This document shows positions 1-64,000 of a stretch of 64,000 nucleotides of DNA, piece by piece. The notes beneath the pieces are model-generated. The model was not told the DNA's origin and ran no database searches. It was given only the letters and a program-made list of their open reading frames with translations. A program made the translations under genes and the position numbers. Source of the DNA: Pseudovirgaria hyperparasitica (lineage: Eukaryota); NCBI GenBank assembly GCA_010093815.1, contig ML996566.1; one strand, 5' to 3'. Positions within the stretch are counted from its first letter, which is position 1; the number at the start of each line of letters is the position of its first letter.

Positions 1-571
1 TGATCGTCGTTACAGCGCAATGCCTTTAACCTGATTATGGGCTGGACTGATGATAATGCGATCTGTTAGCTGCGAGGTTACCTTGTAAACTATGGCCAAG
101 CCCTTGAACGGTAGAACCTAGCTGCATCACGACCTAATTCATCTTCATCTGATGCAGGGTTAATCATCGTGTTAAAAGCATTACAACCTCTCCGGGAACG
201 CGCCGAGTTGTTACGATTCATACGCTTCAGTAGTTCAAGATCGAGGATGCAGGCTGACTCTGAAGAGTATACGGTATTATTATCATTATCTAAGTAGGTA
301 CACCCCGACTCCTCATCGTGAAGTCGTTCAACGTAGCGAATGTGCCTGAGGCCTCATAGCTCACAGAACGCGTGAACATCATCTCACGCGTCAATTTGGT
401 ATCATATGCATAACGCTCATAAACAGCCCCCCAACCAAAGACATGGATGCGCCATTCCATCACAGTAACGAAGTCTGCGCCTTATCGACACATATACATC
501 GATCCTTGCTCACACAATTTTTTCGGGCCCCGAGATTTCTTTTCATGTTTGAGGTGATGCGAGTTATCCGC

Positions 572-1393
572 TTAGTAGTTTGTCGCTGGGCCGGTGTGGT
601 ATCCACCTGCACCGTTGACAGGCTTGCCAGCGCTATCATACGCAGCAGTGTTTCCGACGGTCGAGCCGGTGTATCCGGTCTCATGGCTTGGGCGCATGTC
701 AGGCTGTCCGGCGGCGAGACCACCGGTAGCGAGCTCAGCGTCGCGAGCCTCGTGAGTGGTCTTTGGGCGCGAGCTGCGCTGCCAAAACTTGCGGTTGCCA
801 GAGCCCGCAGTGTAGTTGTTAGCGGGCGAAGGGCCGAAACGCTTCTCGCGCTGGTGGTGACGACCGAGGAATAGCTGTACGACCGCAGAGATGGCAAAGA
901 GGAAAGCGCCAATGATTGCAACAGCAAAGCAAACCTGATTGTAGCGACAAGCTCTGCCAAGCGAGACGGCGTAGGTCTGAGTATCGTTCGAGCCGATTCC
1001 GAAGTCACCGTCGAAGCCGGACGATGGCGAGTTGGACGGGCCGTTGCCGAATGGGGTTTCAACATTCCCGGTGCAGCTGGTCGCGTCGCGGGTCATGATG
1101 GCGATGGCGATGAAAGCTCCGCAGAAGAGGACATCGAGTACGATTGCGAGGAAGGCGAAGAAGGTCACGCCACCAAGACAGCAAGTGAACAGTACGGCGA
1201 GTATGGTATATAGCACAGCGGCGCCAGACATGCCCTCGATGGCCTTCTCTTGATTGGTGATAACCCAGTCGCGATCAGCCTTGACGGCGAGGAAGTAGGA
1301 GTAGAAACCGAGAATGATGGCCGCACAGCAGAAAGCCAGGGCGTAGAAGAGGGTTTGAATGATGCGCAGAGCTGCGCCTGCGAGTTTAGCCAT
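572..1393 (-). CDS. MARVEL-domain four-TM integral membrane protein
   Basis: Single-exon 273-aa ORF with four hydrophobic helices (FYALAFCCAAIILGFYSYFL, AAVLYTILAVLFTCCL, FFAFLAIVLDVLFCGAFIAIAIMTR, VCFAVAIIGAFLFAISAVV) and a polar C-tail (KRFGPSPANNY). TATA-like TATAATAAA lies ~115 nt upstream. Confidence 0.85.
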   Translation of the reverse strand: MAKLAGAALRIIQTLFYALAFCCAAIILGFYSYFLAVKADRDWVITNQEKAIEGMSGAAVLYTILAVLFTCCLGGVTFFAFLAIVLDVLFCGAFIAIAIMTRDATSCTGNVETPFGNGPSNSPSSGFDGDFGIGSNDTQTYAVSLGRACRYNQVCFAVAIIGAFLFAISAVVQLFLGRHHQREKRFGPSPANNYTAGSGNRKFWQRSSRPKTTHEARDAELATGGLAAGQPDMRPSHETGYTGSTVGNTAAYDSAGKPVNGAGGYHTGPATNY

Positions 1394-2822
1394 TGCGAAA
1401 GGATGTGTTCGACGCGTTTGACTGTGTTTGTGTGTGTATGTGTGGAACGATAGTGTGGTGATGGAAGTGGACGACGCGACGAGTACGACGACGGAGCGAC
1501 GCGGGTTTATTATAGAAAAATAGAGTGGCTTGGTGATGAAGAGATAGGGTGGAGCGACAGACTTTATGCAGACACAAGTGCAGAACAGGTGACTTCCAAG
1601 GTTGCGGACTATGACATCAAAATGGCTAATAGCTGTGCTTGTGCTTGCACAACAACCAGGAACAGGAACGTTCGATAGTGGTCCGTGCCCTGGACTGCTC
1701 CACCAAGGACATGGACGGCAACGTCATTAGTCTGTGGCTTTTCGACTTTTGAGCCTGAGAGTGCAGCGATCTGGGCACTGACTATTACTGACACCGATTA
1801 TGGTACTGTAGGTAGTCTTCCACCATCATCAACTATTCTGCACGCGATCGCCTCCATCCTCGTTCTTGTCGTCGTCGTCGTCGCCGTTGTCGCCGCAAGT
1901 CATGCATCTGCTGCTGTTTCTGCCCACATCCTTGCATTTTCCCTCTCGCCATGTCGTATAGCTTCGGCTGCTCGCGGTGCACTGAAACTTTTGATTCGAC
2001 CAGCCTGCAGCCATCACACGCTTCAAGCCTGCTTTCTCGTCTTTTGGTCGTGAGAGAAGTGGCAGGCCATACCACTTTCGCCTTGGTGGTTGGGCTAGTG
2101 CTACCTACTGTTCAGTAATACCTTGTTAATGTCGACAGCAGTAGTGTCTGCTCATTTCGTTTTGTGCATACCATCACCCTTGCACCCCATCATCTACCTC
2201 CAGGGCAGGGCAGTGTGACAGCTCAAGTTCAAACTCAAGCTCAAGCTCCACCATCATTGATCGTCATTGCACCGCCACCCGACTGCCGGCTGCCCACCGT
2301 CGACGATGTGTTGGTCACGATGATCCATCCGATCGTTCTTTAGACGTGAACGTGTCTGGGACCGCCTTAGGTAGATTAGGCATCGTATCTTCCTCGCACC
2401 TAGAGCGGGCGCGACTACCAAGTTGATTGTTGGCAGGAATCGACTAGTAATGCTGCATCGCTGGTTACAGCCATAATAACACTTGTGCAGCTTCTTCAGG
2501 CTCCACGTGCCAGGTCAGGAGAGATTACCCATGTGATCGGACTGTTCTTGGCCAATCACAGACACCGCTTGAACTTGCCTTCTGCTGTTTCATCTCACTG
2601 CACTGACCAATCGTTCTCTACACACATCAACTGTTATCATCAGTATTGTTGGTAGATATCATATTCCTTCACTATTTCCGAGAATCAGTCGTGCCTCTCG
2701 ACGACTCTGCAATCCTATGGTATGATTATGATTACAAAGGCCGTTCAGATTCAAAGGCAAGGTGTATCGCATAAGACTCCCGAGCACCGTGATGTCCTCC
2801 TACATAAGACAAAGTCCGCATT

Positions 2823-4151
2823 TCACTCCAGCTTGTTTGCTTGTACCAGAATCTTGACCGTGTTGTCCTTGTTCCTGATAAGCTCCATGAATCCTCCCTC
2901 AACAACTTCATCAAACGCAATCTTCTTCGTAATCATGGCTTCTGGATTCATTCGTCCTTCAGAAATTGCGTTCAACACCAACTGGAAATCGCCGCCTTCA
3001 TAAGTTGCAATGCCCATATAGCTGCGCTCTTTGAAGCAGAAGTCGTTTGGCGTGATGGTCGCATCTTTCTCCCAGATTGCAATGTTGACAATGGTTCCAC
3101 GGGCCCTGACTGCAAGCACGCCTTGCTTGAAAGCAGCTTGTACTCCTGCACAGTCATATGCGACGTGCACGCCCCAGCCATCTGTCAGGTCACGACACCT
3201 CTGAACGATGTCCTCTTTCGTGGGATCCAGGATATGATCTGCTCCGAAGTGCCTTGCAAAATCTTTTCGCCGGCTCGACACTTCAGAGACAATGACGTTC
3301 TTGCAGCCTTTTGCCTTTAATGCTTGGATGACCGCAAGTCCTATCGGTCCTCCACCAAGAACCAGCGCGGAGTCATTGTCTTTGTAAGGGCTAAGTTCGA
3401 CTGCGTGCCAGCCGACGGCGAGAGGCTCGATGAGTGCTACTCCTTGTTAGCGACTGAACAGCATCTTATCGGGCAAAACTCACCTCCTACTTCCAGCGAC
3501 ACGTTGTCGGGAAGCTTGTAGCAGCATGACTTCGGGAGAACAATATGCTCCGACAGACCACCACCCCAGCCTATGTCCGTTGTCAATTTCAATCTGGTAT
3601 TACAAAGCTGCTGGTAGCCTACCGCTCAATCCCACGAATCCGTTAGAGTAACAGCAGTTGATGTAGCCAGCTTTGCACGCGCCGCAAGTGCCATCGTAGA
3701 TGATGGGCTGTACGCACACCCGGTCGCCAATCTTGAACTCAGTCACATCGTCTGCTACCTCTTCAACGATACCGCTGAACTCATGTCCGAATGTCAATGG
3801 CACTGTCTCTCCAGTGATTGGGTGGGGAGTAGTCGGGCATAGACCTGGTCCGCCGAGGAACTCATGTAGGTCTGGAAACACGTCAGTCGCGCGACTCTGT
3901 CGACTCAACAACATGGCCTGGGATACTCACCACTTCCACAAATACCACACCATATCGGTTTCACCTGTCATTTGATAAGCGTTCACTCTCTCATCCAACT
4001 GCAAGGCGGTCTTGCAAACCTTGACTTGTCCCTTGTTGACCTGTGGTACAGGTATGGTGTCGATTCTGATGTCCTCTTTGCCATGAAAGCGTACAGCTTT
4101 CATAGTCTCGCCCGACGGCTCGGGAATCTGATGCTCTTGAGTATGTGACAT
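2823..4151 (-). CDS. Zinc-dependent MDR dehydrogenase, (R,R)-butanediol dehydrogenase/BDH1-like; 5 exons
   Basis: Spliced product shows MKAVRFHGKEDIR, WCGICGSDLHE, TFGHEFSG, structural Zn CGAC..GYINCC, GGGPIG and YDCAGVQ. GT-AG introns at ~3965-4019, 3872-3930, 3571-3622 and 3437-3483. Start is ATG 4151 or 4103. Confidence 0.9.
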
Positions 4152-5471
4152 TGTACGGTCCGCGTACTCTGAATTGATGGAGGGAGTAGAGGAGCCGTGC
4201 AGTCGGCGGAGGTCAAGAGGGACGATTGAGCCCAAATAGAAAGAGCAGAGCAGAGGCAAAACTTGTTAGCACGCGAAGGGCACAGTCGCGAACAAGGATC
4301 CATGGAGATTTAGAGATCGTGGGCCCCGCATCTGGCGCGTCGCATCGCACCAAGCTTAGAAAAAAAAGACGTGGTCTGATTGCCAATTGGGGCATCCCGG
4401 GCTTCCCAAACAGGGTATCCCCTGAGGCCCCGCGATTTCCGACTGCAGCTGGCTGCCGATAACCACGCGGAAGGCGGGGAGCAACAGGGCGATTCTGAAA
4501 GCTCCCTAGCTGCAACTCATTCCCAGGATCTTCGTTGACGATAGCTCTGTTCGGCAGATGCTCTAGAGGTTCAGGCAGTCTGTAGGAGAAAGTGAAGATC
4601 AGAATAGATGTGCGGTGAGAGGCAGCCAAGGCCAAGGCCAAGTCAGCATTCCATGCAGTGCCTGCGCCAAGCCATACTGGAGACTAGGAACTGGGAAACT
4701 GGAGAACTGGACACAAGAAACTGAAGATAATTACCTGACCGACTTCGGAGTCTCAGGACTGAGATAGATGCCAGGATGCATGGTTTACTGAGTGTTCGTG
4801 GCCTGAGGCCGCATCCTGCTGCCTGAGGCTGAAAGAGTGCGATTGGTGGAATGATAGAGGGCTCTCTTGCCCACTCAACCGTGCTCTCTCGCGCCTTCCT
4901 CGCGCAAACAATCCCCCGCGCTAACACCTGGCATTGGTCGTCATTCTGACATCCGGATGTACCATTGACGACGACCTTACTTACTTCACCTCACCTCACG
5001 CCCCGCCACATGGCTCGATATGAGAGAACACAGAAACAGACAAACACACCACTCAACAGCAGCACCTGTGTCAACAAGTGAAGATGCTCTAAGACGTGGC
5101 GTGGTAGCTTGGACATGAGGGGTTGTAGAGCTCAAGGATGCATGATGCCGTAGGGATGGAGACTGAATCAGAGTCTCGCGGGAGTTTTGCCGGGCGCCAT
5201 AATTATGACTGCTTTGCCCTCCGCTCTCAGCACAGTGGGCACTATCGAAAGGCAGCTTGACCGAAGTTGATGCGCCTTCTATTGCTCGGGCATGACCTCA
5301 CTGGCGGGATTTCTGGCCTTGACGTCTCGCTCATAGCTAGCTCAGGACTTCTGCACTTCTCTCACTATAAAATATCCACCCCGCCAGCTTTCAATTTGCC
5401 TCTTCAGTCAATTTTCCCCTCTATTCGACCACACCTCCATCCCATTTGTGTTGCCATCCCAATTGACAACT

Positions 5472-6681
5472 ATGCCTTACCCAGAGACTGCCACCGGCTT
5501 CCAGGTCACTGACCTCAAGAACTGGAGCACCTTCACCAAGCAAGAAGTGAGCAGAGGATCTGGTCTCATCGAGTAACTGCCTCGCTGACACTCTTCGACA
5601 GTTCAAGCTCAAGCCCTTCGAAGACGACGATATCGACATTGCCATTGATGGTGAGACTCCCGAGATTTGAATAAACAAGTACCATCTCTGACGCTGCTCC
5701 ATTCTAGCTTGCGGTGTCTGTGCCTCCGATGTCCACACAATCAGCGGCGGCTGGAGTGAGGACGTTCCTCTCCCCCTCTGTGTGGGTCACGAAGTCATCG
5801 GACGCGTGATAAAGGTCGGCAAGAACGTCAAGGACATCAAAGTCGGCGACAGAGCTGGTGTGGGTGCTCAAGTCGGCGCCGACCTGACGTGCGGCCAATG
5901 CAAGCAGCAAAACGAGAACTACTGCCCCAACCAAATCGACACATACGGTGCCCCATATCCAGACGGCACGCTCTCCCAGGGCGGATACGCAAGCCACATA
6001 CGCGCCCATCAGTACTTCACGTTCAAAATTCCCGACGGTCTAGACACTAATCTCGCAGCACCAATGCTCTGCGCCGGTCTCACAACCTACTCTCCCATAA
6101 AGCGACTCGGCGCCGCACCAGGAAAGAACATTGCAATCGTGGGCCTCGGAGGCCTAGGCCATTTCGGCGTCCTTTGGGGCGTCGCCCTCGGCGCAGACGT
6201 GACCGTCCTCTCACACTCGCCGTCCAAGAAAGATGACGCCCTCAAGCTCGGCGCGAAGCACTTTGTGTGCACCAAGGACAAGGACTGGGCAAAACCGCTA
6301 GCATTCAGCTTCGACTTCATCATCAACAGCGCCGACGCAACGGACAAGTTCAACCTGCCAGACTATTTCAGCACGCTCAAGGTCGGCGGCTCGTTCCACA
6401 TGGTTGGTTTCCCCGACAATCCGCTGCCGGCCATCCAGGCGCAGGCTTTTGCCGGTACTGGTAACTACATGGGTGCCTCCCACATTGGCAATCACCAGGA
6501 GATGGTCGAGATGCTGCAGCTGGCGGCGGACCAGAAGATCAAGAGCTGGGTGCAAGAGATCAAAATCTCTGAAGCTGGCTGCAAGGAGGCGGTCGAGAAG
6601 GTCTACAACGGCGGCGAGAATGGTCCTAGGTACAGATACACACTGACTGGCTTTGACGAGGCATTCGGAAAGCGATACTAA
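5472..6681 (+). CDS. NADP-dependent zinc alcohol dehydrogenase (ADH6/cinnamyl-alcohol dehydrogenase family); 3 exons
   Basis: MPYPETATGF start, then two short introns, then ACGVCASDVH, GHEVIG, CGQC...NENYC, APMLCAGLTTYSP and GLGGLGH. TATAAAA at ~5367. Confidence 0.92.
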
Positions 6682-7276
6682 AGTCTTCGAAGCGGAAGTG
6701 ATGGTATTTTTTCCTTCTTCATTCATGTAGCATATATTAGAGAGAATTCCAACGCAGTTAATAGCACCCATTCCTCTCATGTACTCTCAATCGTGACAGA
6801 CAATACGGGCCGTAGTATGGATAAGCTAACGATTCTATGATCTCAGGGTCCACTCAATCTCAGCTAACAACCCAAACCTTTGCAACCGAGAAATCACACA
6901 AAGACGTTATCATATTCAACACACAGGCACAATTTGCAAGACACAGAATTTCTCTATTCAAAAAGAGACCGAGATTTCGTCATATCTACTACATTGCGCC
7001 CACAATTCAGAGCAGTTTTTAATGCTCATGCTAGATTAAATGTATGTCCGCAACATCATTCGGAACATTCGTCCGTTTCGTCCAGGCAGGACAGGACCAA
7101 GTGAAAATATAATAAACCAACAAAAACGCCAGATCGAAACCGATATATGCCGCAGCAGCCGACACAGGTTTTTTTTCATGGATTTTTCTTCTTCTTCTCC
7201 AACCCCCTATGTATGATGTAGATGCTAATGAGATTCGTCATTCGGGGGTAGTGTTTTTTTCCTTCCCCGCGTCTTA

Positions 7277-10244
7277 TTATAACATGCTCCTCCTCTTATT
7301 CGAGAACTTGTCGTACAAGTCCAACATCGGGCTCTTCGGATGGCGGCCTGGTGTCACGTGCGGCTCGGGTGTCTGGTAGTAGCTGCTAGGGATCTTGAGA
7401 TTCCGCTTGACCAGACCGCGAGACCTGCCAATCGGTACGACGCCCGACACCATATACAAGTGGCCGACCTGGTCAGACTGGGCGTCCATCTCGACGAACC
7501 AGTTCGAGTTGTATTGCTTCCGGATAGGACCCCGACCACATGCCCCATTCAATTCTGCGCTCGGCGGCGAATTCATTGCTATCGCGAACATGTTTGGCGG
7601 CTCGGTGTAGTCGGTGATGAAACCCCTCTCTAATATGAAGTACAGGCATACAAGCAGGTTCATTGTGAAGACGGTGAGCAGGACCACGTAGAAAGCTTTG
7701 GCGTTCTCGGAATGGACGCCGGATGTGTAAAGCTGGGACTGGATGAGAGTGTCAAATGGCTTGTAGGTACCATTCTTGAAGTTTTCTGGATTATAACTCT
7801 ACAATCTCCACGTTAGTAGGTATTGGGAACACACATCGTGGAGTACAAACCGCGAGGTCGAATGGCGAATCTCGGACTCCCATAAGCAGCGTAGAGCTAG
7901 CCATGACGGCTAAAGCCTCACTGGGGCTTGGCATGCTGGTGTTTAGTTGGAAATCTTTGAGGGCCAAATGGGTCAGTACTCTCATGTTGCTCCCGTTACC
8001 AGCATGCAGCCCGTCGTTGAGATTGACGCCGTTGCCCCATTCCGAGCCCATCCATATCCAGTCTTTGCTCGCATTGGTGCCACCTTGGATTGCTGCATCT
8101 TCTGGATGCTTTTTATCGAACTGCATCTCCTGGTCTTCTTCCTCACAACTCGCTCGAAGTGATCCACGATTCACTCCATCAGCTACATACCGCGTGGCGC
8201 ATTTCGCTGTCAAAGACGTTTTTATTGAGCAAAAGAGATAAGTTTCTCTGTCAAACAAGACTCGAGGGGGTCTACCAAGCATGTATATCTGCTCCCTGCC
8301 GTGCAATCCGGAATGATTCAGGATGGTGTTGTACTCGACGGGAAACCTCGGAAATATGGGGCGTGAATGTACTGTGTCAGGGAAGCTCGCTGTAGCATTG
8401 TCATAAGATACTAGACCATTCCCGCTCCAACCAAATAGATCATCCATCATAGTCTCATTGCTTGGTGCTTGGAGACCCCCACTGATAGTCTCAAAACTAC
8501 CAGCATTCCAATTGTCGATGATTAAGGATTGTTGCTCCGGATCTCCCGTTTCCCAGGACTCATAAATGATGGGTTCCAGGTCTTCACGATACAGGTTCAC
8601 ACAGGTGACATGTACGACAGGCGACACAACAGAAGCACGTAGGGAGTAGACCCCCTGCCCGTCTAGATCTGACGGCTGCAAGATACCGTTGCTAGCATTC
8701 ACAGCAGCTGACATGACGCCTACATGAGGCATAGCCAAATGGACTTGGTGTATGACTCGGTCAAGGTTGAATTCTTTGGAGGATTCCTCAACTGTCTTGA
8801 CATCGATCCAAGAGCCAGTGACTTCGGTTTGGTTTTCCCACAACGCGATCCCACGTGGCCGCGTCTTCATGTCTTGCGTAGCATTCAAATCTGGTGCAGT
8901 CCATAGGCCAAAATACTGAATGTAATTCTGGTAAGACTGGGCGGCGTATTCGATTTGTAGACAGCTAAGATGGGCTTGTTTGAGACCAGTTGAGTTGGAA
9001 TAAGTATTATTGTCGGCTGGATTCGATGGGTCTCCAAGGTCGTTTAGCTGCGGCGTTCTGCATTGACTAGCGACGTGGACCGCATTCCCAAAACCTGTTA
9101 GGATGGGATTTTGTAAAGCCTGGGGCCCCCATTTATTGAACTTCAGTTGTGGTTGTACCAGAGCAGTGGCAGCGGATGTGTACAAAGTAGCCATTACGGC
9201 AGCCACCAGACTAAGAACACCAAGGACACTACAGCCAGCGTACCAAACGGTCTCCCAATGTGTAAAAAGGACTCCAGGCTGCATGATCCACGTCCGCATA
9301 TTCATCTCCGCTATCGTAATTCCCCAGCCATTCTTCTTATTGAACGCTCTTCGAGACAATGCCTGTCCAAGAAACGCAACGAAGGCTGTAGCAAACGATA
9401 ACTCGATAGTTTTTGCAAGTACAGATACCAGGATTATCGCTCCATTGGGATTCAACTTTGATTTGCTGTTGATCCAGGGATATGTTGGGCCACACACAGC
9501 TATCACTAGGAATAACCCCGAAAGGACTGTAGAGTAGACGGATAAGATATAAATGGTGAGACTCAGACAATGAGTGGAGTTCTGGTAGAACGTATTGTGG
9601 CTTATACAATCTCTGTTTGGATCCCACCCTGTAGTATATGCAGACCTTTTTGAGCGAGTAGACTGTCCCCGGTGGAGATGCTCGTCGTCGCCCCGCTCCA
9701 GGTAAGGGTCGTACTGGTCACCATGATCATCGTAGCGATCCGAATTCAACGATGAGATGGACGGCTTAGTATTTCGATGGCCTTTCCAATTGGCACCTTC
9801 TGGCACGCCATCTCCCCTATGAATTGTGTCTTGTTGGAATCCGTATGGTGAAACGGGTGACAAAAAACCTTCAGCCTGTTGTAGACCTGATGTTGTGTCT
9901 GCGGACTGAGCGGCCAATGGCTCATGGGAGCGAGGGCTTTGTTGCCTCGTCGATTGGTTCGGTCCTAGTGTGATAGGCTCGGGATCGTATGTTACTCTTT
10001 TCGCCGGTCGCCCAAGGGGAGGCGAGACTGGAGAGGTAGGGTCGTCTATGCCTAGACCGCGCGCAGCATCATCATCATCATCATCATCATTCTCACCCTC
10101 ATCATCAAACGGGTTCACACTCGAAACGAGCGGTTCGTAGCCTGATCCGTGAGAGTGCGGAGAATATGAAAGATCTGCGAGCTCGGAAGAATCGAGATAC
10201 GCCGGGTCGTGGGCGTCGCGAGGATCTGGCGGACTAGCAGACAT
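7277..10244 (-). CDS. Uncharacterised fungal multi-pass membrane glycoprotein (~970 aa); 2 exons
   Basis: The 817-aa and 136-aa ORFs join through a 52-nt GT-AG intron (7799-7850). Disordered N-terminus, three TM helices (AKTIELSFATAFVAFLGQALSRRA), a large N-x-S/T-rich luminal region, and a C-terminal TM followed by DYTEPPNMFAIAMNSPP. Confidence 0.8.
10066..10090. repeat. (CAT)n/(GAT)n coding microsatellite encoding poly-Asp
   Basis: catcatcatcatcatcatcatcat run inside the 7277-10244 gene (NDDDDDDD). Confidence 0.8.
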
Positions 10245-11376
10245 GCCTTGAGAGTTGAGGGAATTTTTGGCGCCTTGCAGCCTGATCGAGCGTTGAGGTA
10301 GCTATCGCGGGTGTGGGTTGTTGGGTGGGGTAGACTGCCCGTGACGGGAGGCTCATCAAGCGCGACACTGGCTTCGAAGGGGCTGGGTATTCGCGGTCGC
10401 AATGGAAGATAGATGTGTAATGGATCCAGTGTGAGAGCGAGGAAGATGTAGAAGGGAGGAAATAAGAAACAAGGAAGTGAGGTTGTAAGGACGTGAAGAG
10501 TGGGAGCAGACGTAAAGGCCGTAAAGTTGAATGTTGGAAACCAGGGCATAACAATACCTTCTTATTATGATTATTGCACGGATGGCAAGCACAAAACGCC
10601 CAGAGCCAAAGCACAATCGCGGCACCGCATACTTCACGCTGTGGTCTTGCTTACTATGAGATACTACGACTACTAAGGTACTGTAGTCTGTGGGGGCCAT
10701 GGAATGGGCAGCAAGGAATGTCTCGTCGTCATCTGCATTAGTCTGGAGGAGATGAGGATTAGTGCTCAGCCTTGCGTGCTGTCTTCCCTTCAGCCTCGTG
10801 CCACGCAGCTGCAATTACTAACCTCTTACGCCCGCAGCATATTGGAACACGTCCAATCACTTGCTGGACCCGTTTCGATGCTGTTGTACTGAGGCGCAGT
10901 TGAAACGCTGCTGATGGCTACTATTTCATTCGCCGGGCATCTGCATCGAGTCCTCGGCGTCATATCGCGTTGTTCAAGGCCCTGGACTCTTTATAATTAG
11001 AACACAGCACAGTACGGTGAACTGTTGCTTGGCTTGGCATACTGCATTGTACTATGTTTATATACAGCCTTGTTGTATATGTGTGTGTATGGGCAGACGA
11101 CCATGCAAACCAATCGCCTTGTGTGAGCATCTAGTAAACGACCTGCACTTCGCTTCGTTGCTGCCCACGCTGCCGGCTAGCTTGCCTTCCGTCTGTCCTT
11201 AAACTTCCTTCCTCATTACAAGTACAACATGCTAAGTGCCGCTACTTCAAGCCAACGCAGAGAAGAAATCCCACCATTGTAACACTGTCCGTCGTTGTCA
11301 CTCATATACCTCTCACAACCTGAAGCGCCATGGAATGCTGCATGTTGATGGTGCCCTGTGAGCGCTGCTTGTGTGT

Positions 11377-14300
11377 CTATGCGAAGCCAAAGTATTCGCT
11401 TCCGGCTGTCATGGCTGTGTAAAGCTGTTCGCGAAGTTTCTCGTAGCTGATATATTCTGGTAGATCGAGTTCTACGGTCATGTTAGCAATGCTACTAGCG
11501 TTCAGCATGATGAGAAGATGCTACTTACGATTGAAACAAGTGTGGGAGCTGGGCAGCCTGTCTTTGTTGCCTGGGTCCCGGTGGATGTTGAACTTGTTGA
11601 ATCCGTTCATTCCTTCGAGCTCCTTGAACCCGTTCAACGGAACTTTGCTGGTTCCCGTGACAAACTGCAATAGCTTCGCACGCTCCTCTTTGTCAAAGGA
11701 TCGTACTGCTCGCCAAAACCACTGTACTTGAGGAGCTGCCGCCGTGTAGCTGTGGTAATCGGTATTGTTTTTCCAGTCATCGACGTCGATATCGGGCAAA
11801 CCAGATATAAGCAATTCAAGTTCCTGTTCGTTGAATATTGATATGAGCTCGGCTGGAATGATGTCATGGAATCCTTTAAGAAAGCTTTCCAATTGCTCCT
11901 GAACAGACCCGGTGAGTTTGTACTCCACCACGAGGCGTACGTATTCGTGCTTGTTTTCTTCTGTCACAGAGATATTGCGCCCATTCTCAATCAAATCAAT
12001 CGTTTGAGCATCGCCAAAGTCGTCCGTCTCGGTGGAGAATGTTTCGGTTATGATGTCAGTGATGTCGTTCTCCAACATCCAGAGGAGTGACTTGTAGTAT
12101 TCTACGTCGAGGCTTTCCATATCTTTGATGCTGACAGGCTTGCCAAGGATACGCTTGTACACAGCTCTACTGAAGTGGCAGTCGAGCACGCGGCCCTCAT
12201 AGAGGGCTTTGCCGATGATACGACCGATGAATTTAAAGAAAGTGAGGTGCTCCGAGTTGACGCTACTCAAGCGGTTTGGATGGAAGGTAGTGCGATCAGA
12301 TGCAACAGGGACAAATAGTGCGTAGTTTGCATCAAACATTTGTCTCGCGAGGACTTGAAACCATTCGCGTGTCACACCACCAGCATCAACACCCTCCTCT
12401 CCATGAAACCTAATGTTCAATTTTCCATACTTCATCTCATCAGCCGACTTGAAGTATAACGACCTGAATGAGTCAAGGAACACTTGATCACGTCGAACAG
12501 ACAGTTGTAGAGGCTGGTGGGGTTGGCGGGTCTCAGTACGGCTGTGGAGGCGTCGGCTGAAGTAGTTGCGTTTGTTGTCGAACTCGAGAACCTTCGAGTT
12601 CCTTACCAGTAGGGAGAAGGAGCCGCTCATGAGTTTCGGATTGTGACGAACCAAATCGTTGAGGATCTTGCGATGATCCTCCGTGAAAGCGAAGAAAAGA
12701 TTCTCCATGCGGCTCTCCGGTGGCGGACTAGACAGCGTGAACTCTTTCTGGTGGCTCTTCGCAGCATGAGAATCCTTCAAAGACGTATTTTTGCAAACTA
12801 TCATTAGTATCTCTATAAGAGGTAGCAGGATCGTAGCTACGTTGAACATGTTCTCACGCTGGCGGATGGCCGCAAGGCACTCGCTTAGTTTGCCCCAGAG
12901 TGAAGCGAAGGTCGGATTCTCGTAGAGTCTGGTTAATATGTCTTCTTTTTGTGCAATTGAGAGACCTGCACTTGATTTGGCTGAATGTTTATCTTGCGCA
13001 TCTGCACGTTTGGGATCAAACAAGTAGTCGAGAGCAGTCAATACACGAAGCAGTTTTGCCTGGTCAGAACTCGCAGGGGAGAAGTTGGCGAGCGCCAAAC
13101 CTTGCACATCAGTCCCGGTACGGGCCGTCGATATCTGTATAACAAGCTCTGCAAGATCATTGAGAATCGACTGGCCAAGGTCTTGAGACTGACTTATCAA
13201 CTCTTGACCGAAGACCTCTTTTGCGCCTGGAATTGCAGACAAGTAGCTAATCACCGACAAGGTGTCGCGAAACGTTTTGCTGCTGCATTCTCGAGCAGCC
13301 AAAATGTTAACTACGAGACGAAGATTGTAGTCCGGCACTTCAGGTGCCGTCAGAGCTTTCGGCTTCTTCAAGGTCTCATGCAAAGACTCTTCGGGCTTGT
13401 TACTTTCTGCCTGGGTAGTTGTAGAAGCCATACCAGTCGTAGAGGCTTCCGCAGTTGCAGCCATAGATACATCGACTGTGGTAGATGTACCGGCGGAGTT
13501 TGATATCGACAGACCAGTTGCATCGATAGCTGACGCCGTTACGGCGCTAGGTGTGGCAGGAACTCCCTCATTGGTCACTTGACCCAGCGCTTGCTCGACT
13601 TTCCCTTGTTCTTTCTTGACCAGTACCTGCAATGGTACAGTTATCTTTGAAAGCAGCGCCGCCAATTGCTCCATGACAATCGAACTTTCGATGATAACTT
13701 TACGATCCAGCAAACTAAGAAGGGCGTTCAATGGAAAACGGCTGACTTTGTTTTCTTTATTCTTCCCTTTCCGGGGTGTTTTGGTTTTCAGCGAAGCAGC
13801 TGTTGTTTCGTGCTCCGATAGGAAGAACGAAGGGATGTGACTATCCTTCTCAGCCAGGAATGATAAGGTAGTCAAACATTGTTGCACCACCATCAGGGGC
13901 GACAACTCGGAATGCGAAGAAGTGTATCCAGATATAGACCGCTTAGGCTGAGGTGTTTTTTGAAGTGTCGGTTGTTTCGCGCGTATTGTCAATTGAGCAA
14001 AGCTTCGTTCCACTGCGTTGACATCGGCACTCCCATCTTGTAGAATTGACAGTAAAATACTAATTACTTCGGCTCGATTCTGGCGGTTTTGACAAACGTT
14101 TTTCAAGGTCTCGTTCAGATAGCGTTTCTCCTGTGGAATAAACATGAGACGGAGCAGGGTCGCAATACCTGCCTTGTCTAACATTTGAGCTGCTGGTCGA
14201 GGTTTTGCTTTCTTCTGGCTTTCTTCGCCGATAGAGAGATTAAGTATTCGGGGTCTCTCCGCACGGTGTACGCCGTTGAACTGGTTCAAATGTCGATCTC

Positions 14301-17300
14301 CACCCAGGGCCCTAGCTTCCGCTGCGATATGAGCAGGTAGGTGCCCTAACATTTCTTCGTCCTGATCCATGAGCACGGCTTGCCGTAAGCCAGGATCAAG
14401 GGAAGCCAGAAAACTGGCTGGGTCCATTTCTTCCGCGCGAGGTGGAGGGGCTGCTCCACCAGCGTTCCCACGTCGACGTGCCTCTTCACGCTCACGGCGA
14501 CGTCGATCTTGAGCTTCTTGCTGGAGGATTTCTTCGCGGATATCGGCGGGCAGCGCCTCGAGAAACTCTGGACTTATGTCTGTTGGAGCTTCGCCAGCAG
14601 CTACAGCTTCTGATCGCTGCTCAGCGACACGCTGCATGAGCACTTCCTCTCGTAACTCGTCTGGTAACGCCTCTAAGTATTCCATGTCGATGCCAAGATT
14701 CGTGATATCAATTTCTCGCCCTCGGATGGTCGTTGTAACTCGGGCCTGAGACTCGGACTCAGCGCCCTGTACTTCGTTGGCAATGTCAGCATCGTCAGCC
14801 TCCTCAGCCACCTCGACACCTTCCATAGCGTTAGATACTTCGTTTTCGTTCGCGAGATCTTGCCCAACTTCGGCTTGTTCGCGTGCGCGAGCTTCTGCTT
14901 CAGCTGCTTCTTTCTCCTCACGTTCCTTTTGCTCTTTAGCCTCCCGTTCAGCACGTTCCTTCTCTGCTTTCTCTCTGGCCTCAGCATCTTCTTTTGCCTT
15001 CCGTGCCTGTCTCTCAGCAAGCTCTTTCGCCTTTTGCTTGGCAGCCTCCATTGCTGGCGGAACTAGCAGTCTGAGGATGGAATTGATCAAACGCTGGCTT
15101 ACATCCGCAGCGGTTGCACCATAGAGGATGCGTGCCTCGTCTACCCATCGTGTCTTTGTGTCAGTAGCCACGAAAGCTACTGCATCGTTGGGACTTTCGC
15201 GTGAACCGCGCGAGCCAGAGACATCGTGAGCTCTACGGAGGTCACGTCTCAAAGAGCTTTCATAGGTGCCGGGAAGAGGAGGTAGTTGATCCACGCGGGT
15301 TCCAAAAGAGAGGTGGATATTGCCATTGTGAGTTGTCACTGTTGGGCCACCACTGCCGATTGCGTTGATCAGGTTACTTATGAAAGAGACTGGACCGTCC
15401 CCTGCCATGAATCGACCGGATTGGAGAGGATCTATGCTGTGGAAAAAGTCCTGCATGGCCATGTGTCGGATAGCTCCGACTTGTGGGGCAGCAGGTGTCC
15501 GACCGGAGCGTTGCAAGAGAGGGTTGGTCCCATCATCCGGATTTCTGTTAGTACCGGGACGGTGAGATCGGTAAGCAAGAAGACCTCTGTCAGACCCCAT
15601 CCATGGGTGTAAGCGATGTGCGTGAGTATGTCCGTGGTGATGATGCCCGTGGAGGTGATGAGCGCGCATTGGTGGTGGTGGATCGTCCCATCGCCATGCG
15701 CCACCTTCCTCCTCCTCGTCATCATCATAGTGATCGCCATACAAGAAGTCATCGCCTTCCTCATAGTCCACTTCTGCTTCTGCGTCCTCTTCGTCCACGT
15801 CGTCTACCTCATCGTCTTCTTCGACCATTTCGTCCTCTATAACGTACGTGGCTTGGTTCCCTCTTTCGCGGAATGTTTGCACAAGGCCATCCGCAGTATC
15901 ATTGAGATTCATGAGGTTGTCTAGCGGTGGAAGGACAACATGTGCGTCATCTTCCATGTCATCCTGGCCAGGATAATCCTCTCCATTGTCTTCATTCTCC
16001 CATCCGTCTTCCTCACCAGATTCCCCACTCGATCCATCATCCTCTTCCGCTATGATTTCCACGTGATTCATGATATCGTCCATGTCTTCATCATCATCAT
16101 CTTCTTCTTCTTCTTCGTCGTCGCCACTATCGTCGTCATCTTCATCTTCATCATCGTCCATATCCGAATCGCCATCGTCAATTGTAAGTTCGACTTCAGC
16201 AACGTCTCCAGAAAGTCCCTCAATCGGCCCTACTCCATCAATTTCGTCTTCGTCGTCGCTGATGGCATCTTCATTTCCATGTGGATTATCATCTTCAAAT
16301 TCCATCTCATCCTCATAGTAACCATCGTCCATTTCGTCGTCCTCATCTTCTTCACCGTCCTCAGATTCTGACTCATATTCATCCTGACGAGTCGGATCTA
16401 GCAGACCCAAAGTCGAGTTCCTAAACAGGTCCGGAGTTGCCTCGCGTCCATCGACATCCGACAATGAGGACGAAGTGCTCGCAATGTCATCGTCCTCAAA
16501 TTCTACTACGTTTGTCATTGATGCTGGAGCCGTACTGACCTCCACACCAGTAGATGTGAGCGTTCTCAGGGTTTTCAAAATATGTCTGACTGCCCTTTCT
16601 GCGTTAGGGTAATTGAGGTCGATTTCCGCGATGGCGCCCGTAAGTGAGACGACAAAATTCTTCTCATACATGATTTTGGACAGCTGCTTTTGAGAAGACA
16701 TTTGACGGCTGTTGACGTGTGCCGGATTGTTGGGATCCGTGATCAATTTACCATTGATCATACGGTTGAATAGCTCGGCGAGCACCATCAGTCGAGCATA
16801 TTTGGAGTCGAGAGGTTCTAGCGAAGCCGTCGCATCTCTGAACGATTTCAGTGCATGTTCTAGTACGAATCGCCGTACGTAGAGGAGTTCCATATCTTCA
16901 TCTGCGTCATTGACTCCATCCGTCATGCTTGCGTATTTCTCCTCAGTCTTGGCACAAAGACCTACTATAGCCAACATAGCCCAGTTCGATGTTGCTGCTT
17001 GTTTACGATTTGCGGTATCCTCTGCATGACTCAAAGAAGCGACTGGGACAAGGCTGTTCAACAGGTAGTTCAAAATCCCAGACCGCGGCTTCGAGGGTGT
17101 GCTCGCGTGGGGGTCTGCCTTTCTGGAAAAATTGATGAACTCGACCTTTGCACGATTGTATGATGATAAGAGCTCCGTCAAGCATTGGAGAATAAAGCAT
17201 CGGTATATGAAGAAAGGATGTTGTTCAGCCTTGAAGTCTTGCTTTTCAGGTTTCTTCGCTTCCATAAGGCTCGGTGTAGAGTTCTGGGAGTCCCCTTCAT

Positions 17301-20300
17301 TGCTGCTCCTGCCGATAACTGCGGCTGTAGAACTTTCGGCCGAATTATTAGAGGTAGTTGCAGTTGGCTTGTCTTCTACGTCTTTGTATGCAAGTAATTC
17401 GCACAGTAGGTAGTGTATCACCCCATCAGGAGTCTCCACCACAGGGCAGCGAAGCTCTTGCGTTTTCGTCCTCTCTTGCTTCTCTGGCTTTTTGCCTTCG
17501 GTAATTGAGCTCCTCTCGTTCTCGATAGCGACTGTTGTGGATACGGCTTCCACGCCATGTTTGGTACTCGGTTCGGTATTTGATTTTTGAGCAGGCTTGA
17601 GGGCAAGACTTTGAGGCCTTTGGCTTGGCTCCCAGCGTGGAAGCATAAGCTTTTCGTTTGTAACTTCAACAAAGATGTCAGGGTTCCTAATGGCCAGGTG
17701 ATATAGATGCCTTGTGTAGCCTGTTGTATCTTTCTGACGACCTTCTCGGGTCTCAAATAGACTTTGAATCTCGCTTCTCATGATTTGTCGAATAGTTTCA
17801 TCGTCCTCTACCATGTGGCGCAGTATAACTAGAAAAGCACTCTGAAGCTTTTCATTTGTGATGCCAGAGAGTTGTCTGACCATTAGGAACAGGCGCTGGA
17901 TATTCTTCTTTTGACTGAGAAGAGTGGCAATCTCACGCTGGCGAGTTAGAATGACAAGAATGCGCGAAATAGCAAGGGCCAACACTTCGTCTTTCCCAAC
18001 GTACGGTAATAGTTCAGTGATTGCCTTAAACAGAGCAATCTTCTGGTCTTTCCGAACAATGACTGTGGGTGCTGCGACAGTTGATATGTCAAAAGATGAC
18101 TCTTCGCCGCTTGGCGGTGTCCATTGAATCTGCGGTGGCCGTGCATCATCGGAGAGGAGCATCTCTAACACCAGAAGGACAGGTCCTATCCAAGGAGAAG
18201 AGTCTTCTTTCCCTTGGCTAGGAAAAATCTTGACAAAGCTTAGCAGTGCTTCGAAATTATCCTGTAATTGTTCCAGAGTCGCATCGTAGAAAGGCTTGTC
18301 TTGCAACGTAAGTCCAAGAAGATGAGCAGAGGCCGCGATTTGCTTTGCGTTAGGCCGCAGGTCATCGTCGACTTGGAAAGATATTAGAGACTGGACAAGA
18401 GTCTGTCCAATCTCACGGCGTAAAGATACAGGATCTTGTGCCTTCGTGACCGCCGCGCTAATCAAATCAGACAGATCGAACGTGATGGCCTCGTGGGCAT
18501 TGAGTACTTCCAGGGAACGATCAATCAGTATTGATCGAAGCTCATTGCGTTGATCATTAAGATCGTCGATTGTTATCATCTTGGAGCGAGCTTCGACTAC
18601 AGTGAATTTCTCGAAGTAGGATGGGCCGGAATAGCTTGAGGAGCTGCTTCCACCAGCATTGTCCGTACGTGCGTGGGAGGCTTCGGCTTCGCCAGGCGCC
18701 AGCGCTGCAACATCTTCCATGATTATAGATTGATCCATCTCCGACGGCCCTATCGCTGTGCTTTCGGGCACTTGCATGGTAGTAAAATTAGTAGCTGCTG
18801 GGATACCCGCACTCCTCTGAGTTGCTTGTGTCATTTTGTTCTCATATCGAGGGATATCGTTCCTCGTTGGTCGAGAACTCCTTAGGAAAGCTTTGCAATA
18901 CTCTATTGCCGCTGCCACATTATCGTTGCACCGATAGAGAGCCTCTCGGGCAAGGGACTCGTCAACATTTGGGAGATCAGTCAATTTCTTCATGCCGTCA
19001 TCACTACGCATCTTCCAAGGTCGAAGGGTCGGATTGGCTCGGGGAAGTGGGCTGTCTGAACGTTTGAAGGCGTTACTTTCCCCCTCGGCTTCCAATACGA
19101 TCTTCAATGTATCAACGAGGCTCTTGACGATAGGTATTGTGCACTTTTCCATCAGTTCAGCCTTCCAAAGTTGCATTACGGGACGCATGACAGTTAACCG
19201 GAGCTCAACAATAAATTGTCCGATCGAAAAATAGTCCTGAGTCTTCTCTCGGTCAGGTTGGGCGAGAGCGGCAGTCTGCACCGCTTCGCCAACAATCTTC
19301 GAATTGATTATTTGCGCGTAGAAGTTAAGTATGATTCGAATCCCACCAAAGGATAGGTCCAATAGACCTTGTTCTTCACTTGACAAGCTAGAACCGTCAG
19401 GAAGTGGTCGCGTCACTATCGTACTTGCTTCATTGATGAATGACTCGAGGATATGTTGGAGAGCCTCGAAGCCACCTTGGTTTTTGAAGCAAACCAGTAT
19501 CAAAGTTATCGTCTGCGGAAATCCTCGTTCCATGGAGTCATCCAACATGACTCGGGATATTGATGTCAGAATCGTAATCCAGTAGGGATAGCGATCCTTC
19601 GCAGAGATTGAGTTTTTTGGAGGCGCGAACAATAGTTGGTCAATGGTAGCTTTGGCGATCTGATCGGCAACGACATAGGCACATTGCTTATGGTAATCCT
19701 TACTGCTACGACGGAATAGAAGCAACTTACCGAGAGACTGCAGAAAGGGAGTTATGGCCGTAGGCACGCGACAAAGAAGAAAGCGGAGTGTGCGGGTGTT
19801 CTTGAATCTAGCCGTTGCTGATTCCTTGACAACGCTGGACACAGCTGACTCCTGTTCGTTACCCGTAGCGCGAGCAACAGGGTCTCTGTTGGTAGTGGCT
19901 GGTGACGCGAGATCTGCCGGTGGCAATCGTCCCATGTCAAGCAAGCTGTCGAGCTCTTCCGAGTTCATGCCACTGCCCTTCACTCGCGTGGAACTTTCCC
20001 ATTCCCGAGGCATGTTCCTTTGGAGTAGAACTTCCTCCCAAACGCAACTACGATGCAGTCTGCCGAGACTGTAAATGAGCCTAGAATATAGATCCGCAAG
20101 GTTGACTTGACTGAAGATGTTGTGGTTGGACCTCTGACTGAAGAACTGATTCTGGAACGCATAGCTCATTATCGCACACAGTGTTTGTACAGAGACAAGA
20201 GCTTTTACGTATTTTGTCCCATCTACAGTTCTGTCAAGATGCCCAATCTCAGTCCGCGGAATGCTTATTTTGCTGGTGGTGAAGGGACTGAAAAATGCCG

Positions 20301-23300
20301 TATCTTCAGCATGATCTATCAGAGGCTTCAGGACGTCGACTGCACGCTGAGCTCTGCTGATGAGCTGGGGTAGTACCAAGTGCGGCTTCTGCTCGATTAA
20401 GGGCTGAAGCACACGACAGAGATCCTCTAATGAATTTGCCCATGCGTCGTCTGAGACATTATAAGGCAACGATGGCATAATTGCAAAATCTATAAGCAAT
20501 TCGATACCATCCCCTTCTGCGAATGCGAAGATCGAGTTCGAATTGGAAAAGAATCCGGTAAGAAACCTGCAGACTGCACCTATGTACTGAGTGGTGGAAG
20601 GTGTATCTTTTGCATCTTCACATTCAAGGACTTGATCGATAGCGGCGCTTCCTGTCGTTGATTGACCATCGAGAGGCTCTGCATCATGCATATCAAGATC
20701 ATCATCGACAGAGCCTGAGGTAGGAGCTGCTTGCGGTTGGCCCTTATTGTGCAGCTGACTATCGCCTTGTAGTGCTTCCCGCCCTCCAGCAACGTGAAGC
20801 CGCCCGATATCATCTTCAAGCCATAGCTTAGCACCTGCGCCTAATTCAGACGCCCTTGCGAAGCAGAGCTTGCCAACACGCCCAATCATTACTGAAATGG
20901 CACCCACGATTTCCGACTTCAAATTGGGGTGATGTCGCACCAATTCGTCGAACGACGAGCCAAGGGTCCCTGCCATATCTTGCTCTTGTTCCATGGCCTT
21001 TACATGCACCGGGCTCTCAAACACCTCAAAGAAACTTTCCATTGCGCGAGAGTGTTTGAACAGCTTCATACCTGCCTCGTTCAGGCAAATCGCTCCAAAC
21101 CCGGGAGGGATTTGGGACATGGCGTCTGCAGATGGAAGGATGCCAGGAGCCAATGGTTCGCTGGCTGGATGGTTGATTCGATTTAATAGACCGGCATCTG
21201 GCATTACAATCTGCACACGGGTCGATGAAGCTCCCTCTTCGTTGGGCGCCGGATCAGAGGAAGAGGTCATTTCAGAAAAGCTGGCTTGGGGTAGAGATCT
21301 TGAGATGACTGCTTCTAAGAACGCGTGACACAATCCTGCCTCGGCAACGACGGCATAACTTGTCGGCTCGTTATGGAGGAAGTTCGTCAGGATGGCGACA
21401 GCAGTACTCCATACTGTTGAACCAAAGATCTTGGCGTTCTCAAGTACTGTGCGCAGAGCTCGAAGCAGTTGCGGTGAGTCCATAAGGTTTCGAAGGAGTC
21501 GTTCGAAATTGGCATTTGCATGAGTCAACATACGATTTGTTAACTTTACAAGCCAGCGGAGATTCTGCTGCTGATGCCACTGAATTTCGTAGTCCGTAAG
21601 CTGTGTCTTATACTTGGAAGGCATAGTTTTGCCCTCTTTGACGTTGGAATAAGCGGAGTCAACTTGGAAAGAAGTAAGGTCAGCAATGCTATCCAAGCCC
21701 TTTGCATTGACAAATGATTGGAACGCATCCCTGATACTAAACAAGAATGAATCAAGAAATCCCAGAACCCTTGGATAGTTCCACTCGGCCTTTCTTGTGC
21801 GGAAGTTTAGTATTTCGACCAGAACTTCCAACAAACCAGCTGAGATTAAGGTTTCGCCAGTTCGCGGCTGACACATTGGCAAGCTATTCAGGAGGTCAAA
21901 TATCGAATCCCGATATTCTTCCTGCGCTTCATCCGATGTGTCGTCATTCGCGAGTTCTGTCACAACCTTCCGCACCACATAAAACAAGACTCCATGGTTT
22001 ACATTGACGCTCAGAGCGGCAACCACGTCACCAGACCGATTCTTGTGTTTTGTCAAAGATTCCAATGTTATGATAGCACAAGATTGCAATGCTGTCGAGA
22101 CTTGCATCCTTGAGTTGCGTTGAGGTTGGACTAGTTCGGCTAATTGATATGGTAGCTGAAACCGACGTGGCTCATCATAGTCAGGTTGTGAGATCTTAGA
22201 ATGAAATATGTTTTCGGAGAATACGTAGGCAAGATTAGCTATGGCGAGTAGGCGGACAGCAACAATATCTTCCCGCGCAGATCTAGTTGATGACATAGCA
22301 GATGCGACGCGTATGCGATGCAGTGTTTCGTACTGGTAGTCCTCAGGAATATCTTTGACCGACTCTTTCACGAGATCATGAATCGATGCAGATTGAAGCT
22401 TAGCGGCTGAAATCTCGAGAACCTTTGGCCCTGTCGAGCGGTCTGAATCTAGCTTGGTTGTAATGTCTGTTTCAGGGCTCGCAGGCGGATATTGCTGCTG
22501 ACTCAGGTTCGAGCTTCGTCGTGCCGGTGTCGGTGTCACAGGGGTTTGCAAGAATTCAGGAATAACCTCTTCTGCATGCGAAGGTCTCGTGTTGGTGTCG
22601 TAAAATGTGAGTCGAACAGTTGCGCGTTTGTCGCCCTCCTCCTCTGTTGTAAGGCCAACTAGATCACCAGTAGCCCATTTCGGGCGTGTATCATCGTCGG
22701 ATTTGTTGGCCGGCTTCTCTTTGCCTTTGCTAGCAGAAGGAATAGAGCCCGTAGGCTTGGCAAATGCCGAAGCTAATCTATGCATATTGTCCAGACTTAT
22801 GGCGTAGTGACTCGAAAGTAAGATGGCATGCGATGATGTCGACGGCATTCTTTGCCTGGACGCATAGTAGCGCTGCGCAAGTCGTAAAGATAGATGAAGC
22901 GTGACTTTCAGCAGTGAAAGTGAGGTTGTGTTGAGCAGGTAATTGAGGTGGATGCTACTTGCGTAAAGATTACGGTTTCCACAATTGTCAAGAAGCAATC
23001 TGGTAAAGACCAGCACACTTTCGATAAGTTCATGGTCGCCATCTTCAGAAAATCCATTCTCATCGAGAGTGTCCTTGTCTGGTAACGAGGCTGATGGACT
23101 GTACTCTGCTCCTTCGCCTTTCAATAGCAGACGTCGTCCGAAGCACTCGGTTTGAGGGCCTCTTGTGAGGCCATACTCACTATTGAAAACTTCGAGTATT
23201 TGATCGAAACGATTTAGTGCTGGTATCCAGTGGTAGAGGTCGCCTCTGGGGAAGGGCCAGCCGCGTGGGAAAGAGGCTAGGTGTTTTGGTAATTGGTATA

Positions 23301-23448
23301 GTGGTATCGAAGCGGTGGCTTTCGCAAACTCCGACACAGCTGGTGACTAGGCACTAAAGTTAGAATGTAGATACATGGTTCGTCTGACAGACAAACTCAC
23401 CAGTGTGACCTCATGGCGTGGCAAGGCAGACTTATTAATTTTCACCAT
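11377..23448 (-). CDS. TOM1: HECT E3 ubiquitin ligase Tom1/HUWE1 (~3990 aa); 3 exons
   Basis: Exon 1 MVKINKSALPRHEVTL (23401-23448), intron 23347-23400, an 11.8-kb exon, intron 11472-11528, last exon QLDLPEY...EYFGFA*. Motifs: N-terminal WPFPRGDLYHW, acidic tract, UBM repeats (EYLEALPDELREEV, EFLEALPADIREEI) and HECT domain (GEEGVDAGGVTREWF, catalytic SHTCFN). Confidence 0.97.
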
Positions 23449-24366
23449 GGCTACAGCTCACCCCGGAAGGCAGGCCTTCCTGCACCTTGAAGCTTGGACA
23501 GCTGCCGATTGTGGTCGTCCCAGATTCACTTGAGCGTATATGAGTGTGGTCCTCTTGCTCTGCCTAGACAGCTGGAGACTGTCATGTGTTATCAAGCTCG
23601 GCGAGTCAACGCTGCGTTTGGATAGCGGGTAACTGTTGAAACAAGGACAGCGATGAAGATCGGGAGTCCGATGCGAAGAAGTATACAGCGGGAGGACGGA
23701 ACAGGGTGTCTATGCTACGGCCCTGTGAGGTTCAATTTTCGTCTCTGTGGGGTGAAGTGGATGTCTTCGTGAATATATGACGGTGACAGTAGTTTTACTG
23801 AGCAGACGAGTGCAGGTCGTCGATTCAGAAACTATGCCTGATCGGAGGGGCGGAGATGAAGTGTAACGAGTTCACAGTAGTGCAGTTACTGCAAATGTCG
23901 ATTTTGGGTACGTCAGAGCTGTATAGGATTTGTTCGAGGGAGAGATGAGAGTGTGACTTTGATACAAAGCAGCGTTCGTCAATCGCGTCAAACAGGTCGC
24001 TGCGCCCGAATATTTGCCGCTCCGCTTGGGCACGCATTCACCAAGGCACATAGCGGCATAGCGAGGATGGATCACGAGGTGAGCTGTGCGCGAATGCTCT
24101 TAGCGTGCATATACCTGATGTTGTTGCCGACAGTCTTAACAAACAATCACTTTCATACACACGTTTCTCCTTCTGCCCCTCCAGTACCGCGCAGATTGAT
24201 TGTCAGGCAGCGCTGTCACGGACCTGAAGCAGCTATGACTTCATGAGCACCGGTCTAGTCAACCATTCATAGCAAAGCAAGCAGTCCTCAAAAAAACACT
24301 CTTAAACAAGCTAGCAACACATCTTCCTCCCATTCCTGTCAACGCATCATTGCATTCCATCAACCT

Positions 24367-24732
24367 TTAAAAATCGTTGGTGCCGCTCGCTGAATCTTCA
24401 ACAACTTTGCCCTCCACCAAGCGCAGTGTCTCTTCAATGACCAATAGATCTCTCTCAATTGTCTCTGCCCAGTTCTGGGTGTCGCCGATTTCATTGAGCT
24501 TCTTAGTCGACGTGTCCGCCAATTTCTGCCATTGAAGCCTCTCTTTGGCCAGCGCCGTAGTCTGCTTAGCCAATTCTGTCTCCTGCTTGGATATCCCTGC
24601 CGCGTTTGCATGAAGATCACTTGCGCGTGTCTTCATCTTCGAATCCAGCGACGTGCCGATAGAGTTCAGCGAGGCAGTAACAGCTGCCCTGGCTTCTGCT
24701 GTCCTCTGCTCTGGTTCATTTTGGGCTGACAT
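24367..24732 (-). CDS. BLS1: BLOC-1 subunit 1 (GCN5L1/BLOS1 family)
   Basis: 121-aa coiled-coil ORF with the family motif LNEIGDTQNWAETIERDLLVIEETLR. Confidence 0.85.
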   Translation of the reverse strand: MSAQNEPEQRTAEARAAVTASLNSIGTSLDSKMKTRASDLHANAAGISKQETELAKQTTALAKERLQWQKLADTSTKKLNEIGDTQNWAETIERDLLVIEETLRLVEGKVVEDSASGTNDF

Positions 24733-25515
24733 GCTAGGCCTGGGCTTTGTTGAATTGTTTGCCTTGGAAAAAAGTAGGTCGGTATTATGCTTTCATGAAT
24801 ATGGGGGGATGCAGATCACATAAGTTGAATGGTACTGTCTGATAATTATTAGACTGGTCACGCTGATGCTCGGCTAAGTCTCGAATGACCACGTGTAACT
24901 CAAATGGTAGCCAAAAGGCAATAGTCTATACATTGACCTTCTCTGTTATCTTCACAGCGTAGAATATTTTGCTCACTGTCCTCTAGGGCCGTTTGCTAGA
25001 ATGATGACCACGATGCCCGTTGCCAAACCCAATAATATAGATGTCAATGACTACCTACCATCGACCCGTAGACACCCTATTACAGAGGCCTTCTTACCTC
25101 TATCGCCACCCGTATCACGTGGGCGCTATCACTCCACAGTATATTGACTTGGCGTCTTTCTTTAATCTAAATTCATTGAGAACTAATACTATTTACTCTG
25201 GCGTTCCGGCAACTCAAGCCGCTTATTCCTTCAGATGAGAATATTCTAGGGCATTCGTGCTGTTGGTAATTACGAGCTTTTGTATTGGCTGAAGTTCTCC
25301 CACGTCTTCATAGCATATATTAGAAGGGGACTATGCGGCCTGTGGGCCTTATTGTGTGGTGGTATGACAAGAACCTCCTTTCACTTTGTGCGACTTAACT
25401 CTGGGGTTGTGCTATATTGCACGGGGAATTTATCTCCGTAGGACTTTTTATAATGCCTCGATGTTTGGCTTGTAATATTTCATGGCAGGTATCTGAATAT
25501 CTCTGAAAAATCACT

Positions 25516-27124
25516 ATGAAGTTTGTCCTCGTTTTGAGCATCGTAGCAGCGGTAGTGATCGTATATGCTCAAGTAGAGGAATATGGCAAGTGCGGAGGTT
25601 AGAGGTACTCGTGGACTCGCTCATAGATCACAATTGACTGATGTCGAGTCTAGGACAAGGATATAGTGGCTCAATAGCATGCGTGTCCGGCTATTTCTGC
25701 CAGTATCAGAATCAGTGGTATAGTCAATGTGTACCAGGAGCAGGTACGTATCATATCAAGACGGTATCAGGCCGAACCTAATGGTAACCAGCCCCAGTAA
25801 CGACTCTTATCACCACGAAAACCTCTCATACAAATACAGTCACATCGGCGTTGCCAAGCTCGTCATCTACCAAGACACCAGTCCCGGGCACTTACGTTAA
25901 GACCAAAGGCCTCAAATTTACCATTGATGGTGTGACAAAGTACTTTGCTGGAACTAACTCATACTGGATTGCGTTCCTCACCAACAACGCTGATGTGGAT
26001 CTTGTTCTCGACCATATGATCACCTCCGGCTTAAGAATTCTTCGTATCTGGGGTTTCAACGATGTCAACACCATTCCAGGCTCCGACACGGTCTATTTCC
26101 AATACCTCTCTGCCGGTACCGCAACTATCAACACTGGAGCCAACGGCCTCCAGCGTTTGGACTACGTCGTCAAAGCAGCCGAGGCTCGGGGCATGAAGCT
26201 CATTATCAATTTCGTCAATAATTGGAATGATTATGGCGGCATCAACGCATATGTCAACGCATATGGAGGGTCGAAGACTAGTTGGTACACGAATACAGCA
26301 GCACAAGGTCAGTACAAGGCATATATTAAGGCTGTGGTATCACGGTATATTACATCTACAGCCATATTTGCCTGGGAGCTAGGAAACGAGCCCAGGTGCA
26401 ATGGATGCGATACGTACGTGATCTATAACGGAATGAGCATTGCTCAGGCTGATCATGTCAGATCCGTAATCTACGACTGGGCGACATCCACCAGTCAATA
26501 CATCAAGTCGCTCGATAGCAATCATCTGGTCACACTTGGAGACGGTGAGTAACAAAACGTCACTTGGCTTAGATCATGGCTAGGATACTTACTTCATGCA
26601 GAGGGTTTCGGTCTCCCCGGCGACGGTAGCTATCCCTACACCTACAGCGAAGGTGTAGACTGGATCAAGAACCTAGGTATCTCAACCCTTGACTTTGGAA
26701 CTTTCCACTTATACCCTTCATCCTGTAAGTCTACGATTACCAGAGACACACCTCGGTACTTAGTCTAATCGCCTTCTAGGGGGTACAACAAACGAATGGG
26801 GCAACTCATGGATTACTACCCACGCAGTTGCTTGCCAGGCAGCCGGAAAGCCGTGCCTCTTTGAAGAATGTACGTGAAGTGATTTGCTGGTAATGCCGCA
26901 ACTGACACATTCCAGACGGCATAACCCTTGCATCTGATAAATGCTCGGTGGAAGGCAAATGGCAAAACACGTCTCTCGCCACTACCGGCATAGCTGGTGA
27001 TCTATTTTGGGACTTCGGAGATACCATCTCCAGTGGCAAAACATCTGATGACGGGAATACGATCTTCTATAATACTGCAGATTGGACGTGCCTCGTTACT
27101 AACCATGTCAAGGCGATTGGATAG
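25516..27124 (+). CDS. Secreted GH5_7 endo-beta-1,4-mannanase with N-terminal CBM1; 7 exons
   Basis: Signal peptide [21 protein letters not shown]1 ([31 protein letters not shown]), S/T linker, then [32 protein letters not shown] (acid/base Glu), GDEGF, TFHLYP and LFEEYG (nucleophile). Six GT-AG introns. Confidence 0.95.
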
Positions 27125-27526
27125 ATCTTCCATCCTGTATTTAGGCATGGGTATCATAAGTCCTACGTAGGTATAGGAAGATATCCATGACGAATACCAA
27201 CATGAGGATTTAACTTTTCCTTCAAGTCCCCTGGGGCTGCTCTTGCACAAATACAACAATCCTTCTAGAGCATGACGAGTGGTACGATGCCTAGTGCGTG
27301 TAATTTGCCCAGCTCTGGTGTCAAGTGCTCACGACGAGCCTGAAGCAGCCCGATGCGACTGCCAGTTTTAGGCTCACTCTAGTATTCTGCATGCCAACCT
27401 ACATTCCTGGGGAGCGCAAGCCTTAAACTCATTCCTCACAACAATCTTGACTCTGCACTTTGCCTGAAACCTTTGCTGAAAATCAGGCATCTTTCTACAA
27501 ACCAATTACCCTGGGTATGCCCATGT

Positions 27527-29208
27527 TCATTTGCCGTTCGTGGCAAATTTAGCGAGTGCTGGACCATATCTCTCCAGCTCTCTTTCCTTATTCTCCTTTG
27601 CCTTTGCATTATTTGCCTGTATTGCATCTTGCAGTCGCAACTTGTCGTAAGTGATTACGTTCTGCTGGCCCTTCTTGCGCATATGCTTTTTCAATGCAGA
27701 ATTCCTTCCTCGAGCCTTCTTCGTCAGTTTCGCTACTATATCATCTGGTTTGCGATCCAAGTCTCTTTCACGGGCGCGCTGTTCTGCTGATGCCAGATCC
27801 AGGTTTCCGATGAAGTCGGGTTCTAGTGAGATCATCTCAGGTTGTAACTTATTGAGGAGAGATCTGACTTCTGTTTCCTGCCGTTGCTTAACGTTTTCGT
27901 AAGGGTTTACCTCTAAGGCGTCAAAGTTTGGCTCGCCGGCACCGGGAACAATGGCGCTGCTGAAGCCTGCAGAATGACCTATTCCGAGAATATCCTCGAA
28001 TGGACACCACCTGATGCGGGATACGCTCTGACCTTCACCACCCCAACTCATATATGGGTTTTTAATCTTCATCTTGCCAAAAATGTCCCGCCATATTGAT
28101 ACCTGAGTGCCCCATCCAACGGCTACAAGCCCTTTGTCACTAATAGCTACACTCGAAGCTGGCCTATGTGTGAAATAGTCGCTGTCGACTGGTCTCTTGT
28201 AGTTTCGAATGTCCCACACGCTCAGAGTTCCGTCTTGAGCCCCAGATACCATGTATTTTCCGGCGCGATCGACAGCCACAGTATTAATGGGACTGCTACT
28301 ACGGTGTGCCTGTATCCTCGCAAGAGCCGTTGAGGAGTTCGGTGACCAAAGTGTTATCTGGCCTTTGCCATGGCCCATGTGTAGAATCGCATTCCAAGGA
28401 TTTTGGCACATTGCAGTGGTAGGTCCGAGGTGGGTAGAGATCTCAGAGACGATATGACCGATAGAAGTGTCAACATACTTCAGATGACCCTTCGGATTCT
28501 GCAGTTGTTATTATAAACACGAGGTTACCGGATGGGTTGATTCTGACGTACCGTAGTGCAAAGTAAAAAATGATACGGCAAGAATTCCATGTGTGAGACC
28601 TCATGTTGCTTTTTGAGCTTATGGATTTCAACGCCTTGACGGTCATATATGTAGACGCAGTCTTTCTGTGAAACAGCGAACGACTGATTATTGTGTAGCC
28701 ATTTAACATCTCGAACCATTTCTTTAAGGTTGATTTCGCAGCCCAATCTGCCATTCCTCCATTCCATTGTCGCAACATGACCAGTTTTGCTAGCAAGAAG
28801 CAATTCTTTTCCGTTTCGAGTGTACTCCGCAAGATACGGACCCATAGGTAAATCGAGCTTGAATCCCTTCTTTCCTGTCTCCGTGGATACGCTTCGTTGT
28901 ATTTCATCTTGCTTGACTTTGTACGTTCTTTCTATCTCGCCTTCGGGCTCCAAGAATCCAGCATCGTGCTCCTGCAGGATCTCTGCATCTCTTGCTGCCA
29001 GTATGGCCTTCTTATTCTTCTCCTCTACACGTTTTAGAGTCTCACGCAGTTTTTTGTCCCTAATGCTTTTTGTTCGCACTCTCTGGCCACGGCCGTACTT
29101 TTGGCGGGCTTCAGCTTCTCGTCGTCTTTCGACTTCGGCGTCAGTATCGTGCATCATGGCTCTGCTCGTGTGCGGTTGTTCACCGGCAGCTGTAAAAGCG
29201 ATACTCAT
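27527..29208 (-). CDS. UTP7: U3 snoRNA-associated WD40 protein Utp7 (WDR46/BING4); 2 exons
   Basis: EGEIERTYKVKQDEI, YTRNGKELLL, EFLPYHFLL, QNPWNAILHMGH and BING4CT motif PGAGEPNFDALEVNPYE. Intron 28499-28551. An alternative in-frame ATG lies at 29271. Confidence 0.95.
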
Positions 29209-29698
29209 TGTGTTATGAATATCACCGTCAGCCGTTATATAGTCGAATGTTGGTAAAACGATGCGCAGCATGAAAGGTTTGTAGAATTCTAGGCCATGAA
29301 TTTTGGTGTCCTATCGATAAGAAACCAGGCAGAAATCAGGCAGGCGTCAGGCATAGATTACTGAGGCACAAACCGTGTGTTATGCATGGTTTTCCACTTA
29401 CTCAACCGTTATTCAGCTTTGATTATCTACTACCAGTATGGAGAGAGAGACGCGCTAGATTAATTGGTTCCGTCAGTCAACTTAAACTGTTACATTTTTT
29501 GGACAAAAGTTCCAACAATCATCCACGAGCTTTGTCACGTCACATCACAATAGTAAAATGATGATGAAAAAGTTCTTTCCTTGCCGAACAAATTGTGCGA
29601 TTAATATTTCAGTTCACCCTTAAAGCCTAGAATGTCAAACTTGAAAGAATAAAGGTACAAGGTACTCATCAACATGTGCTCAGTATAGTCTATATTCA

Positions 29699-31287
29699 CT
29701 AAACCTCCACATTTTTGAAAGACAACTCCCTCGTCGGGTCTGCCATTGAATGCACTCCGAATTCAAGATTTGGGAACCGCTCCGTCTGCCCTTCCGGCAT
29801 CTTCATATCATACTTCTGCAACGTCTGTGCTACGATCATCTTGTATGTATTAGCTGTTAATCTCCACCGTGGCATCAGAGCCTTACCTTAATCTCATTGG
29901 CAGCAAAAAACCGGCCAACGCAGGCGTGACGACCGAAACCGAATGTCATTAAGTCCTTCGTGACGCTGACGAATTGATACCTTGATGCACCCTCAGCCCC
30001 CGAGTCGCGCAGTTCCGCAAATCGGAATGGCTTGAACTTTTCTGGCTCCGGATAGAGCTCGGGATCGCGAGATATTGCGTGACCGGCCACCTCTATCATG
30101 GTGCCGGCAGGGATGAACTGGCCGTTTGAGAGCGTGAAGGGTGCCATGACTTTCCGTCTCATGGAGACAGCACTGCCCAGGTGGAAGCGCATGCTCTCCT
30201 TAATGAAGGAGTCCATCTTACGGAGTTGTTGAAGCGCAGCAACAGTGAGGACGCCATTGTGTTCGGCGAGCACAGTGCGGATTTCTTCTCTTAGAGGAGT
30301 AATGTACTCAGGGTGCGCGGCGAGGTCATAAAAGACATTGGTACTGGTCATGGTGGTGGTGTGTATTGCGGCGAATGTCATACCGAGCTGAATGTAAGCA
30401 ATATCTTCAGTCGACGACGTGCCATGCTTGTCGGCTTTTGTGATCAGCCAGGACAGAACGTCGTCAGGGAGGACTTCGCCGGAGGCAGCGAGGCAGCGGC
30501 GTTGTTTAAGAACTGGGGCAATGAGGTTGTTGAAATTTTCTTCCCTCTTGCGGAGGGTCTTGACCTCTGGGAGGAAGTTCCCTTTGAGCCTCTTAAGCCA
30601 TGGACTTAGGCCCTTGACCTTGCGATGAGCATCCATGAGCTCGATCGTATATTTAATGGCTGACTCAATATAGTCCTCGTTATAGCAGAGTTCGGGTCCG
30701 ACAAATATTCGTCCAGAAGCAATAGCCACGATTCTAAGGAGCTTCTGATGAATATTCACAGGCGTCCAACCTGCATTATCACCAATCTCTTTTCTCACCA
30801 GGGAGTTTACTTCGTCAAAAAGAACAGGATTGATGCGTACAAGAGCTGGTGTCAGATCGGCCTTGATGACATGAGGAGTGACGACCATGGAATGGAAAGC
30901 CGGAACCTTGGTGAACCTCTTCTCCATAGACTCCTCAAGAGCACCCTCAAAGCTGAGAACACTGTCGGGAAGTTTCCTCAGCTCATCGAGATATCGTGGA
31001 GATATGACCAATCTATCCTCGGTACCATCGGCCGTGGTGATTCGGAAGCCTGTGAAGGACTTGCATTTCTTACACCCCCTGAGATAGAGTTCCTTGCCAT
31101 GCGCAAGATAGTAGTCCCGTCGTGCCTTTGCATTACCAATCTCCTCTCCAATCAGCGGAATCTGTGAAAGTGGATTTTTGGTGAGCAGACGTAAGGACAG
31201 GATAAACGCTGAACAAATAAAAGTGATGGTCGAGATGATGGGCACGTAGTCACCGACGCAAGTAAGTAGTTGGCTTTCCATCATCAT
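29699..31287 (-). CDS. Cytochrome P450 monooxygenase (ent-kaurene-oxidase-like secondary-metabolism type); 2 exons
   Basis: N-terminal TM, I-helix FAAIHTT, ExxR (KESMR), PEKFKPFRF and heme motif FGFGRHACVGRFFA. A 47-nt intron (29840-29886) gives the C-terminus MIVAQTLQKYDMK...FKNVEV*. Confidence 0.92.
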
Positions 31288-31902
31288 GACCGTGTGATTA
31301 GGTGTCTGAGTATAGCGCAGCAAAGGTCGAAAGAGTGCTCAAGAGAGGACTATTAGTTAACATAAATAGACAAGTAGACACAATAGATCCTACGGAAAAT
31401 GATCTGAGATGGTCAGAGTAGACAAACATCTCACTAGTCTCGAGTGACGCAAATTAGTATGGTGCGACAACAGGTATCATTGCGAATAAACTGTGTCCAC
31501 GCGGTATTCAGGATGATAACAGTCATAGTTCTCTTCCGATTGGCGATGATCTAGCAAGATGGTTGCCTTGTGGCACATATATGGTATAGTGTTGACCTCG
31601 GCCAAGGCGCGCGTTGAGTTGGGATCCATGCGTTGGCTGGTGATCTGTGATGCCCAGTCGTGATCTTGTAGGGCAGTATGGGGAGTTTTCATGGGACTTC
31701 TGCCGTCTGTGTGTCCTTAGTATAGTTTCTAGGATATGTTAGGCTTAAGCGTCAATTAGGAGCGAATGCTGCTTGAACTTTAGTTAGTGTCAAGGTTAAT
31801 GTATCTGATGGACGATTTTTCCTGACTACAACAAGAACCTGTGGAGGCGCAAACACTACTCTATTTAGTTAGCATTGATGGCTGAGAATGTCCTTGTTAT
31901 GC

Positions 31903-32191
31903 GAAAGAATGTTCTTTCCACTGAGGAAGGTTTCTTATCCTTGCGTAGGCAGTAGGCACAGCCCCGGTGTGGCACCCAAAACCCTCCTGGGCGACACCCG
32001 AAGGTGTCTTCAAGGGTGAGTGTGAAGTGCGAGATCCGCGTATGAGGAGAGCCCTGGATTGTGTGCTACGATATGTAGCGTAGCAGAAACTCCTTTTCGA
32101 AACAAGGATTCTTATCCCTACTTAGTCGCGATCGTCACCTATATACGACTAGTAATCTGTGAACAACAACAAAGTACTGACTGCACAGTAC
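31903..32191. other. Cluster of short hairpins ending in an (AAC)3 tract; candidate structured ncRNA or retroelement 3' end
   Basis: Six short inverted repeats within 290 nt (listed in findings). Not identified to any family. Confidence 0.3.
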
Positions 32192-34848
32192 AAAGCTAAG
32201 ATCGATCTTGACCCACCGACAAATTTTACGCCGGATACCATAGTGGGCGAACAAACTCACTCATGTGCATGAATTTGTGAACCAATCACAATTAATGTTA
32301 AGAGGCCCGCCTATTTTAGCCTCATCGACTTGGTTCGGAAATAACGCGGCCAATTGAAACCGTGTGACTTTGCCCTACAGAAGTTAGTTCGGGCGGCCAT
32401 CTCACGTAAGATGGTACATTAGTAAATATACTCGGATACTATCCGAAGGACCGAGGGAGAGCTAAGATCTACTAGATAGAAGTAGAGAACTATAGTATGA
32501 AAAAGTAGGCTACGCGATGTTTATAACATGTTACTGTATTGCAAGGGATACCCTAAAAAGCTTGCTCAGACCCCCTTATTCAGACCCTCAAAGGGCGTGA
32601 TGGTCTGTTTTCAGCGTTTATATCGTTTATATCAATCAGACCTGCCGCTAGCGCCGATTCAGGTCTAGTCCTTACCTCAAAAGGTAATCATTAAGCACTG
32701 ACAACAAAGCTAAGACCTTGCCCCACTGATAATCATTTCCCCAGTTCACTAACATTCATATGTGGGTGATGCCTCTAGGCTCTAGCACAGGTCAATAAGC
32801 ACATAAAGCGAATACGAACGCGAGATTGAAGATCCCCAGGTGAACCTTAGCAGTAAAACGGCTAAAGTAGCAGCAGCCACCTACACAAGACGACCATCAA
32901 TTCGTTGTGGAATTTGGATATGTGCTTAATAACGACGTCTTGGCTTGATCACAAGACAGTGTGACGAGATGTCGTCAAGTCGGTAAGATACTGGCTAGCT
33001 TTGCTGATGTCTGGATACACGTTCCTTCATGTCCGATCACACTGTAGCAGGCGACTCACCAAACCGACCTTACCGAAACGGATTCTAAAACTGCCGTGTG
33101 GCCGTTATCGTATGGCATCTACTAGCTCCTGCTCAAGACGTTTGTCCAAGAATGTTCCACGGCCATGGCTCTCTGATCGTGAGGCAGGTATCATGTCCGA
33201 ATGGGTGTTAGTTTCTGTCGAGGCTTCACACTTTCCGATCTTGGTCGAGGGCTTATGTACGCCCAATGGCGTTAGAAGAACAACATCCTATGCTAACGGC
33301 CCCTTCTTAGGCCTCCTTGCTCTGGGTTTATGGTATCTCTTGGTGACGAAAAGAGACTGGCGATAAGCCTCACGAATGGTTCCATAGCCTATAACGGTGC
33401 TATGTATAGAATTGGTCTCCTCAACTAAGTATAGTTAATTTCGAATTTCGCCCTGGCCAGTTCCACTTCTTCTGAATGCAGACAGAACGACCTCCGTGAC
33501 GTAGAGAAAATGACAAGAGCGAAGCGCTGACGTACGTATGAACGCAGGCCCAAAGGAAGCCAGGGTTCATGGACGGTAGAGCATCGGAGGGTCACACAGA
33601 CAGTCACACGTAGACGAAGCGACAGACGACACAATTGACGAAGTGCACGTCTGGTACTGAACGAAGTGACGTGTCGACTTAACCATGGATCGGAGCTTTC
33701 CGCTGTGGTTTCATATCGTGTACGACTCGTTTATTCGAAAGAGTAGGATGATCCATGTGTCTCTGTTGCGCGTCTTGGTCAATCATGGAGGAAAGAGTGC
33801 TCCCGCATCTCTTAGTACATCACTTGACTGGAAGCGCATCGAAGTTTCTCCTTCGTTGCCGATATAAAAGAATTACTATGTCTATCATGAGACTAAGCGT
33901 GTTCTTCAGTCGCTCTGACAGCACTTGTAAGGAACGCATTTGGGGCTCGACTAGTAGTCACCGAGGACTGTAGTATCTTGAAGCTCGTTTCACTTTGCCG
34001 GCACTTCCGTAGAACAAGTGACTGTCTAACTCCTTCTAATACTCATCAGGCAGTTCGTCACAGTCAGTGACGGCAGTCTTAGACGTATGTGAAACTTCCC
34101 CCTAGAAGATATCGGCGCAACCGTGCTCTGATAGCAGATTCTTCAGCTCTCTCTTGACGGCTGAGCTGAAGGAAGGTCTCTAGCTAAGCCCTTTACATGC
34201 CTGTCTACACTCAGTTTTAAGTGTACGTGCACATTGTCGATAAAGAGCGGCTGCAATACCAATGATTAGGGCTAGCATGGTGAGAGGATTTACAGTCTAC
34301 TACACAACCACTAAGAGGACTCAAACCACAGGTGTTCCCAGAGCGAGGACACTAGCAACGAAATCTTTGAACTGTCAGGAACACGTCCAGGTCTTGATTT
34401 GACGATGAGATTGTGAGGTCTTTAGGGGGCTGTACAGCCTGGTGTTCTAAGATGCATGCATGCATGCGCACATCAGCTGGTGTCGATCTGCTGACTCTCA
34501 CGATCTGTGAGAGCAATGGATGCAGCTTGAGTACAGTGAGCATCCTGAGAGGGTACGGCGTAATTTATAAACTCTGAGTGTATTTATAGCGAGTCGTCCT
34601 GAGTGTGCCAAGGATTTGCAAAGGTGGAGTTAGAACACCCTGCAATCGCCACATATCACACCCATGATCTTATTCGGTGAGAAGTCTATCGCCTAATCAC
34701 GCCATCGTCAGCCTCCAACGTAACATCCTACTCGTTTGTGACTTCGTCAGTAGACAAAGTAGAAACAGACTTTGAGAGCAGAGTAGCACACTCAACATTG
34801 ATTGCAATACTTCTAGACATCTTTACCTACCAGAACATAGAAAGCACG

Positions 34849-36832
34849 ATGAGACTTTTCACAAGCTTTATGCTCTGCGTGGCGATCCATCTGGCTACCT
34901 CTTATCCTCACTCCCGCTATGCCAACATTCTCAAGAGGCGGTCTGATGTACAAGACAAATACGACTATGTCATAATCGGTGGCGGTACCGCTGGGCTTAC
35001 CGTAGGCGACCGCCTGTCTGAAAATGGCAAACGTAGGTTCTTGTGGCAATGAGATATCATATACTAACAAGGAAAAGACACAGTACTAGTAATCGAGGCT
35101 GGCGCCTTAGATGATCAGAGCGGATTTCCCGGAAATACAAACTCTAGCCGAATGTTCAACATCCGGTCCACTTCTCAGCGGGAGCTGAACAACCGCGACT
35201 TCTGGGTTGGTATTGGAAAGGTTGTTGGAGGAAGCTCGAACGTTAACGGACAAGTGTTTCTTCGAGGCACTAAGGAGGAGTACGATATATGGAAGAAGCT
35301 TGGTGGTCCTCACTCCACTTGGGATTGGACAGGACTACTACCATACTTCAAAAGGGTGAGCTGGAATACACTCAAGATGATAGTTCTGTGCTGATAAGAC
35401 AGGCTGTTCATTTCACGCCTCCTGATCCTGGTATTGCAAAGGAGTTCAATATCACATACGACCTGAACGCCTGGGGTCAAGACCCGAGGGCCAAGATATA
35501 CGCCACCTTCTCCAATACCTTTAAAGCAGGCATGAGTATGAGATTATACATACCAGTCATGTTATCGATCAACGCTTATACTCAATACAGAGATACTGTA
35601 TAATGCAATGAGGAACATGCCTGGAGTTGATGTACCCATAGACGGGGCCGGGGGTGCAAACGGTCTCTTGTGGTTCACGACTTCTATGGATCCAAAGACG
35701 TACTTACGGTCGTATGCCAGGACTGGCCACTGGGACGGGCTTAATCGTACCAATTATGAGCTCATTCCCAACACACGAGTCTCGAAGCCCATATTTGAAG
35801 GAACCGCAGTAATTGGCGTTGAGTATGGACCGGCGACTCATGGCGTAAAAAGAACGGTCAGGGCTATGAAGGAAGTTATTCTCGCTGCAGGCACAGTACA
35901 TACTCCTCAAATACTTCAGCTTAGCGGCATAGGCCCTGAAGCATTACTCGAAGAAGCCAACATCACCGCGAAGGTCAATCTCCCAGGTGTGGGCATGAAC
36001 TTCCAAGACCACAGCTACATCCCTAGTATCAGCTACTCCTGTAAGTCTCCTAGTCATCAGTATGAAGAGCATGACCTGAAATTCAACAGGGGGTAAAGTA
36101 CCACCAGAACCGCCACTGAACCACACGATCCCCATAGGCGGATCAAATCCTGTCCTTGGAGCTTTTCTTGGCTTGCCTGCGATTACACCTAACAATTATG
36201 AAATTCTGGCAAACAGATTCTCCTCGCAAGCACCAGAGACATATCTTCCTGTAAATGTGCACCCAACAGTCGTGGCAGGTTACGCCAAGCAGAAGCAGAT
36301 CTGGGCTGAAGCGATGCGCTCAAAAGGCGTGACGTTCCTCGAATATATAATGTCGGACGGTCCTGGTGGGTCTGTACAAAATTTACATTGCGCATCCCGA
36401 GGCACAATCATGATCGATGTAGCAAACCCACAGGGCGAGATGATAGTTGATTATCGTGCGGGCACCAATCCGATCGATATCGATGTCATGGTAGAGAACA
36501 TCAAGTTCATGCGCCGCTTCATGACTACCGGGGAGCTAGCACAGTACGAAGCTGTGGAACTGTCGCCTGGTATTAGCTTTGATGACGATGAGAAGCTTGC
36601 TGGGTGGGCGAGAGAGCATATTATCCCCTCAGTCTTTCATCCTGTGGGTACTGCGGCCATGATGCCGCGAGAGCTGGGTGGTGTTGTCGATGACAAGCTG
36701 CTTGTGTATGGGGTGCAAGGTCTCAGCGTTGTTGACGCGAGCATTATGCCTACCATTGTCGGGGCTACAACTTCCATGACTGTGTATGCTGTTGCAGAGA
36801 AAGCTGCAGATATGATCAAAGCTCGAGCTTGA
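34849..36832 (+). CDS. Secreted GMC oxidoreductase (CAZy AA3_2-like); 5 exons
   Basis: Signal peptide, FAD motif YDYVIIGGGTAGLTVGDRLSE, VLVIEAG, GKVVGGSSNVNG, ILAAGTVHTPQILQLSGIG, FQDH, FHPVGTAAM and VVDASIMP. Four introns near 35033, 35356, 35536 and 36041. Confidence 0.93.
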
Positions 36833-37060
36833 ACCCGATAGCTCTACTATCGAGTCGCAATAATGGATAAACAGCTCTCTCTGTAGGTCGCTATTCACTT
36901 CAACCACTGGTATTATGCAAAATCGAGTGACGGTAAGACAGGGTCCTCCTAGTCTTCTAGATCAAATTCTTGGGTTCGATTTTTCTTACAGTGCCTGTAG
37001 CATCGAGGCCAAGTCGAATGTCTACCACATCGCTACCTTGTGTAAAATCAAATTATCTCT

Positions 37061-39193
37061 TCATTGTGTATTCTCTTTTGCGTTTTCGGGGCTTCCATCC
37101 TGAGAAGCATCCTTCCCACCTTTCGATAGCCCGGCTGCGCGCGACCCGGCACTGATCTTATTTGTCCGATCAGCCATTTCCCTTGTGTCTTTTCTATTGA
37201 CCTCTTCCTTCATCTCAGTCACCTGACTGGCGTCGTTCTTCATTGCTCTCTCCTTTTCACTATATTCTCGATGTTTCTCCTCGTACAGCTCCTCCTCCTT
37301 GCCCTCCTGTTCCTCAATCTCGGCCTCCTCTACGTTGATATCTTCGAAACCAATCTCTCTTAGTATGCGCCCACTGAGATACCGATACTGCAAGTGATTC
37401 TTGACCAAGTTGCTCACGTCGATATTTTCTACGCCAGACACGCCTGAAATCGCCTGTAGTCCTGCGACACCGTATTGAATGCTGCTCGTGCGGTACAAAA
37501 ACCCTAGCATGTAGTCATTTGTCGAGTACGCGTTGACTACACGTCCGCTAACGACTGCGCGCATACGACGCCAGTCAGATGCTGTACTGGGCGTCGGGGC
37601 TCCCAGGAGGGCTACGCTTTCCACTAGCCCAAACGCTTTGCGGTCTGCCAGTGTTTGTAGGCACTTGTAGATGACGCGCGCACCCAGCGAGTATCCGACT
37701 AGTGTGACAGGCCGCTCGCCTTGAGCTTTGTTGATCAATGCGTCCGCGAGAACTTCGCCTGCCTTCTCACTTCGGCTACGCGCGACACTAAATGGGTTGT
37801 CCAAGATGCGCGACACCTTTAGCAGACCGATAGGCCACAGACCGGCAGTCAAAGACGCAAGAATGGTTCGCTTCATGATCTCGCTCTTTGCAAAACTCCA
37901 TGCTGCGCTCTTCACAAGTGTGCTGATGCTGTTGCCTAAAGCCAACAATGCCTCAAGCTCGTAGCGCAGCGCAAAACCTTCAATACTGGGCCCAATAATG
38001 CGCCACGGCGTAACAACCTCGGACTTGTCAGTGAGCCAACCCGAGATACCGATCGCGACTCGCAGGCGCCGGGACTCTTCTTCAGCCTTGCGCGGCCGGT
38101 GGATATCTTTCACTGGAATAAATGCAAAGTCACTGACCTCTTTTGCGTACTGATCCATCATCTGGCCGGTCATACGTGCTCCGTACGCGCCGAAGAGACC
38201 GCCCACAAGCACCGATGAACTAGCCAATGCCCCTAGATAACCCGCAGCAGCTGTAGCACCCAGCCCGAGCCCACCCATGACAGAACCTATACCAGCTGCC
38301 AGAAGAGGTGCGGCGAGTCCCCCAGTGATACCAATCACAGCGGCACCTGCGACAGAGGCCAGTCCAACTTTCCACTTGCGCGCAGACTTGTTCTCATTAG
38401 CCTTCGTCTTGGTCTCCTCGTCGGCGTTCATTTGTTTCTGCGCGGCCTCGAGGAGACCGCGCGCAATCTGAGTTTCGTGCTCTGCGAGGAAAGACATAGA
38501 GAGGTTGAGGCTGGTCGTCAGGCGAAGTAATAGAATACGAGAGTGTGCAGAGTAGTGCTCGAGACTGAGCATTATGAGCAGGATAGAGTGTAGGACTAGG
38601 GCTCTCTTCTCCTTAGCCATCTGAGTCAGTGGTGTATCGACGACAGGATAGAGTTTCTTCATCGCCGCCTCTGCAGCATCGCCAGGCTGCACTTCATCTT
38701 GTATCAAGCGCTCATGTTGGTTTGGCGAGTCTGAACATGATAACTCGTGTGCTTGCTTTTGTGCTGTCTCTTTTGCATTGATGGTTGACCCAAGTCTTGT
38801 CACTACGCTGTCCCTCCAGTCGTCAAAGTATTGCAGCGCATCGGCTTGGAGTTCTTGCATTCTGGGAGTAGAAAACCCTTTCTCGCGACGGTCTGGGTCT
38901 TGGCATTCTTTGTTGGTAACCTCGACCTCTAAAATAGCAGGGCCGACATTAATGTTCTGCAACGCGTCGTCCCCTGTTACATTGGGGGTTTGATCGGCAG
39001 GATTGCCTGTATGATTTGGACCAAAAGTGTTTATCAATGACTCACGCATGACTTCGGTGCATGCCACTACAAGGAGAGTCAGTTCACCTCGTAGTTCAGC
39101 GGTTTCAAGAATTGACGTGAGACTTTGTCCATCTTCATGAGATCCTGCTGGTGAAGCCTCCTCTCTAGGGGACCATGGTAGGTTTTTTAACAT
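37061..39193 (-). CDS. DUF726/TMCO4-like alpha/beta-hydrolase-fold membrane protein
   Basis: GLASVAGAAVIGITGGLAAPLLAAG, RPVTLVGYSLGARVI and VVSGRVVNAYSTNDYML. First ATG at 39193 (the ORF track starts at an upstream TTG). Confidence 0.88.
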   Translation of the reverse strand: MLKNLPWSPREEASPAGSHEDGQSLTSILETAELRGELTLLVVACTEVMRESLINTFGPNHTGNPADQTPNVTGDDALQNINVGPAILEVEVTNKECQDPDRREKGFSTPRMQELQADALQYFDDWRDSVVTRLGSTINAKETAQKQAHELSCSDSPNQHERLIQDEVQPGDAAEAAMKKLYPVVDTPLTQMAKEKRALVLHSILLIMLSLEHYSAHSRILLLRLTTSLNLSMSFLAEHETQIARGLLEAAQKQMNADEETKTKANENKSARKWKVGLASVAGAAVIGITGGLAAPLLAAGIGSVMGGLGLGATAAAGYLGALASSSVLVGGLFGAYGARMTGQMMDQYAKEVSDFAFIPVKDIHRPRKAEEESRRLRVAIGISGWLTDKSEVVTPWRIIGPSIEGFALRYELEALLALGNSISTLVKSAAWSFAKSEIMKRTILASLTAGLWPIGLLKVSRILDNPFSVARSRSEKAGEVLADALINKAQGERPVTLVGYSLGARVIYKCLQTLADRKAFGLVESVALLGAPTPSTASDWRRMRAVVSGRVVNAYSTNDYMLGFLYRTSSIQYGVAGLQAISGVSGVENIDVSNLVKNHLQYRYLSGRILREIGFEDINVEEAEIEEQEGKEEELYEEKHREYSEKERAMKNDASQVTEMKEEVNRKDTREMADRTNKISAGSRAAGLSKGGKDASQDGSPENAKENTQ

Positions 39194-39620
39194 CTTTGAT
39201 GTAGATGCAACGTAACCTACGGTGCAGCTGGACAAAAACAAAACGTTGCGAAGGTTTCTTGTCGCAGGTAGTTTAGTCCATACTACTCGCAATTCGTGTC
39301 AGACGTGTGCTCTATGACGTAACGCGTATGGATTACAAGTCTCCAACCTAAGCTAGAGTAGCGTAGCTTTCAGTGGGAAGTGGGGCTGGAACCAGATTGC
39401 ACCCTACCACTTACTTACATAGTCGACATCCAGTATAATGTGGCGGTGTTGTCAAGCATGCTGATGTCGTAAAGCAGTGTAGTCAGAACTCGAAGAGGTT
39501 CAATTACGACTATGACAATGACATATTCCTGCGTGATTCTATGACAAACTTACACAGCGCTGAGCGAACATACCATATCTCGCTACCCAGAGTAATCCAT
39601 AAGGTCAACTAGACTCAAAC

Positions 39621-41252
39621 TCAGGAGAAATCTTCTTGCTTGTTCTGGATATTCTCCTTGATACGTCTCAGTATCGCTGTCTTCCAGTCGTCAAGCTTAG
39701 ACATCTATCATCTTTTAACACTGTATTCGCAAAACGAAGCTCTTCTCAACATACCTGATCAAACAAATACAAGGCCTCAGAGAAAGCCTCATCATTGCCT
39801 TCATTTGCGGCCTCAGCCAGGTCAACAAGAAGTTTGTGCTCTCGTGCAATCGCGAAGTTGTTGTCAAGTGCTGCATACTCTGTAAATGCGTTGGTTGCTC
39901 CCAGTGTATCCTGTATATGCGTCAGGAATTTTTAAAAGGGTGTCTCAAATTGACCTACATTGGTAGCAAGGTGACAGATCCCAGCTTTGAAGAGATATTC
40001 CTTCGATGACATGTTAGGTTCTACTTCCAAATGCGATCAAAAGTCGACCTACTTTGACACTATATCGCATCAAATTGTTGGAGATGGATTGCTGCCGGAT
40101 GTTAGTCATTACATAGCCATTCAACAGTCAGTCCTACCTTGGCGACTTCGACGTAGTACCCAATGGCCTTGTAGTAGTCTCCTGCCAGTGCTGACAGATC
40201 TGCCGCCTTCAAGAAGTTCTTGTTGGCAAGTCTGTAACTATATCAGTGTTTTGTCGACTAAAGTGGATAATTTACATACGCGTCTGCGTTATCGTTCTGG
40301 TACCCCATCGCTGGTTTGTGTTAAACCCTGATGGATCAACAAGTCGTCGCCTTACCTGCAGTTTCATATTCTGCTAGGGCCCGCTACAAGTAATGTCAAT
40401 ATTGATCAGAACGTGGTATGTATTCACATACTTCATTGTCACCTAGTTCGATCTCATAGAGTTTCGCAAGGTCTTCACTGACTGGTATACACATGAGCAT
40501 GTCAGTGATCTAACCGGGTGGTCTATGAGAGACTGACACTTTGAAGCTCTTCGGAGATTGGTCTTTTTGAAATGATCAATAACCTGGCGGAGCGCACCGG
40601 CAGCAAGCTCCGGATGTGTCTTCCTCCATGTCTGCGGAATACATGAGTGAAAACGTTTCCATCGATCAGTAGGTGCGTACGTTGAAAGCCTCTACACGCA
40701 TATTCTAATGACAGTCAGAAGAGCTCAGGAATAAGATTTGTGGACGTACGGCAGCCTCATTTTCCATGTCTCTCATCTTGGTCTCATAGAAGGTCGCCAG
40801 GAACAGAAATGTGTCGCCTTGGTAAGGTAAGTGCCAAATCATATTATCAATCACGGCAACAGCGAAGCTCACCAGCCTCCTTATCTGCACAGTAGTGATT
40901 AGTGACTGTCACCTTGTGGCCATTGTAATGCTAACGAACATTGATGTTGAAGGCGGTATGCATTCGCAGCCTACGTCAAATCTGTGAGTACCGCCTTCGT
41001 GAGCACGTGAGCATCAGCCCTACCTCTCTGTATTTCTGTCCCGCCATGTCATCTGAAAGCTATTAGCTACAGTCTTGGATGGCTGTAAGCGGCTTCAACA
41101 GTTGTCTTCTTGGCTTCCTTTCATTTTGCTACTCAGATTATACCAAGCCACTGGTTTCGCCAGGGCTTCTGCCTACATCGCATATTAACACTCGGCGACC
41201 TAAATTCGTCGAGTCTACAGACCTCTTTGATAAGAACTCGTGGATCCGACAT
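39621..41252 (-). CDS. SEC17: Alpha-SNAP (Sec17), ~294 aa, 16 exons; absent from the ORF track
   Basis: Manual splicing of 15 GT-AG introns gives one open frame: MSDPRVLIKE...AANAYRLQ...NLRRASKFSEDLAKLYEIELGD...NDNADALANKNFLKAADLSALAGDYYKAI...NNLMRYSVKEYLFKAGICHLA...REHKLLVDL...FDQMSKLDDWKTAILRRIKENIQNKQEDFS*. Confidence 0.9.
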
Positions 41253-41564
41253 CGTGAAAGTAGTGTTAGTATGCAACTTGAAAGTATGGAGCTTGGGTGG
41301 GAGCAAATTGAGATACTTTACGATTCTATGTTTGGACAAAGAGGCGATAAAGGTGGAGGCCTGGGCTAGAAGTGGTGCTTGTGCATGCGGCACGTGATAA
41401 ATCCTGCTAACGATTTAGCGTTCGTCTAATACTAACCTCAGCTCATTCGATTGTGTTTTTTTCAACGTGCATCATCAAAATTGGCAAACATCTACACCTT
41501 CTGTCGCGTATGCTAACTCTCAGCTCACTCTTCTCACTCTCCAGACGGTGATCTTCACTAAACA

Positions 41565-42149
41565 ATGTTCTTTATGGTACGAGAAACAACAGTAAGGCCC
41601 CTCTTCACGACAATACGTCAGAATAGTCATGTCAGACAACTGTCCACGGTTCTTCCGTTGGGAAGTGAGATACTGCCCCGTATCGATGTTACAAAACTGC
41701 TTGCGACACCAACGTGGTCTGTGAGAGCTATATTACCGTCTACGTCCGCAAAAGCTACAGCTCCCGCGATTACATCCGCCCAATTACATCACCTATTACG
41801 TCTCTCTGCTTTACCTCTGCCGGCGTCGGATAAGGATGAACAGGATATGATGCAGGCATTAGAGTCTCACATTCATTTTGTGAAAGACATACAACGAGTG
41901 GAAACCAACGTAACTGTGCCTTTGCGTGCACTACGGGACGAATCTGAAGCCGCAGAGCTCCGGAACACAATAGACATGGGCGCACTCAAAGAGGCTCTGG
42001 AAAATGAGGAAGTTATCGGGAAGCACCATAAACGTATCAGGCGACGATGCTCCTCCACCGTCGTCGACACCTGGAATGTAACGGGCTATGCGGAACGCAT
42101 TGCTGGGAAACATTTCGTCGTGCATTCGGAAAAGCTACCAGGATCATGA
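41565..42149 (+). CDS. Mitochondrial Glu-tRNA(Gln) amidotransferase accessory subunit (GatF/GatC-like)
   Basis: Arg/Ser/Thr-rich presequence-like N-terminus. Motifs PTWSV, LHHLLRLSALP, HIHFVKDIQRV, PLRALRDE and HFVV. Confidence 0.75.
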   Translation: MFFMVRETTVRPLFTTIRQNSHVRQLSTVLPLGSEILPRIDVTKLLATPTWSVRAILPSTSAKATAPAITSAQLHHLLRLSALPLPASDKDEQDMMQALESHIHFVKDIQRVETNVTVPLRALRDESEAAELRNTIDMGALKEALENEEVIGKHHKRIRRRCSSTVVDTWNVTGYAERIAGKHFVVHSEKLPGS

Positions 42150-42531
42150 ACATGCTACTGCGCGTATATCTCACCTCCCGATCTCTCACCCGGCACCTCT
42201 GAGGACCATCGAAGCATATTGGAATAAAGCAGGTAGAACGACAAGAGTGGGCCTCGAACAATATGTACAAACACTCTCAGTACACTGCTTGTCAAATGTC
42301 TCGATAAATTGGTTAGATCCACTATACGCTATCTCGAGTAACAACGACAACCAGTGGCGGATGAGTGCGACTAAGTTCGCAACTTATTGAAGCTACCTTG
42401 AGCTCCTGGACCGAACAACTAGCCAACGTGCTCGAAGTATACCAAAGCCAAAACTCTATCTTCGATGGGGAAAGGACTGTGTGCCCTTTGATTCAACACA
42501 ATTTGCCTTCGGTAGACTACCTGCAATCGTC

Positions 42532-43149
42532 TTACTTATCCTCTGAGTTTTTCAATACCTTCGAACAACTCGAACATGACTGTTTGAAAGCATCACAAAA
42601 GCAGAACAGACCGGGCTCTAGAACCGGTATATCTGGTGTTTGCAGCCTTTCAAATCGAGGTGTGGGCGGCGGAAGTGGCAGGCTATCGTCGAGTCCAAAA
42701 GTCTGATGCCCTAAATCGTGCCTCCCCACTTTCGAATCATGGATTTCACGATCGACCTCTTGGCTTTTCAAGAAACACATCAGAGCTCGACGAGGTGTGT
42801 CAATACGTCCGCGGCCCGTCAGAGGAACCCCTTTATACAAGTCACGTGGCTGATCGGCCACCTCAGCCCTAGACGACACTCTCTCACTTATCTCTGGCTG
42901 CGTAGTATCTGGATACGCTAATGGGAAGAAATGGTTTACTGAAAGTCTAACAGTACTCTCTGGTTCGTTGTATACGTTGCTCGACAGCTCCGCTGCTGAA
43001 TATCGGCTTCCTAGCAGTGGGCCACAATGTTCGGTGGTGAAGCTTATCTGTCCGTTGACGCACTCCTGTTGACGAATATTTATGTTTTGACGTTCTATGG
43101 TCGACGCATGTGCATTGGTTCTGACCATGGTCACGGCAGAAGGAGACAT
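42532..43149 (-). CDS. Hypothetical protein (205 aa)
   Basis: ATG-initiated ORF with upstream TATAAA (~43314-43319, minus strand) and a CT-rich leader. No recognisable domain. C-terminal CFC..CSSC. Confidence 0.5.
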   Translation of the reverse strand: MSPSAVTMVRTNAHASTIERQNINIRQQECVNGQISFTTEHCGPLLGSRYSAAELSSNVYNEPESTVRLSVNHFFPLAYPDTTQPEISERVSSRAEVADQPRDLYKGVPLTGRGRIDTPRRALMCFLKSQEVDREIHDSKVGRHDLGHQTFGLDDSLPLPPPTPRFERLQTPDIPVLEPGLFCFCDAFKQSCSSCSKVLKNSEDK

Positions 43150-44603
43150 TGAAGTATGTGGAGAAGAATACTAGAGTACGACGCACCAGTCACGATGCAA
43201 ATTGTTGCAGTCGATTCTGTGGTGACTGGAAAGATATTTTGTGGTGGCTGCATTCGGACGCTGATGGGATGGAATGGAAAGAGAAGTGCGAAGAGGAGGG
43301 GGGACAGGCTGTGTTTATAGGTAGGTGCAATGCGCTATGAGGAACACCCTAATTAGCCTTGGCATCTCGCATCTGATTCGAACTCAGAATTACTCACAGA
43401 TCATCAGCATTTACAACTCATACTAGTAGGCTATGGCTTGCATGAGCTAGCGGTACAAAGTTCAGATTATTTCTTCTCCATGTAACCATTGCTCGAAGTC
43501 GTTGAGTCCGATACCGACACCTCGAAATGTCCCTTCATGTCACACTCACACCCTAGTCTTGCCTCGATGTAAAACTTACAAATCTTCTTACAATGTCTGG
43601 AAAGATTCATGAATTATCTAGCTCTATTTAGGATATTCTACCAAGTACCACAGTATGATCGTCACTCCCCAGCATTTCTTCATCCTCGGTGATACATGCA
43701 GCTTCACCAGTCCGAAGCCTTCTACCTAAATGAGTTTGACTCAACGTGAAAGAACAGTACACTTGATCAACCGGTGCCTCCACTAATGCAATCGATATAT
43801 TGATAGTGCTACGGTTAGTGTCTCCATAAAGATCTGTAGAAATACTAGGCCACTCTCAGGCAGCCGCTCTCAAAGCACATGTCCGTGAAGCCGTTGAGGT
43901 ACCTATGGTCTAGGCAATGTTGACGCATTAGTTGAAACAAAAATAGAGATCATAGTGTGCTAGAATTCATGACTAGATGACTTCGACTGATGACAAGTAT
44001 TCAGATTCAATAAGCCAGCTAAGCCCGCGTGGAAAAATTCATGAAGTGATAGACATTGTTGGATATTCCACATATTGACATGACTATTATCTTTAGCAAT
44101 CAGGTGCCTTATGAAATGCCACCAAGTATACACCTATTATAGTGTCATCATGCATTTAACGACTCGGGCATGCTCAAGACCTTTACTACCATAGGACCGA
44201 AAGCTAAAAGTAATCACGCAATGTAACAAAATCTAGTGGGATACAACCAAATCCAGCTACTTGGATATCCACAAATGTCGGTAACACGCGGTCATTCTCC
44301 GCATGGGCCATTGGACCAACTGGCAGCCATAACTATTCGCAACATTGAGTCGGATATGAAGGGTAGGCTCTGGTAGAAGGATAAGCCGCCTTAACAATGT
44401 CCTTACGGCGGCATTCACCTCTATGTGTCAACCTTGTTCACGTTACCTGCACTGTGACACACTGATCATTGTTCTCAAGCAATATGCATGGATCTACGCG
44501 TTGTTTACGCGCAGCTTTACTCTTACCTGTCTTCTCCTGGTCGCTCTCGTTTTCTCACTTAATCTATCCCAACGATCGCTTGGTGCCATCATACCTTATC
44601 CAT

Positions 44604-45721
44604 ATGGCAAAACTTTCTACAGCCATGACTTCTCACTACGGAAACCCCAGACATGTCACGAAGCCTGCCAAACACTCGGATTCCATCGACGGGGCGGACA
44701 TCGAGTGGAGAAGATTCGTGAGGACACTTATACGCGTTGCCCTGTTGCTCTACATGACTATGACCGCTGTACTGTATTGGTTTGCCTACGACTGGCGTTG
44801 GATTTTCTACGAACTCAACAAATGGTTCCTCACCGCTCACTTGAGCGTCGCCTTTTACGCTTTCCTGCGGAACGAAGGTATAACTGACCTAGCCCTGAAG
44901 GCCATCTATGACGCAGTCCCAGTCGTTTTTGAATGGATACACAGCGCTAGGCGCATCTACCAGTGGTCGACTGTATCCATCATTAGTCAGTTGACAGCAC
45001 GATGGGAGTATCTCGCCACAATGTGCGAGAATGCAGTACCCGGCTGGGCTGTCATGGTATGGCACAGTCGTGTATTCTCCTTGGTCAAGTGCAGTCTAAG
45101 ATTGGTATGGCTTAGTCCACAAGCTTCGGATGTGGACGCATTCATATTGGCATGGAGGAGGCTCTGGTGGAAGAACGAGAAGACTGAGACTACCCCACCT
45201 TCATCACCTCTGATACAAAACACCCCAGGCTATTTCCCGGTAGACCGAGCATCCAGTCCAGCCGATGACGAAAGTCTCCTCGAACAAACGCGATGTCCCA
45301 AAGAGCTACCATACGGTGAGTTGACTTATCCCTCTATCGGGAGGCCACTACCGGAAGTTCCAGTGGAAGCATCTACAGGCCGCACAGGTTCCACGGCTTT
45401 CATGTATTTCGATTCTCAGAGACGCTAACGGCATCATATCCAGCTTCTATAGGCCCTGATAGCCCCGAAATGTCGAAGATAATTATCTCACCTACGTCTT
45501 CAGCCCTCCAAGGCGCAACTCCGACCTACAGTGTGGACTATTCGATGGTAGGCGCTCTTGACGTCCCCCTCGGCGAGACTGCTGACGGCATGTCCTCTCG
45601 AGACAAGCTGACTCCGGCATCGCGATCAGTGCTATGCGACTACGCCTGGAAGGGACAAGGACCGCCGCAGAAGAGTGACGCAAGGAACAGGATTCAAGAC
45701 ATCTTGGAGGTCGACACATAA
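44604..45721 (+). CDS. Hypothetical membrane protein with Trp-rich TM region and Pro/Ser-rich tail; 2 exons
   Basis: The 319-aa and 83-aa ORFs join in frame through intron 45388-45443 (GTTCCA...GCTAAC...CAG). Hydrophobic segment ALLLYMTMTAVLYWFAYDW. Confidence 0.6.
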
Positions 45722-46031
45722 AAGTAACTTCGCCGAGTGATTCGCCACATGTTTTTCCTGTGGCGGGGTTGTTGTGCGAAAAGAACATGATGACTCGCCT
45801 GTACATCGTGTCATTTTCGCTACGGATGTCGCTATGCTATGACAGTAAGTCATATTGGACTGCTGATCTGCTATACTTAATGTAGAAAGGAAATTCTTTT
45901 GTCTATACCAAAGAGCTGTGCCAGATGCATGACGTTACCATAGATTTTGTGTGTCCTCCTAACAATGCTTGATAGCAACGCAAAGTACATGGGAAGAATG
46001 CCTCTTGATCGTGACACTTCTCTGAGATCTA

Positions 46032-46993
46032 TCAATACGTCGCCGGCAGCATTCCTATCCTCCCACCATCCGAGATCTGGATCGATCCATTCATATACGC
46101 GGCTCCGGGACTCATCAAGAACATTGCCAGCCCTGCAATATCCTCCTCGGTCCCTGTCCGCTTCAAAGGACAAATTTGCGCTGGCAGATTCCCCTCGATC
46201 CGCGGATTATTATTCTGCATCCACGGCATATGCTGCACCATCTCCGTCGGATAGGCCCCCGGCGCGATACCATTACACCGTATCATGTAGGGCGCAAGAC
46301 ACGTCGATAGTTGTTTTACTATATGCGTCGCTGCACACTTGCTGATGCTATAGGCGAAGCCATTTGCAGGGCTACGACTATAAGCGGCAATTGAGGTAGT
46401 GATAATGACTTGCGCCTTGGGTGCGGGAGTGCCAGTGGACTTCGTGTTGCCGGAATCAAGGAGGTCGAGAAATGCAACAGCGGTGTAGAAAGCGCCGCTG
46501 ATGTTGATCTCCAGTGTTGAAGTGAAATCTTCCATTGGAGTCTGCCATAGTGTTGACTGGAGCTCGCTCAGCCCCGGGACTCGTCCGTCGGCGAACAGTT
46601 CGTATGTGTTAGGGCCAATGGAGCCGTGATTGATAAATAAGACGTTGATGTAGCCCTGCTCAGTCCTTACTAGCTCTGCCGCCGCCGCGATCGAGCCCTT
46701 GGAGCTGACGTCTGTGACAATGGGTATTATGCTGCCATTTTTGGCATTCTTGGCGGTTTTACTGAGGGCATCTGCGCGACGTCCAAGAATATATATAGCT
46801 TTGGCACCATTCCACTGAAAGGCATAGAGTGGCAGTTAGTGAAGTCCTCCGTCGCAGGCATATAATTGAAATGATTGAACCTCACGTCAAGAGCTTGGGC
46901 TACAGCTGCACCCATGCCAGATCCTCCACCTGTGATGACAACTACGAGGTCTTTCACGCTGAACAAAGTATTCGTGTCATAATTCGGAGCCAT
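46032..46993 (-). CDS. Short-chain dehydrogenase/reductase (classical SDR); 2 exons
   Basis: VVVITGGGSGMG, intron 46815-46885, INVLFINHG, TTSIAA, catalytic YSISK, IRCNGIAPG and DGG. Confidence 0.92.
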
Positions 46994-49900
46994 TATTAAG
47001 GTTAGTAGGCAGAAATACTAAGAGTTATGTTCCGGAACTATGTAAGAACCCGCGGTGTCACCCTGTATAGGCTGCAGATAAGGCATTGAGACATACTTTT
47101 TTTTTAATATCAGTTAGTGCGTTGTCGTGTATCGCAAGAGAGGAAATAAGCGCTCCTGTAAAAGTCAGTCTCGATCATGCACGCTTACGTCAGACGACCT
47201 TTGTACCGCATTTACTTACTCTGGTGCTTATTCCGGTGCTCTAAGCCTGCAATACAGGATGTCTCTTGACAGCAGGTAATGATCAGCTGTATGTTCGTAC
47301 TTTCTGCATCATATTTAGGCGTGGTAAGAATCATTGATTTGTCATTGCATGGGTCAAACATCCAAAACAGGTCTCTCCAGCCGGGTGTCTACTCAGCAAG
47401 CAGTCATTTGGCCTTGTAAAATCCAGATCTTGCCTACCATTATCGAAAGGATATATCTTTTAGATTAGGAAGGTATAATACTCTGACCAACTTGATGCCC
47501 AGGACTCCACATGAGAATGCATCGGACATTCTTGTTCGTTCAGCATCGGATCATTCCTCGTGCATCCAACTAGTACGCATCCATCATTTTAGACGGGATG
47601 CTCGCATGGAGAACTGATCACCTGACAGGATTCGCAATCGATTCCAGGTCCGATAGGCAGATGCACTCTGATCACGAAACTAGCTGCTTTGGTCTGCTTC
47701 TAGGATACCCTGGCTGGTCTCGTAGTTCGAAGCTTTGCCGAGAACCTCTGGAGGGTATATATTCCCTTGCATGTTGGAAACACGAGGACTTGAGGGTAAA
47801 TCTGAAGCCTGTAAAGCATGGTGAGCATAGATTCGGAGAAGACTGCCATTAATCAATGGATCAAATGAGCCAGTTTTCCGGTTCACACCTTCGGAAGCAA
47901 AAGCTTCTATGGTATAGAAAAGGCCGATCTTGTCCCCAGACGAGTTGCTCTGAGCAAGACCAGCTGCAATCAAGGTCACAATGTCTTACCAGGTCTCCAG
48001 GTGCATCTTGCGTACGTATGCCCAGGTACGTGAAGTCCATGCGAGTAAAGTGTGGTCGCGAGCCGTCAGCGCGCCGGAAGGTCGATGACCACAGGTCTCG
48101 TCTTCCAGGACTAGTACTTGCGTACGTTTTGGCACACCGCTTTGCGATGTACGATTGTGCCAACGTCCATATTCACCAGGGCTCGTCGCGACACCAATTT
48201 AAAACATCGGTTCTTTTTCCAATGACATAGCTTGGTCTCGCAGCAAAATCGCCATAACTGTCGTATCAGCTGTAACATGCATGCTATCTAACGCGACCAA
48301 ACCGTCCTTGATGCTTTCTAAGAAACATGCGGTTTGGTAAGCTGCGCTGCAAGTTGAGCCTAGTGAGAGACTTTAGTATCTCGGCGTCGAGTGCGACCGC
48401 TGCGGAAACTGTGGGATGTATAATATGTCGGACAAGGCTGGCGATAAAGATAAAGCAGGCCGTGTGAGCCTCTGCCGTAACGGGCTCCAGAAAGTGTGTC
48501 AGGACAATAGGACAAGAACAGCGCCAATCAAGTAGTTGCCCAGAAGGCGACCAGGCTAAGAGTACTGAGCTGCCGTCTGACCAACATGCATTTCAGAGGA
48601 CTGCTACATAGTCCTAGCAGCAATGAAAGAGGACAGGCTTCGGATGGATCATGATCTTTGAGGTGCGCCAGATTACGAATGCCGTTAGCGCAGAGATACT
48701 GCGGCAACTACCGGTTGATGGCGTGAATCGCGATACGGCAATGTCTCATTCATAATCCGTAGCCTTCTGAATCTTTGTTGTCGAATCGCATCACAGCGAT
48801 TGACAGGAAGCTGCGCTACACCGGTACTTGTCCACAAGTCCAGCTTGACTACGATCGGGCAACAACGCCGCCGTCATTGGTATTCGAGAATCCGATTTCG
48901 TTCCTCTGTCGTGGCTGAACGTTATCGAAAGTGCAACTGTTGGAAAGGCGTTTCTGTGGACCGGCCATTCCGACGAAGAGCCTCCAAGAGAGGGCGAAGA
49001 CAAGGATCACTGCTGTGGCCTGCAGAAGATCTCCACTCGAGGCTGCAAGTCCGCACGAGGTGCTCGAGATCGGCGCTGCATGCAGGTGCTTTCTTTAGCG
49101 TATAGCGTTTCGGATGGATCATGGAACCATTGGAACGAGGCGACGGAATATGCATGGATCTCTGAAGTCGCGTTCGCTGCAGTCTTTGAATGTTGGCGTA
49201 CATGATGCAGCTCAACAAGGCGCAAACCGTGCATGCCTGACACTTATGTTCATCGCGTGATGAGTCGAAGATGTCCGCCTGATAACATAACACGGATCTG
49301 GACTTTATTTGCCTGATGCAGCGTAGCACAAGGTGGATGGAGTCGTAACTGGTCGGAAACCTTTATACACGAGACATTGGCGTCCTGATTCTGCTTCGGA
49401 CTTTGACGTCGCCGACCTCGGTCTAGATAACGCCAGGGCTAGCTGGTAGAGGTCCGCCAGTCCGGATAAATGTCCATTTGTCGGGGCTTGCTGTCTCTTT
49501 GAATCTCTCGCTGCTGCGACCCAGAAATCGAATTTTTGATACTCCGCGGGATACATCCCTCGGACACATCTGCTCATGCTGGGAAAGTCCATCTGAATGT
49601 CTCGTGTTGCAGCCAGATGAGTTCTGTTGCATGTATCAAGCTCACCCCGCAGTAGAGCGGTGTGTAGTCATGTTATCCCTTAGAAAGTATGCCTATACGT
49701 TGCCAAGCTCTCGCGAACTTTAAATCCATAGAATACGGAGCTTGAGAGCGGTGAAAATCACTTTTGTGTCCCGAGCAGCGTGTCGGCCAAATTCGCAGTG
49801 TATCTGCTGATAGCCAGGGAAGATGGAACGATCATCAGTGTCAAAGCACAGTTGAATAGCATTAAAAAGAAATGAGATTTGGGTATATAGTGCTGATCAC

Positions 49901-50790
49901 AAACCTATTGATGTGCAGCGAGTTATCCACCTTAGAAACAAGCAGAGTTCCAACATCCTCACATTGCAGACGCGCAGGTCTTGATCGACACTTGCTCTGG
50001 GAGGGAACGCCAGGTCCTCCAGAAAGATTTTGTAATGTTACATAAACATTGCAACTGACGGCTGCGTAATCACCAAAAATGGTGACACGAGATGAAGAAC
50101 CGACGAAACCACCCCTTGTCACGCCGCGATGCGTTGCATCATGACAAAAGTCAAGCCAGTGACGGGACGAAGGCCACCAATGCTAGCCTTGAAACAGCGA
50201 AATAAAAGTGAAAGAAAAGCTTAAGTTAGAATGTTTGACGACTCCAGGCTGTAAAAGTACAGAGCCGAGCGGTATGCTCGTTGCAAGACACGGGGCCTAC
50301 GATCCGAAAGGGGGAAACTGTGTTGAGTAGAAGTGCCGTAAGACACGAAAGCCTGGACTGGAATCGGATTGGGACTGATACGCCGCGGCAGACAAGCTGA
50401 TGGTCTCCAGTAGAATATATGAGGCCACTATGCAACAGGAAGCAGCGAATGAGGAAGCGGAAAGTGCTCATTAATACGAGAGAGCTGAGGTGGCCAGAAA
50501 GGATAGTTGCACGAATATGGTGTAGGTCCTCTCCTGATGTTATTATGCCTTCTTCAACACAATGCTAAAAAAGAAGCCGAGCCGAGCCTAGATCCATAGC
50601 TGACGCACCGTTGCCGATCGTCGAGGTGACGCAGAATGCTGTGGCCCAGATTTACACACTCTACGACCAAGTTAGCATATCTGTTCTACGCCTTGTGTGG
50701 TAAGACCCTGGAGCTAGAAATATAGTAGGCGGTTCTGGTGCTTGTGTTCTCACGGAAGACAATGAAGTAACAACTTACAGAATGAAAATA

Positions 50791-50955
50791 TTAATGCTTC
50801 TGTGAGCAAGGGGTGCAGGTTCTCAACTTGCAATTGCGACATTCGTAGATATACCAGTGTGGTCCGGAGTGACACAGCTGACAGTTCCATACTATCAGGG
50901 TCGTATCTGATTTGATGACTTGGAAAGAGTGTTGGCAAGTTCCTGAGGCAGCCAT
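50791..50955 (-). CDS. 54-aa Cys/His-rich zinc-finger microprotein (C1/ZZ-like spacing)
   Basis: MAASGTCQHSFQVIKSDTTLIVWNCQLCHSGPHWYIYECRNCKLRTCTPCSQKH*. Good start context (GCAATGG), upstream intron 50981-51036 and TATATAAA at 51285-51292. Below the 60-aa cutoff of the ORF track. Confidence 0.8.
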   Translation of the reverse strand: MAASGTCQHSFQVIKSDTTLIVWNCQLCHSGPHWYIYECRNCKLRTCTPCSQKH

Positions 50956-51284
50956 TGCGATTGAGTGCTTGGTGTAGGATCTGTCGTGGGGTCAATGGTG
51001 GAGGGGGCGTGTCTATAAGTGTGGTCTGAAGCTTACCTGAATATGGAGTTCCTGATATGCAGATGTGGAGAACGATGGTAAGGATTGGCGATAGACGGTG
51101 TAAGCAACGGAAGTGAGAACAAAAGCAATGATGGTTTAAGTACACCAATGATCGATCTAGGCAGCACTGAAAGCGGTGGGCCTAGGTGTTAATGGTTCAA
51201 ATTGGTCTTTGAGAGGAGATCCTTGATCATAAGCGAGTGTTGGCAATGAAGTGACAGGTTGTCGATGCAGGTAGTCAGGGTATG

Positions 51285-51292
51285 TTTATATA
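51285..51292 (-). promoter_or_regulatory. TATA box of the microprotein gene
   Basis: TATATAAA on the minus strand, followed by a pyrimidine-rich leader. Confidence 0.55.
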
Positions 51293-52200
51293 TCTGGCAG
51301 ACGCTCGTTGGCAAGCATCAAGTAGGAGTACCGTCAATTGATGCTGTAAATGACCATTTCCACCAAAGCCATTCTGCACGACGTATCGAGGAGTAGTGGG
51401 CGAGCGACCGTGTCGAAAAGTCTGAATAGAGAGTCATGACACTAGACTGACAGCAACCCAAGTGGATGGCATGCCGAAAAGAAATGTGTCTCAGACCAAT
51501 GGAGTCCGGCTGTCCCACTACACAGAGGTTTGATGAGGAATCGGGCCTATCATACGTGCGTTCTGCAGGCGCACCCAAACAGGCCATGAGTGAAAAGAGC
51601 TTGTTGTACACTAAGGCGCCAGTTGCCGTGCCTGTGGACGGCTCGATCCCTGCTGTCTGTCTGTGCCTCCATCCCCAAGCCTTCTTTGCTGGCTGTTTTG
51701 GTTCGAGTTTGTATATCTTATAAGAAGCTTTGCCATAATAGTAGTCGTCTACTTCCGCTTTTCGCTCCTACGTGGACAGCGGCATGTTCTTCGCAAGGCC
51801 GTGTGCAACGGTGGGAGTATATGTCCCGACAGTCTTTCAAAACATCACCATAATTGTCTCCACTCCCAAAGAGTCCATCGCTTTGATGGTCGCTGTCCAG
51901 GTCGGCGAATGGACGGAGTAAAGAACAGGAGTAACGAATATGAATCCTGCTTATGGAGATGGACGCTCAAGGCTGACGAGGAGTGGGACCAAGTAGTCGG
52001 CCTACATGGCTCGCAATAAGGTTCTGAATGCACTCCATGTTGACAGCGCCATGCTGCAGAATGCTGACATGCCCGCTTACAGTACAGTACATAACCTTAC
52101 GATGTTGTGCTTATGTGCGTAGTAGGTGAACTGTGTGGGAGACAGAGGGCGCGGCGCGGGAGGCAGAGGGAGACCGAAAGGCCCCGCCAGGTAGTGCGCA

Positions 52201-52275
52201 AGGGCCAGGGCCAGGGCCAGGGCCAGGACCAGGGGCTAAGGCTACCACCTAGGGCTAGGGCCCCTACCTAGGGCT
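52201..52275 (+). repeat. (AGGGCC)4 tandem repeat plus CTAGGG units; canonical G-quadruplex motif
   Basis: GGG runs at 52202, 52208, 52214 and 52220 with 3-nt loops. CTAGGG occurs three times nearby. Confidence 0.75.
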
Positions 52276-52487
52276 GGTATACAGTACTGTAATTAGCTTA
52301 CATACGTAGCCTGTCTGCCACCTGTCCAGCTGCCCCAGCTGCACCCATCTACCTCCCTCCTTAGGCTACCTAATTACTACCTATCATGAGGCGGCCGGCT
52401 TGGATCGCGCGCCAGGTCTCCGATTCCCCGGGACGGCTGCTCGCCGGGTCCTCTACACGCGCCAGTACTGCAGCAGGTACATCCCCG

Positions 52488-52523
52488 TACTACCACTACC
52501 ACTACTGCCACTACCACTGCCAC
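52488..52523 (+). repeat. Degenerate TAC/CAC microsatellite
   Basis: tactaccactaccactactgccactaccactgccac. Confidence 0.65.
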
Positions 52524-55500
52524 GACCAGATCTCACTACCTCATACCTCCCTCCCTCCATTATCGCGATCGTCTCTGAGCAAGGTCTTGTTCCGTCTTCA
52601 GAATGTCCAAGCTTGGCGAAGCAACGTTAGGGATCGATCGAGCTTACATGCTGCACGCCATTCTCAAGGCAGCGTTGCTTGAACGGGGTCCCTGAAACCC
52701 ATCTGCCAATCCGAACCATGCCGCTCCACACAATCTGCAAATACCCTGCTACGATGAAGCTCCTTGCTTCGCTACAAATTGCCTTCTTGTATTTGTCGAC
52801 CTTTTTTCTCATAGTTTCGGACATGGTTAGCCGTCCGAACGTTCTGATCGCTCTGACCGGCCAGACTTACTGCCATACCATGCCATGCCCGCACTCTCTG
52901 TTGTAAATATCAAGAAGTCGCACATGAATGTCGTCGAAAGCGGTAAACGGCAAACGGCCCACCTATCGATGCTGGATTCGGCAACCGAAGCGAGAATCGT
53001 GGACAGAAAACACTGTCTTTGCGCGGCCCGCCAAGTGTCTTCAACGATCCGGCGCCTCCGTGCTGAGGACGATCTCTCTTTTTCGATGGCCATAATCTGC
53101 TTCAGGTCACATACCTATACTCTGCAAACAATCACGGTCCTCCGGTCTCATGAATATTTATCTGATGAGGCATTCAGCCTACAGCCTGTGCTGTACGGGT
53201 AGAACCGTAGCACATGAACAACGGCATCTTCTCAGAACCTAGTCGTGAATTCCTATCGTACGACTAATTATACTGTTTTCGAAACATGAGGCTACATGAT
53301 GCCACTGCTTGCAAGACCCCACCTTCTAGAGCTCGTTACTGTACGGCATGTGGTAAGTTTTCACAGGTGTTTATTGTTATTGCTCAAGCCTAGGTCGGGA
53401 TCGTGATTTAGAGTATGAGACATGGCATTTCATGTCATGGAGGAGCTTGGTGATGTCGACCCTTTACAGTAATGGCTACCCCAAGAAGAGTGTTAGAGAT
53501 ACAGAAAGCTCAATCAAGGCCGTATTCCCATTGGCACCATTTATGCCTTACTCAGTGCAGCATGCCACGGTCTCGCCTTTCGATCAGATTTCGGAGACCG
53601 CTCTGGACGCACCAGGGTCATTTTTCGAAACGAGCTCATCAACGCCATCCCTGTGAGGACATCAGCTATCTTTGGATAGGGACCAGGTCACTGAATGACA
53701 AAACCTGTCGAGCCAGACCTTCGCCCTACGAACTGTGCGTGCGATATGCCATCCTGTGTATTCAGATGCAGCCTGCTTGGGTTCATTGAAGTTTCGTCGT
53801 GGTCGACAGGGCTGATCCGCCGACGTGCCACAAAGCTAGGCAGGAAGGCGCAGTGACGTGCATGGAAGATTCGAAGAACCGACACTGGGCGTTGGGAACG
53901 TACAGGAATACGCCCGGCGCCTTATTCCGATTGTCGTGGGACAAAATCTTGCGCGACGATCTTGGACAATTCTACAACATGAACTTTATGTAATCCTCAC
54001 CGTCATGTCATCGCTTGACCTTTTATACTACATCTAGTATTTGTCGTCGTTGTTTATAGACTACGACAAGCAATTCGCTGCCACCGGTGCGCCGCACCGC
54101 TTGGAGGTGGTCCAGGACAAAGTTCAACATAGCCAAAACGTTTACCGGGCAAATAAAGATTGTGATAACCAGCCCAGCTCCTTTTTTCGGATTCCAATTT
54201 GGCAATGGGCCACGCCTACCTGGTGCTAATCATCGGCGACTGTATGGTGGAGTTGTGGCAGCCACGGTTGAACAGGAAACTACTTTCGGGAGCTCGTATG
54301 GAATATAGGGCAATCCCATCTGTGAATTAGCAATAAAGCCACTGTTGCGTCTCATGCCAGAGAAAGCTTGACAGAAACGCCTCCTTTCATCTGCAGCAAA
54401 CCAGGTCCCCGGGATACTCATAGGCACAACACTGGTGGCAGAAGCAAGGTGTGTCAATCCAGTAAAACAAGACTGTATTGCGAGGCCAGGCTAAACTTGA
54501 TTTTGATGTGAAGTAACGCGATAGACGCTGAGCGGTCATATACCAGCCCTGCAAGACTTTTCCGGAAGCAAGATTCCTAATCCAGAAGTGCGAGTCACGG
54601 AAGCATATCTCGCATTTTGCAAAATGTGCCACTGGATTATCATATTGTTGCTATAGCAGTGTTCATTTTTAGTTGGTCGCCGAGGAAAGTTCGAAAATAA
54701 TTCTAGAAAGAGATTGGGGGCGTTGCTCTCAATATTCTACATCCCTCATGCTTGCTGTGCAACACTGGAACGGCAAGTGGCCTATCGTCTTACCGCAACC
54801 GGCCAGCATTGCATTTCATACCATTCGCCCGGACGCAACACATCGAAGGGTTTCTAGTGAGCAGGGATCATGTGCTGCCTTTGATCCGTACCGGAGGTAT
54901 AACGGGCTTGCATAACACGCTCTTTGGCCTGCTACAAGAATATCTGGGGTGCATGGTTGCAGCGCGACCATTGTGCAGGCCTGCGCCTTTCCTTCAATTC
55001 AGTGTCCCGAAGCACGAATCGCGGACGCAGCCGTGGGAATGACGTCTCTGTGTCCACTCCAGGGCGCAGCTCTCTGGGTGGCTTCGGGATAAACATTAAA
55101 CCTCGATTAGCTATACACTTGCGAACGCCCTTAACATCTCTTCCCTTACCTGCCTGGGAATATACGCTACTACTTAGTCTCCTGGACTCTCTGGGCTATC
55201 TCTATAATGTAGACGATACTGAGAATATCCGTAATGAAACCCTGGGACAATTTTCACAGAGTGATAGAGGGGGCAGTGCATCAAGCACATAATCCGGATA
55301 TCCGACCCATCATTTCATGATATATCAGTTTGTAGACTACATGATGCAGTGATCAGCTCTGGCAGCGCCCTATCTATAGTCCAAGGTCGAGGAATAGGCT
55401 GACAGTCTTTCTGCAATACTGGAAAATAGTTCCAAAACAGAGAAAATCTACGGCAGGAAGCTGCTGATGACAAATTGCTTGGCTCAAATCTTTTCAAGAC

Positions 55501-55691
55501 TCTACATGGAATGTGCAAATGTGTATTCATTTTTGAAGGATACATGATCTAACCTAGATAGGATTAGGCTATCATAGATCTAAGCTAAGCTACGAAATCC
55601 TCAAGCATTCGCATCTCTCGAAGAGCTGTACAGTCGTCTGCCATTTTAGCCTTCACTTCCTTCGCTCACATAGCAACTTTACCATCATCGC

Positions 55692-56726
55692 ATGATGCTT
55701 CGTCCTGCTTCTCGGTTATTACGGCTGTCGCCCCTCCACTCAATCCCGCGCGTTGCGCCTTCACGCAGACTTCTGAGCACTGCACCCCCAAGTCAAAAGT
55801 CGAGATCTTTCAAGAACAAATTAGTGCGCCTGGCGCTAGCTGGAGGCGTTGTATATTTTTACAACACCACTGATATATTTGCGGAAGAGCCATCCTGTAC
55901 GATAGATTGATGGAATCAGCCAATAATGTCATCCCCGTACTGACATCTCACTGCAGTCGTCCCACGGAGTGCCGAGTACGAGAGCGAACCTGAAAACCTT
56001 CCCACACTCGAAGCTCTTGCAACACAGCGAAAACAACAAAGAGCCAAGGTTGAAAGTAGACAGGATCAAAGCAACGCACAGCCAGCGCCAGTTACAGGAG
56101 ACGAGCACGCGTCAGGTGGAGAGCCCAATGGCATAGAACAACTGGAGGAAGAAGCAGGCCAACAAGGTGCATTCAATCCGGAGACCGGCGAAATAAACTG
56201 GGACTGCCCATGCCTCGGTGGCATGGCCCACGGTCCATGCGGTGAAGAATTCAAGACAGCTTTCAGTTGTTTTGTATTTTCGGAGGCGGATCCCAAGGGG
56301 ATGGACTGTATAGACAAGTTTCAGTAAGTACACCACTTCAATGAAGACAGGGAGCATACTCGGAAGGATACGGAACTCACGAAACACAGGGGCATGCAAA
56401 CCTGCTTCCGAAAGTACCCAGAGATCTACGGCTCTGAACTCGAGGACGACGATGAAGATGAACAGCAAGCACAAGATAAAGATGGTAGCCAAACTCGACC
56501 CGATCCCGAAACGACTCCTGATACATTGGCGCTGGCATCTAAAGATGATACAAGTATGCGTACAAGCACTGAGCAACCGAAATACACGGTTGGCGAAAAA
56601 GTGGCGGATAGAGGCCAAGAATACACATCTAGCCATGATTCAGCCATCAAAGATAAGCGTGCTCCTGGACAGGTAGCCCATCAAATAAAAGATCCTCACA
56701 GTAAAGCGACAGATGACAAATCGTAG
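55692..56726 (+). CDS. MIA40: Mitochondrial intermembrane space import and assembly protein Mia40; 3 exons
   Basis: Presequence plus TM ([13 protein letters not shown]), [36 protein letters not shown] and [19 protein letters not shown] (CPC plus twin CX9C). Introns 55897-55956 and ~56325-56389. Confidence 0.96.
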
Positions 56727-57231
56727 GAGGACTTTGAATGGCTACAGAATAAGTCTAGGCCTAAAATGTACATTATGTAAATAACCTTTTGATAGAGAAC
56801 GACAGCGCCCTGGAACGGATACTAGAAAAAATCTCTATGATTATATATCGTAGCTGGCTAAAAGCTGGCTAATAGGTGATTCTGGCCATATAGTTAAATG
56901 CATGTCTTCACGTTGATGCAACAATCTTAATATAATAATAAGCTTAGTTCCGCCTTCCCCAATTTGGCTTGAGCATCTAATAGTAGGTCTCCGACGCCGA
57001 GGTGGTGACGTCGTCTCCAAGAGCCCTAGACTGGTAACCGAAGATATACCGGCCCCAAGCTTGCTGCCCTGTTTCTCCTTGTGCGTCACACGACAAGCTT
57101 CCCAGTATCACGAGCATCTATTTGCGTTGACAAGTCACACTGGTCCTTTCTCATCTTCAAATTATCCAACAGCCTGGTATATCGAGCTCTACCTCGCCCA
57201 AACCAGTCTCAATTCTCCATACGCCGCAGAT

Positions 57232-58025
57232 ATGAGCTCGTACGCAGACGTCGCGGCCAGTGGGCCACAGCAGAGTGCCGAAGAGGTCAGTTACGAAATA
57301 ATACTATTGAAATGGTACATGCACTGACAGAACCTCGTAGGCGTAAGTGACTTTCTCCTATACTGTAAAACATTGCTCGTTGCAGTCGCTATACCTCGTG
57401 CATCATGTTCAACGCAACAGACACCTCTTACCAACACAAGCGCTCGACGTCACAACCGCACTAAACCCCTGCGAGATACATGAGTTTCAAAGCATCAACC
57501 TCAACTAACATATTCCCTAGCCGTGCGCCCCCACCCACCGAAGTTGAATCCATAACCTCCGAATCTACCCACTCGCTCATCGACGTCGACACCCCACACG
57601 TCTCTACCGTCCCCTCAACCTTTTCATCCCAGGAAATCCAGACCGACACGCAAGCTGCTCGCATTGAGCGTGAAGAACAGGCAGCCGATGCACGCGCGAA
57701 GGCTCAGGCCGCAGCCGATAAAGCCAAGGCAAAGTCACGCCGCGCAGGTGGTATTTTGAGCAAGAACGCCGACAACCCGGTCGTGTTGGGCAACTTGGTG
57801 ACGGCGGGCTTGCTGACGGGTGTGCTGGGCCTCGGTGCGTATAGAAAATATACTGCCGGCGAGTTGTCATGGAAGGTCGCGGGTGCATGGGCAGGTGCTG
57901 TTGGGCTATTTGCTGCGGCGGATTACTTTGTTTCGCAGTATGTTGTACCGGCCGATCGAGATGGAGAATGACTTTGCTAACTGATGAGTAGACGCTTGTT
58001 CCAGAAATACCCCCCCAAGAAGTAG
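57232..58025 (+). CDS. Mitochondrial outer membrane OM14-like protein; 4 exons including a 2-nt micro-exon
   Basis: MSSYADVAASGPQQSAEE-A-RAPPP...SLIDVDTPHVSTVPS...NPVVLGN, two C-terminal TMs, ending FQKYPPKK*. Introns 57286-57340, 57343-57520 and ~57938-57991. Confidence 0.78.
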
Positions 58026-58789
58026 ATGCATTAGCTTCAATGGAAACGCGGTGTTATGAAGCCGCATATCGCACAACCTGTGCCATCCTCCCCCCTCTCC
58101 TGTATTTATCTCTGCATTCCCTTCTCTTTAGCTGCTCTGGGAGACGTTAATGGTCATGTCACAACAATGGCAAGGTGGTGTCACAGATGATCGTGATGCG
58201 GTAAATGATAATATTCTTTCGCTTGCTCTGAAAACGGACCCTGAACTGATAGTGATCATAAGTTGACATTTGGACAGTCTCCAGTCGAGCAGATCCGCAG
58301 GTGTGGTCCGTATGCACGTCTGGATACGGTCAAGCATGTCTTACTCCATGGAAATAGATGGAACGGCTCGATCTGGGCATAGAAAGAGATGTTTGAATCA
58401 ATCATCAACACGCAACGTAGTCGTGAGATCTGCCAAGTGCATGACAACGTGACATCCAAAGGGTTCTTGACCTGCTTTTCAAGTGACCCGGCCTGAGAAG
58501 ACTGTGTCAGAAGGCTACGTATATACACTCGCACGTTCAATGATACCTCACGTACTTCTACCAGGCCTCTAAAACGGTTGTGCCATGCAAGAGTTCTCCA
58601 AAGCTTGCGCCCAAGCTGAAATACATCCCCCACCAAAGCTTGCCGTTGCGGATCCATACGTCAGAAATAATGACTATTATAAGTGGTTAATAAGCGGAAT
58701 ACGCTCACGCTATATGCCTGGTTACGGTGGCATGAAACGCCGTCTATAGAATACAAAATCTGCGAACTCGTGATGAAACGTCTAAACAT

Positions 58790-60533
58790 TCAAGCCTCGC
58801 GCTTCGAGAACGTGAGGTAGCAGTCATCCTGTTAGTGATTAGTAATGGTTATCAAGGGTTGGGAACTGGACTTACCATCGGAAAGATGGTTGCGAACACC
58901 TTGATCTCTTCCGACTTCTCTGTGACAGTATGTTTCCAGTCAAGAAACATACTCGCCATACCAATCATGGCCATGAGATTGTGTGTAGCGTAGACCTGGC
59001 CGAGACAGTAATGGGGTCCGGTTCCAAAAACAAGCCAGTTCTTGACTTGCTTCTCGGCATCGCCAGTGATCCATCGATCGGGATCAAATGTATCTGGGTT
59101 GGGGTAGACTTCCGGGTCGTGAAGCGCAGGGTAAGTCGTTGGAATTACCATGGAGCCCTTGGGCGCAGTATATGTGTCGGTGATGGGGAAAGCCTTCTTC
59201 GCAACGTAAGGTACCATGAGCACAGGTGGCCGGTAACGTAGAGTCTCCTTGACAACGGCGCGAGTAAATGTCATGTTTTCCAGCATATCCATGCTGAGGG
59301 GTGCATTACGGTCGCCGTTGCGTAGGCGCAAGTTCTCCTCGCGGACCCTTTCAAGATAGTGAGGCTGATCAGCCATGAGTTGGTACAACCAAGTGCAAGC
59401 GCTCGAAGTCGCGTCCTGAGATGCGAAAAGGAAGGTGAAAAGGGTCATGGAAATCTCGAAGTCGGTGAATTCGCGGATAAGCATTGATGGCTTCTCAGAT
59501 TGCGGGACATCGATTCCTTGCGCGATCTTTTGACGGTATTTCTCACACTGGACCATCTGCAGTACCCAGGCATCTAGAATGCAGTTGGGTTCACCTCCCG
59601 CAGCGATTCTGACCTTGCTCTTTGCAGCGCACTTAGAGAACTCCTCAAGTACCATGTCCGCAGCCTTTTTACCCCAGTATGTCTTCGTAAAAGGAATGAT
59701 GATAGGAAAGTTGACCAGTTCCAAAGCGGCAGTAATTAGATAGTAGTCGTCCGCAATCTTTTTCACCGATTCGTCGGGCATGTAGTGACCGACGAAGCTT
59801 CGCATGGATACGGCGCATTGCAGCTCCCGGAACTCGGGCATAAACTGCACAGGCTTTCCATTGGCCTCCTCGGTGACCTTAAGAAATCGCGCGAAGTACA
59901 GGTTGTAAATTTCCTCCTGTCCTGGCAGGTACATCTCAAGAGCCTGACGAGTGAACAGACCATTGAGACCCTTGCGATAATCAACGTGTGCCTTGCCATC
60001 GAGGAAAACCCAATTGTTTGGACGTAAGAGCTTGTGAGCAACATCAACCACGCAGGGTTTGACGAATGAGGGCGAATTGAAGACTTTGCGGGCCATGTCG
60101 CGAGTGGAGGCAATGACAACGAACCTGGGCTGATAAGTGATTGCGAAGTCAAACTCCGCAGAAGGGCTTACTTGTGAAAGACAGAAACGCAGCTCAACGG
60201 CCCGCTCATCCATTTGGCATAATATTTCTCGAATTTAGGATTAACAGATTCTAGGAATGGACCAATGAATGGTGCTTTCCACGCAGGCCCCTCGATTGAA
60301 CCCTTATTCAAGATGTATTTGACTGTTGTTTGTCAGACGAATCTTCTCCTCTATCTGTTCCAGATTATCTCACACTGATCGTAAGCGATAGCGACCAGGA
60401 TTATAGTCAAAAGGGCCGACCATCCGTTTATGTGCGCTAGGATTGAGAACGCGAGATTGTTCTTAACGAAGTCCGTTGAAGGCGCGAATTGAGCATCCGC
60501 AGTGGGCGACGCGAAGTTTGCGTTCACCGACAT
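58790..60533 (-). CDS. ERG5: C-22 sterol desaturase (CYP61); 4 exons
   Basis: [71 protein letters not shown] and [13 protein letters not shown]. Introns 60323-60373, ~60125-60171 and 58829-58875. Confidence 0.96.
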
Positions 60534-61664
60534 GGTGAGACCGTTGCTAGTGGACGTCCCAGCGATCCGAAAGGATTGAAAAGTAGTTCAAATAATCACG
60601 CTGCGAATCTGAGGACGCAATTGACGTAGACCACAGTGGTCGGGAGAAATAAGGAGAACAGTGAAGAGGAGAGGCTGAAAGGAAGGAACGGTCTTGCGTA
60701 AGAGACGAGAGTGAGGCAAGGGAGGTGGAGGTGAAGAGAAGGGGAGAAGGTGATAAGTGGTATTAATTTCCTGAACCCTTCTTTCTTCTTGCAGCGTCCA
60801 GCCGAGCGGAGTGGAGACAGACTGGAACAGGTAAAGATACGTGGGTAACGAATACTCAGCAGGCTTACTAATACTTGAGTACTCGCGAAGCTTGGATCAT
60901 GTTATTGAAATCCAGCCGGCCAGAGAGCCCAGGCCAAGATTCTCTTTGTAACGTATAATGAGTCATTCATCATAAAGCGGTATACCAAGACTCATTCAGC
61001 GAGACTTAAACGACCCTAGCAACAGGCCCTCAAACGAACCATTACACACGCGATGGGTGGATACAATCGGCACAATCACAATGCGCCGGAATCTTAAAGT
61101 TCTTACCCCTGCGTGACGTGATATCGCATCAAGAATCGGCGAGGGACCCGTTATAACGAGATAAGGCTAGAATAGAATATCTGAGAGCACGTTTCTGAGG
61201 CCATGTTAGCACTTGAACACTCCCAGTATTACGTAACTACGTACAAGCCTCATGAACACTGCATAGACTACAATTAAAACATGGAGAAGGTCTCAATGTT
61301 TTCAGTATATTCCCAAAGCTATGATACTACTGTAATTAAGCGGCATATCCATGCGCTAGTGCTCGGCTATGGTCTCGGGAAGTTGTTGTCCGAGAGGAAA
61401 TAACCTGCGCGACTGTGGCAATACCGCACCAACTCATCCACTACTCATTGTCCATGTCCAATGTCTGCCATTCCATTACCACCGCTATACACCATGAAAC
61501 CACATAGATCATGGCGTTTGCCTTATCTGGCGTGTTTCCATCCATAGCTCAATAATACAGTGTTTCGATATGCACGTCTAGTGCACTTCAACATCCTACC
61601 AGAAATGTAGTCGTACATCGTTGATCCAACCATGGACCGCACACAAGATAACTCCTAGACAAGA

Positions 61665-64000
61665 CTATGCCCTCAGCCCTTCTAGTAAAGCTCCTTCGCC
61701 CTTGCTCTCCACTGTCTTGAACACCTCGCCCTCAACATCCAGGCCTTTCTCAGCTCGGTCATACGCGTCCTCGCTTCTATCAAGTAGGATTTCCAGCTCC
61801 CTCCCTCCAAGGATGCCCTGATCCTTGCCTTCTTTATCCATGTCCCACCTTTGACCGTCTTCTCTCCTCAACAGGCGCTGCAGCTCCTCAAATTCCTCTT
61901 TCTGTTCTCGTTCCACCCTGGACTTGCTATTGCCGCCCGTCAATCCACCTTTGCGAATGACAAGCTTTTCCAGCCGTCTCTTAGAATTCGCTGATTCGAG
62001 GAGTTGTGATTCTATTGTGTTCCTCGTTGCAAACCTGTACACAATCACGTTGCGCGTCTGTCCGATGCGATGTGCTCGGTCTTGGGCCTGGAGATCTTGC
62101 TGCGGATTCCAATCGCTGTCGAAAAGTATTACTGTGTCTGCTGCAGCAAGGTTTATACCTTGTCCACCAGCCCTAGTGCTTAGTAGGAACAGATTGCGAA
62201 TATCGTCAGCTTCTGTATCCTTAGTCGCAGGAGTGTTGAAAGCCTTGATTTGTGCATGCCGTTCCGACTGTGGTATACTACCGTCTATCCGACAGACAGG
62301 CCAACCTCGGAGGGCAGTGGCATACATTTCCAAGAGGTCGAGTTGGGTCTTGAACTGACTAAAGATCAAAACCTTGTGTCCCCGGTCAAATAGTGCTGTT
62401 AGAAGGCTGTCAAGTAGGTGCATTTTGCCCGAAGATGTGACTAAGCTTTCGTCCGGGACTATGTCTCCATCATCCGAAGCTCTCGCCAGAAATGGATTAA
62501 AGAAATTATAAGGGCTGTTGCAGCAAAGCCGTAATTGCATCACCGGGTTCTGCAGCTTTTTTAATGCTATCTGTCGCTTTGCCAACTGAAGATTCTCTGC
62601 CTGTATCCGTTCGTCTTCGTCCTGGGACTCCTCGGGATCAGACGCCGGGGTATCGTTGGCTTCGTCTTCGAGAGATGCGAAGTAGGCCCGGTCACTGACT
62701 TCTTCATAGCTCTTGCGTGCGGCTTTTCGACGACTGCGTGCACTCATGGTGGAGGCTGGCGTAGCTTCACGGCTTGACTTGACGCTCTTGCTTGGCGTAT
62801 TAGCTCTACTGTCCCAAAGAGCTTTACGTTTTCGACTTGCGGTGCTCGTAGCACTCTGCGGAGTTGCAGTGCCACTGATGGACTCAAGAGCCTTTTCTTC
62901 GAGATATGAGCGTGTAGTACCATCAAGAATGGCCTGGTATAGTTCTCTCTGCATGGGCGAGAGAGGTGCAAACAAGACGTACTCCCGTTTCCTAGGCATC
63001 ATGTTTTCGACATCAGTCTTTACGCGCCGTAGCAAGAACGGCTTCAAGATCGCATGTAGTGAGGAGACTAATTGCTGCTGGCGCTTCTCCGATAGAATTT
63101 CCTGGTAGCCATTACGTTCCTTGAGTGCAGAGAAATCAAACCAGCTCTCGAATGCCTCCAGTTTGTCGAAAATGTTGGGCATCAGGAAATGAAGGAGAGA
63201 CCATAGCTCGGTCAAGTTATTCTGCAGGGGCGTTCCAGTAATCAGTAGTCTGTTGGCAGACTGGTAAGATTGGAGTTCTCTAATCAGTCGACAATTAAGA
63301 TTCTTAATACGGTGTCCCTCGTCCTGATAAAGTTAGTTGACGCGCCTGTAACATAGATGGTTGACATACTATGATGATGAATTTCCAACCAAAGTTCGCC
63401 AGGTGTTTGCGATCATTCATGCAAATTTCATAGCTAGTCACCACTACTGGAAATTTATCCCCTCCTGGACTACTTAGTCGGGTCTTCCTTAGCTCTTCCC
63501 GCTCCTGTTTTGATCCATGATATAGCAACACAGGAATGTCTGGAGTGAACTTATTGAACTCATCGACCCAGTTGCTTGTAGTGCTCAGCGGTGCCGCAAT
63601 TAAGAATGGCCCATAAGAATGTTTCTCTCTCAAAAAAGCTAGAAATGAGATGGTTTGTATTGTCTTCCCGAGGCCCATCTCATCAGCAAGAATGCCATTC
63701 AACCCGTTCTCGTAAAGGGATATAAGCCATTCTAGGCCTTCCAATTGGTAAGACCTCATGGTACCACCGGATACCAAAGCGGGCTGTCTGGCAGACCTGA
63801 GGTTCTGTATGCCTATATCGCTCGTCTTTACATCTGATTCAGCGGCCTGCTGAAGGGCTTCCTTAATATCTTTTTTGCCAGCTTTTGCCTCGACGTCTTC
63901 TCTTTTTAGATAGTCAGATATCTTTCCATAAGGCTTACCCTTTTTCCCAGATCGCCCGCGTTCCTTTGTCTTATTCAGTTTCGACTGCGCATTATTGTCA
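61665..64000 (-). CDS. IRC5: SNF2-family helicase Irc5/LSH(HELLS)/DDM1; 5' end lies outside the window
   Basis: GTMRSYQLEGLEWL..YENGLNGILADEMGLGKT, DEGHRIKN across an intron (~63324-63369), TGTPLQNNL, ESWFDFS, LLSTRAGGQGINL and DSDWNPQQDLQAQDRAHRIGQ. Confidence 0.9.

Follow-up and report, generated by a model that had tools for sequence, protein, structure and literature searches.

C1 domains such as PKC-delta C1B, Munc13-1 C1, the RAF1 cysteine-rich domain and the 'atypical' C1 domains lie within kinases or exchange factors, and classical members carry the ligand motif H-x12-C-x2-C-x13/14-C-x2-C-x4-H-x2-C-x7-C. The DC1 domain (C1_2, PF03107) and the C-terminal C1-like domain of TFIIH p44/Ssl1 (PF07975) sit likewise in large proteins. 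MicroProteins (reviews PMC6003976 and PMC9638782) are small single-domain relatives of multi-domain regulators.

The locus described here lies in a 64-kb window (the whole stretch of Pseudovirgaria hyperparasitica DNA that was analysed) and is very probably a genuine gene for a 54-residue stand-alone zinc-finger protein with a C1-like predicted fold, distributed across Pezizomycotina. As in microProteins, its product consists of one domain, well under 20 kDa, which in some fungi also occurs inside larger proteins; at 54 aa it is a small single domain homologous to a domain of larger proteins, the larger relatives coming from other fungi. Unlike in microProteins, the stand-alone form is the widespread one here and fused forms are sporadic, and interference with a larger protein is only hypothetical.

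Reading frame and ligand pattern

50791..50955, minus strand: coding sequence of the 54-aa microprotein, read from the sequence (ATG at 50955-50953, TAA at 50793-50791)

The minus-strand translation of this interval was identical to the peptide of the original prediction, 54 residues ending at TAA, and corresponded to a basic protein of 6.2 kDa (pI 8.6) with seven cysteines and four histidines. The eight residues proposed as metal ligands (C7, H9, C25, C28, C39, C42, C47 and C50) were found at their positions, and the proposed spacing, C-x-H-x15-C-x2-C-x10-C-x2-C-x4-C-x2-C, was correct. The start codon was preceded by a purine at -3 and followed by a G at +4. Among the 226 ATG-initiated ORFs of 40 to 100 aa in the window, this was the only one with at least three CxxC pairs, chance expectation being 0.075 such ORFs per 64 kb in Markov-1 simulations of the window. 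At that rate, chance would produce the bare CxxC pattern again in a large scan; the ORF stands above chance because of its homology and the purifying selection acting on it.

The classical C1 ligand motif was not matched by the peptide. Against the classical x12 and x13/14 loops, the microprotein displayed H-x15 and x10, and it lacked the C-terminal eighth ligand, with a cysteine two residues before the histidine instead. P0001 had no match to Pfam C1_1 (PF00130) up to E 10, and this family was absent from the matches of 96 aligned members (see below) at E<=0.01, while no member of the 96 reached any Pfam threshold. Weak matches to DC1 were obtained for 4 of the 96 members (best E 0.0017, none for P0001), below the curated threshold, as were those to the TFIIH C1-like family (C1_4), for which the peptide itself gave E 0.33. 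The other sub-threshold hint for the peptide was zf-HIT (PF04438), with E 0.067 and 13.4 bits where the cut-off is 24.7. ZZ, zf-HIT and RanBP2/NZF fingers gave no significant match, ranked structurally below C1 domains and have no counterpart of the N-terminal C-x-H pair. The RanBP2/NZF core (W-x-C-x2-C-x10-C-x2-C) shares its spacing with the microprotein, and the profile of alignment A1 gave a non-significant match to the TAB2 NZF (E 0.079) among PDB sequences.

Homologues and purifying selection

HMMER, run exhaustively against 1.84 billion representatives, found 153 proteins at E<=1e-3, including 74 at E<=1e-10. A word-index search found no protein of similar length, a null that reflects its sensitivity limit, since HMMER later found homologues. 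The original prediction had made the gene depend on homologues with conserved Cys/His positions; these exist among the 153 matches, with ligand columns kept in 84 to 96 of 96 aligned sequences. Five bacterial representatives (P0120, P0127, P0137, P0138 and P0148, of the 150 matches listed) were set aside as spurious, because their similarity was confined to a repeated KSDGSVV-W-like hairpin motif.

The alignment comprised the query and 95 full-domain matches of up to 230 aa (n=96). Conservation reached 84 sequences for C7, 91 for H9, 96 for C25, 94 for C28, 95 for C39, 94 for C42, 93 for C47 and 91 for C50, and 77 of the 96 had Cys or His at all eight ligand columns. As H29 (51/96), H33 (68/96) and H54 were not conserved while the eight others were kept, the proposed ligands are exactly the conserved set. 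The non-ligand residues K15, S16, W23, G31, P32 and I36 were nearly invariant as well (each kept in 82 to 90 of the 96). The chain stopped four residues past the last cysteine in 42 of the 96 sequences, and the exact C-terminus of the query was the end of 47 of the 110 whole-domain matches among the matches listed.

Named members, all uncharacterised, came from Dothideomycetes (Lasiodiplodia, Macrophomina, Stagonospora, Piedraia, Lophium, Epicoccum), Sordariomycetes (Pseudomassariella, Diaporthe, Chaetomium, Neurospora tetraspora, Magnaporthiopsis, Dactylonectria and others) and Leotiomycetes (Oidiodendron), and the ESM Atlas held Ascomycota clusters of 54-58 aa without names. Judged by these sequence matches, the 54-aa family is widespread in filamentous ascomycetes (Pezizomycotina). 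The family has no Pfam model, and within the papers searched none contained the motif HSGPHW, the locus tags of six members or C1-domain and microprotein terms together.

Raw DNA was checked by a pattern scan of metagenome contigs using the closer alignment A2, which gave 203 stretches, 198 of them encoding relatives; 80 loci (L001-L080) were kept. The distance from the first in-frame ATG to the stop was 54 aa in 57 of the 80 loci and 53-62 aa in 76, with all three stop codons in use. For the 54-codon sequences (45 distinct ones, including that of the window), pN averaged 0.211 and pS 0.705, pN being the lower in 960 of 990 pairs, and entropy at codon positions 1, 2 and 3 was 0.63, 0.46 and 1.26. 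The window copy compared with the others gave pN 0.239 and pS 0.822. The selection check on homologues that had been called for thus came out as constraint at the protein level: purifying selection acts strongly on the ORF, whose length is conserved along with both its ends.

Predicted fold and metal sites

AlphaFold2, run with the 96-sequence alignment, gave a model with mean pLDDT 81.1 and pTM 0.58. The predicted model fits the compact two-zinc C1 fold, in which about 50 residues form two small sheets and a short C-terminal helix; the chain of the model stops short of the classical last-cysteine position. Foldseek against the PDB gave no match at E<=1e-3; C1 domains stood at the top of the list (Munc13-1 C1 with E 0.017 and TMq 0.61, the RAF1 cysteine-rich domain and PKC C1), with TFIIH p44/Ssl1 and a plant DC1 domain ranking below them. 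The microprotein would accordingly resemble the C1 domains cited above in predicted fold (the 'cysteine-rich' fold of protein kinase C), with two zinc ions held in a cross-brace, and would differ from them in being free-standing. Resemblance to C1, DC1 and ZZ fingers had been suggested from the start. With C1 domains at the top of the structural list and the eight ligands conserved, the C1/DC1-like two-zinc interpretation gained support at the level of predicted fold, while ZZ ranked below C1 without reaching significance.

C7, two residues before H9, is the evident candidate to replace the usual C-terminal eighth ligand. In the 96-sequence alignment, sequences without C7 tended also to lack C39 or C42 (3/12 versus 0/84, p=0.0015), and the same held for H9 (p=0.0007). 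Loss of C7 showed no co-occurrence with loss of C25, C28, C47 or C50 (p=0.26), these statistics being drawn from alignment columns and from sequences that are related by descent, some of them possibly faulty models. The pattern fits a C1-type cross-brace with a putative site A formed by C7, H9, C39 and C42 and a putative site B formed by C25, C28, C47 and C50.

Fused forms and possible functions

In some fungi the domain was found inside larger proteins. It was internal in Myb+C2H2 proteins (P0043, P0046, P0157 and P0158, two of them labelled JGI/IMG) and in a bZIP protein (P0119), and occurred also in one ubiquitin-like-domain protein and in one EF-hand protein. A Myb-C2H2 carrier of this kind occurs in Epicoccum-like fungi. 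These fusions mildly favour, by analogy, a role with transcription regulators. It is tentatively proposed, at less than even confidence, that the microprotein does not bind diacylglycerol and acts instead as a small module for protein interaction or regulation, with a probable link to transcription. The link to transcription comes from the incorporation of the domain into Myb-C2H2 and bZIP proteins, and a specific macromolecular partner is favoured because surface conservation is near-total.

A free lipid or membrane sensor, responding to diacylglycerol or acidic phospholipids like classical and RAF-type C1 domains, is unlikely. The closest structural matches are lipid-binding C1 domains, the peptide is basic (pI 8.6) with conserved aromatic loop residues (W23, W34), and one member, P0057 from Piedraia hortae, bears the UniRef name 'Phorbol-ester/DAG-type domain-containing protein'. 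However, relative to the classical motif the loop before the first cysteine pair is longer by three residues and the loop after it shorter by three to four, Pfam C1_1 found no match, and the fused relatives are transcription-factor-like, not membrane proteins.

The zinc or redox sensing suggested in the original prediction, here taken as a zinc store, zinc chaperone or thiol-redox sensor, appears improbable. Seven cysteines in 54 residues would suit such a role, as would a mean contig word depth at the locus of the same order as that of the neighbouring gene's contig (288 and 372 against 262 and 678, a poor measure of expression). Conservation nevertheless extends beyond the ligands to almost all positions, K15, S16, W23, G31, P32 and I36 among them (82-90/96), and a specific binding surface fits this better than a metal buffer does.

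A separate subfamily (P0077, P0149, P0097, P0136, P0140 and P0061) carried the domain at the C-terminus of ORFs of 200-470 aa, located on contigs of 4-102 kb. The frame continued from the end of COX1 in P0077 and P0149 and from NAD4L in P0097, and a short stretch resembling the cox1 C-terminus was common to P0077, P0149 and P0136, and more loosely to P0097. The ESM Atlas held nothing for the N-terminal part of P0136. This subfamily looks like a mitochondrial, possibly mobile, ORF with the same zinc module; P0081, a nuclear-looking relative, was 80-85% identical to it in the domain.

Transcript structure

Contigs of two public runs (X1 and X2, type unrecorded, one sample and one study) matched the window without differences and displayed five joints with GT..AG ends, one of them in the neighbouring dehydrogenase gene. 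The contigs are read as transcript-derived because of these ends; gaps in contig depth were left out of the evidence. The following features were obtained:

51037..52020, minus strand: first exon and 5' leader (X1 contig reaching to 51610, X2 contig to 52020; these are contig ends and possibly not the true start)
51285..51292, minus strand: TATATAAA motif, a candidate promoter element read from the sequence, with contigs extending upstream of it
51189..51230, minus strand: upstream ORF of 13 codons in the main frame, closed by a stop, as read on the spliced leader
50981..51036, minus strand: leader intron of 56 nt, GT..AG (joint 50980/51037, one contig each of X1 and X2)
50779..50980, minus strand: middle exon holding the whole ORF, preceded by 25 nt of leader and followed by 12 nt of trailer (two joints, X1 and X2 contigs)
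50661..50778, minus strand: 3' UTR intron of 118 nt (joint 50660/50779, one contig each of X1 and X2)
48591..50660, minus strand: third exon and long 3' UTR (X1 contig reaching to 49859, X2 contig to 48591)
50229..50658, minus strand: second and third exons of P0002, the deposited 158-aa model (about 50609-50658 and 50229-50528, from mapping of the model), unsupported by contigs

A spliced RNA from the minus strand carries the ORF. The spliceable leader foreseen from the sequence was borne out, contigs joining 51037 to 50980 and so removing the 56-nt GT..AG intron. The 118-nt intron has a GTAAGT donor starting 12 nt past the stop and a CTAAC branch-like motif near its acceptor; the ORF therefore lies whole in the middle exon, between the leader intron and an intron just past the stop. 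Upstream of the ATG on the spliced leader, no start was found before the in-frame stop at 51189-51191, so the ORF cannot be the tail of a larger protein, and the 13-codon upstream ORF, closed by a stop in the main frame, blocks an N-terminal extension. With ORF and stop both inside exon 50779-50980 and the upstream frame closed, the microprotein stands alone as predicted and is not the last exon of a larger protein. As for the predicted TATA box, TATATAAA is present at 51285-51292 as a candidate promoter element, and contigs run upstream of it.

The number of upstream ATGs would be 8 or 15 if the X1 and X2 contig ends were real starts, while a start just downstream of the motif at 51285-51292 would leave the single 13-codon upstream ORF. 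The long leaders bear on the alternative that the locus yields a long non-coding or poorly translated RNA here, the ORF being conserved elsewhere with no protein made in this species. Contigs of 1.6-3.3 kb for a 165-nt ORF, and leaders that extend to about 1 kb and contain 8-15 upstream ATGs, would agree with it. Against it, the reading frame is undamaged and retains every one of the eight ligands, its ATG has a purine at -3 and G at +4, a transcript starting close to the TATA motif would carry one short upstream ORF only, and the window copy is still constrained (pN 0.239 versus pS 0.822). This alternative is highly improbable, and a translated stand-alone gene is the favoured reading.

Annotation and gene layout of the family

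The gene had been described as hidden, which holds for its true C-terminus but not for its start: P0002, a public 158-aa 'hypothetical protein' from P. hyperparasitica, begins at the same ATG, shares residues 1-41 with the ORF exactly and departs from it thereafter. This three-exon model exits the ORF at 50832 via a GC donor, and its alignment with the 54-aa query was limited to query residues 1-43. It is scarcely credible that the locus really makes the 158-aa protein and that the 54-aa frame is just read-through of its first exon: a public record does carry the model with those identical residues, and a minor isoform is possible because rare isoforms can drop out of contigs, but its first intron requires a GC donor within the ORF and an acceptor 2 nt off the RNA-supported one, both its junctions are absent from contigs, which splice 50778/50661 after the stop and are unspliced across its second intron, no homologue aligns past residue 43, and the stop position of the ORF is kept in 57 of 80 metagenome loci. 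The deposited 158-aa model is a mis-splice at this locus.

Similar problems were displayed across the family. Among the matches listed, the 145 fungal representatives included 16 clean stand-alone models, 55 that were N-terminally extended, 28 that diverged before the last cysteine like P0002, 20 that were C-terminally extended and 19 with an internal domain. Standard annotation thus mishandles the family, with clean models in 16/145 against a 53-62-codon ORF in 76/80 raw-DNA loci, a rough comparison as representatives may favour longer models.

Donor-like GTRNGY motifs lay within 60 nt past the stop in 41 of 67 distinct loci (background 0.17), GT following the stop directly in 18 of the 67, and in 43 of 65 loci a branch-plus-acceptor pattern preceded the ATG by no more than 80 nt (background 0.18). 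In the flanks of L001-L080, donor-like and acceptor-like motifs were about 3.5-fold enriched over background. These motifs suggest that UTR introns on both sides of the ORF are a family trait, the RNA basis coming from the window alone. An ORF alone in the middle exon may be a general layout, and such flanking introns would explain why gene models go wrong.

A joint reading, distinctly unlikely as a whole, would have a free C1-fold protein with a permuted zinc ligand, present across filamentous ascomycetes, regulating in trans transcription factors of the Myb-C2H2 or bZIP types into which the domain has been taken up in some lineages, the middle-exon layout serving as a dedicated device for microprotein expression (splicing-dependent export and translation without nonsense-mediated decay) and the cox1/nad4L-fused form hinting at nuclear-mitochondrial domain traffic.

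Surroundings of the locus

At E<=0.01, Pfam matched none of the 57 stop-to-stop frames of at least 60 aa between 46.9 and 55.7 kb; a 58th frame, that of the ORF itself (50791-50991), was left out of this count and scanned against Pfam separately. The frames of the third exon and 3' UTR (48591..50660) likewise gave no Pfam match. The claim that this is the only credible gene in about 8.7 kb agrees with these Pfam results, but low-depth spliced contigs were found at 47.3-48.6 kb and from 52.7 kb. Rfam gave no match between 48.0 and 52.6 kb at E<=1, which left a snoRNA-host reading without support, and it was rejected. Neighbouring genes differed in 11 long loci (Eaf7, EF-G, PRPP synthetase, BCKD kinase, MOSC, Med21), and synteny gave no functional clue.

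The low-depth transcript contigs at 47312-48634 contained introns at 47573-47628 (plus) and 47808-47988 (minus). Pfam recognised no frame in this stretch, and the contigs may represent non-coding or antisense RNAs. A short-period repeat at 52100-52250 had frames reading as Gly-Pro or Pro-Trp runs; the interval 52192-52244 was skipped as repeat in contig mapping, and transcript contigs stopped a little short of the repeat, at 52020-52068. The gene that follows on this side (55944-56327, plus) gave a weak CHCH-domain match (E 0.0065) with a CPC motif seen by eye, and presumably resembles the mitochondrial import oxidoreductase Mia40. A giant HECT ubiquitin ligase was represented on the minus strand by a single frame of 3941 codons at 11521-23346, with DUF908, DUF913, UBM and HECT domains. 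Elsewhere the window held ordinary fungal genes (P450s, a SNF2 helicase, a BING4CT/WD40-repeat protein and a dehydrogenase).

Significance

The evidence supports a known fold in an uncharacterised family, namely a real, conserved and transcribed stand-alone microprotein with a predicted C1-like two-zinc structure. The C1 fold would thereby include a free-standing version in which one zinc ligand is displaced. The finding provides a concrete and testable conserved fungal microprotein that standard annotation mishandles, in a family present in many plant-associated and saprotrophic fungi.
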